From NCBI GenBank assembly GCA_048937405.1, contig JBHLNF010000001.1, positions 987,114 to 1,051,113 on the forward strand: a DNA stretch of 64,000 bases. Direction: 5' to 3'. The translations under genes and the position numbers were made by a program. Under the pieces are notes generated by a model, which searched no databases, was not told the origin of the DNA, and saw nothing but the letters and a program-made list of their open reading frames with translations. This stretch comes from Promethearchaeota archaeon. GTDB lineage: Archaea > Asgardarchaeota > Lokiarchaeia > Sigyniarchaeales > SOKP01. How positions within the stretch are numbered: position 1 is the first letter of the stretch; every line of letters starts with the position of its first letter. Shown piece by piece: positions 1 through 64,000 of this stretch.

Positions 1-557
1 AAAGGCATTTATTTGCTGAACCCCTCGATATTTTAATTGCTGGGTCTCGAAAAGAAACATTAGCTCAGGTAATTAACATTTTTAAGGATTATCTAAGATC
101 TAAAAAAGTGTTAAATTTTTATCTTGTAGGAGATATTGTTACCAATGATTTTCTATCTAATCAGTTTTTAAAGAGCTTTGTAAAACTCAGTATTATAGAT
201 GAAAAAACTAAAAGAAATCATATTAATATAGAATTTGAAAAATATTTTGAACAAACTTTAGAATTAAAAAATCCTGAAGGAACTATTAATAAGGATTGCT
301 GGAATCTCTTCAGAGAAGTAATCAAATCTGAGAAGAAAACGTTGATTAAGATAATTGAAGGAGAAGAAGACTTATTACTACTTCCCCTCATACTTGAAAT
401 TCCAATAATAGAAGGAGTAAAAAATTTTGCTTTCTATGGACAACCTCCCATTACGGATTCTAATTTCGTGATTCCTCAAGGAATTGTCATAGTTGACATT
501 GATAAAAATATTCAAGAAAAAGTTAAAGAAATTATCTCTATTATGGAAAAATACTGA
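1..557 (+). CDS. DUF359 family protein (GTP-dependent dephospho-CoA kinase), 5'-truncated by window edge
   Basis: Frame is open from base 3 (RHLFAEPLDIL...); motifs VGDIVT, NPEGTI, GEEDLL, YGQP; usual position upstream of rps24e. Confidence 0.85.
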   Translation, partial: RHLFAEPLDILIAGSRKETLAQVINIFKDYLRSKKVLNFYLVGDIVTNDFLSNQFLKSFVKLSIIDEKTKRNHINIEFEKYFEQTLELKNPEGTINKDCWNLFREVIKSEKKTLIKIIEGEEDLLLLPLILEIPIIEGVKNFAFYGQPPITDSNFVIPQGIVIVDIDKNIQEKVKEIISIMEKY

Positions 558-704
558 TTTTAAAAAGATAATTTAGAATTTATGTATATGACTTATTTAC
601 TTTAAAAACCAAAATTTTATTTTTTATCTATTCTTTTGAATGATATAATTTTGTAAAAATTATTTTTTATGATCTAATTTGTCTTAAAAGGCAGTACGTT
701 AAAA

Positions 705-1058
705 ATGACATTGAATATTGAAATAATGGAAGAAAAAAAGAACCCTTTAATTGATCGGACAGAATTAGAAATTAGGATTGATCATTTTGGAGAGGGAACC
801 CCAAATAGATTGGAAGTGAAGAAAAAAATAGCTGCATTACAGGGTAGCGACGAAAAACTAACAATAATAAAAAAACTCGATACTCATTTTGGCAGTTCTC
901 ATACTATTGGAAAAGTATATATTTATGAAAACTCAAAAGATCTTGTTTATTTCGAACCATTTCATATTCAAGTGCGGAATTTTGAAAAGGATAAAAGAAC
1001 AGAAATTTATCAATTGAAAAGGAGACGGGAACCTTTTAAACATCTTTTTGAATATTAA
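705..1058 (+). CDS. rps24e: 30S ribosomal protein S24e
   Basis: NPLIDRTE, GTPNRLEV, THFG motifs; followed by S27ae. Confidence 0.95.
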   Translation: MTLNIEIMEEKKNPLIDRTELEIRIDHFGEGTPNRLEVKKKIAALQGSDEKLTIIKKLDTHFGSSHTIGKVYIYENSKDLVYFEPFHIQVRNFEKDKRTEIYQLKRRREPFKHLFEY

Positions 1059-1083
1059 TTATATAGTATTAAGTGAAAAAAAA

Positions 1084-1290
1084 ATGAATTCCTCAAATTA
1101 TTATAAAATTGAAGGGGGAAAGTTAGTTAGAACTCAAAGATCATGCCCTAAATGTGGGCCAAGCTATTTCTTAGCGAATCACTATGATCGATGGAGTTGT
1201 GGAAAATGCGGATATGCGGTATTCAAGAGAAAAGGACAGCCAAAGGCTAAAACTACAAGAAGATCTCCTCGAAAACGTTCAAAAGCGTAA
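1084..1290 (+). CDS. rps27ae: 30S ribosomal protein S27ae
   Basis: YYKIEGGKL...CPKCG...FLANHYDRWSCGKCGY zinc ribbon; ATG at 1084 preferred to the overlapping TTG at 1048. Confidence 0.95.
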   Translation: MNSSNYYKIEGGKLVRTQRSCPKCGPSYFLANHYDRWSCGKCGYAVFKRKGQPKAKTTRRSPRKRSKA

Positions 1291-1395
1291 AGTAAGATTT
1301 AACTTTAAATAACTTTTAAAAATTAAACTTATTCACCTAATATTACATACTATTAATTCTATCTTCACCTTATAGACTATTACTTTAATGAAAAT

Positions 1396-2412
1396 TTGGC
1401 GAGCTTTATGAGAAAGTTATGTCTTGGAATAGAATCTACTGCTCACACGTTCAGTGTAGGAATTTTAGATTTTGAGGGAAATGTATATAGTCTTATAAAT
1501 GATGTTTATGTCCCTGAAGAAGGGGGTCTCCATCCTGGTTTAGTTAGGGAGCAACATTTAAACAATTTTATGAACATAGTAAATAGTGCTTTAACTGAGG
1601 CTAAAATATCCATAAAAGACATTAATTTGATTGCATTTAGTCAAAGTCCTGGTTTAGGACCTGCGTTAAAAATTGGTGCATGGGTTGCACGTATGTTAAG
1701 CCAATTAGTCAATATTGAAATAGTAGGAGTAAACCATTGTATCGCTCATATTGAAATTGGACGTTTAAAATGTAATATTGAAGATCCACTTACTCTTTAC
1801 GTGAGTGGTGGGAATACAATAGTTAGTGCCTTTGAATCTGAAAGATATCAAATTTTTGGTGAAACTCTTGACTTAGCTATTGGCAATATGATGGATACTT
1901 TTGCTCGTGATGCGGGTTTAAGCCATCCTGGTGGCCCAAAAATTGAAAAATTAGCATTAGATTCAAATAACTATATTGAATTACCTTATGTTGTAAAAGG
2001 TATGGATCTCTCATTTTCTGGTCTTTATACAGCAGCAAAATATCTACTCCAGTCTGAAGACTATGGTACTAAATATAATTTAAATGATGTTGCTTATTCT
2101 TTGCAAGAAACAGCTTTTGGAATGCTAACTGAGGTTACTGAAAGAGCTTTAGCCCATACAGAAAAGCAAGAAGTACTTCTTACAGGAGGGGTAGCAGCAA
2201 ATAAAAGGCTACAGTCTATGATAGAATATATTAGTAAGGAACATGATGCTAGATTCGAAGTCGTTCCTCTAAAATTCGCAGGTGATAATGGAGCAATGAT
2301 TGGTTGGGCAGGGATTTTAAGATATCAATTACAAGGGGGGCATAATATTTCTGATACAATTATTAAACCGAAGCAAAGAATGGATCAAATTACAGTTCCT
2401 TGGAGGCACTAA
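1396..2412 (+). CDS. kae1: KEOPS t6A threonylcarbamoyltransferase Kae1
   Basis: LGIESTAHT, VNHCIAHIE, LYVSGGNT, GGVAAN, DNGAMI; start may be ATG 1408. Confidence 0.96.
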   Translation: MASFMRKLCLGIESTAHTFSVGILDFEGNVYSLINDVYVPEEGGLHPGLVREQHLNNFMNIVNSALTEAKISIKDINLIAFSQSPGLGPALKIGAWVARMLSQLVNIEIVGVNHCIAHIEIGRLKCNIEDPLTLYVSGGNTIVSAFESERYQIFGETLDLAIGNMMDTFARDAGLSHPGGPKIEKLALDSNNYIELPYVVKGMDLSFSGLYTAAKYLLQSEDYGTKYNLNDVAYSLQETAFGMLTEVTERALAHTEKQEVLLTGGVAANKRLQSMIEYISKEHDARFEVVPLKFAGDNGAMIGWAGILRYQLQGGHNISDTIIKPKQRMDQITVPWRH

Positions 2413-2418
2413 CTAACC

Positions 2419-3096
2419 TTGAGTTCTAATGTAAAGAAAGAAAAAGTCATTAAAAAAGGAGCTGAAGCAAGTCTTTATTATGGACATTGGTTTGGGAAAG
2501 AAGTAATATTTAAGTATAGAATTCCAAAAAAATATCGTATAAAAGAATTGGATAAATCAATTAGAACGCAAAGAACATTAAACGAAGCCAAAGCGTTGAT
2601 AAAAGTCAAAACATATGGTATTAATGTACCTCAAGTTTTTGAGATTGATTCAGTTAATTCCACAATAGTTATGAAATATATACAAGGTAATCGATTAAAA
2701 GATATTTTATCTGAATTAGATGATGATCTCAAGAAAAAATATTTCAATGATCTTGGCAGGATAATAGCAGTTTTGCATAGAAATGGACATATTCATGGTG
2801 ATATTACTACGAGTAATATAATTATCACTCCTGAAAATCATATTTTTCTCATAGATTTTGGCTTACATGAATATTCTAATACAATAGAAGATAAAAGCGT
2901 TGATCTACATCTCCTAAAGAGAGTTTTAATCTCCTCACATGGGTTTGAAAATTATAAATTTTGTTTTTATGCGTTTCTCGAGGGATATAGGTTAGAATAT
3001 GAAAAGATGGAAGATGATGAGTGTGATAAAATTATTAAAAACATTAATTCCATTGAGTCTCGCGGGAGATATATAGATTCCGAAGATAGATTATAA
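2419..3096 (+). CDS. bud32: KEOPS kinase/ATPase Bud32
   Basis: KGAEA, HGDITTSN, IDFGL, C-terminal RGRY; directly after kae1. Confidence 0.95.
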   Translation: MSSNVKKEKVIKKGAEASLYYGHWFGKEVIFKYRIPKKYRIKELDKSIRTQRTLNEAKALIKVKTYGINVPQVFEIDSVNSTIVMKYIQGNRLKDILSELDDDLKKKYFNDLGRIIAVLHRNGHIHGDITTSNIIITPENHIFLIDFGLHEYSNTIEDKSVDLHLLKRVLISSHGFENYKFCFYAFLEGYRLEYEKMEDDECDKIIKNINSIESRGRYIDSEDRL

Positions 3097-3407
3097 ATTT
3101 TATCCTAACTTATTCATTTTGTCTAATAGAAGCAAAATGAAAATCTTAAAATATTTTCATCTAAACTATTAATTCAGTTGATAAAGTGTTCATCTAATTA
3201 AATAAATTAACTAAATAGTGTATATCTGATTTAGACTACTTTAAATACTCCAAATCATACCAATTAACTTTATATACATGTTATACTTATAATACAATAT
3301 TGAAAAGAGTGAATAAATTAAGGGGCAAAGAATATATCTACATTCTAATTCACTTTTGACATAAAAAATAGGAGAATTTCAGATATAATTTCCGTGGAAA
3401 TAAGTCA

Positions 3408-3617
3408 ATGTCAGAAACTGAAAATTTGAAAAAAAAAAAGAAAATGGTTAATATTACCATAAATTTACCCGAAATCTATGACAAAAATATTAAAAAATTG
3501 ATTGGTATGAAGGTTTGTTCATCCCGAAGTGAAGCAATAAGAAACGCATTAAGAGATTTCCTTCATAAAGAATATAAAAATCTTAAATTATTAGGATTTT
3601 TTGAAGAATCATCCTAA
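3408..3617 (+). CDS. Ribbon-helix-helix (CopG/MetJ-like) DNA-binding protein
   Basis: NITINLP...SRSEAIRNALRDFL pattern. Confidence 0.85.
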   Translation: MSETENLKKKKKMVNITINLPEIYDKNIKKLIGMKVCSSRSEAIRNALRDFLHKEYKNLKLLGFFEESS

Positions 3618-3711
3618 GAAGCTAATCTCTTCGGATTTACTCCTACTTAAGATTTATAACACTAGTTTACTTACTAATTTATTATCCTTATGAACTACTT
3701 AGAGAAATAAA

Positions 3712-4299
3712 ATGCAATTATATCTAATAACGGAATCTGGATCTTTAAGAAAAGTCAATAGAGTAGATTTTAATGAAAACAAAGTATTTCTAATTGATGA
3801 TATTAGAACATTATATTTATGGTTTGGATTAAAAGCTTCTGAGAAAAAAAAAAAAATAAGTCTTGAAAGAATCGATAAATTGAAAGCTCAAAGAAAAAAA
3901 ACACCAGAACTTATAGTGTTAAATCAAAATAAAGAGTATGGTTCATTTTTAGCGATTATGGATGTTATAAGAAAAGGGTTGGATGTTGGTGCTGCTCTTG
4001 AAAGAAGACCTGAATTAAAAATTCAATACAATGATACTCAAGAACTTATCGAGGCGGGAATAGATCCAGATTTTGAAGGTGAAATTACTATTGCTGCCCA
4101 CAATCTTGCTCAAGAAAACCACTCTTATGAAGATTTATGCAAAAAACTAGCTGAAATACAAATGAGATTAATAAAAGAGGATGCATCTGAAAAAGAAATT
4201 GAGAAAAAAACAGAGAAAATATATAAATCTTCATCAACATATGAAGAACTCTGCTGGTTGATTGCTGAATTAAGCAAACTTCTTGAGAGAAAACCTTAA
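3712..4299 (+). CDS. Single gelsolin-like domain protein with helical C-terminal extension
   Basis: KVFLIDDIRTLYLWFGLKAS matches the gelsolin repeat core (VFILD...IYVWxG); C-terminal repeated SYEDLC/TYEELCWLIAE helices. Confidence 0.65.
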   Translation: MQLYLITESGSLRKVNRVDFNENKVFLIDDIRTLYLWFGLKASEKKKKISLERIDKLKAQRKKTPELIVLNQNKEYGSFLAIMDVIRKGLDVGAALERRPELKIQYNDTQELIEAGIDPDFEGEITIAAHNLAQENHSYEDLCKKLAEIQMRLIKEDASEKEIEKKTEKIYKSSSTYEELCWLIAELSKLLERKP

Positions 4300-4301
4300 T
4301 T

Positions 4302-4814
4302 TTAGTCAACTGCTTTAATTTTAATTGTAATATGTATATCTTCTTTAGAAAAATTAATATGTTTATTAAAAAGTTTATTAATAGCTTTTATATAAATTCC
4401 ATTTCTTCCAACTGCGATATGATATGTATTTAAATATTTCAAGAAACATATATTTATCTCATATTTTCCTTCTTTATCATTTATTTCAATTCTAACATCA
4501 TGTATACACAAATCTGGAAATAGATTAAAAAGTAAATTTAATAAAATATTATCTAACCTAATTATTGAAATTTTTTTTATAATTTTATGTCTTAAAGAGT
4601 TTAAATAAGTTTTTGCTTCAAAATATCTATCCTGTTTTATAAAAAGAAATATAAATTCATCATCTTCAACATTTATGATGATTATATGTGAAGGGTCTAT
4701 TTTTGTCTTGTCGTAGAAATATTTGTAGAGTTTAAGTTCATAATTAGAATATTTTATATTATCAATGGCTAATACTTGATAAAGAATTAAATCATCGAGA
4801 ATCGTGTAAAACAT
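4302..4814 (-). CDS. NusA-like KH-domain protein
   Basis: NLFPD...IAVGRNGIYIKAINKL resembles the archaeal NusA KH GxxG loop; divergent. Confidence 0.6.
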   Translation of the reverse strand: MFYTILDDLILYQVLAIDNIKYSNYELKLYKYFYDKTKIDPSHIIIINVEDDEFIFLFIKQDRYFEAKTYLNSLRHKIIKKISIIRLDNILLNLLFNLFPDLCIHDVRIEINDKEGKYEINICFLKYLNTYHIAVGRNGIYIKAINKLFNKHINFSKEDIHITIKIKAVD

Positions 4815-4916
4815 ATAATTGTTTTTTAGGATGTATTTTTAAAGTACGAGAAAAATAGTAATTATAATTACCTTAAAAAAAAGCTCTCTTTTCATTTAAG
4901 GTAATAATAAATTCAA

Positions 4917-5462
4917 TCAACCAATCAAATTATAGAACTTAGCGAGTAAAAAGGCATTCACGGTCGAACTGTGAATAATATCACCATTTCTAATTAAATT
5001 ATGTATTTCTTCAATGGTGAATTCATATACTGAAATAATTTCATTTGGATCTATCGGTTCTGAATTATTTTTTTTTACTTTAGCAAAATATAGGTAATTC
5101 CAAACAGTATTAAGAAAAGATATTCTTGTTTTTCCTAAAAAAGTAATACTTTCCACCTTATAACCTGTTTCTTCTTCTGTTTCTCTTATTGCTGCTTCCT
5201 CAGGTTTCTCAGCTTTATCAATCATACCACCTACGGAAGTTTTTGTTTTTATTTGCCATGGATATGGGTATGAGTCTACAAGAATAATTTTATTATCAAC
5301 TGTCTGGCAAATAATTGTAACAAAATCTCTCCCTTCAATAACAACATATTCCGTTTGTTGACCATCTGGTTTTAATACTAAATCATTTCTCAAACCAATG
5401 AAACGATTTCGAAATATAACTCTTTCCTCTAATTGCCTCCAAATATAAAATTTTTGGTTCAT
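4917..5462 (-). CDS. Nudix hydrolase (ADP-ribose pyrophosphatase-like)
   Basis: Nudix box GGMIDKAEKPEEAAIRETEEETGY. Confidence 0.9.
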   Translation of the reverse strand: MNQKFYIWRQLEERVIFRNRFIGLRNDLVLKPDGQQTEYVVIEGRDFVTIICQTVDNKIILVDSYPYPWQIKTKTSVGGMIDKAEKPEEAAIRETEEETGYKVESITFLGKTRISFLNTVWNYLYFAKVKKNNSEPIDPNEIISVYEFTIEEIHNLIRNGDIIHSSTVNAFLLAKFYNLIG

Positions 5463-5596
5463 ATCATATTCAATGATTTATATTATTATATTTCTATTTA
5501 TCAGAAAAAACCCAAATCTTTCTATTACAATGGTAATAATTTAATTCAATTTTTGAATATCTTATTTCTGCAGTACTCTATAAAACTAAATATCTA

Positions 5597-7321
5597 TTAT
5601 ATTGCATTGCTAACTCCAATTGCATTTGAAATAACAGCAGCAAAGAAAATTTGAACTATTGTAAATGATATCAAAACAACAGGATAGAAAGCTTTCACGT
5701 TCTGAAATATCTTAGTATTTTGAATTATTATCAACAGAAGAACTATATACATAAATAAAACGGAGGGAAAATAAGACAATTGATTTGTTAATGTCATCAA
5801 AGTTATCATCAGTATAATTGCAGTGATTATTAAAACCCTATTCTTAGAATTCTCCGATTTTAAGAACTTTAACCTTGGATAAATCACTTTTCTTAGAAGT
5901 ATTTCTATTGAGAGAAATACTGGAAGAGCAATGTAACTTAACATAAAATCTAAAACGAAATTTGATGGCCAAATAAAACCAAATGGATAATAAAAAGAGA
6001 ACAGCATATATATAGCTATGAAATAACTTGCCGATATTAGATTAAAAATCAGGTAACTCAATTTAAATTGGTTTTTTATCATTTTTTTCAAGTTAATTAA
6101 ATAACTTCTGTTTTTTAACTTTCTTAAGAGATTTATAATTCTTATTACAGTGAAAACTAGAAGCATAAGTAATGAAGCGTATAAAATTCCCTTTAATCCA
6201 TAGAGCTTTTCAAACAAAACCCAATTAAGTAAAAATGCTCCAATGTAAATAATTGTCATTAAAATTAACTTTTGCTGATTTAAATCACTTACCGTTAATT
6301 TAGGGTTTATTAAATTATAATTTTCAAACAATTTTTCCTTTCTAAAGAAAATTCGACTCGATATTGAAATTAGGGAAATAACGCTAATAAATATGATAAT
6401 AATGTTTATGAAAATTAACACATAATTATAATAGAATGTAATAAATATGTGTCCATTAATATTAGGTGACCCAAAAAAATGATTTTCAAACCAGTTTATT
6501 GATTCAATAAGTACTTCATCTGAGAAAAGTTGGTGTCCCCCACCTAACAAAAAGCCCTTTATTGGAATTACTGTACAATTTGTTAACTCTTGGGCTTTTA
6601 GAGCATTATCTGTAAAATCCAATGCTTCATCATCAACATGCATGATGATTAGTAAATTTTGAGTATTTTGTTCATTCAGTAAATTAATCGGAATGTAATT
6701 GATAAATTGGTCGTTATATACAAATCCATATCTTGGTGGTGTAAAATTTATAAGTGGAGCTAAGGCGACTATTACTTGAAATCGTGGATCTAATGCTTGA
6801 TTCATAAGTACTACCATTCCACCAAGTGAATGACCAATAAGTCCAATTTGAGATCTATCTACATCTTTATAAAAAGATAATGTTTCTAATTTATCTAATA
6901 AGTTAGAACAATCCTGAGCTAACGCAGGAATACCAGTAATGGGGTCTATATTATTTATATTCCCTCCGCTCTCACCATGTCCTTGATAATCTAGAGCCGT
7001 AACATAAAACCCTCTCTTACTAAATTCGATTGGAATCCTAAGATCGAAATCTCGTTTAGATCCTATACCATGACAATAAATAATTAAAGGATATTTTTCC
7101 TGGAATTCCAAAGATTTTGAAGGATAATATAAATTTGCATAGAGAGTTGCCCCAGATGATTCAAATTGGACACGTTCATATCGATCATAACTCTGGGATT
7201 TATTTAATTGGAGTGCAGTTAATGTTATAATTAGAATAATAATAAAAACTAAAATTTTTTTAAGATGATGATAGTCTTTATGCGTCATCTCACCAACAAT
7301 AATAAACTCAGATTCTTCCAA
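5597..7321 (-). CDS. Alpha/beta hydrolase with N-terminal anchor and multi-pass C-terminal membrane domain
   Basis: HGIGS, DYQGHGES, GHSLGG nucleophile elbow; several hydrophobic helices at C-terminus. Confidence 0.85.
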   Translation of the reverse strand: MEESEFIIVGEMTHKDYHHLKKILVFIIILIITLTALQLNKSQSYDRYERVQFESSGATLYANLYYPSKSLEFQEKYPLIIYCHGIGSKRDFDLRIPIEFSKRGFYVTALDYQGHGESGGNINNIDPITGIPALAQDCSNLLDKLETLSFYKDVDRSQIGLIGHSLGGMVVLMNQALDPRFQVIVALAPLINFTPPRYGFVYNDQFINYIPINLLNEQNTQNLLIIMHVDDEALDFTDNALKAQELTNCTVIPIKGFLLGGGHQLFSDEVLIESINWFENHFFGSPNINGHIFITFYYNYVLIFINIIIIFISVISLISISSRIFFRKEKLFENYNLINPKLTVSDLNQQKLILMTIIYIGAFLLNWVLFEKLYGLKGILYASLLMLLVFTVIRIINLLRKLKNRSYLINLKKMIKNQFKLSYLIFNLISASYFIAIYMLFSFYYPFGFIWPSNFVLDFMLSYIALPVFLSIEILLRKVIYPRLKFLKSENSKNRVLIITAIILMITLMTLTNQLSYFPSVLFMYIVLLLIIIQNTKIFQNVKAFYPVVLISFTIVQIFFAAVISNAIGVSNAI

Positions 7322-7623
7322 AACAGGTGTTTGTTTTTTTGAGATAATTTTTTGTCACCTTTCACAAGTTTTGAAATTTACAAACTTCCAATAAAAAGAT
7401 ATGAAATTGCATATTTAAATGTTTTCACAAGATTTGAAAAATAAAACAAAAATTAATAAGATGAATGTATGTTTACATAATTTTTTTCTTAAAAGTCTTC
7501 ATCTATTTGCTAATGATATGCGTAAATCAATTAGTAATTAAACTCACTAAAAGTCATCTTTAATAGAATAGATTAAAATATAACTAATGTTAGTATTTAT
7601 TAATAATTTGATGTGAAATTATT

Positions 7624-9291
7624 ATGAAGTTGATTAAAGGATTTCCAGCTGAACCAGAAGGAACATATAACTATCAATTAAATGTTATTAACTTTATAAA
7701 ACATGCGATGAGAAATTATGCAAGACAAGAAATAATTAGTAGAAAACATGATGGTACTCTTTTTAGGTATACATATAAGGAGTCATATGAAAGAATGCAA
7801 AGATTAGCAAATGCATTAGAATCGATTGGAGTAAAAGTAGCTGATCGTGTTGGTGTTTTAGCATGGAATACTCACCAGCATTATGAGATATATTATGGAT
7901 TACCTGGAATTGGCGCTGTAATGGTTACTTTAAATTTACGTCTTGCTCCCCAAGATTTAGTGTATATAGTAAATCACTCCGGAACAAGTTATCTAATTGT
8001 CGATGAGGATTTAATTCAAATAGCTGAGAGCATAGCACCTTCATGTGACAATATAAAAGGCTATATTATTATTACTGAGAAGAATATAAACGAAGTGGAA
8101 ACAAATCTAAACCCTATTTATAGTTATGAAGATATTTTAAATAAAGCATCACCAGAATATGAATGGATAAATCTTGATGAAAATTCCGCTTATGCTGCAT
8201 GTTATACTACGGGTACCACTGGTAAACCAAAAGGTGTTTATTATTCACATCGAAATTTGTACTTACAAACGATGATGTTTGCATCTTTTTTTTCATTTAC
8301 TGTAAATGATGTTGTTTTGCAGTTAGTACCAATGTTCCATGTTTTGGGGTGGTCAATGCCACACTCTGCTACTTATGTTGGGGCTAAAATAATTTTCTCT
8401 GGAAAGTGGAATTTGAATGATGTTGAGGAACTTACAAAAATTATGGTTCAAGAAAATGTTTCTCTTACTGGGGCTGTTCCAGCAGTTTTCATGACAATGC
8501 TAGAATTTATTAAAAAAATGAAAGAAAAGCCAGATTTTACTGGAGCTCGTTTTATCTGTGGTGGTTCTGAACCTCCAATTACTTTAATGCGTGGCTTTTG
8601 GGATGAAACTGGAGGAGAAATAATTCATTCTTACGGTTCTACGGAAGCTATGTCAAATACTACCCAAAACTCATTTAAACCATGGCTTAAAGAAGATCTT
8701 ACAGAAGAAGAACTATGGGAACTAAAGAAAAAACAAGGTATAATCGTCTCTGGAATTGATGTTAAAATTGTTGATGAGAATGGTAATGAACTCCCTCATG
8801 ATGGAAAAACTTCAGGAGAAGTTCTTTTCCGTGGACCTTGGATTACTAGAAGCTATTATAATGCACCACATACAATTAATAGTTTTACTGAAGAAGGATT
8901 TTATAGAAGTGGTGATGCTGGCTGTCTTGACTCAGAAGGATATCTTAAGATTACTGATAGAATAAAGGATGTAATTAAAAGTGGTGGAGAATGGATTAGC
9001 TCAATTGATATGGAAAACTCACTAGTATCACATCCGGGAGTATTAGAAGCAGCCGTTATAGGTATTCCTCATCCAAAATGGGATGAAAGACCTTTAGCTT
9101 TAGTGGTTTTACGAGATGGATTTCAATCCATAAATAAAGAGGAAATTCATGGTTATCTTGCCAAAACCTTTGCTAAGTGGCAATTGCCCGAAGAAATTTT
9201 ATTTGTGGAGGCAATCCCCAGAACTAGCGTAGGGAAACTTGATAAAAAACTAATGCGAATTAAATATCAAGACTTATATACAAAAAGTTAA
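7624..9291 (+). CDS. Long/medium-chain fatty-acid-CoA ligase (ANL superfamily)
   Basis: YTTGTTGKPKG, YGSTE, SGDAG, DRIKDVIKSGGEWISS, PRTSVGK. Confidence 0.93.
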   Translation: MKLIKGFPAEPEGTYNYQLNVINFIKHAMRNYARQEIISRKHDGTLFRYTYKESYERMQRLANALESIGVKVADRVGVLAWNTHQHYEIYYGLPGIGAVMVTLNLRLAPQDLVYIVNHSGTSYLIVDEDLIQIAESIAPSCDNIKGYIIITEKNINEVETNLNPIYSYEDILNKASPEYEWINLDENSAYAACYTTGTTGKPKGVYYSHRNLYLQTMMFASFFSFTVNDVVLQLVPMFHVLGWSMPHSATYVGAKIIFSGKWNLNDVEELTKIMVQENVSLTGAVPAVFMTMLEFIKKMKEKPDFTGARFICGGSEPPITLMRGFWDETGGEIIHSYGSTEAMSNTTQNSFKPWLKEDLTEEELWELKKKQGIIVSGIDVKIVDENGNELPHDGKTSGEVLFRGPWITRSYYNAPHTINSFTEEGFYRSGDAGCLDSEGYLKITDRIKDVIKSGGEWISSIDMENSLVSHPGVLEAAVIGIPHPKWDERPLALVVLRDGFQSINKEEIHGYLAKTFAKWQLPEEILFVEAIPRTSVGKLDKKLMRIKYQDLYTKS

Positions 9292-9352
9292 GAATATAAA
9301 TTTAAACTCTATTTTGTTCAAATAAGCAATACTTTTCTATTAAATTAGAGTT

Positions 9353-9598
9353 CTATCTTCTTCCCCGAATTTTACGAGCTTCTCGTTCTACTTCGCGTAG
9401 AATTACGATGTCATCCATCCGAATTGGACCTTTCACATTACGAGTGAGAATTCGATTTTTATCTGGACCTTCAAGAATACGAACTTTAATTTGAGTAATT
9501 TCCCCCGTGAGACCAGTACGTCCAATTACTTGAATTACTTGAGCTGGAATAGATTGATCTTGAACTGTAACACCTTTTGATTTGTCTAATTTTACCAA
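9353..9598 (-). CDS. rps28e: 30S ribosomal protein S28e
   Basis: [18 protein letters not shown]...RNVKGPIR..D...LREVEREAR; TTG start with GGTGA upstream. Confidence 0.96.
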
Positions 9599-9616
9599 AT
9601 ATCATCACCAAAACAA

Positions 9617-9988
9617 TTATTTTTTTATCTCTTCAATTTTTTTAACAACATCATTTAATGCGTTTTCATTTCCAGAGCCGACATTTTCAATAGCAATTGC
9701 ACTTGAAGATACATTGATTCTAATCACATTTCCAAGTTCTTTTTTAGTTGATAAATAACCATAGGGAATTCCTTTCTCTTCACAGAGAAGTGGAATGTGA
9801 AATAAAATTTCTGGAGGAGTTACATCTTCAGCCATAACAACCAATTTTGCTTGAACTCTTTCAATAGATTTAGTTACTTCATTCATACCTTTTCTAATTT
9901 TTGAATCTCTTGTTTCTGCTATTGTTGTTAAAGTATTCTTGAGCTGATTTTTTAACTTTTCAGGTATTTTAAATTTAACATATGAAAT
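9617..9988 (-). CDS. rpl7ae: 50S ribosomal protein L7Ae, probably starting at ATT (9988-9986), 123 aa
   Basis: Frame continues upstream of the tracked ATG through IRKG and SYVKFKIPE, the conserved L7Ae N-terminus; in-frame TGA at 9997-9995; no ATG/GTG/TTG in that stretch. Confidence 0.93.
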   Translation of the reverse strand: MSYVKFKIPEKLKNQLKNTLTTIAETRDSKIRKGMNEVTKSIERVQAKLVVMAEDVTPPEILFHIPLLCEEKGIPYGYLSTKKELGNVIRINVSSSAIAIENVGSGNENALNDVVKKIEEIKK

Positions 9989-9994
9989 CTTTAT

Positions 9995-10036
9995 TCATCT
10001 CCTTCAAATATATTTAATTAAAGATATATTTTCATA
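9995..10036 (-). promoter_or_regulatory. rpl7ae leader: SD-like GGAGATGA plus GA-flanked hairpin (possible kink-turn)
   Basis: mRNA reads UAU-GA-AAAUAUAU-loop(10)-AUAUAUUU-GA-AGGAGAUGA; 8-bp stem closed by GA on both strands; canonical stem weak. Confidence 0.4.
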
Positions 10037-10140
10037 AATCATCGATTTATTATAATGAAACTAATTGGGGAAATTAAATAAAATTTTTCATTTAGGTAAA
10101 AAACCTAAAAATTTTTTTAAAATGAATCGTTTGATAGTTT

Positions 10141-10372
10141 ATGATTATACCTATTCGCTGTTTTTCATGTGGTAAGCTCATAGCTCATGTCTATAAACCT
10201 TACCTTGAGATGATAGAAAAAGGAGAGCCTTCTGAAAAGGCTTTTAAAGAGTTAGGAATCGAGCGATTCTGTTGTAAACGCATGATCGTAAATTAGTAAG
10301 CATTTAAGCTTTCTAAGCGTATGTCATGTGGACCTAATAGATGAACTCCTTAAATTTCCGAGATTGCAATGA
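10141..10372 (+). CDS. rpoN: RNA polymerase subunit Rpo10 (RpoN/RPB10), two exons: 10141-10291 and 10323-10372, 66 aa
   Basis: Joined translation MIIPIRCFSCGKLIAHVYKPYLEMIEKGEPSEKAFKELGIERFCCKRMIVSHVDLIDELLKFPRLQ has the CxxC and CC zinc ligands and the SHVDLID motif; the unspliced frame stops at TAG 10294-10296. Confidence 0.93.
10292..10322 (+). other. 31-nt bulge-helix-bulge type intron in rpoN pre-mRNA
   Basis: Outer helix 10279-10285/10324-10330; central 4 positions 10286-10289/10317-10320 (one U-U); 3-nt bulges 10290-10292 and 10321-10323; inner helix 10293-10301/10308-10316; cuts after the 2nd nt of each bulge restore AGT-CAT (Ser-His). Confidence 0.82.
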
Positions 10373-10395
10373 ACATACACATCTAATAACAAAAT

Positions 10396-11681
10396 TTAAG
10401 AGAAATGATCTAAATATTTTCTTTTGAATTTTATAATCTTTCTATTAAAATTTAGATCCCAAATCTTATTTTCTACTCTCTTCCAATATGAATGTGGCAG
10501 TGTTTCAACACTAAATTCATCACATAATCTCTTAAAAAGATCAAAACTAACACCAAAAAACTCGGCTAATTTAGTTCTAGGTCCAAGATTAATCAACTCA
10601 TCTATGATATCTTTTTTCCCTATTTTTTCACGAAGAACTTCATAAGTATATCTCCCTCCCTTCATTGGATAAAATACTCTTTTTCTTTCCATACTGAATT
10701 CAAATGATTCCATCATAAAGTTAAATAATATTGGACCGATTCTTAAATACCAATGGTCTTTTATATCACAGTTTTTTATCCAAACTTTTTCTCTCCCTGC
10801 AATTTTCTTATTTTTAACTTCATGTCTTAAATTAAATTCTTCCTTAATTTGCTCAAGAAATTGCTTATTTGAATTATGAATTATAGGCGCTCCTTCTTCA
10901 CCATCCCCATCATAAAAGCCGAGTAATACTGACAAAGCCACTTTATACATTAAATTTCTAAAAAAGCCAACTCTTAAACATTTTCCTTCTTTAAAATCTA
11001 AAAATCCCAATTTTATTAAATCCTTAATCATTGGAATACATCCAATTCTAATTCCATATCTTTCTGGATATTCTCCTGATTTTTTTCTTATCCTCCTATC
11101 AATTTTATGTTCAATTTTATTTATAACATGTAATTCATTACGAAATCTCTCAATAACCTTGGAATCCCTCTTTTCTAAAAAAAGGCCAATATGTCCATCC
11201 TTAGAAATAAATCCATCAGCAAGTAACAATCCAAAATAATAACCTTTGTTTGTTGTATTAAGTAATTTAAAGTAATGTTTTTTTAAATTAGGATTATGAA
11301 GATGCCATTGCTGTTGTCGATACTCAAGGAGTTGATTTTTTTCAATATAATTATAAATTAATTCTTTACATTTTTTAATATCTTTATTGCTCAACTTTTT
11401 TGATAAAGATTTGATAAAATCTATTAATTGCTCAACTTTTTTGATAAAGATTTGATAAAATCTATTAATTGATCTTTTGAAAATTTAAAATAGGGATTAT
11501 GCTTTGGACTATTTGAATTCTTTATCCTAAACCGAGTATCTCTTATATATCTAATATGCATACCCAAATATTCAGAAAATTTGTCATATGAAAGTATTTT
11601 TCTATGTATTTTACTAGTTGATACTAATTCTGATATTTCTTTACGTAGATCTTCTATGAAATCTAATGTAGAATATTCCAT
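10396..11681 (-). pseudogene. Two-motif LAGLIDADG homing endonuclease, frameshifted (414 aa if repaired)
   Basis: Motifs YYFGLLLADGFI and VLLGFYDGDG; ORFs 11424-11681 and 10396-11394 fuse in frame (...SLSKKLSNKDIKKCKE...) when one 41-bp repeat copy is removed. Confidence 0.85.
11386..11471. repeat. Perfect 41-bp tandem duplication with ATTG microhomology
   Basis: attgctcaacttttttgataaagatttgataaaatctatta at 11386-11426 and 11427-11467, followed by attg. Confidence 0.97.
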
Positions 11682-11852
11682 AATTGTCTATGAAAATTGA
11701 ACTGATATAGGATTTTTAGTTAGAAAATTAGTTATTCCAATATTTATGATAAATGAGAGTGATTGATTATTAATTTCATCTCTAAAGTGAGACAAAGAAT
11801 CTTAGATATAATATAGATTTAAAATAGGTTTGAAAAATTAGATAAAAATTCT

Positions 11853-11897
11853 ATAGATTTATTCGATGAATTACTTAAATTTCCTCGATTACAATAA
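11853..11897 (+). pseudogene. Orphan duplicate of the rpoN 3' end
   Basis: Encodes IDLFDELLKFPRLQ* versus VDLIDELLKFPRLQ* at 10328-10372. Confidence 0.9.
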
Positions 11898-11936
11898 TAT
11901 AATTATTTATAAATTAATAGAAGTAATAAGCAAGAG

Positions 11937-12119
11937 TTATTGTTTCCCGTAATGGGCAGTCCATCTCGTTTTTCTTGCTTTTTTATTATAATCTAACATT
12001 GATTTACGGCATTTGTTAGTACAAAAGTTCAAGACTGTACCATCTCTCTTTACAAACATGAGACCTCGGCCTATAGGAATATCATAACCACAAAAACTAC
12101 ATTTTTTTACCTTTACCAT
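11937..12119 (-). CDS. rpl24e: 50S ribosomal protein L24e
   Basis: CSFCGYDIPIGRGLMFVKRDG...FCTNKC...RKTRWT; ATG at 12119. Confidence 0.96.
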   Translation of the reverse strand: MVKVKKCSFCGYDIPIGRGLMFVKRDGTVLNFCTNKCRKSMLDYNKKARKTRWTAHYGKQ

Positions 12120-12148
12120 TAGTAACACATATAAAAATTGTTTAAACT

Positions 12149-12547
12149 CTATTCCTTCTTAAATATTTCAGCTTCTCCGTATTTTACAACTTTTAAGTTT
12201 ATTAAAGTCATATCATGAGTAATTTCGTTTCCTCGAACGGTTTTTCTCCTTTTCTGTCCTTTTCTCTGAGGTTTATATCCACTACTTCTTTTTGAGACTA
12301 GTATTTTCTTTTTGACTGGTCCATGAACGCTCTTTCTCATTGGAAAACCACTAGAATCACTTCCACCCATGATTTGAAATTCATAATTTGCGAATCCTAT
12401 CAGACCTCCCTTTATAATATCTCCAATTTTCATTCCTTCAAATCGAAATTTCTTCTCATCAATCTCAATAAGTTTGGATAATCCTTTTCCAGGACCCTCT
12501 TTTCCACCACTAATATTTAGTTTGTATACTATTTTTTCTGAGGACAC
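12149..12547 (-). CDS. rps6e: 30S ribosomal protein S6e
   Basis: GGSDSSGFPMR, G.RRKTVRGN motifs. Confidence 0.96.
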   Translation of the reverse strand: MSSEKIVYKLNISGGKEGPGKGLSKLIEIDEKKFRFEGMKIGDIIKGGLIGFANYEFQIMGGSDSSGFPMRKSVHGPVKKKILVSKRSSGYKPQRKGQKRRKTVRGNEITHDMTLINLKVVKYGEAEIFKKE

Positions 12548-12720
12548 GATGCATCAATATCGAACTTAAAAACGCAAGATTAACTTCTAAAATACATATT
12601 TTCATAAAAATTTTATGAAAAAGTAATATTTTGAATTAATTCCTATAAAATAAAGATAATGAAATTTATTTTAATGAATTACCTATTGTAATTATACAAG
12701 AAATTAATAGATATTCCTAT

Positions 12721-13515
12721 ATGCAAATATTTGAAGTTGTGGAATTATCAGAATTCCCTTACATGGAAACACGGGAAGTTAATCAAGGACAGGTAGTTAG
12801 TGATATCTTAAATGATAATAGTATTGAAAGAGTCTATATACTGGTAGATCATGATACTAAACGAATTTGGACATTTAATGGTTCAAAAAGTTCTTTTAAA
12901 ACACAAATATATGGAGGAATTTTAGCTGGTAAGCTACGGCAACAATTAAAGTTATTTTATCGAGTTTATTCATTAAATATGTATTCAAAAGATGATCAAG
13001 AATACAAAGAAATATTGGAAAAATCAATTGGAGGAGGTAGAGCTAAAACTATTGAAAAAAAAGATTTTCCAAAACCAACTCCTGATAATTACGTTGTAAA
13101 TATTTCAGTTTCAAATCCAAAAATTAATACTGCCCTAGAATACATAAATCAATTTCCACATCCAGAAGGTCTTATCCGAAGATTTATGATAATAGGTGGA
13201 ATTATTTATACAGATGAAGAAATTACGGAATTTTTTGTTAAAGAAGAAAAAATTATTATTAAGCCTGCAAAATTAGGCCGATTAAACACAGGTTTTACAT
13301 TCTTTCAAGATCATAAATATTCGACTCGATTAATTATTAAAGAACGAACTATTCAAGGACTTGAATTGTTTATTGATGAAGAAGATAAATCTCCATCTTT
13401 AAAAATAGAAATACCTCTAATACATGAGGAAAAATACAGTAATTCTGGATCTATGAAATCATTAATAGAAGCATTTCAAATCCCAGAAAAATTGGTTCAA
13501 GAAAACAAAAAATAA
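12721..13515 (+). CDS. Hypothetical protein with possible divergent gelsolin-like N-terminal domain
   Basis: RVYILVDHDTKRIWTFNGSKSS resembles the gelsolin repeat core. Confidence 0.45.
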   Translation: MQIFEVVELSEFPYMETREVNQGQVVSDILNDNSIERVYILVDHDTKRIWTFNGSKSSFKTQIYGGILAGKLRQQLKLFYRVYSLNMYSKDDQEYKEILEKSIGGGRAKTIEKKDFPKPTPDNYVVNISVSNPKINTALEYINQFPHPEGLIRRFMIIGGIIYTDEEITEFFVKEEKIIIKPAKLGRLNTGFTFFQDHKYSTRLIIKERTIQGLELFIDEEDKSPSLKIEIPLIHEEKYSNSGSMKSLIEAFQIPEKLVQENKK

Positions 13516-13546
13516 ATAATGAATAAGTTCGAAATATCATTTAAAG

Positions 13547-14893
13547 ATGATTCTGCTAATTAATCCTAGAACTTCTAAGCCTTCAGAAACGCGTTCAAGG
13601 TTTTTTAGGGAACCTAATTTAGGATTATTGTATTTAGCTTCAATTTTGGATTTAAATGATATTCCTGTTGAAATTTTAGATCTTGAACAATTTATAGATT
13701 TGAATGATCATCAATTGGAAAATGTGATTCGTAAAAAAATAATTGATTTTAAAATTTTTGGCATAACTTCTCTGACAAATACTTTCAATTTTGCTATAAA
13801 AATTGCTAGAATAATAAAAAATTATGATAGAAATAATTATGTTGTTTTAGGTGGACCTCATGTTTCATTTACCTTTGAAGAAATCCTAAAGAATGATAAA
13901 AAAACAGAACAACTCATTGATTTTATTTGTATTGGAGAATCAGAGATTTCATTCATAAAGTTGGTTAAATATTTATTAACTCAAATTTTAAATAAAAAAA
14001 GTATGACATATCATGAAGAACACTTAAAAAATATTAATGGAATTGCATATATTGATTCGAATGGAGAGATTTGTGTTAATAGGACTACTGATGAAATAGA
14101 TTTAGAGAGCTTACCTTTACCTGCTCGTTATAAATTATCTCAAGAAAGTTATTATTATACTGTGGCAAATGTAATTGTTAATCGTGGATGTCCCAATCAA
14201 TGTTCATTCTGTTCAAGACAAAATTTATTTAAAAAAACTCGAATCAGAACAATAAAATCACTCTTAGAGGAAATAAGAGATATTCAATCGTTACAGACAT
14301 ACTCTCATATCAATTTTTATGATAACATAAATATCAATAAAGAATTTTTTAGAAGTTTTTGCAAGATGTTTATTGAAAATAATATTACAATTGCTTGGGG
14401 ATGTGAACTACGCGTTGATACAATTGGACCTGAAGATGCCCGTTTACTTAAGGAAGCAGGTTGCCAACTAATAGCAACTGGGATTGAATCAGCAAATGAA
14501 AGAGTCCTTAGGACTAATTTTAAATACCAAGATCCAGAAAAGGTTAAATCTGGAATTTTAAATCTGAAGAAATATAATATAGCAGTTCAAGCTTATTTTG
14601 TATTAGGATTACCTAGTGAAACTGAACACAGTTTTTCTCAAACAATTAATTTTATAAAATCACTTCCGTTCGATAAGAACGATGATATAAATTATTTTGT
14701 AGCAACTCCTTACCCTGGGTCTCGTTTGTGGGAAGAGCAAGAACAATTTGATATAAAAATATTTGAAGATGATTTTAATAAATATGATTGTAATCATATT
14801 ATCTTTACAACTATGGAATTGGATAGAAAAAAATTAGAATATTTATATTTGAAAGCAAAAAAAATAGAAATGCAATATCATCGTTCCAGTTAA
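13547..14893 (+). CDS. Cobalamin-binding radical SAM protein
   Basis: PNLGLLYLAS, GGPHVS, GESE, RGCPNQCSFC, GLPSET, PYPGS. Confidence 0.93.
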   Translation: MILLINPRTSKPSETRSRFFREPNLGLLYLASILDLNDIPVEILDLEQFIDLNDHQLENVIRKKIIDFKIFGITSLTNTFNFAIKIARIIKNYDRNNYVVLGGPHVSFTFEEILKNDKKTEQLIDFICIGESEISFIKLVKYLLTQILNKKSMTYHEEHLKNINGIAYIDSNGEICVNRTTDEIDLESLPLPARYKLSQESYYYTVANVIVNRGCPNQCSFCSRQNLFKKTRIRTIKSLLEEIRDIQSLQTYSHINFYDNININKEFFRSFCKMFIENNITIAWGCELRVDTIGPEDARLLKEAGCQLIATGIESANERVLRTNFKYQDPEKVKSGILNLKKYNIAVQAYFVLGLPSETEHSFSQTINFIKSLPFDKNDDINYFVATPYPGSRLWEEQEQFDIKIFEDDFNKYDCNHIIFTTMELDRKKLEYLYLKAKKIEMQYHRSS

Positions 14894-14925
14894 TAAACTA
14901 TATTAATACATAAAGGAATTTATCA

Positions 14926-15252
14926 ATGCCAAGTGATTTTACAGAAAGAATTATTAAAATAATTAAAAATATACCAAAAGGAAAGATTCTTACATATGGA
15001 TTTATTGCTAAAATGGCAGGAAACCCAAAAGCAGCTAGGCAAGTTTCTTGGATCTTACATTCTTCAAGTAAAAAGTATAATCTTCCATGGCATCGTGTAA
15101 TTAGTTCCAAGGGAATAATATCATTGAAATCATTTGAAGATCGAACATACCAAAAAAACTTATTAGAAAAAGAAGGAATTATAGTTACAGATCAATTTCG
15201 AGTTGATCTTAAAAAATATCTCTGGAAAATTGATTCTATTAAAAAAATTTAA
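14926..15252 (+). CDS. Alkyltransferase-like (ATL, MGMT family) DNA-binding protein
   Basis: IPKGKILTYG, AARQV, PWHRV (Trp in place of the catalytic Cys of PCHRV). Confidence 0.9.
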   Translation: MPSDFTERIIKIIKNIPKGKILTYGFIAKMAGNPKAARQVSWILHSSSKKYNLPWHRVISSKGIISLKSFEDRTYQKNLLEKEGIIVTDQFRVDLKKYLWKIDSIKKI

Positions 15253-15474
15253 CTCTCATTTTTGATAAAAGTAATTCCTTAGATATTAATACTTCACATA
15301 TAGTTCAAAATTCTCAATTTTGATTTTATTTTCACTCTAAAGATATGAATTTGGTTTAATATTGACTTTTTTTTATAATATTTAATTAAATTGTCAAATA
15401 ATATTTAAACATCATAAAATTTGATTTTTAATTCTATGATATAATATTTTATCAAAAATAGAAATTAACGAATT

Positions 15475-16335
15475 ATGATGTCTGAAAATAACTCTAATTC
15501 TTGGATTAAAAAATTAATTATTCTAGGTGTATTCATCTATGTTATTTTCTTAACAGCAGGATTAGATTGGGCAGCAGAACACTCGGGAGTAGGAATAACT
15601 ACACGATTTTTATGGCTAATTGGTTTAATAAGCCTAGGATTAATATTACCTGTTGGATTCATGTATCTTGCTGGTGATAAGGAAATTGAAAGAGAAGAAT
15701 CTGATAAGAAATGGTTCATAATAGCTATTATTTTATTCTTGGTTGGGAATGGAATTCCAATTGTTTTTTATTTAATACTCGAAATTTCACCAGGATTTTT
15801 CTTATATGTGCAATTAATATTGTTTGGATTAGTTCCCACTTTTTTCATTCAACCAAAAAAGTCAAAATACAGAATTCTAATCCTAATCATTCTTTTTACT
15901 ATGATAATAATTCCTTTAGGAATTCTTGTAAACTTCACCATTAATGATCTATGGTATGCGGGAGTAACTGATAAAACTATGTATTATTTATCCTTCTGGG
16001 GGCTTTTAATGACATTTTTTTATCTTATTATTGCTATTGGTTGGAAATTGGGTGGTGGTTCAAAAAGACAAAGTTGGAATATCTTTGTCGCAGGAACACT
16101 TTTACAGTTCAGTACTCTTGAAGATTTTTTATACTTTTTCACAAATGGAGAACCTCTTCCAGGACCACCGAATCATTGGTATTGGATGGAAAACTTTGTT
16201 ATTAATTTAAAAGCTTTATTTGGTCATAATCCAACCAGTTTTGATCTATTGATTTTCTGTTTGATAATATCATCAATAGCTATATTCATTCTCTTTGATG
16301 TACATGGTTATATCTGGAAAAAAATTAAATCATAA
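15475..16335 (+). CDS. Multi-pass membrane protein of unknown function
   Basis: About 8 hydrophobic segments; LEDFLYF motif. Confidence 0.7.
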   Translation: MMSENNSNSWIKKLIILGVFIYVIFLTAGLDWAAEHSGVGITTRFLWLIGLISLGLILPVGFMYLAGDKEIEREESDKKWFIIAIILFLVGNGIPIVFYLILEISPGFFLYVQLILFGLVPTFFIQPKKSKYRILILIILFTMIIIPLGILVNFTINDLWYAGVTDKTMYYLSFWGLLMTFFYLIIAIGWKLGGGSKRQSWNIFVAGTLLQFSTLEDFLYFFTNGEPLPGPPNHWYWMENFVINLKALFGHNPTSFDLLIFCLIISSIAIFILFDVHGYIWKKIKS

Positions 16336-16613
16336 ATCTCAAAAAGTAACCTTTTTTTTTAATATTTTAAGGAATCAGAATTTCTTTTAAATAAAAAAAA
16401 GTTATTGAACCCAAAAAGATAATATATTACTTATATCTTTCTTATGTCATTAAGAATTATGTTTATTGATAAAGAAATTCAATTAATAAATAATTATATT
16501 AATAGAAGAATAACTCTAGATAATTGGAGATAATATTATCTCAAACATATACTATTATAAATAAAAAATATCTACAAATTAATCAATTAATTAAGAAGTA
16601 GAAGATACAAATT

Positions 16614-17915
16614 ATGCCAAAAAGTGAGTATTATATCGGAGAAGCTTTAGTTGGAGATTCAAGTGACCCAAATTTGGCACACATTGATTTAATAATTGGG
16701 TCTAAAGATGGACCTGTTGGGGTTTCATTTGCAAATGCACTTAGCACGCCTTCTAAGGGGCATGGTGGATTGTTAGCAGGAATTCGACCAAATCTACTTG
16801 CTAAGCCAGTATCGCTTATTGTACCTAAGGTTACACTCGCTAAAATGGAGGATGCGAGCAAAATTTTTGGTCCTGCTCAAGCAGCAGTTGCTAAAGGTAT
16901 TGCGGATGCTGTGGAAGAAGGAATTATACCAATGAATAAAATAGAGGATTGGTTGATAATTGCTAGTGTGTACATACATCCTGAAGCCAAGGATTATAGA
17001 AAAATCTATCAGTATAATTATGGTGCTACAAAATTAGCAATTCAGAGAGCTCTAAGAAAATATCCTCCTATAGAAAAGATATTTTATGATAAAGATCGAG
17101 CAAAACATCCAGTAGCAGGGATAAGAGTACCCAGACTTTGGCGTCCACCCTATATACAAGTTGCATTAGATCATCCCGCATTAGAAAAGCAAATAAAGGT
17201 AGTAAAGGAATTACCAAAAAGTGACCGAATTATATTAGAAGTAGGTACTCCATTTCTTAAGAAGTATGGTGTTGAATCAATCAAGCAAATTCGAGAAGTC
17301 GCAAAAGATAAATTTATCGTAGCTGATTTAAAGACCTTAGATGTTGGCAAATTGGAGGTTGATTTTGCATTTGACGCAACTGCTGATGCAGTGGTAGCAA
17401 GCGGTTTAGCTGCAACAGCATCTCTGGATAAATTTATATTAGAAGCACAGAGACTAGGGATTCATGCTTTCGTCGACACAATGGAAGTTACAAATCCTAT
17501 TGAGAAATTAAGCTCTTTAAAGCAAACGCCAGATGTGGTTATAATTCATAGAGCTATTGATGTTGAACAATCTGCAGCTGGAGGTCAATCACCTGATGCT
17601 TCTCAAAAAGCAAGGTGGGCATTAGTTCCAAAAATCAAAGAATTATATCATAGTCAAAAGAAAGCTTCAGGAAGAGATAGAGTGTTAGTTGCAGTTGCAG
17701 GAGGTATCGAACCAAGTACAGCAACATATGCTATACAGCAGGGAGCAGATATTCTGATAGTAGGTAGATTTATAGCGAGTGCAAAAGATGTTGAATTTGC
17801 TATGAGAAGAATGCTTGGAGTTCTTCCTGGATATCAAGATATCGATCTTAAAAGAATTCACTCTGAAGATGATGATAACTCTATTGAAAAGTCAGGAGGC
17901 CCTAAATGGGACTAA
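16614..17915 (+). CDS. fae-hps: Bifunctional formaldehyde-activating enzyme / 3-hexulose-6-phosphate synthase
   Basis: GEALVG, AHIDLIIG, FGPAQAAVA, YNYGATKLAI (Fae); EVGTP, ADLKTLD, HRAID, VAGGI, VGR (Hps). Confidence 0.95.
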   Translation: MPKSEYYIGEALVGDSSDPNLAHIDLIIGSKDGPVGVSFANALSTPSKGHGGLLAGIRPNLLAKPVSLIVPKVTLAKMEDASKIFGPAQAAVAKGIADAVEEGIIPMNKIEDWLIIASVYIHPEAKDYRKIYQYNYGATKLAIQRALRKYPPIEKIFYDKDRAKHPVAGIRVPRLWRPPYIQVALDHPALEKQIKVVKELPKSDRIILEVGTPFLKKYGVESIKQIREVAKDKFIVADLKTLDVGKLEVDFAFDATADAVVASGLAATASLDKFILEAQRLGIHAFVDTMEVTNPIEKLSSLKQTPDVVIIHRAIDVEQSAAGGQSPDASQKARWALVPKIKELYHSQKKASGRDRVLVAVAGGIEPSTATYAIQQGADILIVGRFIASAKDVEFAMRRMLGVLPGYQDIDLKRIHSEDDDNSIEKSGGPKWD

Positions 17916-17987
17916 TCTAATTTTTTTAACTCTCATTATTATCAAAATAGTTCAATTTATTCTCTTAAATCTGAAGATATCCAAATT

Positions 17988-19238
17988 TTAAATTTGTTCT
18001 AATCTGAAAATTTTATCATTCTTTTTAACAGGATTATCAACTATTATTCCAACAGCTATTCGATCTTTATTAGAAGTGACTAATGGAGTTTCGGTTAAAT
18101 TTTTCTTTTGCTTAATCTGAATGGAGCTAATCTTTTGTCTTAAATATGTATCTGTATGTGTTCCAATAATGAAAATTTCATCATTTAATTTTAGTTTCCC
18201 TGATGTTAGAAGAATTTTAGCAGCATTTTTTTCTGGAAAATAATTTATAACTTTTCCAATCTCAACTTTTTTATAATTTGAGATATTTCCATCAAATTTC
18301 CTTTGTATTTCACTACCTTTTGGTAATCCGAAATAAAAACCAGTAGAAAAACCCCTATTATATACTTTATTCAAGCGTTTTAACCAATTTTTGACTTTTT
18401 CTTGTGTGAAATCATTGTCATAATATGCCTCAATAGCTTCTTTATAACATTTAGTTGTCTCTTCTATATAGATTGGATCCCTCATTCGACCTTCGATTTT
18501 AAATGCATCTATTTTCGCATTAATTAATTTTGGGATATGTTCGATCATACAAAGATCTTTTGTGTTGATAAAGAATACTCCATCATACAGTAATTCATTA
18601 TTTTGATCATCATAAACACGCCATTTTCTTCTACATGGCTGAATGCATTTCCCTCGATTTGCCGAATAATCTTGAGATTCGCAAATTTCAGCAGAAAAAT
18701 AGCATCGTCCTGAGATTGAAGTACATTGAGCTCCATGGATAAAAGTTTCAATTTCAATTTTACCTACTTTTTTTTTAATTTCTTTAATTTGTTCTAATGC
18801 TAATTCTCTTGCTAGAATTAATCTCTTAGCTCCAATAGATTCATAGAATAGTGCTGTTTGAGAATTTGAAATGTTTGCTTGAGTAGAAATATGAAAATCT
18901 AAACCTTTTTCTTTAGTAATTTGAATAGCCCCTATGTCATGAATGATTACAGCATCAATTTCTGACTCTACGGCTTTATCTAATATTTGTTCTAAAAGAG
19001 GGACCTCATTTTCATAAATTATTATATTAGTCGTCAGATATGCGTTAATATTATGATTATGACATGTTTTGACAATATCATTTAGATCTTCTAGTTTAAA
19101 ATTATCACTAAACATTCTCATATTAAGCGATTCTATGCCAAAATACACAGCATCAGCTTTTCCTAGTACAGCATTTAAAGATTTATAGTTTTTTAATGGA
19201 GCCATTAATTCTACTTTTTTTCTGGAGGGATCTATCAT
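17988..19238 (-). CDS. Peptidase U32 family Fe-S protein (likely RNA hydroxylation)
   Basis: ELMAP, HISTQAN, LAREL, HGAQCTSISGRC...NRGKCIQPCR, KIEGR. Confidence 0.92.
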   Translation of the reverse strand: MIDPSRKKVELMAPLKNYKSLNAVLGKADAVYFGIESLNMRMFSDNFKLEDLNDIVKTCHNHNINAYLTTNIIIYENEVPLLEQILDKAVESEIDAVIIHDIGAIQITKEKGLDFHISTQANISNSQTALFYESIGAKRLILARELALEQIKEIKKKVGKIEIETFIHGAQCTSISGRCYFSAEICESQDYSANRGKCIQPCRRKWRVYDDQNNELLYDGVFFINTKDLCMIEHIPKLINAKIDAFKIEGRMRDPIYIEETTKCYKEAIEAYYDNDFTQEKVKNWLKRLNKVYNRGFSTGFYFGLPKGSEIQRKFDGNISNYKKVEIGKVINYFPEKNAAKILLTSGKLKLNDEIFIIGTHTDTYLRQKISSIQIKQKKNLTETPLVTSNKDRIAVGIIVDNPVKKNDKIFRLEQI

Positions 19239-19523
19239 TATATTTTTCCGTTTCTAAGGATTTGATTCCAGATTTTATTAAATTTAAATAATTTCACATT
19301 GACTAAATATCTAACCTGAAAATTAATTTAATTTTTTTTTAAGAAAATTAGATTAATATTTTGGTTGTTTTTTTGATTTTACACTTCAAATCCAGATAAT
19401 TTCTTATATCAATAATTTTTTTGTGATATTCGATAAGACATTTGATTTTTTGATTCCTATATTGATTTAATGATTGCATAATATTAAATACTAATTTGAC
19501 CAAAATATACATAATCCATAAAT

Positions 19524-21422
19524 TTGTTTATTTTTAAAAAAATGGTAATATCTTTAAACTCACAAAAAAAAGGATATAAACAAATATTATCATTAATTAT
19601 AAGTATTTTAATATTTCAAGCGATTTTTCCTTATATAAAGGCAGACATTCTGAGCGATGGACCTTTAGAGATATCAACACCCCAAAATTCTTTTAACGTC
19701 TTTATAGGTAGTAGTATTACTATAACTTGGAGTTTTGAGGTTCCCTCTCATGAATATGCGGTATATTGGGAAATAATTGGAAATGGTGTCAATAAAAGTG
19801 GGTGGGGTCTAACTGCAAATTGTACAACGCCGGTTGTAACTTCTGATGGTAGTGTGTGGACTTATAATTGTAGTGGATATTATGCAAAATTTCATGTGTG
19901 GTGTACCGTATCTGTCATAGGTCAAGAAATAGTGAGTGGTAGAGAGAACGACGGAATTGATGGTATTTACTCTCAGAAAGTTAATTCTAATGGTGTAACC
20001 CGCTGGACTGCGGATGGTAAAGCCATCTGTAGGGCAAGTGGAGACCAAAAAAATCCCCAAATTGTCAGTGATGGAGTTGGAGGAGCAATTATTACTTGGG
20101 AGGAATCTGATATTTATGCCCAAAAGATAAATTCTAATGGTGAAATCCAATGGACTAAAAATGGTGTAGAAATTTGCACATCAAATGGTAATCAAAATTC
20201 ACCCCAACTAATTAGTGATGGAGCGGGAGGAGCAATTATTACTTGGACGGATAATAGAGACGGAACTAATGATATTTACGCTCAGATGGTTAATTCTACC
20301 GGTGATATTCAATGGACTAAAAATGGTGTAGAAATTTGCTCATCAAATGGTAATCAAAATTCACCCCAAATTATCAGTGATGGAACAGAGGGAGCAATTA
20401 TTACTTGGACGGATAATAGAGGTGGAACTAATGATATTTACGCTCAAAGAATTAACTCTACCGGTGATATCCAATGGACTCCTAACGGTATCGCAATCTG
20501 CACGGCAAATAGTAATCAAAATTCTCCTCAACTAGTTAGTGATGGAGCAGGAGGAGCAATTATAACTTGGCAAGATAAAAGAAATGGAACATATTATGAT
20601 ATTTACGCTCAGATGGTTAATTCTAATGGTGATATCCAATGGACTACTCCTAACGGTACCGCAATCTGTACGGAAAAAAATAATCAAGAAAGACCTCAAA
20701 TAGTAAATATTAGTGCAGGTGGTGCAATTATAACTTGGCAAGATAAAAGAAATGGAACATATTATGATATTTACGCTCAGATGGTTAATTCTAATGGTGA
20801 TATCCAATGGACTCCTAACGGTACTGCTATATGCACAGCAATTAGAGACCAAATATCCCCTCAACTTGTTAGTAATGAAACAGGAGGAGTAATTATTACA
20901 TGGTCTGATTATAAATCAGGTAATTGGGATATCTATGCTCAGAGAATTAACTCTAGCAGCGATATCCAATGGAGTCCCAATGGTACGGCAATCTGCACGG
21001 CAAATAGTAGTCAAATATCCCCTCAAATTGTCAGTGATGGAGCAGGAGGAGCAATGGTCATATGGGAGGATTATAGATACAATGATTATGATATCTATAT
21101 TCAAAAAATCAATCTTAACGGTGTAATTCAATGGAATACCAATGGTCTCGCAATCTGCACAGAAACTGGAGACCAAATTTCCCCTCAACTTGTCAATGAT
21201 GGATCAGGTGGTGTAATTACTACTTGGGATGATGGAAGAAGCGAAGAAGAGCCAGAACCAGAGCCAGAACCAGAGCCTGAGCCAGAACCAGAACCAGAAA
21301 AAAAACCATATTACCCGGGATTTCCTCCTTATGTTATTTTAATTGTATTTTCATTAAGTGTGGTTGTAAGTGTTATCATATTCCATAAAAAGCTTAAAAG
21401 ACTAAAATCAAAAAAAAATTAA
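19524..21422 (+). CDS. Secreted surface protein: N-terminal beta domain, 8 tandem ~56-aa repeats, (EP)n linker, PGF-TM-basic tail
   Basis: Signal peptide; repeat DIYAQxINSxGxIQW; C-terminus YYPGFPPYVILIVFSLSVVVSVIIFHKKLKRLK. Confidence 0.85.
   Translation: MFIFKKMVISLNSQKKGYKQILSLIISILIFQAIFPYIKADILSDGPLEISTPQNSFNVFIGSSITITWSFEVPSHEYAVYWEIIGNGVNKSGWGLTANCTTPVVTSDGSVWTYNCSGYYAKFHVWCTVSVIGQEIVSGRENDGIDGIYSQKVNSNGVTRWTADGKAICRASGDQKNPQIVSDGVGGAIITWEESDIYAQKINSNGEIQWTKNGVEICTSNGNQNSPQLISDGAGGAIITWTDNRDGTNDIYAQMVNSTGDIQWTKNGVEICSSNGNQNSPQIISDGTEGAIITWTDNRGGTNDIYAQRINSTGDIQWTPNGIAICTANSNQNSPQLVSDGAGGAIITWQDKRNGTYYDIYAQMVNSNGDIQWTTPNGTAICTEKNNQERPQIVNISAGGAIITWQDKRNGTYYDIYAQMVNSNGDIQWTPNGTAICTAIRDQISPQLVSNETGGVIITWSDYKSGNWDIYAQRINSSSDIQWSPNGTAICTANSSQISPQIVSDGAGGAMVIWEDYRYNDYDIYIQKINLNGVIQWNTNGLAICTETGDQISPQLVNDGSGGVITTWDDGRSEEEPEPEPEPEPEPEPEPEKKPYYPGFPPYVILIVFSLSVVVSVIIFHKKLKRLKSKKN
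19957..21240 (+). repeat. Intragenic tandem repeats of about 165-168 bp (8 units)
   Basis: For example 20556-20645 is identical to 20724-20813. Confidence 0.9.
21249..21296 (+). repeat. (GARCCW)8 microsatellite encoding an EP linker
   Basis: gagccagaaccagagccagaacca... Confidence 0.9.
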
Positions 21423-21425
21423 TTC

Positions 21426-21965
21426 ATGCTGATAGAAATGGTTAATTCAGTAAATTATAAGCATAAACGAACTAGAATAAGTCTACTTTTTATTATGGCA
21501 TTATTATTTGGCCAAGTCTTTACTCCTCAAGTTAAAGCTGATGACGAAGATGGACCTCTTAAGATTAGTAATGAAGGCTGGATTCAAATACAAGTCAATA
21601 CAAGTACTACACTTTTTTGGCAGTTTCAAGTTAATACTAATGAACTTGCGATATACTGGGAAATATTAGGAGATGTTTTTCTTGAATATGGATGGGGACC
21701 CGATGCAAATTGTACAACGCCTATTTTAAATGAAACAGGTAAAAATTATGAATACACATGTCATGGTTATTATGCAAAATATCATGTATATAGCACAATT
21801 ATAGTTACATGCACAGCACCAGGTCAAAGCAATGGAAACGGAAATGGAAATAACAGTATTGATCCTATGATTTTTTATATTGGTATTCCTGTTGCTTCTG
21901 TCGCTGTAATCGCTTTAGGTGTTGTCTTCTATTTGAGACATAAAAAGAAAAAAGCTTTCTTTTAA
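21426..21965 (+). CDS. Secreted, C-terminally anchored protein; paralogue of the N-terminal domain of 19524-21422
   Basis: Shared DGPL.IS, YWEI.G, GWG..ANCTTP, Y.C.GYYAK.HV; TM followed by RHKKKK. Confidence 0.85.
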   Translation: MLIEMVNSVNYKHKRTRISLLFIMALLFGQVFTPQVKADDEDGPLKISNEGWIQIQVNTSTTLFWQFQVNTNELAIYWEILGDVFLEYGWGPDANCTTPILNETGKNYEYTCHGYYAKYHVYSTIIVTCTAPGQSNGNGNGNNSIDPMIFYIGIPVASVAVIALGVVFYLRHKKKKAFF

Positions 21966-22002
21966 ATCTGTTAAACAATAAATTCTTTTTAGCTTGGATT
22001 CA

Positions 22003-22626
22003 ATGATCAATAAAAATTCTAAACCAATTCTTCGATTTAATGGAAAAAAATATATTTTTTCTTTAAAGGCTATGATTTTGTTTTTAATTGGTGGACCTTT
22101 TCTCTCTTTTCTTATATAAGTGTTTTTGGGCATGAAATTCAATTTTTGGATTCAAGAAATTATTACTAAACAAGTTGCTTTTTTATTAACAAACATATTT
22201 AATATTAATTCAATCGCCTTATCTAATCCAAATGTGAACAGATACTAGTAAATTTTTATCCATCAAAACAATACTTATATTTCAATAGGACCCATGTGTG
22301 CTGCTGTACACATTTTTAGTATTTATATCGTACTAATAATTTTCATTCCTCATTCTCAAGATCCTAGTGAAAAAGAAGATATTATTTGGAGAAAATCAAA
22401 AATTCTAATTATATCAATTGGAATAATCTATATTCTGAATTTACTTCGAATCTCTTTAGCTATCAGTTTTCTTTGTAGTGGATCTTCTTCAAACTTTATC
22501 CATAATCTCTTAAATTATTTTTCTGGGTGTATAGCAGCATTGATTTCTATTATTTTTATCTATAAATGGATTCCTGAGTTTTTTATTTCAATTTATTATT
22601 TATATCCTTTATTTACAAGTAATTAA
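22003..22626 (+). pseudogene. Archaeosortase/exosortase-family protein with three in-frame stops
   Basis: One frame from ATG 22003 with TAA 22117, TAG 22246, TAA 22249; Cys (MCAAV), Arg (NLLRI) and His (FIHN) triad in a hydrophobic context. Confidence 0.75.
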
Positions 22627-22773
22627 TAAGCTGAATATGTTTTATCAATTTTTTTTAATAGAATCAACCTTTTTGATAATAAAAAAACCTAGTTGTACGT
22701 TTTAATTTTCTATAATTCAAAAGACAAAGTTGATAGAATATTTCTGCTAGATTTAAAAAAGAAAAAACTAGGA

Positions 22774-24225
22774 TTACTTTCTAACAATTTCTTGATGTAA
22801 CTTATCAATAAACTCAGAAAAATTAACTTTAGAAAACTTGGTATTCAATAATGGGGTTAAGAGAACAGGAATAAACTTCTCGTCTTCATAGACAGGGATG
22901 ATTTTGAACAATCCTTTTTTTCTTAATTGAAATGCTGCCTGCCATTCATCAGAAACAGCTTTAGATTTAAAACTATTTTCAGAGCAAAAAAGTATGAACA
23001 CGTTGCATTTTTCAAGTGTTTTTTCCATATATTCTACTATATTTTCTCCACTATTTTCCTCCCAATAAAAAACCTCATTAATGTCTGGATAGGTCTCTAA
23101 AGATTTAGCAACATCATTAATTTGAAAGTATGGAGAGTCTAAAGTAGAATAGCTTAGAAAGATGTTCAAATCTTTTTTTTTACCTAATTTTACTTTTTTT
23201 CCAAGCTTTTTTAGAGGAATAGGACTTATATCTAAGGGCTGAACCTCATCCTTCAAAAAAATAATTGAATCTTTTTTTATTTGGGCATTAAGTTGTTTAG
23301 TGAAAATCATTTCTTCAAGTAAAACTCTGAGTTCTTTTAAATCGATCTCAACTTTGGACTGGATATCCTCAAATGATAACTCTTCATAAACTGAAGTTAA
23401 TTTTTTAATGTTAGTAATGAATTCCTTTTTTTTATTTTCTTTTTCCCTACTATAATTGACTATCTCTTGTCCTTTTTGATCATAATAACGAGATCCAAAC
23501 TTTTTTTTAATCATTTTTTCAGCAGGATTCTTAAATAGACCTAATTGACTTAAATTACTTAAATGAGAGAGTCCTGAAATTTCAATAATCTTATTTGCTG
23601 TAAAGTTAAGAAATTGTAAATTCTTTAAAGTTTCTAAACCTTCAATTTGACTCAATTTATTATAGGAGAGATCTAATTTTTTTAAACTTAGAAGTTTTTC
23701 TAAGCCCTCTATTTTTGAAATTGAGTTTTTTGATAAATCCAAAATTTCTAAATTAGTTAAATAATCTAAACCATCAATTGCTACAATACTATTTTCACTT
23801 AAGTATAATTCATTCAAAATCGGTAAATTATCTAATCCAGTTATTTCATGGATGACGTTATTCTGCAATTTTAATAATCTTAAGTTAATAAGCTTGTCTA
23901 AACCTTCAATTTCAATTATCATATTGTTATTTAGGTTTAAGATTTGCAAATTTAATAGAGTATTAAGTCCGCTTACTTTTTTTATCAGATTATTTTGGAG
24001 GTTAAGAGCTTTTAAATTATATAAATTTTCAAGGCCCCTCATATCGCTAATTTGATTGTAAGATAAATCTAAAACCTCTAAATTCTTTAATTTCTCAAGT
24101 TCAATTATTTCTTCAATATTATGAATTTTTTTCTGACTAATTCTAAGTGTAGTTACTTTTCTGTTAAAAAAGTCTATATAATTCTTTTCCATTAGAAAGG
24201 TCTTATTTTTATATCTTACTGACAT
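22774..24225 (-). CDS. LRR - PCI-like winged helix - TIR domain protein
   Basis: About 9 SDS22-type LxxLxLxxNxIxxIxGL repeats; VYEELSFEDI...LEEMIF..QLNAQI; IFLSYS...FILFCS..SFKSKAVSDEW...IIPV. Confidence 0.88.
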   Translation of the reverse strand: MSVRYKNKTFLMEKNYIDFFNRKVTTLRISQKKIHNIEEIIELEKLKNLEVLDLSYNQISDMRGLENLYNLKALNLQNNLIKKVSGLNTLLNLQILNLNNNMIIEIEGLDKLINLRLLKLQNNVIHEITGLDNLPILNELYLSENSIVAIDGLDYLTNLEILDLSKNSISKIEGLEKLLSLKKLDLSYNKLSQIEGLETLKNLQFLNFTANKIIEISGLSHLSNLSQLGLFKNPAEKMIKKKFGSRYYDQKGQEIVNYSREKENKKKEFITNIKKLTSVYEELSFEDIQSKVEIDLKELRVLLEEMIFTKQLNAQIKKDSIIFLKDEVQPLDISPIPLKKLGKKVKLGKKKDLNIFLSYSTLDSPYFQINDVAKSLETYPDINEVFYWEENSGENIVEYMEKTLEKCNVFILFCSENSFKSKAVSDEWQAAFQLRKKGLFKIIPVYEDEKFIPVLLTPLLNTKFSKVNFSEFIDKLHQEIVRK

Positions 24226-24416
24226 TAGAGCCCTTGTTTTTTCAATGTCTTAAACTAGAATAATTAGAATTTCTTTATTATTTACTATAAAAACCTTATT
24301 ATATTTATAATATTACAAAATTCTATTAGAAAAGAAAAAAATAAGAATATTCTAATTATTTTTTTTAGTTTATTAGTGAATTTTTTTAATTCATGAGTCT
24401 GCTGACATTTCAAAAT

Positions 24417-24821
24417 TTAGGGTCCAAAAAAGTCAGATGGCTTAAGTATATGTTGATTTTCTTCTTTCTCCTTTTTCACCTTTTTGGAAGGATCAACCCA
24501 CTCTTCTTCAGAACTTGATGTCTTAACACCTTCAGGTGGTTTCAAGTTAGCTACTGCGGATATAACCTCTGGTTGTTGGGTAAATGATACTGGTTGGGTA
24601 GTAGATAAACTAATTCCCCCTGCTTTTAATTCATTCAATACTTCTTCTAATTTCATCGTATGTTTACTTTTATTCAAAGCATTCATGATCTCAACCAGCA
24701 TCTTCTTGAGAGTGTTGATTTGTTTATCTTTAATTTTTAAAGCGTCATTAAAAGCTTCAAGTATTCTCTCATAATCCAGATTAATCTGCTCTTCAAAATA
24801 TTCGATTTCCTCTTCCCTCAG
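24417..24821 (-). CDS. Hypothetical coiled-coil protein with low-complexity tail
   Basis: Tracked ORF 24417-24701 continues upstream in frame with protein-like sequence (REEEIEYFEEQINLDYERILEAF); possible CTG start at 24821. Confidence 0.55.
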   Translation of the reverse strand: MREEEIEYFEEQINLDYERILEAFNDALKIKDKQINTLKKMLVEIMNALNKSKHTMKLEEVLNELKAGGISLSTTQPVSFTQQPEVISAVANLKPPEGVKTSSSEEEWVDPSKKVKKEKEENQHILKPSDFFGP

Positions 24822-24897
24822 AATTATTAAAGACCAAGCAAAATATCAACAGAAAGCAAAAAGACAGAGAGAAAAATAATTCTAATCAATTCTTTTT

Positions 24898-25146
24898 TCA
24901 TTTAATATATTTTACTAAGAATTCCTTAATTCTTTTCAGAAGGAGATCATGGGTCTCTGGATTATCATAATCCCCTCTATTTAACAGTCCTTCCTCTTTC
25001 GCAATTATATGAAGCCACAGAGATGCCAAAATGTGAAAAGTAGAACGGTAAAATCCCATGGTATGTGCTGCTTCTTTAATTCTGCCAAAAATCTGCTGAA
25101 TGAATTCCTTTCGTATTTCTTTTATCTCATCACTTAATGCAGTCAT
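24898..25146 (-). CDS. Hypothetical protein
   Basis: 82-aa ATG ORF with plausible composition. Confidence 0.6.
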   Translation of the reverse strand: MTALSDEIKEIRKEFIQQIFGRIKEAAHTMGFYRSTFHILASLWLHIIAKEEGLLNRGDYDNPETHDLLLKRIKEFLVKYIK

Positions 25147-25236
25147 GGTTATAGAGGAGATATAGGGTTTAATGATTAAAGAAGAACAGAGAAACGGTTA
25201 AGTGAACTATTGATGGATTTTTATAAGCAGAGCAAA

Positions 25237-25725
25237 TCAAATATTCTGGATTTCAGCACCGCAATTGACACAGAATTTCTGATGTTGATCTGAGAGTTTA
25301 TTCCCACATTCAGGACAGAATCTTTGTTGGGTTGAAATTGTATTTATAGGAGGGGTGGATAGTACTCTTTGAGGTTCAATTGTTTTTGCTTTAAAAATTG
25401 TACTCCACTTTCTTTTTAGGTTTGTGCCGAAAATAATTAGAAATATAGGAATAAGTTCCGCTATTATACTCCCAATAATAAAAGCTACTACTCTTAAGGG
25501 TCTTACAGGACCATAAGGATCATAAATGAAAGAACTAAACAAAAAGATATATAACGAGACGATAATTACCCCAAGAATTCCTATTACACGCATTACCGAC
25601 CCCTTTCTCATTTTACTATCTTTAAGATCTCTAAAACAATCATAACAAAACGAGAAAAAATTCATTTGTTCATCTTGACTAAGTGGTCTCCCGCATATTT
25701 CGCATCTTACTTGAGTAGTAGACAT
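25237..25725 (-). CDS. Membrane protein with N- and C-terminal zinc ribbons
   Basis: CEIC..CYDC, two TM helices, FCPECG..FCVNCG. Confidence 0.8.
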   Translation of the reverse strand: MSTTQVRCEICGRPLSQDEQMNFFSFCYDCFRDLKDSKMRKGSVMRVIGILGVIIVSLYIFLFSSFIYDPYGPVRPLRVVAFIIGSIIAELIPIFLIIFGTNLKRKWSTIFKAKTIEPQRVLSTPPINTISTQQRFCPECGNKLSDQHQKFCVNCGAEIQNI

Positions 25726-25787
25726 TATTAATTCAGGATTTTCACTACTATTACCTTATTATAATGTGAACGCTTATATAATCTTTT

Positions 25788-26075
25788 CTATAAGAAACTC
25801 ATCTCTGGTATCAAGCTTTTTTGGATTAAATGGATCCATTGTCGTCGTTCAATATCGGGTGTAATGACTTCTTGTATTCTATATCTTATAATCTCTATGA
25901 TATCGCATTTTGGTATGGAACGGGAATCCTTATTTATGAATTGGATGAAATTATTCTCATCGGCAAAAAAGTCTGAGATATCTTCCTCATTTAAAAACCC
26001 AATTTCTGTCCTTATGGATCCGGCATGACCATATCGAAACTTGACTTTGCATAAGACGATATTTATATCTTCCAT
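25788..26075 (-). CDS. Hypothetical protein
   Basis: 95-aa ATG ORF, no recognised motif. Confidence 0.55.
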   Translation of the reverse strand: MEDINIVLCKVKFRYGHAGSIRTEIGFLNEEDISDFFADENNFIQFINKDSRSIPKCDIIEIIRYRIQEVITPDIERRQWIHLIQKSLIPEMSFL

Positions 26076-26617
26076 AGAATTATTGGGGAATGAGTATATA
26101 AAAAAAAAAAAGAGGGCTTTAAATACCTCCCGAACAAAGATAAGTCAATAGTTTGATCACTATTTTTAAGAAAAGAGAACTCACATTTTTGCTTAATATC
26201 TACCCTTTTCTTTTTCTCTTTTCAAAAATGATGGTACTATTATCGAAATTCCAACGTATTCTCTATCTAAGCTCTCGAAAGGGAATTTTTATGCTGAATA
26301 TTTTCTCGACAATACTAATGGTAAAGATCAACTTAAGGAAATAGTGCATATATCAATGTTATATGGCTTTCGAGTTGAAATTGAGGAGAATGATAAAGGA
26401 TATTTTTTAAGGATCTACGGTGATTCTCAGCAAGAGGTTGACGACTTTACAAACCGTATAGAGCAAAATTTTGATATCTCTCCTTATATATGAGACTCTA
26501 AGAAGAAATCAATTCATTTTATAAGAAAGTAAAAAAATAATATAAATTTCCTATACATCTATTTTAAGATTCTTTCTATTTCATTTCTTAGTATTCAGTT
26601 AGACTCCTCTACCAGAA

Positions 26618-28873
26618 TTACTTGATAGGTCTTGAATTTGCCTGGAATATCGGTCCGATGAATTGTGAATACAAACGACTGTAACCTTCTTGATTAGAAA
26701 CAACAGCAATCATTTCTGCTTCATTATCTGTTGCTGGAGCCAAAATTACCTCCTCAGCATCCCGAGTAACGGCGAAAAATTCTCCAGCTGTTTGCAATTG
26801 TCGGAATTGTATATTTCCGAGCTGCTTCATCTTTGATATGATCCCGCTAAATTTTTGCAAATCCCAATGTGATGTAAGCATGAACCTTACTGCTTTCTTC
26901 TGGAAAGCGTATTCCGAAACAACTTGTAATATATCAGGAACAACATAAGGAGTAACTATGATAATTGATGATTTTACACGATATATAGCATCTTTAATAG
27001 CAGCAACCATGGCATCTTTTCCAACTACAGGCCAGGTGGTTACTTTGGCTATTTCTGGAATTGAATTAGAGGCATTATGAATATCATTTAATTTTTCCTC
27101 ATTAGTCTCTGCTAATTCAGTCCCATCATCAATAGAGTTCATAAATTGTAATGTAAAATCGGCGATTGCATCTTTTACATTTTGAATGGTGTCTCTTGTG
27201 GTATTCGATAGACTATTTTGAAGCGTCTTTGCGTTTTGTTCATACTTGGATTTGTGATCAACAAGCATATCACTCAAATTTGTATTCATATCTTTAGCTT
27301 CAGTATCCCATAATCTGATTTCCCCATCGATTTTATCTGAACAATCTCGTTTACCATTAGCAAAATTCATATCAACATCTCTATTCCAATCTGCATTTAA
27401 TTTTTTAACTTCAACATCAAAATCAGAGTAATTTTTTAAGGAATTTTCCTTATGCGTGTTTATTGCATCATCATATTGTCTTTGATGCGTTTTGAGTGAG
27501 TTTTCTAAGGAATCTTTTAATTTTATATTGGTATCAGAACAATCTTTTACACCACTTTGCAAAGTATCATCCACTTCACCAGATAGATCGGTAGCCAGAG
27601 TTGATAATTGAGCATCAACAGTTTCTTGAGCACGGTAATCAAGATCGTTAGTTTCTGTAGCAAGACCTTCATTTTCTTTGACCATTATATCTGTTACGTC
27701 AGATTTAATTTGATCTGTGGTTCCTCGAGTATCAGCAATATAATCATCGCATGTTTTAATAAAATCTGGTTTCATTGGTTCACTATATTTTAAGACGTTT
27801 TCGATTGTAGTCTGATGTCTTGCTTTATACTTTTTCTTTTTTCCCATCCAGAAAAATCCTTTTTTTGCCATGTCTTCACTAAAATCAGTGAATCTATTTG
27901 CGTGTTCAAGTAAATTATCAATTAAGGTTAGAGTCATACTTTTAAAATCATTTGTTTGATCTGTTAATGTTCTATGCCTATCATCAACCATGGCTTTTAA
28001 ATTTACTTGTAGAGTATCTGTAGTATTTTTCAAATGATTCATATGTTCTTTCAATAAATTTGAAATTTTAGCTTTTAAATCAGTAATAACTTTATCCATA
28101 CGTTCCAAATATTTCTCCAATATTTGTTCCATTTTAGGTTTAAGTTGGTTTGCTGTATTTTTATGTCTTTCAATATGCTCATCCAATTCCATCTTTAATT
28201 CTTTTTCCAAATTTTCGACCCTAGTAGAAAAATCAAGTAATAATTTTGAAATTAATGAAGTCAGGTCATCTTTAGTTTTATTAACTTCTGCTTCATTTTT
28301 GCTAACAATTGAATCTGAAATTTTCTTTAGATCTGAATTTAAATTATCCATAATGGAATGTAAATTCGACTCTAATGTTTTGGAAGTTTCAGTAAACCGA
28401 TTAGTAGCATTATCAATCCGTTTTTTTTTATTATTATTTTTGGAATCAGAATCTTCAAAAAAAGCAGTAATTTGAGTATCAACAGCATTTTCTACTTCTC
28501 CAATACTTTTATCTTGAATTGCTTCAAGTTTTTCAAAACGATCTGATTGATCACCCAAAATTGTATCCTTTATTTTCGCAATCTCATTTCTAAATTTTTC
28601 TGATTCATTGATGAATAGCTCAAAATATGGTTGAAGAGGTATGTATCTCTCAATAATTCCCTCAATCTTTTTAAGAAAACCTTTGTCAACTAACCAATTA
28701 GTAATTTCTAATACTGTTTCATATGATAAATCTTCATGATCCTCAACAAGAGTCATATATACTTCAGAGGTAGTTGCTCTAGGAACTCTTAAATAAACCA
28801 AATAAATATTAATATGATCCTCAGTAAAACCATATCGCGTGAATACTTCTTTAGTGAAATCTTTTAACGACAT
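26618..28873 (-). CDS. TrmB-like wHTH / long helical region / PLD-fold C-terminal domain protein
   Basis: N-terminal YGFTEDHINIYLVYL...LVDKGFL...YIPLQP; about 500 aa of amphipathic helix; C-terminal VKSSIIIVTP...RDAEEVILAP. Confidence 0.7.
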   Translation of the reverse strand: MSLKDFTKEVFTRYGFTEDHINIYLVYLRVPRATTSEVYMTLVEDHEDLSYETVLEITNWLVDKGFLKKIEGIIERYIPLQPYFELFINESEKFRNEIAKIKDTILGDQSDRFEKLEAIQDKSIGEVENAVDTQITAFFEDSDSKNNNKKKRIDNATNRFTETSKTLESNLHSIMDNLNSDLKKISDSIVSKNEAEVNKTKDDLTSLISKLLLDFSTRVENLEKELKMELDEHIERHKNTANQLKPKMEQILEKYLERMDKVITDLKAKISNLLKEHMNHLKNTTDTLQVNLKAMVDDRHRTLTDQTNDFKSMTLTLIDNLLEHANRFTDFSEDMAKKGFFWMGKKKKYKARHQTTIENVLKYSEPMKPDFIKTCDDYIADTRGTTDQIKSDVTDIMVKENEGLATETNDLDYRAQETVDAQLSTLATDLSGEVDDTLQSGVKDCSDTNIKLKDSLENSLKTHQRQYDDAINTHKENSLKNYSDFDVEVKKLNADWNRDVDMNFANGKRDCSDKIDGEIRLWDTEAKDMNTNLSDMLVDHKSKYEQNAKTLQNSLSNTTRDTIQNVKDAIADFTLQFMNSIDDGTELAETNEEKLNDIHNASNSIPEIAKVTTWPVVGKDAMVAAIKDAIYRVKSSIIIVTPYVVPDILQVVSEYAFQKKAVRFMLTSHWDLQKFSGIISKMKQLGNIQFRQLQTAGEFFAVTRDAEEVILAPATDNEAEMIAVVSNQEGYSRLYSQFIGPIFQANSRPIK

Positions 28874-29197
28874 AAATTTATCTCCATCGTTATAATAAAT
28901 ATTTTTGTAAAATTCAAATTAAAATAAATTTAAGATGAATTCCTTATTAATATTTTAATCAGAAAAAGTTTAATAATATTTTCAAAATTCTGATATTAAA
29001 ATTTAAGGTTCAAGGAAATCTCTTTAATTAAGAATAAATGGAATTTAACATATGATTAGATTCTATTTTTATAATAATTAACACTTTTAAGCCAGTTTTA
29101 TTAAAATTCATTACTTTATTTGGGAAATTTTATTCCTCAATGCTTTTTATATCACTCTCGTTTATTATCTTAAACCAAATTAGGTGTTAAAATAAGA

Positions 29198-29911
29198 ATG
29201 AAAAAAAATAGTAAAATTCTCATTGGAATTTTTGCTTTCGCAATTTTATTAACAATATTCAACATCAATACTGTATTAGCACAACCAGAAGACACACCAA
29301 TTCCAGTAAATCAATCAGGAATATATCCCTATCGGGTACAAGCACAAAATCAGACTGCATATCAATTTCAAAATAAATCAAGGTTAACACTGAAATCAAA
29401 TGTAACAATTGAAGGGTATTTGAACTGTGATAATCTCCCTCAAAATGGAGATAAACAATTTGAACTTGAGCTTGAAGCGGAGAAAGACCTTCAAATGAAT
29501 ATGACATGTACTAGAGAAGAAGAACAATTAGGATTACAATTAGGCCATACCTATCGTGTCAGAAATAGAAATCAGAATTTATCATACCAAGAAGGATTTT
29601 GTATTAGAATTCAAACTAATAAATCTGAACAAGAACAAATTCAAGCAAAACTCAAGATTCAAGCAAATGATGAAAATCAAGGTGGAACATGGGCATTTTA
29701 TAATGAAACTCAAGGAGGATGGGAATCCGTACCAACTACTTTACAAGGGGGCTATTTAGTTTGTGAAACAAACCACTTTTCTTATTGGACAATACTTATA
29801 CCTGATGCTACAACTGACGATTCAATTCCAGCTTTCACAGGAGTAGGTTTAGTTATAGTAGTATCAGTTATTGCTGTGGTATTAATTGTATATCTTAACA
29901 AAAGAAAGTAA
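29198..29911 (+). CDS. Secreted, C-terminally anchored protein with juxtamembrane HFS motif
   Basis: Signal peptide; WAFYNE...WESVPT...LVCETNHFSYWTIL; IPAF-TM-KRK tail. Confidence 0.8.
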   Translation: MKKNSKILIGIFAFAILLTIFNINTVLAQPEDTPIPVNQSGIYPYRVQAQNQTAYQFQNKSRLTLKSNVTIEGYLNCDNLPQNGDKQFELELEAEKDLQMNMTCTREEEQLGLQLGHTYRVRNRNQNLSYQEGFCIRIQTNKSEQEQIQAKLKIQANDENQGGTWAFYNETQGGWESVPTTLQGGYLVCETNHFSYWTILIPDATTDDSIPAFTGVGLVIVVSVIAVVLIVYLNKRK

Positions 29912-29949
29912 AATAAATCAATAATTTTTTTTTTTTTGTAATTTATATA

Positions 29950-31230
29950 TTGAATAAAGATTTTGAATGGATTTATTTGAATTTAATAGGATCTAAGAAA
30001 AGAAAAAAGTATATCATTAGCATAGTAGTAATTTCATTAATAATATTACTTGAAAATAATTTATTTTTTGTTGGTGGAAATGGAAGAAAAGAGAAAATCC
30101 CTGATAATAAGATTAATGATACCGTAAAACCTAGAGAAAGAGTTTCTTATGAATTGATGAATAATAATACATTTGAAATCTTATCAGATGTTTATATTGA
30201 TCTTACTCTTAACTATCAAGATAGCATTTCATTTCGTCAGACTTATTTTATAATTAATAACACACTTCCAATTACGTTAAATATTTCAACCAAAACAAAC
30301 TTTCAGAATTTTGGAATTTCTCAATCACCTCAAGAACCCCAGAAAAATAAATTTAACTTTAACTTTAGATATAATTGTATCTTTAGAATAAGAACAAATG
30401 TCTCAATTGTTAACTTAACAGTCAGATTTAGAAAAATTCAAGAGTATGGACTTAATCCGGACCTCTTGTATTCTTCTTCTATATTCGAAACTAGCCAAGA
30501 GTCATGGAATTTAATCGAGACTATTGAGAATATTAATGAGTCTAGCTCTGATAAATATATAGAGAGTTCGATTACGACACTCCAACAAAATACTGATTAT
30601 TACTTTACTCTTTTTGAAGTGGAACCTATCACACAAGATTGGACATGGTTAATAATAACTGTTTTACTAATAACAATTGGAATTATAGCTTTAGTAATCC
30701 TTATCTCAAAGAGAGATTATTTTCAATATTTAAGAACAAGAACAATTCCAATTGAGAAAGGGGCACATCGATTATCTATAGATGATGTTTTGGAGAATGA
30801 AAATCGAAATAAAATAATTGATATAATTTTAAATGATCCTGGAATTCATTTTAATGAATTATTACGAAAAACTGGGTTAGCAGCAGGCAATTTAGTTTGG
30901 CATCTTGATATTTTAATTACTTATAAAGTCATAGGGAAAAAGCGTATAGGTAATTTCATTGCGTATTTTCCATATTATCAAAAAAATCCTATATCTAATG
31001 TAGATTTGAAGTTAAAAAAGAGTAAATTAACTTTAGAGATATTGGAAATGATTGAAGAAAAACCAGGAATATGGAATAATATGATAACCAAAAAATTTAA
31101 GGTAGATCATAAAACGATTCATTATCACTTAAATAAATTAGTTGATTTAGGGCTTATCAAGTTTAGAAAAGAGGGGAGAAAAAAGAAAATTTATCCTAAT
31201 TTAGAATCAGATTATTTTAATCAAGATTGA
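29950..31230 (+). CDS. Membrane-anchored transcriptional regulator (extracellular domain, TM, double wHTH)
   Basis: VLENENRNKII..I...PGIHFNELLR...L.WHL and a second PGI...YHLNKL..LGLI helix-turn-helix after a TM helix. Confidence 0.85.
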   Translation: MNKDFEWIYLNLIGSKKRKKYIISIVVISLIILLENNLFFVGGNGRKEKIPDNKINDTVKPRERVSYELMNNNTFEILSDVYIDLTLNYQDSISFRQTYFIINNTLPITLNISTKTNFQNFGISQSPQEPQKNKFNFNFRYNCIFRIRTNVSIVNLTVRFRKIQEYGLNPDLLYSSSIFETSQESWNLIETIENINESSSDKYIESSITTLQQNTDYYFTLFEVEPITQDWTWLIITVLLITIGIIALVILISKRDYFQYLRTRTIPIEKGAHRLSIDDVLENENRNKIIDIILNDPGIHFNELLRKTGLAAGNLVWHLDILITYKVIGKKRIGNFIAYFPYYQKNPISNVDLKLKKSKLTLEILEMIEEKPGIWNNMITKKFKVDHKTIHYHLNKLVDLGLIKFRKEGRKKKIYPNLESDYFNQD

Positions 31231-31240
31231 AAAATTCTCA

Positions 31241-33775
31241 TTATAGTTTTCGATTCTTTTTTCGTTTTAATTCAACGTAAGTATAAGAAATTGTTGCTAT
31301 AGTTAAAATTGTGAAAAATGATATTAGAGCTCCAAGAAGCTCTATTAAATTATTTTGTTTTGAAATATGTTTATTTATAATTAATACTTTAAAAGCAACA
31401 TTGGAAGAAGAATCATTAGCAAAAAAGATGAGTTCAAATTTTCCATTTACTAATTTTTCCCATTCCTCTTGATTTATAGTTGAATTTTCATTGAAAATAA
31501 TATTTACATCACTCTCATTAAATGAATACCACATAGAATCTAAGTTATAATCAGTAATATAAACTGTAAAATTTGGAGGATTAATTCCATAAATTTCATT
31601 TTCTTGAGGATAAATAATAGTAATAATTGGAGCAATAGTATCTTTTCGAATCAAGACTTCTTTCCTCCCAATATTTCCCAAAGTATCATTAGCATAGAAT
31701 AACAATTTTATTAACCCATCTCCTAAAGAGTACCAAATTGTTTGATTAATTGTTCCAGTTAACCCTGTAAAGGTAAAGTTCGTAATTCCATCGTTAATTG
31801 TGTACCAAGTCAAATTCAAATTTGGCTTGTCAATTAACAGAGTAAAATTTGGAGCATCTCTTCCAAAAAATTGATTTGGTAATGGATTTAAAATAGAGAT
31901 ATTTGGTAAAGTGATATCTCTACGTACTATTACTGAAGTGGAATCCCTATTTCCTAATGAGTCATTGACATAAAATTGAATATTTACAGTACCATTTGGT
32001 TGAAGATCCCATGAAGTCTGATTAATTGTTCCACTTTGCTCTGTAAAGGTAAAATTCATGATTCCATCATCAATTGTGTACCAAGACAAATTCAAATTCG
32101 GCTTGTCAATTAATAAAGTAAAATTTGGAGCCTTTTTTCCAAACACTTGATTTGGTGATGGATCTAAAATAGAGATGTTTGGTAACGTGATATCTTTACG
32201 TACTATTACGGAATTATGCTCTAAATTTCCTAGTGAATCATTGATATAGAATTGAATATTTACAGTACCATTTAGTTGGAAATTCCATGCAGTTTGATTA
32301 ATTGTTCCAGTTGAACCTGTAAAAGTAAAATTTGTAGTTCCACCATCAATTGTATACCATGAAGTGTTTATTGTAAACCACGTCGGTTTTATTTTACCTT
32401 TATCAACATTGATGTTAAAATTAGGAGCAACCTTTCCAAATAACTGATAATTTTCAGGAGACTGAATATCTATATATACTCCTTTTTTCATTATTGTAAT
32501 GTTATCAATAAGATATATTCCACTATAATCATCTGGCATTGCCCATGTTTCCAAAGTAAGATTTGTTTCTTCTTTAATATCATCAACATTAATATCAATA
32601 ATAATAAAATGATATGTACTATTATAAAATGGAGCATAATCCGGATTTGTGGTACGCTCATGAAGGGATACTCCAGCACCTCCAGTTGTTAAATACATTG
32701 GATTTGAAGGATTTTCAAATTCATAGGATGAAGAATTATCATACTGTTTCAAACTGTTCATAGGATAACTTCTTTCATAATAGTGATTATGTCCAGCAAA
32801 TACAAGGTCTAGATTATATTCTTCAAAAATAGGACACCAAGCAGAAATTAAATCACTTCGATCTGGGTGATATGAACCAAAAATTGGTTGATGCATATAT
32901 GCAATATTCCATAAGCTATTATTATCTTTATAAGAATTCTTTAGTACTTCTTCTAACCAAGTAGTTTGAATAGATATATCACGTTCTGTATTAAGTCCAA
33001 TAAAATTTATAGGACCAATACTAAAATTATAATAGAAAGAATTTAAACCATTTGAAGGTAATGGAATATTATCATACATATAACCATCTAATCTTTCATG
33101 ATTTCCTTCAATATAATAACCGGGTATTTTTTTCGTTAATATCTCTATATCCTCAAAATAATCATTCCACTTAGTTTGAATACGCCCATCTTCAACTATA
33201 TCTCCAGTATGAACAATGAATTCAATGTCAGCAAAATTTTCCATTATTTTTTTGACAAGTTCAGTTCGTTGTTCTGATTGAGATCGAGAATCCCCAAATA
33301 ATAAAAATTTTAAGGAGCTTGCGTTTCGAGCTGGAAGTGTTGTAAAATTTAGAATGGCTCTTTCATTATAACCATCTGAACTTACTTTATAATAGTAAGT
33401 TGTATTTACTTTCAAGTCTTTAAGGTTTGCACTATATATATAAGTACTATCGATATATTTCGATGTAGGTCTAATAGTTATATTATTTGTTAAAGAAGAA
33501 TCAGTAGAATACTCAACTTTTGGATCTGTAGCATCAGCAGTTGTATACCAGGTAATTACCATTGAATTACTTGAATCATTAACTACAGTTATTCTAATAC
33601 CTGCTGGTGTTAAGGGAGCACTTATTTCAATGTGTTTATCAAATTTAAACTTAAAATTTTCGTTATAACGATAATTAAATAGGAAAATATTTGTGAGATT
33701 AATAAAAATAATAGAGACTATTAGAATTATAATTAAAAACTTTGAATTTAAATTCCTTTTGGCTACCAAACTCAT
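31241..33775 (-). CDS. Purple-acid-phosphatase-type metallophosphoesterase with FN3 domain, Ig-like repeats and C-terminal anchor
   Basis: FGDSR, HTGDIV, GNHE, GHNHYYER; four ~93-aa WYTID..NFTF..ND.LGN repeats. Confidence 0.9.
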   Translation of the reverse strand: MSLVAKRNLNSKFLIIILIVSIIFINLTNIFLFNYRYNENFKFKFDKHIEISAPLTPAGIRITVVNDSSNSMVITWYTTADATDPKVEYSTDSSLTNNITIRPTSKYIDSTYIYSANLKDLKVNTTYYYKVSSDGYNERAILNFTTLPARNASSLKFLLFGDSRSQSEQRTELVKKIMENFADIEFIVHTGDIVEDGRIQTKWNDYFEDIEILTKKIPGYYIEGNHERLDGYMYDNIPLPSNGLNSFYYNFSIGPINFIGLNTERDISIQTTWLEEVLKNSYKDNNSLWNIAYMHQPIFGSYHPDRSDLISAWCPIFEEYNLDLVFAGHNHYYERSYPMNSLKQYDNSSSYEFENPSNPMYLTTGGAGVSLHERTTNPDYAPFYNSTYHFIIIDINVDDIKEETNLTLETWAMPDDYSGIYLIDNITIMKKGVYIDIQSPENYQLFGKVAPNFNINVDKGKIKPTWFTINTSWYTIDGGTTNFTFTGSTGTINQTAWNFQLNGTVNIQFYINDSLGNLEHNSVIVRKDITLPNISILDPSPNQVFGKKAPNFTLLIDKPNLNLSWYTIDDGIMNFTFTEQSGTINQTSWDLQPNGTVNIQFYVNDSLGNRDSTSVIVRRDITLPNISILNPLPNQFFGRDAPNFTLLIDKPNLNLTWYTINDGITNFTFTGLTGTINQTIWYSLGDGLIKLLFYANDTLGNIGRKEVLIRKDTIAPIITIIYPQENEIYGINPPNFTVYITDYNLDSMWYSFNESDVNIIFNENSTINQEEWEKLVNGKFELIFFANDSSSNVAFKVLIINKHISKQNNLIELLGALISFFTILTIATISYTYVELKRKKNRKL

Positions 33776-33921
33776 TTTTCTTTTCGCTAAATTAACTAAT
33801 GAGTTTCAGTTTTTTAAAATACTTATAAAAAATAGACTTAATAAATTTTTTAGTTATAAAAGTAAATGTTATGATTTCTTTATTGAAATAATTTATCTAA
33901 ATGTCGATAGGATCTCTTTTA

Positions 33922-35325
33922 TTATAAACTGGCAATCCAGGAGTTAATTTGTGGAGCAAATATAATCATTAATATAAATATAACTAAGAATAAAATACAA
34001 ATCAAATTTTGCCATTTAAAGCGACTACCTATGTTAATATTATAAGCTCGTTCTTTAAATTCCCTCGCTTTCGCATTATAAAAAACTTTTAGACCTTTCG
34101 GGGTTAAAACCAATAAATCTTCAAAGCATTCTATAAGATTCCCTTCTATTAATTTATTTAAGTGTTTTTCAGCAATTTTTTGGCCTAAATCATCATAAAA
34201 AAAATCAGCAAACCCTTCATAATATTTACGCCCAAGATTTAATCCTAAATCGAAATTTTTCATAAGATTTGAACGAGTTAGGCGTTCTCTTCTAACACTC
34301 CCTAAAAGAAAGGCTGTTAATCGATTATCATATATATTATCAGCCATAACTTTTATTGCTGTAATATCAAAATCTTCTTCTTTTTTTAATAATTCAAATA
34401 ATATTTCTAGTCCTTCTTTAAACACAAAAATCGATATAATTATCCCTACTATTGAATCAACAAAATAATAATCAAAAATAGCAAAGGTTAATCCTATTAA
34501 AACTCCAACTGATAATTTTACATTTAATCCAGAATCCTTTGAATCACTTAAAAATGATAAATTTCCAGAAATTCGGCCAACCATTCCTTTCAAGAACATT
34601 AAACCGATATTTATAACCATTGAAATAATACTTATAATATATGCTTGAACTGTTGGTATTATTTCTACAGGATTTATTAAAGCAATAACACTGGACCATG
34701 CTAAAGTTCCACCTGTGAATAACATTAACAAAATAATAATAATACTAGCAATCTTATCTTTCTTCAATTTCATTCCTATTATAACAATAATAACTATTTT
34801 TGCTAAATCTGTTAGATTTTCAAATCCATCTGTTATCATCCCTTGGGATCCTAAATTAAAGCCTGTCAAGATTTTCAATAAGGAAATAATAATTAAAAAA
34901 ACTGCTGTACTAGACAAAACAGTGGTTTTAGAAAAGAATTTTTCCATCCAAAAAGATGTATGTAGATTCCAAAAATAACTATATTCAACAAGTTTAATCC
35001 CTTCATCAGTAAGTGCTATTGTATTATTTGTATGAGTTTGGATCAGTTTATTTCGGTTTGCTTTTTGCCAAAATTCCTCCACATCCTCCTCTTCTATAAT
35101 CACATGTCTAGTAGAGGAAATAAACAAGAGTCTCATCTGTGCCTTTAGATCATCAAGATTATTAACTCCATCATATATTAAGCAGAGAAAAGCATATAAA
35201 AATGTATGATGGGGGTCATGATTATGAGAGTCATAATATTTTGTCATTAACTTATAGCCTTCTCTTCTTGGACCACTCTTTAAATCTCTTCTTGAATATT
35301 GAGGTTTTAAATCAGTTAAAGGCAT
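33922..35325 (-). CDS. Cation diffusion facilitator-like transporter with soluble terminal domains
   Basis: GSQGMITDGFENLTDL, GNLSFLSDSKDS, VDSIVGIIIS. Confidence 0.75.
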   Translation of the reverse strand: MPLTDLKPQYSRRDLKSGPRREGYKLMTKYYDSHNHDPHHTFLYAFLCLIYDGVNNLDDLKAQMRLLFISSTRHVIIEEEDVEEFWQKANRNKLIQTHTNNTIALTDEGIKLVEYSYFWNLHTSFWMEKFFSKTTVLSSTAVFLIIISLLKILTGFNLGSQGMITDGFENLTDLAKIVIIVIIGMKLKKDKIASIIIILLMLFTGGTLAWSSVIALINPVEIIPTVQAYIISIISMVINIGLMFLKGMVGRISGNLSFLSDSKDSGLNVKLSVGVLIGLTFAIFDYYFVDSIVGIIISIFVFKEGLEILFELLKKEEDFDITAIKVMADNIYDNRLTAFLLGSVRRERLTRSNLMKNFDLGLNLGRKYYEGFADFFYDDLGQKIAEKHLNKLIEGNLIECFEDLLVLTPKGLKVFYNAKAREFKERAYNINIGSRFKWQNLICILFLVIFILMIIFAPQINSWIASL

Positions 35326-35469
35326 ATTATTGAGAAATGGATAGTTGAATTGAATTTATATATTTCGGATAGTAATTAACAAATTTTAAAAACTTTTATG
35401 TGAATTTAAAGCAAGCATTTTTAATTCTTCTTGATTAGTTATCAATAAATAAATAAAAAAAAACTGAAT

Positions 35470-35976
35470 ATGATTGATCCTGAAATATTTTTAAGATTCC
35501 TTAAAAGCAGAAGGAGCATTAGAAGCTTTCAAGATAAACCCGTTAAAGAAAATGAATTAAATATGATCCTTGAAGCAGGAAGATGGTCTCCAAGTGCATC
35601 AAATCGCCAACCTTGGGAGTTTATTATTATAAGAAATAAAGAAACTTTAGAAAAACTATCTAAGATGTCATTTTATGGTAAATTTATGAAAGGAGTCCCA
35701 CTAGTGATTGCTATTGTTGGTAAGACTAAAACAAGTCCTAAATGGTATATAATTGACACATCTCTAGTTACAATGAATATGATGTTAATGGCATGGGCTC
35801 TTGGGATTGGTACATGTTGGATTGGAGCAATGAATAGAGAAAAAGCAAAAGAAATAATTGGTTTGGGGGAGAATGATTATCTTTTAACCGTTTTGCCTTT
35901 TGGATACATTGAAGGAAAGATTCCTGACCCTACCTCAAGAAAATCATTAAAAAATATCATAAGATGGATCGAATAG
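35470..35976 (+). CDS. Nitroreductase family protein
   Basis: RRSIRSF, SPSASNRQPWEF, LGIGTCWIG. Confidence 0.93.
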   Translation: MIDPEIFLRFLKSRRSIRSFQDKPVKENELNMILEAGRWSPSASNRQPWEFIIIRNKETLEKLSKMSFYGKFMKGVPLVIAIVGKTKTSPKWYIIDTSLVTMNMMLMAWALGIGTCWIGAMNREKAKEIIGLGENDYLLTVLPFGYIEGKIPDPTSRKSLKNIIRWIE

Positions 35977-35988
35977 ATATAAAAAATA

Positions 35989-37167
35989 CTAAATTGGAAT
36001 TGTAACTTCCTCTAATGTTTCTGGAGCTTTAGTTAACTTTTGATATCCCTCATCAGTTATTAATACAGTATCTGAATGACGAAATCCTCCAATACCAGGA
36101 ATATAAATAGCTGGTTCAACACTTATAACCATATTTTTTTCTAATGGTTTGTCATACCCTTCAGCTAAGAATGGCGCTTCATGACCAGTAATCCCAAGAC
36201 CATGTCCCGTTCGATGGAGCATATAATCTCCATATCCTTTTTCTGTAATAAAATTTCTTACTGATTTATCGATCTTACTCATTATTATGCCCGGTTTTAG
36301 CATACTGTATGCTAACTCTCTTGCCTCAAACATTACTTCAAATGGTTTAATAGTTTTCTCTGGAACTTCACCTAAGAAAAATGTTCTTTCAATCTCAACA
36401 CCATAACCATCTACTTGAGCAGTGACTATTGAAACATGAGGTCCTCCATCTTCCATTTCTTTAAAAATGTGTGGAATTAAATGAGGATCATGTGAAATTG
36501 ACGGTGGCCAAACCGCACCTGTAGTTTCTGTCGCTCTAAAATTAGCATTAGGTATGTCTTGAACTATCTTAGAAGTCATAGCATCTGTTACCTCTTTATA
36601 TAAAGTAAACTCAAGAACTTTAGGGCGGCATTTTTTAAGTAATACTTTATGACCTTTATTTACAATTCTGCTTGCGTGATAAAGCCGACCAACTTCATAA
36701 TCAGTTTTAATAATTCGAACTTTATCTATGATATCAGTAATTACTTTCTTACCAAGAGTTTTATTAGCGATGCCAATTGGTAATTCAGATTCCAATCCAA
36801 CTGTAGCATCAGATCTTATTTGTTTTTGATAAAAATCATACCAATTTTCACCATCTCGGGCAGGAAATTCATAATATATCACAAATTCAAGATCACATTG
36901 TGCTCTGGATTCAAAATGTCCTTTCTCCAATTTGGGAATTAGCATTTTTGGTTCTCCTTGTCTTTCTATTATAAGGATAAACGGTCTTTCATGAACGTAA
37001 AAAGCAAAATTAGTCAAATAATAGATATTTACCGGATTGAATGAAATATAATAATCTAAATTCTGTTCTTTCATTAAATTTCTAACCTTTTCTAGACGAT
37101 TTGATAATTCTTCTCGACTAGGAGGATTTTTAATTGTTTTTATCTTCAACGTCATAATTAATTTCAA
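35989..37167 (-). CDS. Xaa-Pro peptidase / creatinase family (M24) protein
   Basis: HRTGHGLG, HEAP, VEPAIY, GFRHSDT; metal ligands partly replaced, as in creatinase-like members. Confidence 0.88.
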   Translation of the reverse strand: MKLIMTLKIKTIKNPPSREELSNRLEKVRNLMKEQNLDYYISFNPVNIYYLTNFAFYVHERPFILIIERQGEPKMLIPKLEKGHFESRAQCDLEFVIYYEFPARDGENWYDFYQKQIRSDATVGLESELPIGIANKTLGKKVITDIIDKVRIIKTDYEVGRLYHASRIVNKGHKVLLKKCRPKVLEFTLYKEVTDAMTSKIVQDIPNANFRATETTGAVWPPSISHDPHLIPHIFKEMEDGGPHVSIVTAQVDGYGVEIERTFFLGEVPEKTIKPFEVMFEARELAYSMLKPGIIMSKIDKSVRNFITEKGYGDYMLHRTGHGLGITGHEAPFLAEGYDKPLEKNMVISVEPAIYIPGIGGFRHSDTVLITDEGYQKLTKAPETLEEVTIPI

Positions 37168-37226
37168 TTTTCTTATAGAATATAATTATCATATAAGATT
37201 AAATTATAAATAAAACATTAAACTTC

Positions 37227-38828
37227 TTGATAATGACTCTTGGATATCTTGGATTAGTATTACATGGACATATTCCGTGGTGTAAAAAGTCAGGTACTTG
37301 GCCTGCAGGAGAAGAATGGCTGATGGAAGCCATGAATGAAACTTATATTCCATTTCTAAATATTTTAAGGGAACTTAAGGGAAAAGGAATAAAAACGGCA
37401 ATTACTGTTAACATAACACCTATATTGGCTGAACAATTGGCAGATGAATATATGAAACAGAGATTTACTGAATATATGGAGAATTTAATATCAAGAGCTA
37501 AAAATGATACTAAACGGTTTGAAAATCATCAAGATAGAAAACTCATTGCTGAATATCATTTAAAGAATTTTGAGCATATACTAGACACATTCTATCATAA
37601 TTATTATAGAGATTTATTAGGTACATTCAAATGGCTTCAAGATGAAGGAATGATTGAATTGATCACATGTGGAGCAACGCATGGCTTTTTACCACTTTTT
37701 GAGAGTGACTCCGGAATCTTTTCTCAAATTAAGTTAGCTGTAGATACACATAGAGAGCATTTTCAAAGAGACCCTATAGGAATATGGCTTCCAGAATGTG
37801 CTTATAGGCCTAAAGAATATAAAAATGGTAAATTTCGAGAGAGTATTGATTATTGGTTAAATAATTCAGGTATAAAATACTTTTTTGTAGACTCTCATGG
37901 AATACTAAATGCTGAAATAATAGAGCAAAAGAATGTAATTGGATTAGATACGAATTATGGGTATAATTTAGAAACGGGTGTTTCAGTTTTTGGAAGAAAT
38001 AAAAAGACAAGTCGTCAGGTATGGGATACACAAATAGGTTATCCCGGAAATGAACATTATAGAGAATTTCACAAAAAAGATCACGAATCAGGTTTGCACT
38101 ATTGGAGAATTACCAGCAAAGGATTAGGAAATGAAGAAAAAGAATTATATAAAATAGATACCGCAGAAGAAATTGTTATATCTCATGCGAATCATTTTAT
38201 ATCATTGGTTACTGAAGAATTAAAACAATTCTCTACCACATATAGTAAAAAAGGGATAATAATTTCCCCTTATGATTTTGAACTTTATGGACATTGGTGG
38301 ATGGAAGGGATAAACTGGTTGAATAAAGTATTTGAATTAATTTATAACTATGAAGATGTTGAAATGATAACTATTTCAGATTACCTTTCAAAATTTAAGG
38401 ATGATTTTTCAGTGATTAGGATGGGAGAAAGTAGTTGGGGGGAAGGAGGACATTTTCAAGTATGGAAGAATCCCGATCATGGTTGGATTTGGCCCTATAT
38501 CAATGGATCAATAAAAGCGTTTGAAAATATCTTAGAATCAATTCATAATCCTAATTCTTACGAACAACGAATTCTTAAACAGATCGCTCGTGAATTGATT
38601 TTAATGGAAGGTAGTGATTGGCCTTTCCTCTTATATACTAAACAAGCAAAAGAGTATGCAAACCAGAGGTTTCACCATCATCACCAAAGATATAATAGAT
38701 TAATCTGGGCTGTAAAAGATATTAATGATAAAAAAAGATTGTCTTTAGAAACTTTAGAAGAAATTGAATCAATTGACTCTTGTTTTAAAAAAATTAATGT
38801 TAAACATTTTAAAAGAACAGATGGATGA
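37227..38828 (+). CDS. GH57 1,4-alpha-glucan branching enzyme
   Basis: LHGHIP, ATHGFLPL, WLPECAY, YDFELYGHWW, SDWPF. Confidence 0.92.
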   Translation: MIMTLGYLGLVLHGHIPWCKKSGTWPAGEEWLMEAMNETYIPFLNILRELKGKGIKTAITVNITPILAEQLADEYMKQRFTEYMENLISRAKNDTKRFENHQDRKLIAEYHLKNFEHILDTFYHNYYRDLLGTFKWLQDEGMIELITCGATHGFLPLFESDSGIFSQIKLAVDTHREHFQRDPIGIWLPECAYRPKEYKNGKFRESIDYWLNNSGIKYFFVDSHGILNAEIIEQKNVIGLDTNYGYNLETGVSVFGRNKKTSRQVWDTQIGYPGNEHYREFHKKDHESGLHYWRITSKGLGNEEKELYKIDTAEEIVISHANHFISLVTEELKQFSTTYSKKGIIISPYDFELYGHWWMEGINWLNKVFELIYNYEDVEMITISDYLSKFKDDFSVIRMGESSWGEGGHFQVWKNPDHGWIWPYINGSIKAFENILESIHNPNSYEQRILKQIARELILMEGSDWPFLLYTKQAKEYANQRFHHHHQRYNRLIWAVKDINDKKRLSLETLEEIESIDSCFKKINVKHFKRTDG

Positions 38829-38863
38829 TTCAATAAGGATTTTTTGATAAAGCTTAAATTTAT

Positions 38864-39412
38864 TTACAATATAAATATTGCTGCAGCGACAACAGAGGCC
38901 CATTCATCTTCTTCTCGGACAGTAGCATAAGCTGTAATATTTTTTGTCTCGACAATCTGTCCATCCATTTTGAATACTTCTTTTTTTTCATCATAATTTG
39001 AATTTGGATCAAAAGGAATACCTAAAGTCGTTGCTAACATTTCTGCTGCTAGATCTTCTGCAATATCTCCAACTTTATCAGGCTTAACTCCAAAACAATG
39101 ATGTTCACTCAAATAACCATATTGACCTTTATTAGCAGGTTTAGCCACTCCAATGGCGGCACATATTAACCGATTAAATTCATTCGAAGTAAGTCTAGCT
39201 ATTACTGCATATATAATTTGACCAGGACGAAGTTGCTTTAATCCATCTTCTTTTAAAATTTCTATACAATAGGGTGGTAAAATAGAAGATACATTTACTA
39301 AGTTATATTTCTCAATTCCAGCATCTCTGAGGGCTTCTTCAAAAGCACCTAACTTGGATTTATGAAAACCCTTACCAGATACAAAGAATACCTTCTTAGG
39401 AACTAAAGACAT
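38864..39412 (-). CDS. pdaD: Pyruvoyl-dependent arginine decarboxylase
   Basis: FEEALRDAGIEKYNLVNVSSILPP (Ser-Ser autocleavage site), GYLSEHH. Confidence 0.93.
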   Translation of the reverse strand: MSLVPKKVFFVSGKGFHKSKLGAFEEALRDAGIEKYNLVNVSSILPPYCIEILKEDGLKQLRPGQIIYAVIARLTSNEFNRLICAAIGVAKPANKGQYGYLSEHHCFGVKPDKVGDIAEDLAAEMLATTLGIPFDPNSNYDEKKEVFKMDGQIVETKNITAYATVREEDEWASVVAAAIFIL

Positions 39413-39744
39413 TATTTTATTATTCTTTATTTATAAATTATAATTAAGATTTTAATATTAAAGGTTATATTTAAATTTATTTTCTACTCAAGTAATATAT
39501 TGAAACCTATGATACTAAGATTATTACATTATGCCTAATTTAATTAAATATTATTAGATTTTTCTTATATTAAAAAATTGGATAATAAATATCACTGAGA
39601 TTAAAAAACAAAGCAAAATGAAAAGATTTATTCAAATTTGATATATTAAATGGCTGCATTTCAAATTTATTAATACACTTTTAAGACTTTTTAAATAGAT
39701 TCCAATAGAACACTTTAAAACTATTAAAGCATATAATTTTATTT

Positions 39745-40734
39745 ATGAATACATATCAAAAAGATGATTTTTTAATAAAAAAAGTTAAACCTTTCAATCC
39801 AAAAAAAGTTAAAAATATAGATGATCTTATTATAGCTTTAAAAGATTGTGGATTTCAGGCAAGAAATCTCGGTATAGCTCTTGATATCTTAGAAAAAATG
39901 GTTTCTGATGAAAATTGTCTGACTGTATTAACTTTAAGTGGAGCGATGGTCCCTGCTGGGATGGGAAGCTTAATTTCAGTTTTAATGGAATATAAGTTAA
40001 TTGATGTATTAATTAGTACAGGCGCCAATATTATTCACGACTTAGTTGACACTGCAAGTAATATAGGACACTATTTAGGAAGCACAACTGTCGATGATGA
40101 TGAATTATTTAAACATCGGATAAATAGAATTTATGATATCTTTCTTCCTGAGGAAAATTATGATAAAGCTGATATAAAATTACTAGAAATTATTAAATCT
40201 TCATTTGATATGAAAAACATCCATATTACACCCTCGGAATTCCTAAAGAGAATAGGGGATAAACTAAATGGAACAAATATCCTTTCAATGGGCGCTAAAA
40301 ATGATATTCCCATATTTATACCAGCTTTTTCAGATTCAGAATTAGCTTTGAAACTGATAAAGTATAATCTTTATGAAGAATACGATTTTCAATTTGATAT
40401 TCTAGGGGATGTGAAAAAATTTGGGGAGATAGTTAAAAGATATAAAAAATATGGAACAATAATAGTAGGTGGTGGCGTTCCTCGAAATTGGGCTCAACAG
40501 ATCTTTCCCATGTTAGATCAATTCGATAAAATAGAGAAAATGGGATATAATTATTCAGTTCGTATTCATACCGCAATGGAATACGATGGAGGACTTTCAG
40601 GAAGTACTTTCTCAGAAGCAAAATCTTGGGGAAAATATTCTCTGGAGTCAAAGCACGTAAGTGTTTGGTGTGATGCTACAATTGCTTTACCAATTTTAAT
40701 TACAGGTCTATTGCAACGGTTAAAACTTATTTAA
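39745..40734 (+). CDS. dys: Deoxyhypusine synthase family protein
   Basis: GFQARNL, SGAMVPAG, TGANIIHD, GGGVPRN, DGGLSG, EAKSWGK (catalytic Lys present). Confidence 0.9.
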   Translation: MNTYQKDDFLIKKVKPFNPKKVKNIDDLIIALKDCGFQARNLGIALDILEKMVSDENCLTVLTLSGAMVPAGMGSLISVLMEYKLIDVLISTGANIIHDLVDTASNIGHYLGSTTVDDDELFKHRINRIYDIFLPEENYDKADIKLLEIIKSSFDMKNIHITPSEFLKRIGDKLNGTNILSMGAKNDIPIFIPAFSDSELALKLIKYNLYEEYDFQFDILGDVKKFGEIVKRYKKYGTIIVGGGVPRNWAQQIFPMLDQFDKIEKMGYNYSVRIHTAMEYDGGLSGSTFSEAKSWGKYSLESKHVSVWCDATIALPILITGLLQRLKLI

Positions 40735-40887
40735 TCTAATTCAATTATTTTGATAATGAACTGTAATTAAAATTTAGATTTAGTCAAAAATATCTAAAAA
40801 AAGGTTCTTTTCAAAAAGAAATTTTTTAAAAAGCAAAAAATCTCTTTAATAAATTAGATTCAATATTTTTTATTCAGGTAATTTTTC

Positions 40888-42000
40888 TTGAAAGGAGAAA
40901 TAATATATTTACGCTTAACAGATGTAGGACGTAGTATAAATTTAAAAAAAGCTACTACTATGATTCCTGTTATTCAGGATAAAAAAATTATTAAAACTAA
41001 AGATACACCATCATATGTTGATTTTCCTGATCCATTAAATTTAGAAGTTACTCAGAAGATAACTTCTGAACTAAAAAATATCGAAAATATATCTTTAAAT
41101 ATTAAGATATATGCTGAAGGCGTGATTTCTTTGATAGCAAGACTTGATTTTCATGATTTACCTTTAGATGATCTACACAAATTGAAAAAAATCATGTTTA
41201 CTACTTCAGATGGTAAATTTCAAATAAATGATTTTTTAAAGTATCATCAAAATAAAGTTTTTAAACAAATAAGAGATTGCATTAGCGAAGAGGGTTTTTT
41301 ATTTGGTGAATCTGAACATGAAAAATACACATTATATTGTTTAACTGATGATCTAGAAAGCCCTAAAGAATTTATTGAGAAAGAAAAGAAATATATTTCA
41401 GCTTTACTTATGGGAGAAAACCCTGAACTAAATCTTAGTAAAGAACAAATTGATAAAACATTTAAAAAGACTTTTTCATTTTTGAAAAAAGATTATATAA
41501 TCTTTGATTTTGATAGATGTCTGATTATTGATCCAAATTTAGATTATGACGATATATTACTTGTAGTTGAGATTGCAAACTATCAATTGCTTGAATTACG
41601 AGTAATAGACAAGCTCTTAGATAAAAGATTAGCTGTAGCAGAAGAAGATATTCTTAAAATTTATTTTAGAAGCCGAAGTTTATTTAGAAGATTAAAAAAG
41701 AAAGTAGGACGCTTAATTCGATTAAGATATGATTTATTATTTTTACTAGAAAACATAGAAAATGTCTCAAAATTAATAGGAGATTATTATCTAGCGGAAA
41801 TTTATAGATATTTATCCGATTTATTTCAATTAGAAGAATGGAGTAAAAGTATAAGACTTCGTTTAGAAACACTGGAAAATATATATAGTGTAACTCAAAC
41901 AAATATAAATGAAAAATTCTTACTATATGTTGAAATTTTGCTTAGTTTTATTTTTATAATGGAATTTATACTCCTATTATTTGATTTTTTTTTGAAATAA
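40888..42000 (+). CDS. RMD1/DUF155-like protein
   Basis: EIANYQLLELR..D..LD, LIGDYYLAEIY...F.L..W; C-terminal TM. Confidence 0.6.
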   Translation: MKGEIIYLRLTDVGRSINLKKATTMIPVIQDKKIIKTKDTPSYVDFPDPLNLEVTQKITSELKNIENISLNIKIYAEGVISLIARLDFHDLPLDDLHKLKKIMFTTSDGKFQINDFLKYHQNKVFKQIRDCISEEGFLFGESEHEKYTLYCLTDDLESPKEFIEKEKKYISALLMGENPELNLSKEQIDKTFKKTFSFLKKDYIIFDFDRCLIIDPNLDYDDILLVVEIANYQLLELRVIDKLLDKRLAVAEEDILKIYFRSRSLFRRLKKKVGRLIRLRYDLLFLLENIENVSKLIGDYYLAEIYRYLSDLFQLEEWSKSIRLRLETLENIYSVTQTNINEKFLLYVEILLSFIFIMEFILLLFDFFLK

Positions 42001-42025
42001 ATAAAATACTTATTTCAAACTTAAA

Positions 42026-43237
42026 TCATAAGAAGATATTAGAATCAATTAAATTCTCTTTTTTTTTAGACATAATTTTATCTATTGCCATGATAAAATC
42101 TTCAATAGAGACTATTTCAGAATTCCTCCTTATAGCAAACATTCCCGCTTCCGTGCATATACCTTTTATATCAGAACCTGTTGCACCTTTAGTAAGAACC
42201 GCTAATTCTTTCAATTTAATATTTTCTTCAAAATTAAGGTTTTTAGTATGAACTTTAAAAATTGCTTCTCTTGCTTTTTCATTAGGAATAGGGAATTCTA
42301 CTAATCGATCAAATCGCCCTGGTCTTAGTAAAGCTGGATCCAATACGTCTTCTCTATTTGTTGCAGCAATAAATTTAATGTTTCCTCTTTGATCAAAGCC
42401 ATCTAATTCATTTAATAATTGCATTAGGGTTCTATTTACCTCTCTATCACCAGAAGTATCATCTTGCATTCTAATGGCTCCAATTGCATCTATTTCATCT
42501 ATAAACAAAATGCTTGGCGCTTTTTGTCTTGCTAAGCTAAAAATTTCTCTAACATATTCAGATCCTTCACCAATAAATTTTTGAACCAATTCTGTAGCCA
42601 CTATTTTAATAAATGTTGCATTTGTTTCATGAGCAACAGCTTTAGCTAATAAAGTTTTTCCTGTGCCTGGTAAACCATAAAAGAGAACACCCTTAGGAGG
42701 TTCTATACCTATCCTAATAAAAACTTCTGGTTTCTTTAATGGTAATTCTATTATCTCTTTTACTTCTCGAATTTGATTTTCTAAGCCTCCTATATCCTCA
42801 TAACAAACATCATGAGGGGCATCTATTATTTCCATCCCTCTCACAAAGGGATTAAAATTAGGGGGTAAGATCTCCATTACAGCATAATTTCTTTGGTTTA
42901 ATCCCACATGTAATCCGGGGACAATTCTCATTTTTTGCAATCTCCCACATATTCTTACTATAAAGCTAGAATTAGGTGGACAATCAACAATAGCACGATC
43001 ATTAATATCATCTAAAACATCAGTTATATATCCAGAGATTAAGGGAAGTTCGCTTAATCGATCAACATCTCCTTGTAATCTCTTTATCTCTGATTCTGCT
43101 TTTGCAGTACTGGCTTTTAATAAATTTATTTCTATTTCATAATTCTTTATTTTTTTCTCTAGATAACGCATATATGAAATTATTTTCTCATCTTCTTCTG
43201 GATCTTTTTTACCATTTTCAAATTCTGTAGCTGACAT
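42026..43237 (-). CDS. pan: Proteasome-activating nucleotidase (AAA+)
   Basis: N-terminal coiled coil; GLPGTGKT, LVQKFIGEG, FIDEIDAIG, DPALLRPGRFDR. Confidence 0.95.
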   Translation of the reverse strand: MSATEFENGKKDPEEDEKIISYMRYLEKKIKNYEIEINLLKASTAKAESEIKRLQGDVDRLSELPLISGYITDVLDDINDRAIVDCPPNSSFIVRICGRLQKMRIVPGLHVGLNQRNYAVMEILPPNFNPFVRGMEIIDAPHDVCYEDIGGLENQIREVKEIIELPLKKPEVFIRIGIEPPKGVLFYGLPGTGKTLLAKAVAHETNATFIKIVATELVQKFIGEGSEYVREIFSLARQKAPSILFIDEIDAIGAIRMQDDTSGDREVNRTLMQLLNELDGFDQRGNIKFIAATNREDVLDPALLRPGRFDRLVEFPIPNEKAREAIFKVHTKNLNFEENIKLKELAVLTKGATGSDIKGICTEAGMFAIRRNSEIVSIEDFIMAIDKIMSKKKENLIDSNIFL

Positions 43238-43269
43238 TTTATCAACTGGAATTGCTATTTTAATTATTA

Positions 43270-45204
43270 TTATGTTAATCCAAGCCTTTTTAATGCAGCC
43301 TCTAAAATTCTTTTTAACATTTCTTTATATGGAATATTTACAAAATTGCACATTTTTGCTAGATGACCATCCCAACACCAACCAGGATTTGGATTTACTT
43401 CTAAAAGCTTAGGATTTCCTTTTGAATCTAAGCGCCAATCAAATCGGGCATAATCTTGACATTCTAATCGTTCAAATAGTTTGAGAGAAGAATTTTCGAT
43501 AATTTCTTTCGCATCTTGAGAAAGAACTGCTGGAAAAGATTTAATATTCCAATAGGGAGAATCTGGTAACCATTTTGCCTCATAACCGCATATTTTTGGC
43601 AATTCTGGAGGTAAATTTGAATAATCTTCTTCAATTATTGGCAATATAATAAAATTATCTGGAGGATTTCCAATAATTCCAATTGTGAGATCCTTACCAG
43701 TAAGAAATTGCTCAACTAAAATTGCTTTATCATATCCAAATTTTTCACGTATTTCTGAAATAGCATTTAATAAGTCTTCTCCATTTTTAACCACACTTCT
43801 TTGAGTAATGCCAAAACTAGAATCACCGAAATTAGGTTTTACAATGGCAGGAAAATATAATGGTAAATCAATAATTTTATCTTCAGGTTTAACATATATA
43901 GCTTCAGGAACAGGGATCTCTAATTCTTTTGCTATACCTCTTACTAACGATTTATCATAACAAAAGGCAAGACATTGAGGTCCAGATCCTGTATATGGAA
44001 TTTTGAGAATATCTAATAAAGCAGGTAAATGTAATTCTTTTCTTGCATCATTATAGTAACCTTCATCACACAAATTAAATATTAAGTCAATTTTGCCATT
44101 TAGTCTATGTAAATCTTGAATAAGAGTGTTATGATTATCCATATATGAAAAGTTGCAGTCATGTAGTTCCTTTAATGCGACTTTTAATTGATTTATTGTA
44201 AAGAAATCATCATCATCAAATTTTTGTAAAGGTTTAAGTAAATCAGGTTTATTAGGGTCTCCAAAAATAACAACGATATTTTTATTAATATTATTTGTTT
44301 TTTTTTTAATCTTTGTCCATTCTTTTCTAACGGTTGCACTAACAACAATTCTTTTTTCCATCATTCCTAAATCTTGATCTCGTTGAGATTCAGAAGTTAT
44401 TGAACCATGAAATTTTATATCACTAAAACCGACTTTTTTCAATAAATCTGAAATACCTATTTTCGAGTATAATCTTTCTGCATAAAATTGATCGATTAAA
44501 ACACCCTTATTTACATGGTTAATTACTTCCCGCGAAATTAATTTTTGTTTGTCTAAAGATAATGATCTTTCTCGACAAACAAAATATTCTTTATCAATCC
44601 ATTCCCAGGAACGCGATTGATAATTATCTTTAATATATTCTCCATCAGAAATCTCTACTAAAATTTGTCCCCAAGGCTTTAAAACACGAAATACTTCTTT
44701 TAATACAAGAAGATCATCTTTTATTGATTCAAAATAACCAAAACTATTACCTAAAATCAAGACAAAATCAAACTTATCTGTATTAAATGGTAATTTTCTA
44801 GCATCACCTTCGCGAAAGTTGCATGAAACTCCATTTTTTTTTGCGTCAGCTTTAGCTTTTTGAATTAAATATCTTGAGCGATCTAATCCCAAAATATTTT
44901 TAAAACCATTTTTGGCTAATTCAATGGAATGTCTTCCTTGTCCACAACAAAGATCCAGAATCTTATTATCTAAATCAAATTCCATAATTTTTGAAAAATA
45001 TTTAACCTCAAATTCAGTAATTTTTTGATCTTCTACCACATCACCATCCGTTTTTAGATAATACGAGTTAAATATCCTTTTCCACCAATCCTTTTTGACA
45101 TATTCTTCCAAGTCAACAACAGGACCTAAACATACTACATTATTTTTTTCTTTCTTAGCAAAATTTTTTCTATTATTATTTAAATTTCCTATTTGAGTTG
45201 TCAT
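43270..45204 (-). CDS. SAM methyltransferase fused to D-Ala-D-Ala-ligase-like ATP-grasp domain
   Basis: ILDLCCGQGRH, GNSFGYF; IPYTGSG, VKPNFGDSSFGI, YARFDWR, LEVNPNPG. Confidence 0.9.
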   Translation of the reverse strand: MTTQIGNLNNNRKNFAKKEKNNVVCLGPVVDLEEYVKKDWWKRIFNSYYLKTDGDVVEDQKITEFEVKYFSKIMEFDLDNKILDLCCGQGRHSIELAKNGFKNILGLDRSRYLIQKAKADAKKNGVSCNFREGDARKLPFNTDKFDFVLILGNSFGYFESIKDDLLVLKEVFRVLKPWGQILVEISDGEYIKDNYQSRSWEWIDKEYFVCRERSLSLDKQKLISREVINHVNKGVLIDQFYAERLYSKIGISDLLKKVGFSDIKFHGSITSESQRDQDLGMMEKRIVVSATVRKEWTKIKKKTNNINKNIVVIFGDPNKPDLLKPLQKFDDDDFFTINQLKVALKELHDCNFSYMDNHNTLIQDLHRLNGKIDLIFNLCDEGYYNDARKELHLPALLDILKIPYTGSGPQCLAFCYDKSLVRGIAKELEIPVPEAIYVKPEDKIIDLPLYFPAIVKPNFGDSSFGITQRSVVKNGEDLLNAISEIREKFGYDKAILVEQFLTGKDLTIGIIGNPPDNFIILPIIEEDYSNLPPELPKICGYEAKWLPDSPYWNIKSFPAVLSQDAKEIIENSSLKLFERLECQDYARFDWRLDSKGNPKLLEVNPNPGWCWDGHLAKMCNFVNIPYKEMLKRILEAALKRLGLT

Positions 45205-46032
45205 TTTAAGTATAGATTACCATTTTGATTTTGATAAATTTAACAAAAGATAAAGGTATTTTAATTCGAATGAAGATCTCAAAATTTTTGCATTATTACT
45301 ATAGGATGAGATACAAAAATTAATCCTTCTAAATTTTTCAATCGAAATATTACCTATCATCGACTATTTAATCGGTTACCCTTAATATGTTATTTAGATT
45401 TAACTTTACTTCATTCTATTAAAATTATTTACTTGAAATTAATAATAAATAAACTCATTTAAAAACTTTTCCATAAGATTTTTACTCTTAAAGACAAATT
45501 TTAATGTGATTTAATAATTTACAAATATTATCATTTATCTCCAATCTTAGACATGGGATATAAGAATAATCCAATCAGATAAATGTGAATTTAATTTAAC
45601 ATTTTCTTTTCTTTTTGCAGCCATTTCAGAATGTTGGGCGATTGAATATAAAGATTTTATCTTAATTTTTAAAAATAAACAAGTAGTACAAAAAATATTT
45701 TCAAAGTTAGAATTTATCATAGAAATTTTAAATCTCCAATAATTTATTGATTTTTCTAAGACTAATGTAAATAATACACGACTGATTTAGAATTAAATCT
45801 TTTTTTAATAAATATGAAGAATATTATTTTAACATTGATAAGAATTAGCTCTTAGAAACAATAAGAGTGACCAAAGACAATTTTAAATATCAATCTATTT
45901 GAAGTAATTTACTTTCTTATAACTATTGTTATTTTAAACAAAAAAGTTTAAATATTAAAATTGTTTTTTATCCTAATTGAAATTCTATTAATAATTTATA
46001 TTATTATAAATAGCTAAAAAGAGGTTGAAATA

Positions 46033-46167
46033 TTGGCTTCAAAACGCAAAGGTGGAAGGAAGAAATTCGAGGAAGAGGATGATTGGGATGAAGAAGTAGA
46101 ATATGATGATGAAGACTGGGATGAAGATTGGGATGACAATGAAGAATTTGGAGAAGACTTTTATTAA
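46033..46167 (+). CDS. 44-aa basic/acidic microprotein (not in ORF track)
   Basis: TTG start after GAGGTTGA; MASKRKGGRKKFEEEDDWDEEVEYDDEDWDEDWDDNEEFGEDFY; purine-rich coding-like island in AT-rich DNA. Confidence 0.7.
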   Translation: MASKRKGGRKKFEEEDDWDEEVEYDDEDWDEDWDDNEEFGEDFY

Positions 46168-46281
46168 TTAGTCCTATAACATCCATTAAAACATAATAAA
46201 TTCATTCCTAGATTAAATAAAAATCGAACTTTTTTTTGTATAATATGAATTATATATTAATTCAAAATCTTAATATTAAGC

Positions 46282-46953
46282 ATGAATAAGGAAAATAAAA
46301 CTTATCTAGCAATTTTAATATTGATAGGGGGGAAAAGTACACGTTTTGGTGTAGAAAAGGCAATCATTGAATTCTATGGAAAGCCTCTGATATTACACCA
46401 AATAGAGATATTATCTAAATTTGAACAAGATATCTATTTAGTGGCTCATTCTGAAGAACAAATTTCTAAGTATCGCAAACAAATAGAGTTTCCTAAAGAT
46501 GTTAATTTTATTGTAGATGATAGAGATATTTTTGAATATTCCAGAATTTACAAACCAATGCTAGGGATCTATTCTGGTTTTAAAGAACTGAATAAATTGG
46601 GTTTTGAAAAAGGATTTCTATTATCATGCGATATGCCCTTTATTAATCCAAAAATAATTAAATTGATGATTAATGAATCTCAAGGATTTGATTGTACTAT
46701 TCCAAAGTGGAATAATGGTTTTTTAGAACCTTTCTTTGCAATTTATCCAGTAGAAAAGGGATATCTCAGAGCTAAAGAGATACTAATTAATGAAAATTAT
46801 GGATTAATTAATTTGATTGATTCAAAATGGAATATAAATTATGTCTCAGTAGAAAAATCAATTCAACCTTTAGATAAAAATCTTGTAAGTTTAATTAACA
46901 TAAATGGTCCTATTGATCTTGTCAAATTAGCTAATCTATCTAAGCAAGAATAA
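46282..46953 (+). CDS. mobA: Molybdenum cofactor guanylyltransferase
   Basis: LIGGKSTRFGVEKA, PMLGIYSG, SCDMPF, EPFFAIY, NINGPIDL. Confidence 0.85.
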   Translation: MNKENKTYLAILILIGGKSTRFGVEKAIIEFYGKPLILHQIEILSKFEQDIYLVAHSEEQISKYRKQIEFPKDVNFIVDDRDIFEYSRIYKPMLGIYSGFKELNKLGFEKGFLLSCDMPFINPKIIKLMINESQGFDCTIPKWNNGFLEPFFAIYPVEKGYLRAKEILINENYGLINLIDSKWNINYVSVEKSIQPLDKNLVSLININGPIDLVKLANLSKQE

Positions 46954-47020
46954 GTTATTCTTTAATATATATAAGAAAATTTTTTTTAACAAATAGAGAT
47001 TTTTCTTCAATGGATTAATT

Positions 47021-47971
47021 TTAACATAAAATATATCCATTTCCTTTTTGTTCTACTAAGCCCTTGGTTATGAATTTATCAAAATGCTTTTGTATCATTA
47101 TCATTTCGGATATAAGTTCATAATCCTTAAATAAACTATAATATTTATAGACTAGATTTTTACCTTTCAAATCTATTGCACTTTTTGGATTAGTTTCAGA
47201 TAAATTTGATAAAATTCGCTCATCAGTTTTATCAATAATAGATTGATATTTATCTAACTCTGTTCTTATTTCTTTCACACCTCTCATTACTCCACGATGA
47301 CCAGTAATAGCAATATCCATATTCATTTCTTTAAGTTTTTTAATTGATCTTTCAAAGTCTATCAAATTTGAATCCACGCCTCCATAAAATACAAACCTAG
47401 TGAGATCAATATCAGCAAGAAAACCGATTTTAGAATTAAGTTCAAAAAATGCACAATGTCCAGCTGTATGTCCAGGAGTATGAAGGACTTTCAATTCATA
47501 ATTCGTTCCGATCTTAAGAATTTCATTATCTTCTATAGTTTTTTCTATTCTGGTATTTTCATATCTAAGCCCTTCCATAAGCCAACCCATTGCATCATCT
47601 CCGTAAGAGTCTGAAACACCATAATACTCATAAAATTTATCTACATTTTCTATCAAGAATTTATCTTCTGGATGGATATAAAATTTAGCATTTCGTAGTA
47701 ATCTATTTCCTGAAATATGATCTTCATGCCAATGAGACAGGATTACATTATTTATTGTATATATTCTTTTAAACTTTCTTAAGAGTCTACTTGAGATTCC
47801 TGTATCTATTAAATAGTCTTCTATAAGTAAAGAGTTTGAAAAAGGATATTTACCATCCCTGGCTCCTTTTATAAACTTAATTTCTTTAAATTCTTCAGAA
47901 AGAGTTTCTATAAAATCATTCATTACAATTTTTATAAAATTATCGTAATTTTTAATAATTTTTAAAACCAA
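47021..47971 (-). CDS. Metallo-beta-lactamase-fold hydrolase
   Basis: SHWHEDHISG, HTPGHTAGH, GH. Confidence 0.9.
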   Translation of the reverse strand: MVLKIIKNYDNFIKIVMNDFIETLSEEFKEIKFIKGARDGKYPFSNSLLIEDYLIDTGISSRLLRKFKRIYTINNVILSHWHEDHISGNRLLRNAKFYIHPEDKFLIENVDKFYEYYGVSDSYGDDAMGWLMEGLRYENTRIEKTIEDNEILKIGTNYELKVLHTPGHTAGHCAFFELNSKIGFLADIDLTRFVFYGGVDSNLIDFERSIKKLKEMNMDIAITGHRGVMRGVKEIRTELDKYQSIIDKTDERILSNLSETNPKSAIDLKGKNLVYKYYSLFKDYELISEMIMIQKHFDKFITKGLVEQKGNGYILC

Positions 47972-48049
47972 TAAGTTAGAATAAGAATAATAAGAAAAAT
48001 ATTAGATTTGAATTTTGGGTAAGAAAAGAGGCAATATCCATTCTAATTT

Positions 48050-48403
48050 TTATTCATAAATCAATGAGTTATGTACCTCCTTTTCTATCATTATTGGAAT
48101 TGTAATGGGCATTGTTTTGAGATCTTCAATTTTATTTATTGAATCGCAGTTCCAGAAGCTATCTTTTTTTGTTTTAAAGTTGGAAAATTTAGGCTCAGAA
48201 GCAATTTTAATATAAGCATCATATGACTTACATCTTCCAAATGCTAATGTATCATATTCTAAGAAAATACCGCAATTCCACTTTTGCGTTGTATTTTCAT
48301 TTATACATTCTAATTTACTATATATTGATTTATCTTCACAAACTCGGCATATTTTTCTATCATAATAATATTTTTCTCCACACTTGGGGCATTTTAATGA
48401 CAT
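48050..48403 (-). CDS. Small zinc-ribbon protein
   Basis: CPKC...CRVC at the N-terminus; repeated WNC. Confidence 0.65.
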   Translation of the reverse strand: MSLKCPKCGEKYYYDRKICRVCEDKSIYSKLECINENTTQKWNCGIFLEYDTLAFGRCKSYDAYIKIASEPKFSNFKTKKDSFWNCDSINKIEDLKTMPITIPIMIEKEVHNSLIYE

Positions 48404-48676
48404 TTTTAAACACTTTTTTTATTTTTTATACTATTTGAAGGGAATAAATTCCCTCATTTTTAATCCTATAAATATAATTATGATCACTTATATATAAACC
48501 TTTACTTTTTCTAGCTCATATGGTTACAAAAAGTGTATGATCAATCATTATATGACATATAAATATCATCGAATAATGAACAAATAATCTCATCAATAAT
48601 TTTTATTGTACTTTTAAATAATATTTATCAAATGTAAGTTAAGATGATAATAATCTAAATAGAAAGGTTTTGAAAA

Positions 48677-48841
48677 GTGTATTATTATTGTCCCAATTGT
48701 ACTTCAATGAAAATGCCAAAGGTCTTAAATTACTATCCACCTAAAACAGTGAAATGCATGGAGTGTGGGTATATAAATACAGAGAATAAATTTATAAAGG
48801 AACAAGAAAAAAAATTTGCACCACTTCATTATACGCATTGA
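48677..48841 (+). CDS. 54-aa zinc-ribbon microprotein (not in ORF track)
   Basis: GTG start; YYYCPNC...VKCMECGY. Confidence 0.7.
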   Translation: MYYYCPNCTSMKMPKVLNYYPPKTVKCMECGYINTENKFIKEQEKKFAPLHYTH

Positions 48842-48960
48842 AGTCTAAATATATTCTTATTTTTTTAAAATTTTGATAAATTATTAATGAAATTTTAATA
48901 GATTTTAAATTATCGAAAAAGAGATTGAAATCTGTACTAAAAAAGGTTTTTTTTAAATGT

Positions 48961-49137
48961 TTATTTTAATGCATAATAGCAACGCTTAGGAGAAAATACT
49001 TTGCCTTCCTCACGCAATTCTTTTATGATTTTTGATACTTCTTTAGATTCAACACCAATTTGGTCGGCAATCTCGCCCGGACGTAAAGGCTTAGAAGTAC
49101 TTTTAAAAACACTTAATATTTTCTCTTTAGTTATCAT
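48961..49137 (-). CDS. 58-aa winged-helix DNA-binding microprotein (not in ORF track)
   Basis: MITKEKILSVFKSTSKPLRPGEIADQIGVESKEVSKIIKELREEGKVFSPKRCYYALK. Confidence 0.85.
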   Translation of the reverse strand: MITKEKILSVFKSTSKPLRPGEIADQIGVESKEVSKIIKELREEGKVFSPKRCYYALK

Positions 49138-49498
49138 AATAATTTCTAATCTTTGATTGCATTTAATTTTAGTTGTAATAATTTAATATGTCAAAATTAA
49201 GTATTTTTTTTGTTTGAATGATTAATTCATTGGAATGTTTTAAAAATCTTTGAATTAAGTATATAATTTTCCTTTAGAAAGAAGAATGTTTAATTAAGCT
49301 AGTATAACCTTACCTGATGGAATTCTGAGTTCAATAAAAATTGAGTTCAAATTTAAGAGTTTATCAAGGATTGAATTTACTATTGGAGGTATTAGATTTA
49401 ATCAATACCAAAATTATTATTTTAAGTTGAAACAATTTTAAATCTTACCTTAAATACTTAAACCTAATTAAATCATATTTTTGTTGATAAGGCTAAAA

Positions 49499-50860
49499 AT
49501 GAAGGAATTCAGATTTCCAGAAGGATTTTTATGGGGTGCTGCTACATCCAGTTATCAAATAGAAGGCGGTTGGAATGAAGATGGGAAAGGAAAAAACGTT
49601 TGGGATTATATTTGTCATAGTACGAAAAATGTTCAAAATAGCGATACTGGAGATGTTGCCTGTGACCATTATCATAGGTTTAAAGAAGATATTCAAATAA
49701 TGAGGGAAATGGGTCTTAAAGCTTATCGCTTTTCAGTATCTTGGCCTCGTATTTTTCCTTCGGGAAAAGGTACTATAAACAATAATGGTATAAATTTTTA
49801 TGATAACCTCATTAATGAATTATTAGCAAATGGAATTGAACCAGTATTAACTCTTTACCATTGGGATTTACCGTTATCCTTACAGGAAATTGGGGGATGG
49901 GAAAGTAGGGAGGTTGTTGACGCCTTTGTCAACTATGCTTCATTTATGTTTGATCATTATGGTGATCGTGTAAAAAAATGGATTACTTTCAACGAACCTT
50001 TAGTTTTTACAATTTGGTTTTATTCCCGTGGGTTATATAATAAGCAGAATATTAGAGCTGGGTTAATATCCTCGATTAATGTGAATGTAGCACACGCTAA
50101 AACAATAGAAATCTATCACAATTCTAAAAATCCAGATGGACAAATAGGTATCTCTCTAAATTTATCTCAAGTATATCCTGAAACTGATTCTGAATTAGAT
50201 AAGAAAGCGGTTACTTTTACGGATGGAATACAAAATAGATGGTTTTTAGATCCTGTTTTAAAAGCATCTTATCCAAAGAATATATTAGAATTAATAGAGA
50301 AACAATATAATATTCCTAATATACCTAAAGATGACATTGAGTTATTAAAGAACAATCCCATTGATTTTCTAGGTATAAATAATTATTCTTGCATTCGAGT
50401 TAGTGCAAAAAACGAAAAAGACCTAACTTTCCTTGGAAATTTTACTAAAACAAATAAAGTAAAGGAGCGTGAATATACTGAGATGGGTTGGGAAGTTTGT
50501 CCTAAAGGATTTTATGATCTTTTAATAAGACTTGATAAAGACTATAATCATCCTATTATATATATTACTGAAAATGGAGCGGCATATAAAGATGAAAAAG
50601 TAATTAGTGGAATAATACAAGATGATGATAGAATATATTATCTCAAACAATATCTTGAAGCTGCATATCAAGCACTTAAAAATGGTGTAAATTTGAAAGG
50701 ATATTTTATTTGGTCATTGATGGATAATTTTGAATGGACTTATGGTTATTCTAAAAAATTTGGATTAGTTCATATCGATTTTAAATCTCAAGAGAGAAAA
50801 TGGAAAAAAAGTGCATATTGGTATCGTGATGTTATTAAAGCAAATAGTATTAACCTATAA
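49499..50860 (+). CDS. GH1 beta-glucosidase
   Basis: WGAATSSYQIEG, TFNEP, ITENG, WSLMDNFEW; ATG 49499 preferred to TTG 49481. Confidence 0.95.
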   Translation: MKEFRFPEGFLWGAATSSYQIEGGWNEDGKGKNVWDYICHSTKNVQNSDTGDVACDHYHRFKEDIQIMREMGLKAYRFSVSWPRIFPSGKGTINNNGINFYDNLINELLANGIEPVLTLYHWDLPLSLQEIGGWESREVVDAFVNYASFMFDHYGDRVKKWITFNEPLVFTIWFYSRGLYNKQNIRAGLISSINVNVAHAKTIEIYHNSKNPDGQIGISLNLSQVYPETDSELDKKAVTFTDGIQNRWFLDPVLKASYPKNILELIEKQYNIPNIPKDDIELLKNNPIDFLGINNYSCIRVSAKNEKDLTFLGNFTKTNKVKEREYTEMGWEVCPKGFYDLLIRLDKDYNHPIIYITENGAAYKDEKVISGIIQDDDRIYYLKQYLEAAYQALKNGVNLKGYFIWSLMDNFEWTYGYSKKFGLVHIDFKSQERKWKKSAYWYRDVIKANSINL

Positions 50861-50918
50861 ATCTTAGCCCCGTTTCTCAAATGAAAAAAAAAGTTTTTAG
50901 TATATAAAAAAGATTAGA

Positions 50919-53282
50919 TTAACCCATTATTACTTTAACAAAATGCCTTTTCCCATCATTAAAAATAGATAGGAAATTATTTTCTTGTGCTATGTCATCT
51001 ACTTGTATCTTCTTTATTCCTTTAGATAAATGTTCTGGATTTAAAACCTCGATATCATATACTGCGTTTCTAAAGTTTCTGATTACTTTAAATTTATTCC
51101 ATATTTTTGGAATACACGGATCTATCATCAAACCATGAAATTCTGGACGTATTCCAAGAATCCAATCTGTTGCAGCTTTCAACGTCCATGATGCTGTTCC
51201 TGTAAGCCATGAATTTTTTGCTGCACCGAATTTTGGATGATCATTACCAGTTATCATTTGAGAATAGATATACGGTTCAGTTTTATGTATTTCTGCAATC
51301 TTATTTTTAGTAGTTGGAGCAATTTTTTTATAGTATTCGAATGCTGTATCACCACGACCTAATATACATTCAGCAATCTCTGCCCAAGGATTAGTATGAC
51401 AAAAAACACCTGCATTTTCCTTTAAACCTGGTGGAAAAGTAGATATTCCTCCCATTTTTGGATAAAATTTTGTATATGGGGGATGTAATAATTTAATACC
51501 ATAATCTGTGTTAAGATATTTCCTTACAGAATCCATACTTTGAAAAGCTCGTTCTTCTGGAGCAACTTTACTAAAAACAGCCCATGATTGAGTATTGAGA
51601 AAAATTTTACCCTCCTCATTTTTTTGACTACCTATTACTTCACCATCGTCATTATAAGCACGAATATACCATTTTCCATCCCATGCATTTTTATTTATGT
51701 TTTCTTTAACTTTATCTGCCAAATTTTTATATTTTATAAAATCATTTTTGTGATTGAATTCTTGTGCTATCTCACTTATATCTAATAATGATTTATAGTA
51801 TTGCATAGCAACCATTACACTTTCTGCTTGTTTATTGGGACCATGTAATTGAAGGGTATCATTCCAATCCGCAGTACCTATAAGAGGAAATCCATGTGGC
51901 CCTTTATTATTATTTGTAAATTCTATTGCTCTTTTCAAATGTTCGTATAGATTTTCTCTAGATCTTTCAACATATTTAACATTTTCTTCTAAAATTGAGA
52001 TATCTCCTGTCTCTTTTAAGTAATTACTAACAGCGAAAATTAGCCATAAATGATCATCCCCAAAAAAATTCATAATTGGATTGACATAATCAGGATAACC
52101 CCCTTCCCCTGTTAAAGGAAAAAAAAGATGATATACCTTTCCACTTTCGAATTGGTTTTTAGCAAGTTCTATTAACCGATCCCGAACCTTATTCGGAAGA
52201 ATATGACAAATAGCTAAAGTATCTTGACTACTATCACGAAACCCTAAGCCTCTTCCTATACCAGTTTCATAAAAAGACACATAACGTGCCCAATTAAAAG
52301 TTACTCTACATTGATATGGATTCCAAATATTAATAATGGAATTAAAATCTTTATCTGGAGTCTCTACAAGAAGCCTTTTTAAATATTTATCCCAAACTTC
52401 CTTTATTTTCAATAATTCATTCTCAACATTCTTAAATTTTTCATATTTATGAATTAATTGTGTTGCTTGGGATTTTTCTTTAGTTACCCCTAACAAAAAT
52501 ATAATATTTTTAACTTCATTAGGATCTAAAATAATTTTATTGCATGTAGCAGCAATAGGATTTCCCCCAAGAGCTTGAGAATCAGCACATTTACCTTTTT
52601 CAACACTTATTGGATTTGATTCTGAACGATATTCTCCTATAAATGCTTCACGATCACAATCAAAACTAGTTATATTGCCATTTGAAGAAAAAAACGCGAT
52701 ATAGGTAGATAGATCAAATAAATGATAAAAAATAGCTTTACTTTTTTCATCATATTTAGCGACTGCAACATTTTGAATGTATTGAAGATCTCTTTGATCT
52801 GATATAGCACTCCAAAGACAAAACTCAGCATATGAGAAGATTTTTAATACTTTTCTTTCAGAGGATTTGTTTTGTACTGTCAAAGACCAAATCTCTAAAT
52901 CATCCTCCAGTGCTATAAAATAAAGAATTTCAGCATGAATTTCTTGATAAGATGATGTAAATCTAGTATATCCTAACCCATGTCGACATTCATATTTGTC
53001 CAGACTCTTCATAACTGGTTGCCATGTGGGAGACCAATATTCAGAAGTTTGAGTATCTTTAATATAAATATATCTTCCTGGTCTGTCGATAGGTAAATTG
53101 TTATATCTATATCGAAGAATTCTAAGATCTCGTGGATCTATATAAAAGCTATACCCTCCTCCAGTATTAGAAATCATAGCACAATACTTACTATTACTTA
53201 AATAATTTATCCATGGAAGAGGAGTGTCTGGTCTGGTTATTACATACTCTTTTTTGCTATCATCAAAATATCCATATTGCAT
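50919..53282 (-). CDS. GH94 glycoside phosphorylase (cellobiose/chitobiose phosphorylase-like)
   Basis: PDTPLPWINYL, GFRDSSQD, DWND, ENAGVFCH, SWLTGTASW. Confidence 0.95.
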   Translation of the reverse strand: MQYGYFDDSKKEYVITRPDTPLPWINYLSNSKYCAMISNTGGGYSFYIDPRDLRILRYRYNNLPIDRPGRYIYIKDTQTSEYWSPTWQPVMKSLDKYECRHGLGYTRFTSSYQEIHAEILYFIALEDDLEIWSLTVQNKSSERKVLKIFSYAEFCLWSAISDQRDLQYIQNVAVAKYDEKSKAIFYHLFDLSTYIAFFSSNGNITSFDCDREAFIGEYRSESNPISVEKGKCADSQALGGNPIAATCNKIILDPNEVKNIIFLLGVTKEKSQATQLIHKYEKFKNVENELLKIKEVWDKYLKRLLVETPDKDFNSIINIWNPYQCRVTFNWARYVSFYETGIGRGLGFRDSSQDTLAICHILPNKVRDRLIELAKNQFESGKVYHLFFPLTGEGGYPDYVNPIMNFFGDDHLWLIFAVSNYLKETGDISILEENVKYVERSRENLYEHLKRAIEFTNNNKGPHGFPLIGTADWNDTLQLHGPNKQAESVMVAMQYYKSLLDISEIAQEFNHKNDFIKYKNLADKVKENINKNAWDGKWYIRAYNDDGEVIGSQKNEEGKIFLNTQSWAVFSKVAPEERAFQSMDSVRKYLNTDYGIKLLHPPYTKFYPKMGGISTFPPGLKENAGVFCHTNPWAEIAECILGRGDTAFEYYKKIAPTTKNKIAEIHKTEPYIYSQMITGNDHPKFGAAKNSWLTGTASWTLKAATDWILGIRPEFHGLMIDPCIPKIWNKFKVIRNFRNAVYDIEVLNPEHLSKGIKKIQVDDIAQENNFLSIFNDGKRHFVKVIMG

Positions 53283-53621
53283 TTATATTCCCAATATTAT
53301 GATATATTTTAAAATCTAAAGTTTATGACTTTAAATATTTTTTGAAAGCATTTTTAATTTTCACATTTACTTTTAAGTAAAAATAAATTTAGAAAAAGAT
53401 TTTAAATGAAGTTAAATTTAATCCTGTTATTTTAAATAGCAGCTTAGCTTTATATATTTGCTAACTAATTTCTAAATCCGATAAATAGAGATAAGATAAT
53501 TTAAGAATTATGTTGGCTTATCGACTACAATAAATAAATGAAGGCAAAAAGAAAATTAGATAATAAAATTATCAATTTACATAGATTACCTAGAAAAATA
53601 AATATAGATTAAAAAGTAGTT

Positions 53622-54680
53622 ATGAATTCAAGAATTAAAATTAATGAATATATTGCAGTATCTTCTGAACAGAATAAAATAATAGTTTATATTCAGGAAG
53701 AAAAATTTCAAGAATTTGAGTATTCTTTCATAAATGGAATATTAAATAAATACAAAAATCAACTAAAGAAAATTAATAATTATTGTGATTATGTCGGAAC
53801 TAAATTTGGGAAGGATTCATTTAATAGAGATTTCAATAATTTTGTTTATATATTGAAATTTTGGATTAGAAAAAATTATGATACAGAAATACTGCCATAT
53901 ACCATATCATTTCCTCTTCTGAAAAAATTAGTCGAAATTGGAGATATTAAAGCTAAAAAGATATTCATTAATGAAATTTTAAAAAATCTTTGGGAGGGTG
54001 ATCCATTAGTTGTAAAATATATTTTTAACGAAAAATTTTATGATTTTGTAGCTCTGGATAACTACAGAAGACAAATACATACACCAAAAATTAATGAAAT
54101 AAAACTCACAGTATTTATTTGTTTCATTAATATTTTCATTTATATTCTTTTCAATGAAATACTTCATATAGCAGATCTTTTCTTTTTTGATAGACAGAAA
54201 ATTTTTAATAATTTTGAAGTATGGAGACTAATTACTGCAATTTTTATGCATTTAGAACGATTTTCTTTATTTATTAACACTCTCTTCTTATATTGTGTAG
54301 GGTCTTATTTTGAGGCAAATAATATTCTTTCTAAACCAATATACTTTATAGTATATCTTCTATCTGGTCTTTTAGGTAATATAGTATACATGTTGATAGG
54401 TTTTCAATTATCTTCTGATAATATATCATCTGGTGCCTCAGGAGCAATATTTGGATTAGCAGGAGCATTCATTGTTATTTTACTAGTAAAAAAGAAATAT
54501 AATTGGATATTATTGTATATTTTTATATTCACTTTTTTGTATATCTATACCATCAACCCCCGAATTAATTATATTTCTCATCTATTTGGATTTATTTTTG
54601 GAATGGTAAGTTATTCATTTTTTGTGTTCTTTAACCGACGTAGATTAGCTCCTGACGGGTATGATGTGTCCTCTTTTTGA
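53622..54680 (+). CDS. Rhomboid intramembrane serine protease with soluble N-terminal domain
   Basis: WRLITAIFMH, GASGAIFG, SHLFG. Confidence 0.9.
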   Translation: MNSRIKINEYIAVSSEQNKIIVYIQEEKFQEFEYSFINGILNKYKNQLKKINNYCDYVGTKFGKDSFNRDFNNFVYILKFWIRKNYDTEILPYTISFPLLKKLVEIGDIKAKKIFINEILKNLWEGDPLVVKYIFNEKFYDFVALDNYRRQIHTPKINEIKLTVFICFINIFIYILFNEILHIADLFFFDRQKIFNNFEVWRLITAIFMHLERFSLFINTLFLYCVGSYFEANNILSKPIYFIVYLLSGLLGNIVYMLIGFQLSSDNISSGASGAIFGLAGAFIVILLVKKKYNWILLYIFIFTFLYIYTINPRINYISHLFGFIFGMVSYSFFVFFNRRRLAPDGYDVSSF

Positions 54681-54908
54681 AATAAACATAAATATATTAT
54701 GAGAAAAGTAGAATATTATCCTTGATAACAGGACTATGAAAATAAGCGAAAAAATGCTTTTTATTTGATTATACAAAATTTTGTAAAATAATAATAAAAA
54801 TTATGATGTAATATATAGACTAACAAATAATTATCTCTAACGATAATTAGATAAAAAATTAGTTTTAAGTAATTATTATTGTATTTGACGAATATCAAAT
54901 AAGGTGTT

Positions 54909-55943
54909 ATGAGAAAAAAGAGTATTATAGAGGAGAAAAGATTAATGAACGAAAAAGTAAAAATTATAGGAGAGTCTCTTTCTAATGTACCTTGGGAAGA
55001 TAATCCCCCAGATAGTAAAAATGTTATATGGAGATCTGCAAAAAATCCAATTATTCCCCGTAATTTAATTTCAAAATCAAATAGTATCTTTAATAGTGCA
55101 GTGATCCCATTCGAGAATAAATTTGCAGGAGTTTTTAGAGTAGATCATAAAAGTAGAGAAATGAAATTACATAGAGGATTCAGTGATGACGGATTTTCAT
55201 GGAAAATTGATGAAGATTCAATCAAATTTATTTGTGAAAATCCTGAGATTGCTAATTTTGAATATGGTTATGACCCCCGCGTTGTAAAATTAGATGGAAA
55301 ATACTATATTACTTGGTGTAATGGCTATAACCTCCAGCCTACAATTGGTGTAGCATATACGGAAGAATTTGAGGAATTTTATCAGTTAGAAAATGCTTAT
55401 TTACCATTCAATAGAAATGGAGTTCTATTTCCACGAAAAATTAATAGAAAATATGCGATGTTAAATCGTCCCAGTGATAATGGTCACACTCCATTTGGGG
55501 ACATATTTTATAGTGAAAGTCCTGATATGATTCATTGGGGATGTCATCGTCGTGTAATGACACCTATCCCTTTCACTTGGCAATCTACAAAAGTGGGTGC
55601 TGGTCCAAACCCCATAGAAACAAATATTGGATGGTTATTGATATATCATGGTGTATTAACCTCCTGCAATGGTTTTGTTTACAGTATGGGTGCTGCTATA
55701 TTAGATATTAATAAACCTTGGAAAGTGTTATACAGAACAAAACCCTATTTAATGTCTCCTCAAAAACAGTATGAATGTATTGGAGATGTTCCAAATGTAA
55801 TTTTCCCTTCTTCAACGTTAACAGATTCCAAAACAGGGCATATTGCTATCTATTATGGAGCTGCAGATACTGTCACTTGTCTAGCTTACACAAAAGTGGA
55901 TGAGTTAATTGAATTTATAAAAGAGAATACTGTCGAATCCTAA
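54909..55943 (+). CDS. GH130 beta-1,4-mannoside phosphorylase
   Basis: IFNSAV, YDPRV, NRNGVLFP, RPSDNGHTPFGDIF, YYGAAD. Confidence 0.93.
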   Translation: MRKKSIIEEKRLMNEKVKIIGESLSNVPWEDNPPDSKNVIWRSAKNPIIPRNLISKSNSIFNSAVIPFENKFAGVFRVDHKSREMKLHRGFSDDGFSWKIDEDSIKFICENPEIANFEYGYDPRVVKLDGKYYITWCNGYNLQPTIGVAYTEEFEEFYQLENAYLPFNRNGVLFPRKINRKYAMLNRPSDNGHTPFGDIFYSESPDMIHWGCHRRVMTPIPFTWQSTKVGAGPNPIETNIGWLLIYHGVLTSCNGFVYSMGAAILDINKPWKVLYRTKPYLMSPQKQYECIGDVPNVIFPSSTLTDSKTGHIAIYYGAADTVTCLAYTKVDELIEFIKENTVES

Positions 55944-56122
55944 AATTTCAATTTAATATTTAATTTAGATATTATTTAGAGTAAAAGATGAATTTTAGAA
56001 TAAAGTGAACTCTTGAACTTAACTTTTTTTGTGGTTTTTTAGATTAAAAGACTTATAGTCTTATATTACTCGATCAAATTAGAGAATTTAAAATTTTTTT
56101 TTCAAATTGTAATTAGAATTTA

Positions 56123-56770
56123 TTATTCTGGCATCGAAAACTTAAGTTTCATTCCATTTAATAACTTTTCAGAAGAACTCCCACCAAAATTCTTTCCAAT
56201 TCGATGAATCTGGGAATAATCCTCCTGAATCAATTCATATCCATCGCCTGCTAAATATTTTGAGATAAGATATTTAACAAAAATCGAGAAATTATGATCC
56301 ATGTCATGTTCTCCTTCAAAAATAAATTCATTTTCCTTTTTTGAGTAAGAAGCATTTTCAAACCAATTTTGACCATCAATAGAAAAAATAGATTTTATAA
56401 TTTCGATAACATGATCGACATTACTAGAAATATATTTACATGGTAATTTGCAATTTTTATTTTGTGCCCGAATTTCCCATTGTTCTACATCGGATTTACC
56501 ATTCAGAAAAGATATCTCAGCCATTTCTTCTAAGGTCTTGTCATCAGCTACTTTCAGTAACCTAGAAAATATATTATGACTTAAAATTAATTTAGGATTC
56601 GGTCTTTCAGTATTTATAGGATTCATAGTAATATATTGGTTAATTGCTTGTTTGATAATTTTTGAAGTAGATTTTACACTAAATGCATCTTTAATAAGTT
56701 CAATTTCATCAATAATAAATGGATCCAGACGAAGAGTAAAGATGTTGGATAAAGATTTTTTATCAGGCAT
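56123..56770 (-). CDS. Putative regulator with N-terminal ribbon-helix-helix
   Basis: IFTLRLD...STSKIIKQAINQYI. Confidence 0.6.
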   Translation of the reverse strand: MPDKKSLSNIFTLRLDPFIIDEIELIKDAFSVKSTSKIIKQAINQYITMNPINTERPNPKLILSHNIFSRLLKVADDKTLEEMAEISFLNGKSDVEQWEIRAQNKNCKLPCKYISSNVDHVIEIIKSIFSIDGQNWFENASYSKKENEFIFEGEHDMDHNFSIFVKYLISKYLAGDGYELIQEDYSQIHRIGKNFGGSSSEKLLNGMKLKFSMPE

Positions 56771-57263
56771 TTTTCTCCATATTATAAGAGTTTTTTTAAA
56801 ATAAAATACAACTAATCTAATGTAATTTCTTAAACTTGATAAATGTTTCTGAATCCTTTTTAAGGATACAAATCAGCTGAAATTCTATAATAATGAAGTA
56901 ACATTTAAATAATATGATTACATTTATTTTATTGTAATACATAATTTTCAATATAAAATTTATAAAAAACAAAATATTAAGAGGTATAAAAATTGTATCG
57001 CTTACATCCGAATGAGTATAAATATAAAAAACATAAAAAAGTTATAATAATTTCACCAGATCTTGTTATCCGAATTATCTAAATTATAAATTAATTTTTT
57101 TATTTCTATATACAATTAAAGTAATGTATTCATCATTAAGAATTTATCTTCATTTAAAATTTATAGAACTTTTTAACCTATAATATTAAGAATAATAAAG
57201 TTTATTGATTATTATGATACACGATTTAAAAGAAACTGTCTTTCTGATTATATGTGAAATAAA

Positions 57264-58274
57264 ATGAAAAAAAGATTACTTGGAAAAACAGGAATTGAAG
57301 TTAGTCCTTTAGGTTTAGGGTGTTGGGCTATTGGGGGGCCACTCTCTCGTATAGAAGGTACTGAAGCAGGTTATGGGACTGTCAATGATGAAGAATCTAT
57401 TAAAGCAATTCATCGTGCTATAGATTTAGGGGTTAATTTTTTTGATACAGCAGATATATACGGTGCGGGACATAGTGAAGAAATCCTTGGTAAAGCACTT
57501 AAGGAGTATAGAGATGATATTGTTATAGCTACAAAATTTGGAAATACATTTGATAAAGGAAATAAAAAAATAACTGGGATAGATATATCTCCAGAATATA
57601 TCAGAAATGCTTGTGAATCATCTTTAAAACGTTTAAATACAGATTTTATTGATCTATATTGGTTACACTGTTGGTCTGTTTCAAAAGAAGATCTTATTTC
57701 TGTGAGAGATACATTAGATGATTTAAGTAAAGAGGGTTTAATAAAATCATATGGTTGGAGTACAGATCTTTCAGATTTATCAGAATATTTTGTACAAAAT
57801 TCAAAGTGTGTTGCAATTCAACATGAATTAAATGTTCTCCATGATATGAAAGAAATGATCGATTTGTGTAAAAAATATAATTTAGCAAGTGTAAATCGAA
57901 CTGTTCTTGCAATGGGATTACTAACAGGAAAATATTCAATAAATTCAAAATTACCTAATAATGATGTTAGAGGAATTAATGCACCTAATTGGGTGAAATA
58001 TTTTAAGGATGGAAAACCAAATGCAGAATGGTTAAAAAAACTGGAAAAAATAAAAGAAATTTTAATGAGTGAAGGAAGATCTATTGTACAAGGTGCATTA
58101 TCATGGAATTTAGCGCGGAGTGACAAAACAATACCTATTCCTGGATTTAAAACATTAGAACAAGTTGAAGAAAACATACAGACAATTGAATTTGGACCAT
58201 TAAATAATGATCAAATGAAAGAAATTGAGAGAATACTTGGAAAGAGAAACTTTTTATATACTATGAATGGATAA
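57264..58274 (+). CDS. Aldo/keto reductase
   Basis: LGLGCWAIGG, FDTADIYG, IATKFG, IDLYWLH, PIPG. Confidence 0.94.
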   Translation: MKKRLLGKTGIEVSPLGLGCWAIGGPLSRIEGTEAGYGTVNDEESIKAIHRAIDLGVNFFDTADIYGAGHSEEILGKALKEYRDDIVIATKFGNTFDKGNKKITGIDISPEYIRNACESSLKRLNTDFIDLYWLHCWSVSKEDLISVRDTLDDLSKEGLIKSYGWSTDLSDLSEYFVQNSKCVAIQHELNVLHDMKEMIDLCKKYNLASVNRTVLAMGLLTGKYSINSKLPNNDVRGINAPNWVKYFKDGKPNAEWLKKLEKIKEILMSEGRSIVQGALSWNLARSDKTIPIPGFKTLEQVEENIQTIEFGPLNNDQMKEIERILGKRNFLYTMNG

Positions 58275-58349
58275 ATTCAAAATAAGTAGATTCAATGAGT
58301 TTTTCCTTATTTTAATCTATAATAATAGCAAATAGAGATAATTAAGATA

Positions 58350-59744
58350 TTATACCCATTTTTCCAATGTTTTTTCTAAATGGGTAATTCCTTCTAATTC
58401 ACATACTTTGACATTTTTAAGAATTTCTACGCCTTTCTTTCTTTTTTCTAATGTAAGAGTACTATTCTCTGGTTCGAAATATGGGAAGAGGAAAGTAAAT
58501 TGTTCTAAATGCATTTTAGCATCCCTATAACTTTTACTTGCTTCCTTTAAATGAACGCCCTGTGGAGTATTTTTATATTTACGAGCTAATCTATCTAAAT
58601 ATTCAAATATTACACCTTTAGCATCAAAAAAGTAAATTCCCAAAACACTATTTCCATAGAGATCTATTTCTTCTTCCCCTTTTTCTAACATGTATATCCA
58701 GAAATCATATGCTTGAGGACCAACATAATATCCTCCACTAGAATATTCTGTTCCTTTAGCAAATTTTAAAGCTCGTTCTAAAGCATTTCTTTCTATAATA
58801 TCTATTTCTTCTGTTTCCTTTTTATTATCAAAATAGTAATATCTAAACTTATCAAGTATTCTAAGTTGATCGAATCGAATTGGAACTTCATTACGTCCTT
58901 CTTTTCGATAGTAACTACTCACAAGATAACTATCATTTCTATAACCATTAACAATCCCAAAATTTGCATCATGGATACCAAATAATATTATTGGTGTATC
59001 ATTATCTATAAATTCTTTAACTTGATTGAAAACCTTTAATGCTAAATCAATGTCTTCCCCCGTTAAATTCCATTTACCCGGATTATTTCTCTTTTGTTCC
59101 CAATTTTTTATTTTCCAGCCAAATGATTCAGTACCTTTATAGATTTCTTGCCATGCATCAGGTGGATTGTTTTCCTTAATCAGGGATGTTCTAATTATTC
59201 CAGGTATACTTACAAGAAAACAATAACCTATAATACCGCTTATGTATACGTAATCGTGTTGAACTCCCAAAAAATTTAGCACACCTGTAATTGAGGATAT
59301 ATATGAGTTCCAACCACCTTCATATAAAGCGGGATTATTCACCTTATTTTCATTAATAATTCTAGGTTCCTTCAAAAAATCTGGCCATTCAGGCCATTCA
59401 TTGAATATTTTTTCTTGTTCATTTTGAGAACTTTCAATAATGAGTTTATATGCTTTAATTATACTTAGAATAAATTCAACACCAGCTTCAGTTATTTGAT
59501 ATCTTCCCCATTCTTCTTTTTCGATTAATTGTGATTTTAATAGCAAATCGAGATGATGATTAATCGTAGTCCGCTTGATTTTTAAGCGATCCAACATGAA
59601 GGAAAAACTTTTAGATCCCTTTAAGAGATATGCTAAAATTATTAGGCGTTTTGAAGAACCAGTAGCCTTTAAAACCATCGTAATATCTTTATAAGATTCT
59701 AAGATAATTTTTGAGGCATCTTCCGCTGTTATTCGATGCTGCAT
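58350..59744 (-). CDS. ArsR-type wHTH regulator with large C-terminal domain
   Basis: KRLIILAYL...TINHHLDLL..QLIEK..WGRYQITEAG. Confidence 0.8.
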   Translation of the reverse strand: MQHRITAEDASKIILESYKDITMVLKATGSSKRLIILAYLLKGSKSFSFMLDRLKIKRTTINHHLDLLLKSQLIEKEEWGRYQITEAGVEFILSIIKAYKLIIESSQNEQEKIFNEWPEWPDFLKEPRIINENKVNNPALYEGGWNSYISSITGVLNFLGVQHDYVYISGIIGYCFLVSIPGIIRTSLIKENNPPDAWQEIYKGTESFGWKIKNWEQKRNNPGKWNLTGEDIDLALKVFNQVKEFIDNDTPIILFGIHDANFGIVNGYRNDSYLVSSYYRKEGRNEVPIRFDQLRILDKFRYYYFDNKKETEEIDIIERNALERALKFAKGTEYSSGGYYVGPQAYDFWIYMLEKGEEEIDLYGNSVLGIYFFDAKGVIFEYLDRLARKYKNTPQGVHLKEASKSYRDAKMHLEQFTFLFPYFEPENSTLTLEKRKKGVEILKNVKVCELEGITHLEKTLEKWV

Positions 59745-59966
59745 TTTTATACCTCTAATTATATTTGAATAATTGATCTAATAAATAAATAATTTACCTA
59801 TAAATATAGTATTTTTTACATTTAAGATAGTATTTAAAGTTATAAATTTTTCTCAAAAAATTTTCTATTAAATAACATTTTCAGTTCAATTTTATAGTAT
59901 TATTATATATATTAATAAAAGAAGAAACCGAAAAGTTTATAAAAAAAAAAAGAAAAATATAGAATA

Positions 59967-59990
59967 AATATACTATATTTTTAGTATATT
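59967..59990. promoter_or_regulatory. Inverted repeat, candidate operator between regulator and ABC operon
   Basis: aatatacta-N6-tagtatatt; related ATAGTATT at 59806, 59827, 59894; very AT-rich, so weak. Confidence 0.35.
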
Positions 59991-60053
59991 AAAAAAATTT
60001 AAAAATAAAAATATGAACTGTTATAAAAACTTGTTTTTTCAATAGATTATTTA

Positions 60054-62093
60054 TTGAAAATCCAGTTTAAAAAAAAAAATTGGGAAAAAAAAATGAAAAT
60101 AAAAAAAAATTTTTTAATCCTTATAAGTTTGCTTATATTTGTAGCGATATTTACAACTCGTTCAACGATAGCGGATGAACAGCCTATGCTTTCATCAATC
60201 CCTGGCATTCCCAATCAGCGAACTACAGAACCACCTCGTCATCAAACTATGTGGATGGCAGGAAGTTATAATTCTCCAACTTCTTTTATACCATGGAGTA
60301 CTAGTTTAGCACCAGGTACAGATGCTGGTATGTACGAAGCGTTATTTGGATATAATAGTTTAAAAGAACGAGATGAACCTTGTATAGGTACTAATTATTC
60401 GTGGAGTGCAACTGGAGATAGTGTTACTATTGATCTAAATCCTAACGCTAAATGGTCTGATAACCAAACTATTGATGCTAGTGATGTAGCATATAGTTTT
60501 GAACTTGCTGGAAACCAAACAAGATATAAAGAAGATTTTGCATTAAGATTTGATGATTTTGTCGCAGTAGATAATGATACTGTCCGATTTGATATTAATC
60601 CTGGTTATGAATTTAGCCGACAAGTCGAAATCTGGATGAAATACAATATTCCAATTATACCAGAACATATTTGGACTGAAATTGTTGCTGAAGAAAGTGA
60701 TGATGGTGATTTTTCAACTTCCACCTTTCAATATGATTGGTTTGATGATGAAGATACACCTGACGAATGGAAAGTAATCTCTGGACCTTACGCTCCTGTA
60801 TATCGAAATGCAGACGAAACGACTTGTGTATTTCAATATAGAGAGGATTGGTGGGGTGCTGATATTCTTTATACAAATCTTCCTAATTATTCCCCAGCTC
60901 AAAGAGCTAACCCTGGCGAGGAAGGCTGTATTCCTAAATATATAGCAGCCAACGCGTTTTGGGACAATCCATCACAAGATCTTGCCTTTATTGAAGGAAG
61001 AATAGATTTATTTGCTGGTTATTATGCTAACATCTGGGAGGTTTGGGAAAATGCTGACGAAGGTGATCCTGAATCATTTGTAACTACTTGGTATGGTCAT
61101 GACTCTCCTTACCAATTAGCAGCAAGTGCTCTTATGAATATGGCTCCCAATCATGCCGCAGAAGATGAACCTTTTGATATACCCGAATTCAGACAAGCCT
61201 TAGCATATGCTATTAATTATGACCCTATTCCAGATGATGCAGCTTCTGGATACTGGATACAAGCGAATCCTGGATGGCTTGCTCCTGAAAGCGTATTACA
61301 TGAGCCCTATTATAATGCAAGTATTACTGAAACATATAAAAAGGAATTAAATGTTACTAAGGCAATATGGTTATTAGGAAACATTACAGATATGACTGGA
61401 AACGTGAATGATGGATGGAAATATAAGGGAAATGATGTTGGCCCTTACACAATGATATGTCCTATTGGTTGGACTGATGCTATTGCATTTACAACTTATG
61501 TATGTGAGGATATTTCCACAAATTTAGGTATTTCAATAACATTATCAGAAGTTGAATATGAAACTGTATATAAAGATTCAATAGCCAATCAAGACTATGA
61601 TTTTGCAATGTTCGTTGGTGGAAATCGATTAGCTGATTATCCTCCAAGATTTCTTGATTCCATGAGAGGAGAACACTTATGGAATAAGAATGTAACCAGT
61701 TGGGATAGTGCTTTAGCGGAAGAATTTAACGACTTATGGAATTTATTAGATGCTGCACCAGAGGCAGAATATAAACAATATCTCAATAGAATGCAAGAAA
61801 TTTTAGCTCAAGAAGTTCCAGAAATTCCTGGTTTTGTTAATGGATATTGGTATGCTGTTTCTGAATATCAATGGACAGGTTGGGCTACTGAAGATAATGA
61901 CTTCCAACAGCTAGTTACCACTTGGTCAGATAGTCAATTCGCCATAAAAACAAGATTAGTATTGAATTTAGTGAGTACTGGTAGAAAGCCAAGTGAAGCA
62001 ATTCCATGGTTTGGTTTAGAAATCCTAACATGTTTAGGTATCGCTTCTATTGTAATAATAACAGCTATAAATTTAAGGAAAAAAAGGAAATGA
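60054..62093 (+). CDS. ABC transporter substrate-binding protein, family 5 (OppA/DppA-like, possibly oligosaccharide-binding)
   Basis: AKWSD..TIDASDVAYSF, SGPY, FRQALAYAIN; C-terminal IPWF-TM-RKKRK; start may be ATG 60093. Confidence 0.9.
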   Translation: MKIQFKKKNWEKKMKIKKNFLILISLLIFVAIFTTRSTIADEQPMLSSIPGIPNQRTTEPPRHQTMWMAGSYNSPTSFIPWSTSLAPGTDAGMYEALFGYNSLKERDEPCIGTNYSWSATGDSVTIDLNPNAKWSDNQTIDASDVAYSFELAGNQTRYKEDFALRFDDFVAVDNDTVRFDINPGYEFSRQVEIWMKYNIPIIPEHIWTEIVAEESDDGDFSTSTFQYDWFDDEDTPDEWKVISGPYAPVYRNADETTCVFQYREDWWGADILYTNLPNYSPAQRANPGEEGCIPKYIAANAFWDNPSQDLAFIEGRIDLFAGYYANIWEVWENADEGDPESFVTTWYGHDSPYQLAASALMNMAPNHAAEDEPFDIPEFRQALAYAINYDPIPDDAASGYWIQANPGWLAPESVLHEPYYNASITETYKKELNVTKAIWLLGNITDMTGNVNDGWKYKGNDVGPYTMICPIGWTDAIAFTTYVCEDISTNLGISITLSEVEYETVYKDSIANQDYDFAMFVGGNRLADYPPRFLDSMRGEHLWNKNVTSWDSALAEEFNDLWNLLDAAPEAEYKQYLNRMQEILAQEVPEIPGFVNGYWYAVSEYQWTGWATEDNDFQQLVTTWSDSQFAIKTRLVLNLVSTGRKPSEAIPWFGLEILTCLGIASIVIITAINLRKKRK

Positions 62094-62193
62094 GCTATAT
62101 AAACATACAAAAAATATAAAAAATAATTAATTTTTTTTTTCTTTTATTATAATAATAACGATTAAGTATTTAGAATCAACAAACTTAAATTAT

Positions 62194-63306
62194 ATGGGTA
62201 AAAAAATGAGTCTGAATGAAAAGGGGATGGTAGAAACAATTAAAGATGATGACCTCAAATCTTTTTCTGAATCACACAAAAAACAAAGTACTTTTAAAAA
62301 GATCACTTCAAATTCCTTTCTACATATGGCAATAAAAAAAGGAATTTTCTATTTTGTTGTATTTTTCATCGCCCTCTCATTGGCCTTTCTGATACCACGA
62401 TTGGTAGGAGGGGGCGATGTTTTACAATATATTTATCAAAGACCATCCGGAGTCACTCAGGAGGCGTGGAATGAGGAGATAAAGGAGTTGGAAGAGTATT
62501 TAGGATTAAATTATCCTCTTCATATCCAATATATTAATTTCTTAAGAAGTTTCTTTTTTGAATTTGATTTAGGATATTCTACGTTATTTAGACTTGAACC
62601 GGTAATAAATATAGTTGAAAGAACACTTCCCTTTACTTTAATGTTAGTTGTTCCAGTTTTAATAGTTACTTTTTACGTTGGAAATTGGATTGGGGCCCGT
62701 GCGGGGTATTCTCAAAAAAGAAAAGATAAAATCCCTTATTATGTCTTTATGGTATTACAAACAGCACCATTTTTTTGGATGTCTTATGTATTTGTGGATT
62801 TGTTTATTGTTGAATTAAACTGGTTCCCTTATGGAGAAAGTACACCTAGTTGGGCATGGGATTGGAGAGCAATATATACAATATTTAATCATTTCTGGTT
62901 ACCTTTTGCGGTTTTAAGCCTTACGAATATTGGAGGATGGTCTACTGGAGCATATTCACTTATGACTTTTGAAAAAAATGAGGATTATATAGCTTTTGCA
63001 AATAAATTAGGATTTAGAGATAAAACATTGCGTAAATATGCATTTCGTAATAGTATGTTGCCACAATTTACTGGATTAAATTTACGATTTAATGGATTAA
63101 TTGGGGCGACATTGATTACGGAAGTAATCTTTAGATTTCCTGGTTTAGGTTATACAATGCTTCAAGCTTTTAACAATCATGATTATAATTTGATTATTGG
63201 AACTTTTATAGTGACTATTATAGTAGTGGTTTTGGGAAATTATTTAATAGATATGTGTTATGCTATACTTGATCCTAGAATACGAGTTGGAGGTAAAGGT
63301 GAGTAA
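62194..63306 (+). CDS. ABC transporter permease (OppB/DppB-like)
   Basis: LGLNYPLHIQY, TLPFTL, EDYIAFA...RNSMLP, EVIFRFPGLG, LDPRIR. Confidence 0.93.
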   Translation: MGKKMSLNEKGMVETIKDDDLKSFSESHKKQSTFKKITSNSFLHMAIKKGIFYFVVFFIALSLAFLIPRLVGGGDVLQYIYQRPSGVTQEAWNEEIKELEEYLGLNYPLHIQYINFLRSFFFEFDLGYSTLFRLEPVINIVERTLPFTLMLVVPVLIVTFYVGNWIGARAGYSQKRKDKIPYYVFMVLQTAPFFWMSYVFVDLFIVELNWFPYGESTPSWAWDWRAIYTIFNHFWLPFAVLSLTNIGGWSTGAYSLMTFEKNEDYIAFANKLGFRDKTLRKYAFRNSMLPQFTGLNLRFNGLIGATLITEVIFRFPGLGYTMLQAFNNHDYNLIIGTFIVTIIVVVLGNYLIDMCYAILDPRIRVGGKGE

Positions 63307-63311
63307 TAAAG

Positions 63312-64000
63312 ATGACTGAAGAAATATTATTTGATATAAAAGGTCATGAATTAGAGGATAGATCTTTTAAAGAAATCTTAAAAGAGAAATATCATAATAT
63401 TATAACTCGATATAAGGCTCAAGTTATCTTACTTTTTGTTTTTTTTGTTATAATATTAATAATTGTAATTTTAACATTTATTCCTCCCTTTAATAAACCT
63501 GATAAAGTTTATTGGGTGGGTGGTTATAGAGATAATTTTCATGATCCAACATTAAAACATCTTTTAGGGACTGATCAACATGGAAGGGATTACTTAACTC
63601 GTCTATTGCATGCTATTAGAAATTCTTTAGCATTTGGTTTTATCACTGGTTTACTATGTACTGGAATAGCTGTATTTATCGGTATAATTGGACCCTTTAA
63701 AGGAGGAGTTTCAGATACAACTACTTCATTTATTACAAATATCGCTTTAGTTTTCCCTCAGATACCTTTTATTTTGTTAATGTCGGCTATTTTAAAAACT
63801 CGTGAATGGTGGATAACGATGCTAATTATAGGATTATTCACATGGCCTTGGGCTGCACGTTCTATTAGATCTCAAGTTTTGACTTTAAAAGAAAGAAATT
63901 ATATAAAAGTTGCAAGAATGTCTGGCTTAAAAAGTTCGAAAATAGCTTTCGGAGAAGTTTTACCTAATGTGCTACCCTATATATTCTTGGCTTTTATTAT
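63312..64000 (+). CDS. ABC transporter permease (OppC/DppC-like), truncated by window edge
   Basis: ATG 63312; HLLGTDQHGRDYL, WPWAARSIRSQVLTLKER, EVLPN. Confidence 0.9.
   Translation, partial: MTEEILFDIKGHELEDRSFKEILKEKYHNIITRYKAQVILLFVFFVIILIIVILTFIPPFNKPDKVYWVGGYRDNFHDPTLKHLLGTDQHGRDYLTRLLHAIRNSLAFGFITGLLCTGIAVFIGIIGPFKGGVSDTTTSFITNIALVFPQIPFILLMSAILKTREWWITMLIIGLFTWPWAARSIRSQVLTLKERNYIKVARMSGLKSSKIAFGEVLPNVLPYIFLAFI

What the first reader, a model, noticed from the sequence alone, without database searches (positions are those of the whole stretch)
10141..10372. A BHB-type mRNA intron splits the core RNA polymerase subunit gene rpoN/rpo10
Seen: an unannotated Rpo10 frame stops at TAG after ...CCKRMIVN, while the missing tail HVDLIDELLKFPRLQ* follows in another frame. 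The intervening RNA folds as a bulge-helix-bulge: a 7-bp exon-exon helix (10279-85/10324-30), a 4-position central helix (UCGU/GCGU, one U-U mismatch), two 3-nt bulges (AAA 10290-92, AUG 10321-23) and an intron hairpin (UUAG-U-AAGC/GCUU-U-CUAA). Established: the archaeal tRNA-splicing endonuclease EndA cuts after the second nucleotide of each bulge. Applying that rule removes exactly 10292-10322 and yields GTA A|GT CAT = V-S-H, the family consensus (RM..SHVDLID), giving 66 aa. The structure-predicted junction and the protein-consensus junction agree independently. Introns in archaeal protein genes are rare (crenarchaeal cbf5 is the classic case). Inference: an essential transcription subunit in an Asgard archaeon depends on mRNA splicing by the tRNA machinery. 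I cannot check whether this case has already been reported.
Basis: partly seen in the sequence, partly recalled or inferred. Interest (0 to 1): 0.95.

Follow-up and report, generated by a model that had tools for sequence, protein, structure and literature searches.

The report
tRNA-type mini-intron splitting Asgard rpoN
The only gene for RNA polymerase subunit N (Rpo10) in this Asgard archaeon is broken by a 31-base insert shaped like a tRNA intron, so its messenger RNA almost certainly has to be cut and rejoined by the tRNA-splicing enzymes, and the insert has moved between related species together with neighbouring DNA.

Summary
The genome's single rpoN/rpo10 stops at TAG after 51 codons. 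Removing 10292-10322 (31 nt) by the bulge-helix-bulge (BHB) cut rule gives a 66-aa protein whose C-terminal part (RMIVSHVDLIDELLKFPRLQ) equals that of intronless orthologues.

- **Distribution:** the same site is interrupted in 10 of 54 species of the genus and in six metagenome alleles, and nowhere else among 399 genomes of the phylum.
- **Length variants:** inserts of 29, 30 and 31 nt, one with an unrelated hairpin, all give the same junction.
- **Covariation:** five helix pairs show compensatory changes. The Arg codon in the exon helix is CGC in 13/13 intron alleles and 0/40 intronless ones.
- **Selection:** exon 2 is under purifying selection (576 synonymous against 50 non-synonymous codon differences).
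- **Machinery:** two EndA paralogues and RtcB are present.
- **Missing:** I could not get RNA-level proof.

New here: the intron is scattered on a neighbour-gene tree (at least 7 changes). Six intron loci keep a displaced native rpoN tail starting 8 nt past the intron site. A free-standing LAGLIDADG endonuclease gene often sits beside it, which suggests homing-like spread.

This scan has reported similar mRNA mini-introns in other Asgard genomes. The papers I could search describe only crenarchaeal cbf5 as an intron inside an archaeal coding sequence.

The parts
10141..10291 (+). rpoN/rpo10 exon 1 (50 codons plus the first base of the Ser51 codon)
   Evidence: ORF list; Pfam PF01194 positions 1-49/58, E 4e-22; only rpoN in the genome
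10292..10322 (+). 31-nt BHB-type intron, with an in-frame TAG at 10294-96
   Evidence: Sequence; same-site inserts of 29-31 nt in 15 other alleles; covariation
10323..10372 (+). rpoN exon 2 (last two bases of the Ser codon, HVDLIDELLKFPRLQ, stop TGA)
   Evidence: Identical protein tail in intronless orthologues; 576 synonymous against 50 non-synonymous codon differences among 14 intron alleles
10279..10285 (+). 5' strand of the exon-exon helix h (CGCAUGA); pairs with 10324-10330
   Evidence: Six of seven pairs invariant in 13 alleles; Arg codon CGC in 13/13 intron alleles, 0/40 intronless
10286..10289 (+). 5' strand of the central 4-position helix H (UCGU); pairs with 10317-10320
   Evidence: C-G changes to U-A in two alleles and U-G in three; U.U becomes U-G in two
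10290..10292 (+). 5' bulge AAA; predicted cut between 10291 and 10292
   Evidence: Sequence. In G016 the bulge is AGA and the spliced codon becomes GGT = Gly, as in its sister species
10293..10316 (+). Intron hairpin h' (UUAG-U-AAGC, loop AUUUAA, GCUU-U-CUAA)
   Evidence: Four of nine pairs have compensatory changes; replaced by an unrelated 9-position stem in the 29-nt alleles
10317..10320 (+). 3' strand of central helix H (GCGU)
10321..10323 (+). 3' bulge AUG (AAG in most other alleles); predicted cut between 10322 and 10323
   Evidence: Sequence; alignment
10324..10330 (+). 3' strand of the exon-exon helix h (UCAUGUG)
10396..11394 (-). Nuclease part (332 aa) of a free-standing double-motif LAGLIDADG endonuclease gene, convergent with rpoN, 23 nt after its stop
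   Evidence: No Pfam hit, but relatives are named DOD-type homing endonuclease and some carry PF14528. AF2 model pLDDT 87. All of the top 23, and nearly all of the top 50, PDB fold matches are LAGLIDADG endonucleases, maturases or inteins
11424..11681 (-). N-terminal part (85 aa) of the same endonuclease gene, cut off by a frameshift
   Evidence: Intact relatives of 411-494 aa span both pieces
11386..11471 (.). Perfect 41-nt tandem duplication that frameshifts the endonuclease gene
   Evidence: Tandem Repeats Finder: period 41, 2.1 copies, 100% match; sequence
11856..11897 (+). Orphan, displaced native 3' end of rpoN (DLFDELLKFPRLQ-stop) at the ancestral position next to rpl24e
   Evidence: It starts at the codon equivalent to 10331, 8 nt past the intron site, and matches the intronless-type tail 100% over 35 nt

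Best explanation
The 31 nt at 10292-10322 are an archaeal bulge-helix-bulge (splicing-endonuclease type) intron in the pre-mRNA of the single rpoN/rpo10 gene.

Inferred mechanism:
1. The transcript folds so that exon sequence CGCAUGA pairs with exon sequence UCAUGUG.
2. A 4-position helix (UCGU/GCGU) is flanked by two 3-nt bulges, and the rest of the intron forms a hairpin.
3. The genome's hetero-oligomeric EndA cuts after the second nucleotide of each bulge.
4. RtcB joins the exons, giving GTAA|GTCAT and a 66-aa subunit N.
5. Unspliced RNA would give a 51-aa product that lacks the C-terminal helix.

Shown here: the structure and its covariation, the same junction for three intron lengths, selection on both exons, and the presence of the enzymes. 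Inferred: the cleavage and ligation themselves.

At the DNA level the intron-bearing 3' segment of rpoN has been passed between species of the genus by recombination.
For: **Single essential gene.** There is one rpoN in a 100%-complete genome.

**Junction.** The spliced product's C-terminal part equals that of intronless orthologues.

**Distribution.** The same site is interrupted in 10 of 54 genus members and in metagenome alleles from Loki's Castle, White Oak River and other samples. None of the other genomes among the 399 sampled from the phylum has it.

**Independence from reading frame.** Introns of 31, 30 (G047) and 29 nt (L058/L060, with an unrelated hairpin) all give the same junction by the BHB rule. 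A frame-dependent device would not do this.

**Covariation.** 88.8% of cells pair, against 31-49% when slid, and five pairs have double changes.

**Exon helix under selection.** The Arg codon is CGC in 13/13 intron alleles against 0/40 intronless. Site identity is 0.92 among intron alleles against 0.74 between intron and intronless alleles (permutation p 0.0005).

**Exon 2 is translated.** There are 576 synonymous against 50 non-synonymous codon differences among 14 intron alleles.

**Cut position.** G016 has a bulge of AGA, which makes the spliced codon Gly, the residue of its sister species G014.

**Machinery.** One EndA paralogue is closest to the A. pernix catalytic alpha subunit, a second paralogue is present, and RtcB is present. 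Asgard EndA is reported as the broad-specificity (alpha-beta)2 type with the L1 loop (PMC5829648).

**Same architecture elsewhere in the genome.** A tRNA-Gly(GCC) gene carries a 31-nt intron, which read by hand has the same layout. The rubredoxin and mevalonate kinase genes carry 29- and 31-nt inserts whose removal by the same rule restores conserved motifs.
Against: - No RNA evidence: no RNA run was listed for this stretch.
- The central helix has only three standard pairs plus U.U in 11 of the 13 alleles counted.
- Thermodynamic folding prefers other local pairings. One of them (U10286-G10323) would move the 3' bulge by one base and break the frame if the enzyme followed it.
- In most alleles the bulges are AAA/AAG, so a symmetric shift of both cuts by one base gives the same product. 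Only the window allele (AUG) separates Ser from Cys at the junction.
- The intron alleles are related to one another, so the covariation counts are not independent events.
Confidence: 0.88

Rival explanations
1. This rival concerns why the intron is there. It does not dispute that the intron is spliced. The intron is one part of a homing cassette: an intron, a replacement rpoN tail and a free-standing LAGLIDADG endonuclease gene. The endonuclease would cut intronless rpoN near codon 53-54. The break would be repaired from an intron-bearing donor. The intron would persist because it splits the enzyme's recognition site in the carrier allele.
For: **Endonuclease.** The LAGLIDADG fold and both acidic motifs are present.

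**Linkage to rpoN.** The gene lies beside rpoN in every context I looked at: 6 genus genomes and 7 metagenome contigs (5 different alleles).

**Raw association.** On the 46-row tree: intron with endonuclease 5, intron without 4, intronless with endonuclease 3, neither 34.

**Orphan tails.** Six intron-bearing loci and none of 43 intronless loci keep an orphan native rpoN tail. In the five whose upstream flank I read, it starts at the same codon, 8 nt past the intron site. In the window and in LCGC14 it lies beyond the endonuclease cassette.

**Shared haplotype.** Intron alleles share a haplotype at the site and in the tail, but not in the 5' 129 nt.

**Patchy distribution.** On the neighbour-gene tree the 9 intron taxa need 9 changes, well-supported branches force at least 7, and an AU test rejects one clade at p 3e-5.
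Against: - With phylogenetic control the intron-endonuclease link is not significant: 3-4 contrasts go the same way, none the opposite way, p 0.125-0.25.
- Five intron-bearing genomes lack the endonuclease gene. Three loci have it with an intronless rpoN and no orphan tail.
- The gene is frameshifted in the window and in G001.
- The cleavage site of the enzyme is unknown.
Confidence: 0.3
2. Translational recoding. The ribosome would pass the insert by bypassing (take-off at GUA 10288-90, landing at GUA 10319-21, as in phage T4 gene 60) or by a frameshift. No RNA would be cut.
For: In the window and most alleles a GUA lies in the 3' strand of the central helix. A hop from GUA to GUA would give nearly the same protein (V-C-H in the window, V-S-H in alleles with GUAAGU). 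A stop codon in a hairpin closely follows the take-off codon.
Against: - The landing GUA is absent in G016, G055, the Ga0315546 allele (L089) and the 29-nt alleles (GCAUAAG, GCAGAGG, GCGGAAG), while RNA pairing is kept there by compensatory changes.
- Insert lengths of 29, 30 and 31 nt put exon 2 in all three frames relative to exon 1. No single frameshift works.
- A +1 shift in the window would add about 11 residues inside a conserved segment.
- To my knowledge bypassing has not been described in archaea.
Confidence: 0.03
3. Decaying or truncated gene. rpoN would be a pseudogene, or a 51-aa subunit N would suffice, and the downstream tail would be a relic.
For: Public gene calls list only the 51-aa product. 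The locus shows other signs of recombination and decay: an orphan tail and a frameshifted endonuclease gene.
Against: - This is the only rpoN in a complete genome.
- Exon 2 keeps its protein sequence through many synonymous changes in 14 alleles.
- The insert and its pairing are conserved with compensatory changes.
- The true relic, the orphan tail at 11856-11897, is a separate sequence.
Confidence: 0.03
4. Assembly or sequencing artefact that inserts 31 nt.
For: 31 is a common k-mer length in assemblers.
Against: The insert is found, with sequence differences and three lengths, in 10 genomes and in 8 contigs from other assemblies (6 further alleles).
Confidence: 0.01

Closest known systems
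cbf5 pre-mRNA intron of Crenarchaeota (Watanabe 2002; Yoshinari 2006; Yokobori 2009, PMC2738675)
   Same: A BHB-type intron inside the coding sequence of an essential information-processing gene. It occurs in lineages with a hetero-oligomeric EndA, and gene callers miss it. Lineage-specific presence and absence are documented.
   Different: A different gene (rpoN) and a different phylum (Asgard/Promethearchaeota). The insert here is only 29-31 nt. The distribution is much patchier, with at least 7 changes within one genus. There are DNA footprints (orphan tails) of allele replacement. Splicing of cbf5 was shown experimentally; this one was not.
BHB introns of archaeal tRNA genes, including the heavily interrupted tRNA genes of Asgard archaea (PMC11291895; bioRxiv 10.64898/2026.10.13.758758)
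   Same: The same motif geometry and the same predicted enzymes. A tRNA-Gly(GCC) gene of this genome carries a 31-nt intron, which read by hand has the same layout: A-rich bulges and a 24-nt inner hairpin.
   Different: The host RNA is an mRNA, so the cut positions must also keep the reading frame. [quoted passage not shown]
Archaeal rRNA BHB introns that encode LAGLIDADG homing endonucleases (I-DmoI and I-Tsp061I were among the fold matches)
   Same: A BHB intron combined with a LAGLIDADG enzyme at one locus. There is evidence of DNA-level spread.
   Different: Here the endonuclease gene is free-standing. It lies outside the intron, on the opposite strand, about 75 nt away. The intron is far too small to encode anything.
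Collaborative homing of an endonuclease-less intron with a neighbouring free-standing homing endonuclease in phages (cyanophage psbA with F-CphI; Aeromonas phage nrd with mobE; recalled from memory, not read here)
   Same: An intron without its own endonuclease gene lies next to a free-standing endonuclease gene. The proposed logic is the same: the intron interrupts the enzyme's target.
   Different: Those are group I self-splicing introns in phage genomes. This is a protein-spliced BHB mini-intron in a cellular archaeal gene, with a LAGLIDADG rather than a GIY-YIG or HNH enzyme. The target site was not determined here.
BHB element in the Haloferax volcanii HVO_1309 mRNA (PMC7714728)
   Same: An mRNA shown to be an EndA substrate in an archaeon.
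   Different: I did not read that it interrupts a coding sequence whose frame depends on its removal.

Membership tests
Archaeal BHB (splicing-endonuclease) intron | [quoted passage not shown] | tested here: met
   Bulges 10290-92 and 10321-23 flank UCGU/GCGU. Three standard pairs plus U.U in most alleles, and a full 4 bp in G055 and Ga0315546. This is a slightly relaxed form. MFE folding prefers other registers.
Archaeal BHB (splicing-endonuclease) intron | Flanking helices h (exon-exon) and h' (intron) that stabilise the motif | tested here: met
   h has 7 bp, 93% of cells paired. h' has 8-9 positions, 90% paired, with 4 compensatory pairs. RNAalifold finds both.
Archaeal BHB (splicing-endonuclease) intron | Cuts inside the bulges yield a functional joined RNA | tested here: met
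   A cut after the second bulge nucleotide restores frame and consensus in alleles with 29-, 30- and 31-nt inserts.
Archaeal BHB (splicing-endonuclease) intron | The host encodes a splicing endonuclease and an RNA ligase | tested here: met
   Two EndA paralogues with N- and C-terminal domains (L041, L042) and RtcB (L043).
Archaeal BHB (splicing-endonuclease) intron | Excision and exon ligation observed in RNA | not testable with these tools
   No RNA run was listed. No spliced-form contig in the metagenome collection.
RNA polymerase subunit N / Rpo10 (Pfam PF01194) | Match to the family profile over its full length | tested here: met
   Exon 1 matches positions 1-49 of 58, E 4e-22. Exon 2 equals the tail of intronless orthologues that match positions 1-58.
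cbf5-type crenarchaeal pre-mRNA intron | Located in cbf5 of Desulfurococcales or Sulfolobales | tested here: not met
   Different gene and phylum. It works like that intron but is not a member of that set.
Programmed translational bypass (T4 gene 60 type) | Matching take-off and landing codons conserved across alleles | tested here: not met
   The landing GUA is absent in G016, G055, L089, L058 and L060, while base pairing is kept.
Self-splicing group I or II intron | Ribozyme core of hundreds of nucleotides | tested here: not met
   The insert is 29-31 nt. No Rfam match in 9300-12600 at E up to 1.
LAGLIDADG homing endonuclease (the neighbouring gene) | Double alpha-beta-beta-alpha-beta-beta-alpha fold with two LAGLIDADG helices that carry acidic residues | tested here: met
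   AF2 model pLDDT 87. Fold matches to bI3 maturase, PI-SceI, I-AniI, I-SceI and I-DmoI at probability 1.0. Motifs LLLADG and YDGDG are conserved. The window protein has no Pfam hit, but some relatives carry PF14528.
LAGLIDADG homing endonuclease (the neighbouring gene) | Site-specific cleavage of the empty allele | not testable with these tools
   The target is unknown. It is only inferred from the common start of the orphan tails, 8 nt past the intron site.

The most novel reading that the evidence does not exclude
The rpoN mini-intron may be a mobile partner of a free-standing LAGLIDADG homing endonuclease. The enzyme would cut intronless rpoN a few bases downstream of the intron site. Repair would copy in a cassette made of the intron, a replacement rpoN tail and (sometimes) the endonuclease gene, pushing the native tail aside. 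The intron would be kept because it splits the enzyme's target in the carrier. This would be a first route by which tiny endonuclease-spliced introns enter and spread in archaeal protein-coding genes, in the closest archaeal relatives of eukaryotes.
Probability: 0.3. Interest if true: 0.9.

Novelty: new member of a known kind. Interest (0 to 1): 0.8.

Why it matters
**mRNA splicing in archaea.** In the papers I could search, splicing by the tRNA endonuclease inside an archaeal coding sequence is documented for one gene only, crenarchaeal cbf5. Here an essential core subunit of RNA polymerase in an Asgard archaeon depends on it. The same genome holds more such mini-introns, so splicing of protein-coding transcripts looks like a regular part of gene expression in the archaeal group closest to eukaryotes.

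**Annotation.** Gene callers miss these genes or truncate them. Public calls list a 51-aa RpoN, which distorts annotation and any presence/absence analysis.

**How the intron moved.** The rpoN case is unusually informative about origin:
- very close species differ in carrying the intron;
- the intron alleles share a local haplotype;
- displaced native gene ends mark the DNA joint;
- a homing endonuclease gene sits next door.

Together these make the open question of how archaeal BHB introns arrive directly testable at the bench.

Tried and rejected
- **RNA evidence:** The look-up of sequencing runs listed no RNA holder, so read laying could not be used.
- **Spliced form in metagenome contigs:** 0 hits for the spliced-form pattern.
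- **Spliced protein in the protein collection:** the exact 66-aa spliced protein is not there. Only the 51-aa truncated call is.
- **Genome-wide census of BHB-like folds that join two open frames:** 68,823 loose candidates, then a stricter set of 913. Neither showed an excess at the correct cut offsets over shifted controls. The stricter set recovered rpoN but otherwise AT-rich noise. The census is uninformative; it is not evidence against other introns.
- **ARAGORN on the genome:** it finds only 21 tRNA genes with unreliable intron boundaries. I used it only for the tRNA-Gly example.
- **Rfam:** no match around the locus.
- **Endonuclease gene by sequence:** Pfam and phmmer against PDB gave nothing. 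Fold comparison was needed.
- **Other interrupted rpoN in the phylum:** the weak hits in G087, G238 and G139 are contig-end truncations. Low-scoring hits in five other genomes are full length.
- **G063 second rpoN:** a divergent copy, probably contamination. It is not an intron allele.
- **Frameshift and bypass readings:** rejected; see the rival explanations.
Full report
**Observation.** The + strand ORF 10141..10296 reads MIIPIRCFSCGK...CCKRMIVN and stops at TAG. It matches Pfam RNA_pol_N over profile positions 1-49 of 58 (E 4e-22). The missing end, HVDLIDELLKFPRLQ-stop, lies at 10325..10372 in the +1 frame.

- exon-exon helix CGCAUGA/UCAUGUG (10279-85/10324-30);
- central helix UCGU/GCGU (10286-89/10317-20; U.U, C-G, G-C, U-G);
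- bulges AAA (10290-92) and AUG (10321-23);
- hairpin 10293-10316.

Cutting after the second nucleotide of each bulge removes 10292-10322 and joins GTAA|GTCAT. The product is 66 aa with the C-terminal part RMIVSHVDLIDELLKFPRLQ.

**One gene only, and an exact match to orthologues.** The genome (100% complete, 29 contigs) has one rpoN. The second hit has E about 1. Intronless orthologues of the same genus read ...CCKRMIVSHVDLIDELLKFPRLQ without interruption. So the predicted junction reproduces the orthologous protein, including the length between RM and HVD.

**Distribution.** In 54 species-level genomes of the genus, 48 have an rpoN hit. Ten of those stop matching the profile at position 49-50: G000, G001, G008, G016, G018, G024, G047, G052, G055 and G059. 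All ten carry an insert at exactly this site.

Among 399 genomes sampled from the phylum, no other genome shows an interrupted rpoN. The weak hits were contig-end truncations or full-length divergent genes. Metagenome contigs add six more alleles: Loki's Castle LAZR01002210, SDBS01034266, an ENA contig, Ga0315546, White Oak River WOR8, and Ga0114925, whose 64-nt core equals that of G001.

**Three intron lengths, one junction.** Most inserts are 31 nt. G047 has 30 nt, with a loop one base shorter. L058/L059/L060 carry a 29-nt insert whose hairpin is unrelated in sequence: a 9-position stem and an AGAA loop. It sits between the same central helix and bulges. The three lengths put exon 2 in all three frames relative to exon 1. 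Even so, the BHB cut rule gives GTAA|GTCAT (GTAG|GTCAT in G016) in each of the 14 alleles with a complete exon 2 (the WOR8 contig ends inside exon 2). This argues for a structure-measuring RNA enzyme and against frameshifting.

A GUA-to-GUA ribosomal hop would work in some alleles. It fails in G016, G055, L089 and the 29-nt alleles, where the landing codon is gone but pairing is kept.

**Covariation.** On 13 alleles the proposed structure pairs 88.8% of cells, against 31-49% when the 3' partners are slid by 1-3 columns. Five pairs have changes on both sides (4 of 500 shuffles reach that number; 0 of 500 for the covariation score) (10-allele version). Examples:
- central-helix C-G becomes U-A (G016, G055) or U-G;
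- hairpin A-U becomes G-C (G018, G024);
- hairpin C-G becomes U-A (G008, G059);
- hairpin G-C becomes A-U (G059).

The alleles are related, so these are not all independent events.

**Selection on the exons.** The Arg codon inside the exon helix is CGC in 13 of 13 intron alleles and in 0 of 40 intronless alleles, which use AGA, CGT, CGA or AGG. The 33 nt around the site are 92% identical among intron alleles and 74% between intron and intronless alleles (permutation p about 0.0005).

Exon 2 differs among 14 intron alleles by 576 synonymous and 50 non-synonymous pairwise codon differences. So it is translated in the predicted frame.

In G016 the 5' bulge is AGA. The second bulge base is exonic under the rule, so the codon becomes GGT (Gly). 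That is the residue of its sister species G014.

**Machinery.** The genome encodes two EndA-family proteins with both domains. One (197 aa) is closest to the catalytic alpha subunit of the Aeropyrum pernix heterotetramer. The other (200 aa) is closest to the M. jannaschii enzyme. RtcB is also present. Published work assigns Asgard archaea the (alpha-beta)2 EndA with the L1 loop that confers broad specificity (PMC5829648).

A tRNA-Gly(GCC) gene of this genome carries a 31-nt intron. Read by hand it has the same layout: AAU/AAC bulges and a 24-nt inner hairpin.

**Weak points.**
- No RNA data could be obtained.
- Minimum-free-energy folding does not return the canonical register. In the window it pairs CGUA with UAUG, a pairing lost in the other alleles, whose bulge is AAG. 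In several alleles it pairs U10286 with G10323, leaving a 3-bp central helix. Only the canonical 4-position register with U.U (U-G in two alleles) restores the frame.
- With AAA/AAG bulges, a symmetric one-base shift of both cuts gives the same product. Only the window's AUG bulge separates Ser from Cys at the junction.

**The genome context.** Following earlier first-reader notes of this scan, I read two further cases directly:
- The rubredoxin gene (G000 C7, near 432,996) has a 29-nt insert, GCGU AG|U ... GCGU AA|G. Removing it gives CPVCGVGKDMFEKIEG.
- The mevalonate kinase gene (C17, near 197,212) has a 31-nt insert, GGCG AA|A ... CGCA AU|C. Removing it restores GEHFVVYG.

So rpoN is one of several mRNA mini-introns here. 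Follow-up reports of this scan on other Asgard genomes reached the same kind of verdict. My own automated census was uninformative.

**DNA-level history.** A maximum-likelihood tree of the neighbouring rps6e and rpl24e genes (582 columns, 46 rows) scatters the nine intron-bearing rows. Nine changes are needed, well-supported branches force at least seven, and an AU test rejects a single clade (p 3e-5). Very close pairs differ in carrying the intron: G018/G067, G001/G050-G051, G047/G066 and G016/G014.

Yet intron alleles resemble each other at the site and, more weakly, in the 36-nt tail beyond the exon helix (0.82 against 0.76, p about 0.003). They do not in the first 129 nt.

Six intron-bearing loci keep a second, orphan copy of the rpoN 3' end downstream on the same strand: the window at 11856-11897, LCGC14, G024, G018, G016 and G047. 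None of 43 intronless loci does. The orphan resembles the native tail of the sister species; G016 against G014 has one mismatch. In the five loci whose upstream flank I read, it starts at the same codon, equivalent to 10331 and 8 nt past the intron site. In G047 it is preceded by the last bases of an intron.

So the intron-bearing 3' segment entered these lineages as DNA and displaced the native end.

**The neighbour.** Twenty-three nt after the rpoN stop, on the other strand, lies a 332-aa ORF (10396..11394).
- It has no Pfam hit. Its relatives are called DOD-type homing endonuclease, and a few carry PF14528.
- An AlphaFold model (pLDDT 87) matches almost only LAGLIDADG enzymes. Both motifs (LLLADG, YDGDG) are conserved.
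- Intact relatives are 411-494 aa and include the upstream 85-aa ORF (11424..11681). In the window a perfect 41-nt tandem duplication (11386-11471) frameshifts the gene. In G001 it is frameshifted elsewhere.
- This gene family member lies beside rpoN in all 6 genus genomes and all 7 metagenome contigs (5 different alleles) where I found it. Some of those rpoN genes have the intron and some do not.
- In the window and in LCGC14 the cassette sits between the functional rpoN end and the orphan tail.

This fits a homing-type cassette whose break site is near codons 52-55 and whose recognition site the intron would split. Against it:
- With phylogenetic control the intron-endonuclease association is not significant.
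- Five intron genomes lack the gene.
- Three loci have the gene with an intronless rpoN.

I rate this reading at about 0.3.

**Comparison with the known.**
- The mechanism is that of archaeal BHB introns.
- The closest documented case in a coding sequence is cbf5 of Crenarchaeota (PMC2738675).
- A 2020 study still counted one mRNA with a BHB motif besides its own Haloferax substrate (PMC7714728).
- Papers on Asgard introns that I could find treat tRNA genes only.
- I found no report of an intron in rpoN.

I therefore file this as a new member of a known kind: a BHB pre-mRNA intron. Its unusual features are its small size, its host gene, its lineage, its patchy spread and the endonuclease cassette next to it.

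**Verdict.** Confidence that this is an endonuclease-spliced mRNA intron is 0.88. RNA-level proof is missing.

Noticed in passing
window 11386-11471: A perfect 41-nt tandem duplication frameshifts the free-standing LAGLIDADG endonuclease gene into an 85-aa and a 332-aa ORF. Intact relatives are 411-494 aa.
   Followed up: yes
window 11856-11897 (+): An orphan copy of the rpoN 3' end (DLFDELLKFPRLQ-stop) lies at the ancestral position, about 40 nt from rpl24e. Similar orphans occur in LCGC14, G024, G018, G016 and G047, and only in intron-bearing loci.
   Followed up: yes
G000 C7 near 432,996 (+) and C17 near 197,212 (+), outside the window: The rubredoxin and mevalonate kinase genes carry 29- and 31-nt inserts with the same helix-bulge layout. 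Removal by the same rule restores CPVCGVGKDMFEKIEG and GEHFVVYG.
   Followed up: partly
G000 whole genome: ARAGORN finds only 21 tRNA genes in a 100%-complete genome, 15 of them with introns. This suggests that most tRNA genes are interrupted in ways the program cannot model.
   Followed up: no
G000 C7:930160-930894, C10:41740-42572, C20:2884-3729, C25:148161-148847, C28:467922-468446: Five distant paralogues (28-33% identity) of the LAGLIDADG endonuclease lie elsewhere in the genome. Their neighbours were not examined.
   Followed up: no
L034 (G024), L060, L039 (G055), L020 (G012): The rpoN locus is rearranged in several genomes: the endonuclease cassette lies upstream of rpoN in G024, the rpoN-endonuclease block is inverted in L060, and the ribosomal protein genes are reordered in G055 and G012. 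This points to a recombination hot spot.
   Followed up: partly
L037 (G047), about 95-108 nt after the rpoN stop: The orphan tail of G047 is preceded by GCGTAAGTCATGTG, the 3' end of an intron plus the first exon-2 bases. This suggests a second round of insertion into an allele that already had the intron.
   Followed up: no
window 10141-10296: Public gene calls (NCBI, Logan, ENA) list the truncated 51-aa product for this and related genomes. The 66-aa spliced protein is absent from the protein collection.
   Followed up: yes

Follow-up and report, generated by a model that had tools for sequence, protein, structure and literature searches.

A probable mobile rpoN allele with a 31-nt bulge–helix–bulge intron and a decaying LAGLIDADG nuclease gene in one genus of Promethearchaeota

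Anatomy of the interrupted rpoN locus

The rpoN locus described here is best explained, with a probability of about 0.6, as one decaying representative of a mobile rpoN allele, which carries a bulge–helix–bulge (BHB) intron and a LAGLIDADG nuclease gene and circulates in a single genus of Promethearchaeota, which here are Lokiarchaeia-type Asgard archaea. The locus lies in a window of 64,000 nt (assembly GCA_048937405.1, contig JBHLNF010000001.1, positions 987,114–1,051,113), and all coordinates below refer to this window. All four elements of the original prediction, i.e., rpoN, its intron, a convergent LAGLIDADG gene, and an orphan rpoN tail, were found where it had placed them (Table 1). 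The interrupted layout recurs in nine further genomes of the genus and in seven metagenome contigs, which derive from different studies, and is therefore attributable to neither chance nor assembly error.

The interrupted gene spans positions 10141–10372 of the forward strand. From its start at 10141, exon 1 reads ...CCKRMIV and then runs into AAT TAG; the conserved end of rpoN is picked up in a different frame and closes with the stop codon at 10370–10372. When the 31 nt at 10292–10322 are left out, the gene encodes a 66-aa RpoN (...RMIVSHVD...) with the C-terminus RMIVSHVDLIDELLKFPRLQ, and 66 aa is also the length of RpoN in relatives with an uninterrupted gene. A search of the genome (100% complete, in 29 contigs, with 5.7% contamination) detected no second copy of rpoN. 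Exon 2 has a codon signature unlike that of the orphan tails and plain alleles, its protein is constant across the carriers, and it is under purifying selection.

Table 1. Features of the interrupted rpoN locus and its flanks (window coordinates)
Feature	Position	Strand	Remarks
rpl7ae, left flank	9617..9886	-	Pfam Ribosomal_L7Ae
rpoN (RNA polymerase subunit N/Rpo10) exon 1, last bases GTA A	10141..10291	+	Pfam RNA_pol_N, 4e-22, profile positions 1–49 of 58
Complete hBHBh′ motif	10279..10330	+	Read from the sequence; pairing tested on 16 alleles
BHB mini-intron, 31 nt	10292..10322	+	Predicted cuts follow nucleotide 2 of each bulge; excision would give a 66-aa RpoN
rpoN exon 2, cassette-borne tail	10323..10372	+	Protein identical in carriers, with many synonymous changes
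LAGLIDADG nuclease, C-terminal 332 codons, both LAGLIDADG motifs	10396..11394	-	57% identity to the intact G008 orthologue
Perfect 41-bp tandem duplication, shifting the nuclease frame	11386..11467		Copies 11386–11426 and 11427–11467 identical
Nuclease, N-terminal 85 codons	11424..11681	-	60–78% identity to the N-terminal region of orthologues
Orphan rpoN 3′ tail, displaced resident end	11850..11897	+	81% identity to 10335–10370
rpl24e, right flank	11937..12128	-	Pfam Ribosomal_L24e

The insert forms a covarying BHB structure

The insert and its flanks form a complete hBHBh′ motif. The exon helix h consists of 7 bp (10279–10285 with 10324–10330), the central helix H pairs 10286–10289 with 10317–10320, the bulges occupy 10290–10292 and 10321–10323, and the intron helix h′ is a 4+4-bp hairpin (10293–10296 with 10313–10316 and 10298–10301 with 10308–10311). 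Across 16 intron alleles, 89.3% of the cells pair, versus 31–49% with the partners shifted out of position. Changes on both sides occur in five pairs (four in the hairpin and one in H), and the covariation score was reached by none of 500 shuffles. Most of the 16 alleles have a U–U mismatch in H and therefore three of the four pairs, as does the window allele (G000); all four pairs are formed in G072 and L173.

The register of the motif is fixed by the encoded product. A register that sets the bulges on the 5′ side of helix H was rejected, since the residue obtained was Cys for G000 and Arg, Gly, or Ile for other alleles. With the bulge placed 3′ of each helix strand, every allele reads correctly, with conservative residues and the product IV(S/G)HVD in all 16 alleles, and other registers fail. 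The BHB motif was not seen in the minimum-free-energy fold of the single sequence, which preferred an alternative pairing specific to G000. Scans of genome and metagenome collections with a 17-nt pattern returned mostly chance matches, and 15 matches survived a stricter filter.

The genome encodes splicing enzymes, namely two EndA catalytic-domain paralogues and an RtcB ligase, and the EndA of Asgard archaea has been reported to be of the broad-specificity (alpha-beta)2 type. From the structure, the covariation, and the necessity of removal, we infer that the mini-intron is excised by EndA and that the exons are joined by RtcB. The original reading of the insert as a canonical BHB intron is upheld by the hBHBh′ geometry, by the covariation of the helices, and by the collinear 66-aa RpoN that excision gives.

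Orphan tails are displaced resident gene ends

The orphan tail reads S-I-D-L-F-D-E-L-L-K-F-P-R-L-Q-stop, and its homology to rpoN (81% identity over 36 nt) starts at the codons directly 3′ of the insertion site. For every orphan, the break in the resident gene coincides with the intron site, and in G016 and G018, only 1–2 nt separate the orphan from the functional tail of an intron-less sister species. Because these tails retain an open frame and a stop codon and are so close to the working gene of the sister, they were under selection until recently. The orphan is therefore the resident gene's own end, as had been predicted: the gene end now in use is foreign, and the native end, similar to that of close relatives, has been displaced.

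In sister pairs with flanks that are 92–95% identical, the 5′ part of rpoN is 81–86% identical, and host-type homology returns 7–22 nt beyond the insertion site, at the orphan. The foreign sequence in these comparisons often extends >2 kb upstream of rpoN. The proposal that a cassette had supplied a new 3′ end thus holds insofar as a foreign end is in use, but the 5′ part is also foreign, which means that the exchanged unit was the whole rpoN allele.

The neighbouring gene encodes a LAGLIDADG nuclease

The nuclease frame ends at position 10396 of the minus strand, 23 nt past the rpoN stop codon and convergent with it. The gene is not intact in the window, where its frame is shifted by the 41-bp duplication, and the removal of one copy restores a stop-free frame of 414 aa. 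A Pfam search with the window copy gave no match even at an E-value of 10. The copy contains two LAGLIDADG motifs, each with an acidic residue, and in an alignment of 22 sequences, the Asp of motif 1 was conserved in at least 90% and that of motif 2 was invariant. The G008 orthologue matched Pfam LAGLIDADG_3 with 24.5 bits (cut-off, 22.5), and the cut-off was also reached or passed by three paralogues. The top PDB matches of the AF2 model of this orthologue (pLDDT 77) were all LAGLIDADG enzymes (bI3 maturase, I-AniI, I-SceI, PI-SceI, and I-DmoI; E-values of 4e-5 to 1e-3). Motifs, orthologue profile match, and modelled fold agree with the initial identification of a LAGLIDADG homing-type nuclease.

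All located relatives of the nuclease with at least 47% identity adjoin rpoN. A nuclease gene lies near rpoN in five of the 10 interrupted genomes versus one of the 37 plain genomes, although these genomes are kin, so that the contrast overstates their independence. Its site is downstream and convergent in some genomes and upstream and co-oriented in others, and in others the gene is absent; its antisense orientation, pointed out originally for the window, thus does not extend to every carrier. The intron, the new tail, and the orphan stay together whatever the position or absence of the nuclease, and its insertion was therefore not the source of the tail duplication, contrary to the original prediction. 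The expected co-occurrence of intron and nuclease was likewise only partly observed, since close relatives of the nuclease also lie beside uninterrupted rpoN genes without an orphan (G012 and metagenome contigs L340–L342). This means that the 31-nt intron, which had been proposed to confer immunity, is not needed for self-immunity; the nuclease may recognize a target that does not extend across the intron site.

Paralogues of the nuclease occur at other loci. In G000, G020, and G073, a paralogous gene lies 100 nt upstream of a 30–32-nt BHB intron in the phosphofructokinase (PFK) gene. The PFK intron has compensatory changes in its central helix and is scattered among nine of 46 genomes. Another paralogue is flanked by a DUF1848 gene on one side and an orphan copy of the DUF1848 5′ end on the other. 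The suggested search for family members beside other genes thus yielded an intron at PFK and a duplicated 5′ end at DUF1848. For other paralogues, inspection beside L006 and L007 and in the aIF5B gene adjoining L003 revealed neither an intron nor a duplicated end.

These observations bear on an explanation that we consider unlikely, although it is the likeliest of the alternatives: a genuine, spliced intron has a nuclease as a mere neighbour, which homes independently of it to a site in the rpoN 3′ end or the rpoN–rpl24e spacer, and the interrupted allele was spread or kept by ordinary recombination and hitch-hiking. The nucleases beside uninterrupted genes, the five interrupted genomes with no nuclease nearby, and the inconstant position of the nuclease relative to rpoN are compatible with such independence. 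However, the precise coincidence of the break in the resident gene with the intron site for all orphans, the far higher frequency of the nuclease with the intron than with the plain allele, and the pairing of a paralogue with a second intron at PFK argue for a connection between the two.

The interrupted allele is sporadic and found in several stages of decay

The interrupted allele occurs in 10 of the 47 genomes of the genus and is scattered on the RpoB tree, where the 10 carriers require 10 changes (average with shuffled labels, 9.3). The ensemble is thus sporadic, as a homing element would be. The carriers also form a decay series: the nuclease gene is broken in G000 and G001 and deleted in G016, G018, and G030, and the duplication has collapsed to a lone intron in G025 and G072. 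This end stage fits the suggestion that such cassettes could seed introns.

A single origin in the ancestor of the genus, in which the interrupted and duplicated allele persisted as an old polymorphism that was subject to repeated loss or to sorting through recombination, with no nuclease drive, appears improbable. It would agree with the divergence of the cassette tails among themselves, which is about as great as that of the species, and with the exon-1 tree, which is poorly resolved and does not group the interrupted alleles together (with 147 nt, it is too short to resolve whether the rpoN 5′ part moves with the cassette). Nevertheless, approximately ten precise losses would be required on the RpoB tree, and the recently selected, open orphan tails and the divergence of the rpoN 5′ part between close sisters, which far exceeds that of their flanks, also speak against it.

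It is very improbable that the 31 nt are skipped by the ribosome, by either programmed bypassing or other recoding, even though a short insert with a hairpin, a stop codon just past the break, and an adjacent nuclease gene is the layout of gene 60 and mobA in phage T4. The match between take-off and landing codons is missing in G016, G072, and L173 (3′ repeats CATA, CAGA, and CGGA), and the paired, covarying exon helix with its 3-nt bulges has the exact geometry of an EndA substrate. Furthermore, the G030 intron is a 30-nt variant, and because inserts of 30 and 31 nt in rpoN and of 30–32 nt in PFK yield the same product, only excision fits. Frameshifting was ruled out because the 30-nt allele has an in-frame TAG. 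We know of no archaeal precedent for ribosome bypassing. Finally, despite the 29 contigs and 5.7% contamination of this metagenome-assembled genome, a pseudogene or an assembly error has a negligible likelihood, considering the interruption in 10 genomes and seven contigs from different studies, the selection on exon 2, and the lack of another rpoN copy.

Proposed mechanism and significance

In the mobile-allele reading, the allele would carry the 31-nt BHB intron together with a free-standing, double-motif LAGLIDADG homing endonuclease gene, and the host tRNA-splicing endonuclease (the two EndA paralogues) and RtcB would have to clear the intron from the mRNA of the essential RpoN. The nuclease would cut intron-less rpoN at or beside the intron insertion site, and repair of the break from a carrier allele would copy in the carrier rpoN with its intron. 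A right-hand crossover within or past the orphan tail would bring the nuclease gene along as well. The recipient's own last 15 codons would remain as an orphan that begins at the break. The carrier allele would be protected from cutting by the intron, or, in other carriers, by sequence differences alone. Once the targets were exhausted, the nuclease would decay, through the 41-bp duplication here and through frameshift or deletion elsewhere, and recombination between the two tails would finally leave a stand-alone intron.

More tentatively, and at somewhat less than even odds, a family of BHB mini-introns of approximately 31 nt may invade protein genes as passengers of free-standing LAGLIDADG nucleases, with one paralogue per host gene (rpoN, PFK, and perhaps more); the intron would serve as the immunity determinant and, following loss of the nuclease, persist like any other spliced intron. 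If so, protein genes would have a working mechanism of intron gain in those prokaryotes that are most closely related to eukaryotes. Unlike group I and group II introns, BHB introns are not self-mobile, which raises the question of how they spread; the rpoN arrangement suggests a route by which tiny introns enter archaeal protein genes. The rpoN locus and its relatives display the full life cycle of invasion, nuclease decay, and lone intron, and because the interrupted gene belongs to the essential transcription genes of Asgard archaea, the case bears on how introns can take hold in protein genes when no spliceosome exists yet. The intact 488-aa G008 nuclease and natural intron-less and intron-bearing targets are concrete test substrates, and the family could yield new archaeal meganucleases with defined natural targets.

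Comparison with known systems

No published description of this rpoN intron–nuclease arrangement was found in the literature searched, in which cbf5 was the sole case of BHB introns in protein-coding genes. In phages, collaborative or trans homing has been described for F-CphI and the psbA group I intron of cyanophage S-PM2 and for T4 mobE and the td intron (PMC6083498, PMC2790892, PMC2988022). As in those systems, the nuclease gene lies outside the intron and adjoins the intron's host gene, cutting is proposed for alleles that lack the intron, and intron and nuclease would be co-inherited through break repair. The phage introns, in contrast, are self-splicing group I introns, whereas that of rpoN is a BHB intron of 31 nt that would depend on protein enzymes for splicing; it resides in a cellular archaeon, the resident gene leaves a fragment behind, and cleavage is predicted. 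In T4 gene 60, a 50-nt coding gap and the mobA nuclease constitute one mobile cassette (bioRxiv 10.1101/2022.08.31.505936; PMC2988022). There, too, an essential gene contains a very short non-coding stretch that is mobile together with an adjacent homing endonuclease and that the cell tolerates, in that case by ribosomal bypassing, but the rpoN insert has the geometry of an RNA-splicing substrate, and its codon match is not conserved.

The endonuclease ORFs in Glomus mitochondria bring a replacement C-terminus to atp6, atp9, cox2, and nad3 (PMC3630166). Here as there, a foreign in-frame end, which differs chiefly at silent sites, is separated by a LAGLIDADG ORF from a displaced native end that resembles those of close relatives. 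However, the Glomus junction has no intron and the fungal nuclease ORF is co-oriented or fused, whereas the nuclease of the rpoN system lies antisense or at another position, and the exchange extends to the 5′ part of rpoN. The cbf5 pre-mRNA of Crenarchaeota contains a BHB intron (PMC2738675) that, like that of rpoN, lies within a protein-coding sequence and has been gained and lost among relatives, but in another gene of another phylum, for which neither a nuclease nor a duplicated gene end has been reported. The LAGLIDADG-encoding BHB introns of archaeal rRNA genes (with, e.g., I-DmoI and I-Tsp061I) share the nuclease fold and the splicing machinery with the rpoN system. Their nuclease genes, however, lie inside long introns of stable RNA genes, whereas the rpoN intron is too small to contain a nuclease gene and resides in a protein-coding gene.

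The rpoN insert and its fold

The rpoN gene of the window, accompanied by the flanking genes rps28e, rpl7ae, rpl24e, and rps6e, is interrupted by a short insert, and a displaced second copy of its 3' end (the orphan) lies further downstream. No further rpoN copy was detected in the rest of the source genome (G000; 4.47 Mb, 29 contigs, 100% complete).

Archaeal bulge–helix–bulge (BHB) motifs carry a 3-nt bulge 3' of each strand of a 4-bp central helix and are cut past the second bulge nucleotide. The insert can be folded in this register with contiguous helices and zero spare nucleotides between them, and the cuts would excise positions 10292–10322 (31 nt), joining GTA A to GT CAT. The resulting product of 66 amino acids, with the end RMIVSHVDLIDELLKFPRLQ, has the same length as the uninterrupted RpoN of relatives. 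This register gives IV(S/G)HVD in 16 of 16 alleles, across which 89.3% of the paired cells are complementary, versus 31–49% when the partners are slid by 1–3 columns. Both sides have changed in five pairs (e.g., C–G to U–A in the central helix), and the observed covariation score was reached by 0 of 500 shuffles. Judged from its sequence, the insert is a canonical BHB intron and is probably spliced. Genes for two EndA catalytic paralogues and for RtcB are present in the source genome, and according to a recent preprint most Asgard genomes have the two-subunit EndA of broad specificity.

A register with the bulges on the opposite side, which gives Cys in the source genome and, elsewhere among the alleles, Arg, Gly, or Ile, was rejected. 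Frameshifting was ruled out as a means of rescue, because the 30-nt insert of the relative G030 is in frame but contains a TAG.

Positions and properties of the features discussed (window coordinates unless a locus is named; G000 is the source genome)
Feature	Position	Strand	Basis or remark
rpoN	start 10141	+	Pfam RNA_pol_N, profile positions 1–49 of 58; then AAT TAG
Missing conserved rpoN end, HVDLIDELLKFPRLQ	different frame; stop 10370–10372	+	sequence reading
Second rpoN end (orphan), SIDLFDELLKFPRLQ then stop	11850–11897	+	81% identity to first end over 36 nt
Exon helix h	CGCAUGA 10279–85 with UCAUGUG 10324–30	+	archaeal BHB register
Central helix H	UCGU 10286–89 with GCGU 10317–20	+	U–U plus three pairs
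Bulges	AAA 10290–92 and AUG 10321–23	+	archaeal BHB register
Intron hairpin h'	10293–96 with 10313–16; 10298–301 with 10308–11	+	archaeal BHB register
Nuclease frame	ends 10396, 23 nt past rpoN stop	-	two LAGLIDADG-like motifs
Perfect 41-bp tandem duplication in nuclease, ATTG-bounded	11386–11426 and 11427–11467		copies identical
PFK-linked nuclease	L004:1144–2220		34% identity to window copy over residues 28–248
Interrupted PFK site	L004:2319–2430; G000 contig C25, about 149003–149065		
DUF1848/nuclease/orphan locus	L005:424–3062; G000 contig C20		orphan 51% identity
UvrA-like fragment	L003:491–694; G000 contig C7, about 57 kb upstream of window		

The neighboring nuclease

The neighbor of rpoN is a LAGLIDADG homing-type nuclease. 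A tandem duplication divides its frame into 332 and 85 codons, and removal of one copy restores an open frame of 414 codons; because the two copies are identical, this disabling event must be very recent. The window copy had no Pfam match. In G008, the orthologue is intact (488 aa) and scores above the LAGLIDADG_3 cut-off, and the source genome has three paralogues that match LAGLIDADG_3 or LAGLIDADG_1. When the G008 protein was modeled with AlphaFold (22-sequence alignment; pLDDT 77; residues 1–76 disordered), the top PDB matches were all LAGLIDADG proteins (bI3 maturase, I-AniI, I-SceI, PI-SceI, I-DmoI, and I-Tsp061I). The family is small, with 32 clusters among 5.8 billion proteins; one is labeled DOD-type homing endonuclease, and all those with a named source organism come from Promethearchaeota or Lokiarchaeota, or from the marine sediment metagenome. 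In the relative G012, the rpoN-linked nuclease carries an extension that brings it to 912 codons or more, and its start resembles a zinc ribbon.

Distribution of interrupted alleles and linkage to the nuclease

Within the genus (54 genomes), rpoN was located in 47 and is interrupted in 10 (G000, G001, G008, G016, G018, G024, G025, G030, G069, and G072). Metagenome contigs add seven interrupted alleles, one of them from the marine sediment metagenome (LCGC14). On a 2-kb rpoB tree, the ten carriers require ten changes, about the number that shuffled labels need (9.3), and each has an intron-less sister; rpoN is plain in 37 of the 47 genomes. In G018, G016, G024, G030, G025, and G012 (loci L038, L039, L040, L042, L043, and L046), rpoN opens with ATA, ATC, or ATT in place of the ATG of the source genome, which points to initiation at a non-AUG codon or at a different start. 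Two full-length rpoN genes are present in G074, on separate contigs (L277 and L281), which may reflect contamination or strain mixing in the genome bin.

The nuclease is located downstream of and convergent with rpoN in G000, G001 (with three frame breaks), G008, G069, and contigs L220 and L238, as originally described for the window, but is upstream and co-oriented in G024 and contigs L251 and L252. It was absent from the fetched flanks of G016, G018, G030, G025, and G072. Alleles that lack a nuclease downstream nevertheless keep the intron, the new tail, a 10–110-nt spacer, and the orphan together, except in G025 and G072, which have the intron and no orphan. The tail of G072 is partly cassette-like and partly host-like, and the state of these two genomes is the expected product of recombination between two tails.

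A nuclease lies near rpoN in 5 of 10 interrupted versus 1 of 37 plain genomes (Fisher p = 9e-4, the genomes being kin), but nucleases also occur beside plain rpoN genes that have no orphan. Among the plain genomes, the one with a nearby nuclease is G012; its rpoN as a whole shares 72.6% identity with the gene of G063, a near-identical sister, and the flank, which is inverted, shares 95.6%. On three metagenome contigs, nucleases with 47–49% identity are convergent with a plain 66-aa rpoN at 12–22 nt, again with no orphan. The constant unit is therefore the rpoN–nuclease pair, and the intron belongs to one of two forms of such a pair.

Replacement of the resident gene

When carriers were compared with their sisters, identity was lower in the 5' part of rpoN than in the flanks: 81.5% versus 92–94% for G018 and G076, 81.9% versus 94.0% for G030 and G064, 83.9% versus 93–95% for G001 and G031, and 86.3% versus 89–94% for G016 and G014. 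Host-type homology restarts 7–22 nt beyond the point in the plain allele that corresponds to the insert site, and the restarting sequence is the carrier's orphan tail. Over 42 nt, the orphan differs from the sister's working tail by 1 nt in G016 and 2 nt in G018, and in G030 it starts with the bases flanking the insert site; the tails in use have a codon signature of their own in common. These junctions and host-like orphans show that the resident rpoN was broken at the intron site, keeping its own 3' end and receiving its 5' part from a foreign rpoN. The orphan is thus the resident gene's own end, as anticipated, and the idea that the cassette supplied only a new 3' end gives way to one in which the 5' part is also foreign (81.5–86.3% versus 89–95% in the flanks). 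The upstream DNA is often foreign too, with an LRR gene common to G018 and G030 and a 574-codon frame in G001.

Stand-alone rpoN fragments occur besides a full rpoN in G054 and G052, from another genus of the order (L345:3018–3101 and L346:3006–3101); the 3' piece has ~35 codons and the 5' piece ~17 codons, and both may have been left behind by replacements of this kind.

Paralogous nucleases at other genes

The L004 nuclease ends ~100 nt upstream of a phosphofructokinase (PFK) gene that reads MTIKRVGILTGGG, a 31-nt insert, and then (D)CPGLN, and is split within the GGGDCPG motif. The insert folds as a BHB with a 4/4 central helix (GCGG with CCGU), and its hairpin loop, AUUUAA, is identical to that of the rpoN intron. 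Orthologous nucleases in G020 (78%) and G073 (57%) precede an equally interrupted PFK, and the central helix in G073 (GUGG with CCAC) shows a compensatory change. A pattern search detected the PFK insert (30, 31, or 32 nt) scattered in 9 of 46 genomes, in 3 of which the PFK-linked nuclease was found beside the gene. Relatives of this nuclease in G073, G069, and G033 (L351, L352, and L353) have very long Lys/Glu-rich N-terminal extensions, in frames of 950–1300 codons.

The third paralogue, L005, has a complete DUF1848 gene on one side and, on the other, an orphan copy of the 5' end of that gene, which covers its first 52 profile positions and terminates at a stop codon in place of a Leu codon of the complete gene. 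The fourth (L003) directly follows an isolated orphan UvrA-like C-terminal fragment of 67 codons, and the aIF5B gene downstream of it is intact.

Proposed mechanism and comparison with known systems

We regard the following scheme, in which the cut site, carrier immunity, and splicing are inferred, as the most likely mechanism. The nuclease would cleave both strands of an intron-less rpoN at the insertion site or close to it, and repair from a carrier would copy the carrier's rpoN, together with the nuclease gene if the right-hand exchange lies within or past the orphan, leaving the recipient's tail as a new orphan. Carrier alleles would remain uncut, their site being disrupted by the intron or, in plain pairs such as that of G012, by sequence divergence. 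The nuclease would later decay and be deleted, and collapse of the duplication would leave a lone intron. It is unlikely, if conceivable, that the target of the nuclease is another site nearby and that the intron hitch-hikes; a long-standing polymorphism that has been lost many times is a poorer candidate still. Ribosomal bypass of the insert is highly improbable, since the flanking codons do not match and the insert length varies, and an artefact or pseudogene can practically be dismissed.

That long BHB introns of rRNA genes can contain LAGLIDADG genes is a classic finding. In protein-coding sequences, BHB introns have been published for cbf5 (PMC2738675). Our literature search turned up no publication that describes an rpoN intron in Asgard archaea or that pairs a BHB mini-intron with a nuclease encoded outside it. 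The proposed rpoN–nuclease system follows the same logic as phage collaborative homing, in which an ORF-less group I intron has a free-standing nuclease as its neighbor (PMC2790892, PMC6083498), as the T4 gene 60 gap with mobA, and as the endonuclease ORFs of fungal mitochondria, which push the native C-terminus aside and supply its replacement (PMC3630166).

Follow-up and report, generated by a model that had tools for sequence, protein, structure and literature searches.

Why should an archaeal genome with a single rpoN (rpo10) gene keep a second copy of that gene's last codons about 1.5 kb downstream, and why should the two copies differ almost exclusively at silent positions? The question arises in a 64,000-nt window (the whole stretch of DNA that was analysed) from a Promethearchaeota archaeon (Asgardarchaeota; Lokiarchaeia), taken from positions 987,114-1,051,113 of the forward strand of contig JBHLNF010000001.1 in assembly GCA_048937405.1. 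The window's own genome, referred to as G000, comprises 4.47 Mb in 29 contigs at 28.8% GC and, like the genomes with which it was compared, is a metagenome assembly. Coordinates of the features discussed below are collected in Table 1.

Table 1. Features of the split rpoN locus, in window positions
Feature	Position	Strand	Remarks
rpoN (rpo10) exon 1	10141..10291	+	...ERFCCKRMIV and base 1 of the Ser codon
Upstream co-conversion tract	10275..10291	+	CGC ATG ATY GTA A in all intron-bearing alleles; differs from sister species
Predicted bulge-helix-bulge (BHB) mini-intron, 31 nt	10292..10322	+	covariation in ten alleles
In-use exon 2, (S)HVDLIDELLKFPRLQ*, probable cassette-borne replacement end	10323..10372	+	
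Predicted LAGLIDADG homing endonuclease, C-terminal 332 codons	10396..11394	-	motifs GLLLADG and LLGFYDGDG
41-nt tandem duplication	11377..11458	none	frameshifts the endonuclease gene
Endonuclease, N-terminal 85 codons	11424..11681	-	73% identical to residues 1-85 of P0002
Right-hand cassette spacer	11682..11855	none	ends ...TCTATA
Orphan rpoN end, DLFDELLKFPRLQ*, probable displaced original 3' end of the host gene	11856..11897	+	
Native rpoN-rpl24e spacer, 39 nt	11898..11936	none	length as in G044 and G050
rpl24e	11937..12128	-	Pfam Ribosomal_L24e, E 1.6e-19; native convergent neighbour of rpoN

Two copies of the rpoN end

Exon 1 matches the Pfam family RNA_pol_N (PF01194; E 4e-22) over profile positions 1-49 of 58, and a whole-genome search found zero copies of rpoN elsewhere in G000, leaving this locus as the sole one. 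Read without interruption, the frame that starts at 10141 stops after ...ERFCCKRMIVN. The rest of the conserved end, (S)HVDLIDELLKFPRLQ*, follows 31 nt further on in a different frame and terminates at 10372. Gene callers miss rpoN, or call it truncated, in genomes that carry this arrangement.

The second copy, here called the orphan, comprises the last 13 rpoN codons and a stop. Codon by codon, with the in-use end (10331-10372, DLIDELLKFPRLQ) given before the orphan (11856-11897, DLFDELLKFPRLQ) wherever they differ, the two read GAC/GAT, CTA/TTA, ATA/TTC, GAT, GAA, CTC/TTA, CTT, AAA, TTT, CCG/CCT, AGA/CGA, TTG/TTA, CAA and TGA/TAA. They are identical at 32 of 42 nt, and the ten mismatches affect eight codons; the change is silent in seven of these (TGA/TAA included) and a replacement in one (ATA>TTC, I>F). 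On both strands of the 64-kb window, the orphan alone matches the in-use end at 26 or more of the 42 positions. An initial annotation of this DNA had reported the same match, the single I/F change and the otherwise synonymous differences, all of which were reproduced on re-reading both copies.

The strength of this silent bias was gauged by neutral simulation, in which ten random substitutions were placed in 42 nt (200,000 trials per setting), with substitution either uniform or AT-biased and each copy in turn taken as the ancestor. In every setting, outcomes with at most one changed residue and an intact stop made up 0 to 5e-6 of the trials (less than 1 in 100,000). The rarity of such a pattern argues that both copies diverged under selection as coding sequence, and it bears out the annotation's contention that a local duplicate decaying neutrally would not show this bias. 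The annotation had also read the origin of the two ends from AT-ending versus GC-ending codons. That argument does not hold, since the GC3 counts of 4/13 for the in-use end and 1/13 for the orphan are indistinguishable (Fisher p 0.32), and both are compatible with the host GC3 of 0.21. As for the in-use end itself, 19 of 48 nt sites vary among 12 alleles, all of them silently and with an identical protein, so that this end is, judging from the aligned alleles, under purifying selection and probably translated. Its Arg codon is AGA, as against CGN in most intact congeners.

The resident end and the carriers among congeners

Position provides the clearest indication of which end belongs to the host. 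The orphan is followed by rpl24e and rps6e, both on the minus strand, and lies 39 nt (stop to stop) from rpl24e, whereas the in-use stop lies 1564 nt away from it. The intact rpoN genes of G044 and G050, which belong to the rpoB clade of G000, are likewise 39 nt from the rpl24e stop. Of the 27 intact congeners that have a downstream rpl24e stop, 26 show a distance between 37 and 99 nt, and one, G004, has 527 nt. The flank leads to the same conclusion. Free-end-gap alignment of 3' flanks inflates background identities in AT-rich DNA, and global alignment was used instead to compare the orphan's last 11 codons plus spacer with the 27 intact genomes whose rpl24e lies at most 120 nt from the rpoN stop. 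In all three testable cases the best of the 27 was the rpoB sister, with identities of 0.78 (G000-G044), 0.86 (G016-G014) and 0.93 (G047-G066), as against 0.60-0.69 for the in-use end and the sequence that follows it.

The 42-nt ends themselves point the same way, with smaller margins. Mean identity to 38 intact congeners is 35.0/42 for the orphan and 32.4/42 for the in-use end, and among the nearest relatives the respective counts are 34 and 31 in G044, 34 and 33 in G050, and 34 and 35 in G051. Over the last 15 nt, however, the sister G044 matches the orphan at 15 of 15 positions and the in-use end at 11. As identity over 42 nt favours the orphan weakly, the case for the resident end was built on position, flank and the last 15 nt, which together support the view that the orphan is the resident 3' end of rpoN, displaced and still 39 nt from rpl24e. 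The annotation's proposal that the orphan is the host's original end and that the working end arrived horizontally is strengthened by the 39-nt position and the three sister matches, and the sister species resembles the orphan more closely than it does exon 2.

A survey of the genus covered 54 genomes, 48 of them with rpoN, and found the gene split in 10 of the 48 and in two metagenome contigs; in the other genera of the order, all 14 genomes with rpoN have it intact. Placed on a tree built from 1122 nt of a single gene, rpoB, in 47 genomes, the ten carriers each have an intronless sister and require ten changes in all; grouping the carriers in a single clade was rejected by the AU test (p 2.8e-62). 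The cassette core (flank, intron and in-use end; 97 nt) is 97.9% identical between G008 and G052, two hosts whose rpoB genes are 82.6% identical.

Exon 1 was compared in the sister pair G000-G044 and in nine further pairs. In the window, it is G044-like up to about 10251-10275, and from about 10275 to the intron it differs from G044 at seven sites, a switch that gives a position to the crossover anticipated in the initial annotation. Carriers in general have a host-like exon 1, and the tracts common to them are the upstream one of Table 1 and, downstream of the intron, GT CAT GTR GAT YTN ATA GA. In G055 and G059, the distal rpoN end equals that of the sister again. Taken together, the scattered carriers, the discord between cassette and host, and the mosaic alleles are the signatures of co-conversion expected from homing.

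The carriers differ in what accompanies the intron. The order of intron, in-use end, minus-strand nuclease gene and orphan recurs in G008, G052 and the contig LAZR01002210.1. In G016, G018, G024 and G047 the orphan lies 55-150 nt beyond the in-use end with no nuclease gene in between, while G055 and G059 possess the intron only. The orphan is absent in G001, G055, G059 and the metagenome contig L124, and truncated in G008. Its 5' boundary is different in every genome; the least-trimmed orphans, those of G047 and of L126 (LAZR01002210.1, an LCGC14 contig), begin exactly at the intron site with GTAAGT.... A motif of the form ...TATATA/TCTATA stands directly 5' of the orphan in G016 and in the window, and one GAT codon plus 6 nt ahead of it in G018; it also occurs in G001, a genome without an orphan.

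All eight orphans show degradation of their six proximal codons, and seven retain an intact distal DELLKFPRLQ*. We attribute this contrast to recent arrival combined with damage or selection at the junction, and constraint on the distal orphan DNA is possible. The orphan of L126, from LCGC14 sediment (minus strand, about 3890-3950), keeps the full junction; a 9-nt stretch contains three non-synonymous changes (SHVD to SYMG), and the distal ten codons are free of them. These junction changes could reflect mutagenic repair at a cut site or selection against such a site.

Intron and endonuclease

BHB introns are rare in archaeal protein-coding genes, cbf5 being the textbook case. The ten split alleles of rpoN all have their insert at one common site, and a BHB fold laid over the ten pairs 98.8% of cells, with compensatory changes at four pairs. 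Among the shuffled alignments, 9 of 500 attained as many compensatory pairs and none equalled the real alignment in paired percentage or covariation score; all slid registers of the BHB alignment scored lower. In the window, the predicted fold has an outer helix (10281-85 with 10324-28), bulges AAA and AUG, a central helix UCGU/GCGU of three pairs and a U-U mismatch (four pairs in G055), and an inner hairpin. The minimum-energy fold of the window sequence is shifted in register because of T10322 and gives a non-BHB structure with CGUA/UAUG pairing. At this site, the second base of the 3' bulge, the window and L124 have T, most alleles have A and G055 has G; the shift might affect the efficiency of splicing.

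Cutting after the second bulge base would yield ...GTA A^GT CAT... and hence IVSHVD, colinear with 38 intact alleles. A bulge variant in G016 produces a Gly codon, just as in its sister G014 (IV(S/G)HVD). The insert of G047 measures 30 nt and the others 31 nt, and the same junction results from both lengths, which favours RNA splicing over frameshifting. Programmed frameshifting or readthrough was considered and rejected because of these two lengths together with the in-frame tandem TAG TAA of G047. G000 encodes two EndA-family proteins and one RtcB, and we infer that 10292-10322 is spliced as a BHB intron, with cutting by EndA and ligation by RtcB.

The gene between the two ends is broken by the 41-nt tandem duplication, whose copies are 93% identical over the frame reported by the repeat search; removal of one copy brings both endonuclease frames into register. 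Its 332-aa piece is 79% identical to an intact 414-aa relative (P0002). Searched alone, this fragment found no Pfam match, and a PDB sequence search returned nothing useful; the gene was placed in the LAGLIDADG family because intact orthologues score above the 22.5-bit cut-off of PF14528 (LAGLIDADG_3), at 24.4 bits in G008 and 23.6 in G024, and because of the motifs GLLLADG and LLGFYDGDG, which are invariant in the alignment with orthologues. Minus-strand orthologues occupy the position between the ends in four cases: intact in G008 (504 aa; L041:1392-2903) and LAZR01002210.1 (433 aa), interrupted by one stop in G052, and broken into three pieces in G001. The orphan follows the nuclease gene in three of the four and is absent in G001. 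The orthologues are 52-79% identical.

Two further placements are not predicted by a simple cassette model. In G012, a 912-aa ORF with an orthologous nuclease domain (L044:2957-5692) is convergent with an intronless rpoN and lies about 100 nt after it; the junction codons of this rpoN are altered (ATT ACG TCT CAC GTC GAC), the orphan is missing, and rpoN and the nuclease gene together stand in inverted orientation with respect to rps6e/rpl24e. This genome may represent a free-standing nuclease stage in which immunity was gained by substitution. In G024, an intact orthologue resides upstream of rpoN, on the same strand (L045:2533-4029).

Mechanism, alternatives and comparable systems

We consider it probable that the orphan is rpoN's original end, displaced by a homing-endonuclease cassette that came from a congeneric species by homing with co-conversion. 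From left to right, such a cassette would comprise a tract of flanking exon 1, the 31-nt BHB mini-intron, a copy of the rpoN end (last 16.7 codons and stop) and, encoded on the other strand, a free-standing LAGLIDADG gene; it would have entered rpoN at or near the intron site, GTAA^GTCATG. The nuclease would cut intronless rpoN at the exon junction, a site that the intron would interrupt in carriers, and a carrier allele would serve as template for repairing the break. Were the right-hand side of the break to pair with the rpoN end inside the cassette, copying would be confined to the intron and short flanks, as may have occurred in G055 and G059. If joining took place past the nuclease gene, the whole cassette would be copied and the recipient's end left downstream as an orphan, an outcome that would account for the window, G008, G052, G016, G018, G024, G047 and the LCGC14 contig. 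The window, with its nuclease gene broken by the 41-nt duplication and the first codons of its orphan lost, would then represent a stage of degeneration within a homing cycle. The differences between the two copies are nearly all silent, on this reading, because each copy was the working rpoN end of a separate lineage until the transfer. Candidates for the source of the end duplication are end joining and an older, long intron. Integration by a Campbell-type single crossover was also entertained and rejected, as it predicts an orphan that starts in exon 1 upstream of the crossover, and no such start was seen.

It is conceivable, instead, that cassette and orphan are old, with a single origin in the ancestor of the genus followed by many precise losses, the orphan being an ancient duplicate. 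Two of the carriers, G000 and G001, do belong to the same five-member rpoB clade, G018 and G024 are related to each other as well, and identities of 52-79% among the nuclease orthologues suggest some age. Ten carriers with intronless sisters, however, would require precise losses far in excess of gains, and vertical descent does not explain why the orphan and spacer follow each host's sister species, why alleles are mosaic, with exon 1 and distal ends resembling the host, or why 98% identical cores (G008 and G052) reside in hosts with 83% identical rpoB. Moreover, the silent-only distal differences of eight orphans are unlike those of an old pseudogene, and we hold this history to be improbable. 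Less credible still is a selected alternative terminal exon, spliced to exon 1 in some transcripts. Its appeal lies in the intact distal part and stop, the silent differences, and the acceptor-like GTAAGT... start kept in the G047 and L126 orphans. The window's orphan, though, has neither SH(V) codons nor a UCAUG acceptor strand, and pairing of its upstream region to the 5' splice-site half is at background (-5.2 kcal/mol against a mean of -5.5, with 47% of windows as good), in contrast to -13.1 kcal/mol for the real acceptor. The orphan is, in addition, missing or truncated in five of the split alleles, its 5' boundary varies by genome, its proximal codons are degraded in 8/8, and the product would have the I>F change and a length or sequence differing between species. 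The initial annotation had already ranked this possibility lower on the grounds that the orphan lacks both the SH codons and a BHB partner; both absences were confirmed, and the want of an acceptor structure leaves the idea weak for this window.

A local duplicate of the gene end that arose in G000 and then decayed neutrally would fit two copies 1.5 kb apart on the same strand, and a duplicated uvrA end in the same genome, with 8 non-synonymous and 3 synonymous codon differences, resembles this kind of event. We give it almost no credence for rpoN, given one residue change in ten differences with the stop kept (a combination that neutral simulation produced at a rate below 1 in 100,000) and a native flank attached to the orphan and not to the in-use copy. 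The annotation's own caveat, an assembly chimera of two co-occurring strains, has in its favour the 29-contig assembly and its estimated contamination of 5.7%. It is equally hard to credit, as the same order of parts occurs in at least seven other independent assemblies, including LAZR01002210.1, the window sits deep within a contig longer than 1 Mb, and a chimera is not expected to put a nuclease gene repeatedly between two same-strand copies.

Displacement by a homing cassette has its closest analogue, judged by the likeness of the arrangements, in the mORF gene hybrids of fungal mitochondria, known from atp6 of Allomyces macrogynus and from atp6, atp9, cox2 and nad3 of Glomus (PMC3630166). 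In these hybrids, a foreign C-terminal part of the gene comes with an endonuclease ORF, and the gene's native part, which resembles relatives more closely, stays behind downstream (PMC3630166). The rpoN locus shares this anatomy, with the ends at 10331-10372 and 11856-11897 flanking the endonuclease ORF (10396-11681). In both systems, the endonuclease ORF and a foreign 3' end of the target gene travel together, the native end stands downstream and is nearer to close relatives, and the protein is nearly unchanged while the nucleotides have diverged. The foreign end becomes the working one in the hybrids and probably does so in rpoN. The rpoN case differs in that it concerns a chromosomal core transcription gene of an Asgard archaeon and not an organelle, it would rely on a 31-nt BHB intron and not on in-frame fusion to connect the replacement end, its nuclease gene is free-standing and on the opposite strand, and its duplicated end is short, at about 14-17 codons.

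Introns of the BHB type in archaeal rRNA genes encode LAGLIDADG enzymes such as I-DmoI and I-PorI, and they are mobile. They share with rpoN the combination of a BHB intron with a LAGLIDADG nuclease, and they also have short nuclease-free derivatives, of which the 16S mini-introns of Thermoproteales provide a case (PMC4496867). The rpoN nuclease gene, unlike theirs, is outside the intron, downstream of the stop and antisense, and the host is an mRNA. Collaborative homing, described for the free-standing F-CphI and the psbA group I intron of cyanophage S-PM2 (Zeng, Bonocora and Shub 2009, via the account in PMC6083498), offers a further likeness: as presented in that account, a free-standing nuclease gene adjoins the intron-bearing gene, and the intron is proposed to interrupt the nuclease site and to be mobilised by the nuclease. 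Intron-only alleles with short co-conversion tracts (G055 and G059) would fit such trans-mobilisation. Set against the same account, the rpoN intron is a predicted protein-spliced BHB intron and not a ribozyme, the linked nuclease is LAGLIDADG and not Endo VII-like with a cleavage specificity that is here predicted, and an orphan gene end forms part of the unit. The pre-mRNA intron of cbf5 in Crenarchaeota (PMC2738675) resembles that of rpoN, according to the abstract, in being of the BHB type, in interrupting an archaeal protein-coding gene and in having been gained and lost patchily; the abstract mentions no nuclease gene or displaced exon, and lineage and gene differ. Within the titles and abstracts searched, whose coverage is incomplete, no rpoN BHB intron or nuclease-linked displaced exon was found in archaea.

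A broader reading has, in our estimate, roughly even odds: that the tRNA-type (BHB) mini-intron carried by the mRNA for this core RNA polymerase subunit is currently mobile, that a free-standing LAGLIDADG nuclease drives it in trans between species with the intron as the immunity determinant, that the carried gene end is what lets the nuclease ride along, and that displaced ends are the footprints of this traffic. Were it correct, rpoN would provide a direct natural example of the gain of a BHB intron in archaeal protein-coding genes. The gain of such introns has so far been argued mainly from distribution patterns. The orphan would be the physical footprint of one gain event, marking the insertion point, distinguishing resident from arrived DNA, and tying the event to a nuclease. 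The congeners would supply the stages (nuclease beside an intronless gene, full cassette, decayed nuclease, intron plus orphan, and intron only), and this series makes a BHB-intron homing cycle testable in the archaeal lineage closest to eukaryotes. Short duplicated gene ends near LAGLIDADG genes could also be used as a search signal for more cases.

A second set of displaced gene ends occurs in G000 at 924764-931274 of contig C7 (loci L121, L120 and L003), beside a paralogous LAGLIDADG gene whose 476-aa product scores at the PF14528 cut-off. There, uvrA is followed by an orphan head of aIF5B, then by about 4 kb with three unrelated genes, then by an orphan end of uvrA, and lastly by the nuclease gene and the in-use aIF5B. 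The orphan aIF5B head spans about 80 codons, has an in-frame stop and shares 79% amino acid identity with the in-use head. The orphan uvrA end is identical to its counterpart at 190 of 201 nt, and the similarity extends 68 nt beyond the stop; with its mostly non-synonymous differences, this copy looks like a decaying local duplicate, unlike the rpoN case. A tblastx self-scan of the six LAGLIDADG loci of G000, a method insensitive to ends as short as that of rpoN, detected duplicated gene ends at uvrA/aIF5B alone. Since both the aIF5B head and the uvrA end are duplicated beside the paralogue, the same nuclease family may remodel other essential genes too.

Two other observations concern the rest of the window. 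The rpl7ae frame at 9617-10006 gives 89 aa from its first ATG, whereas the stop-to-stop frames of congeners run to about 125 aa (LKISYVKF...), which suggests a non-canonical start. Finally, the minus-strand gene at 22774-24225 encodes a 483-aa protein in which leucine-rich repeats (Pfam LRR_4, E 1e-41) precede a TIR domain (TIR_2, E 9e-15), a combination that recalls immune receptors.
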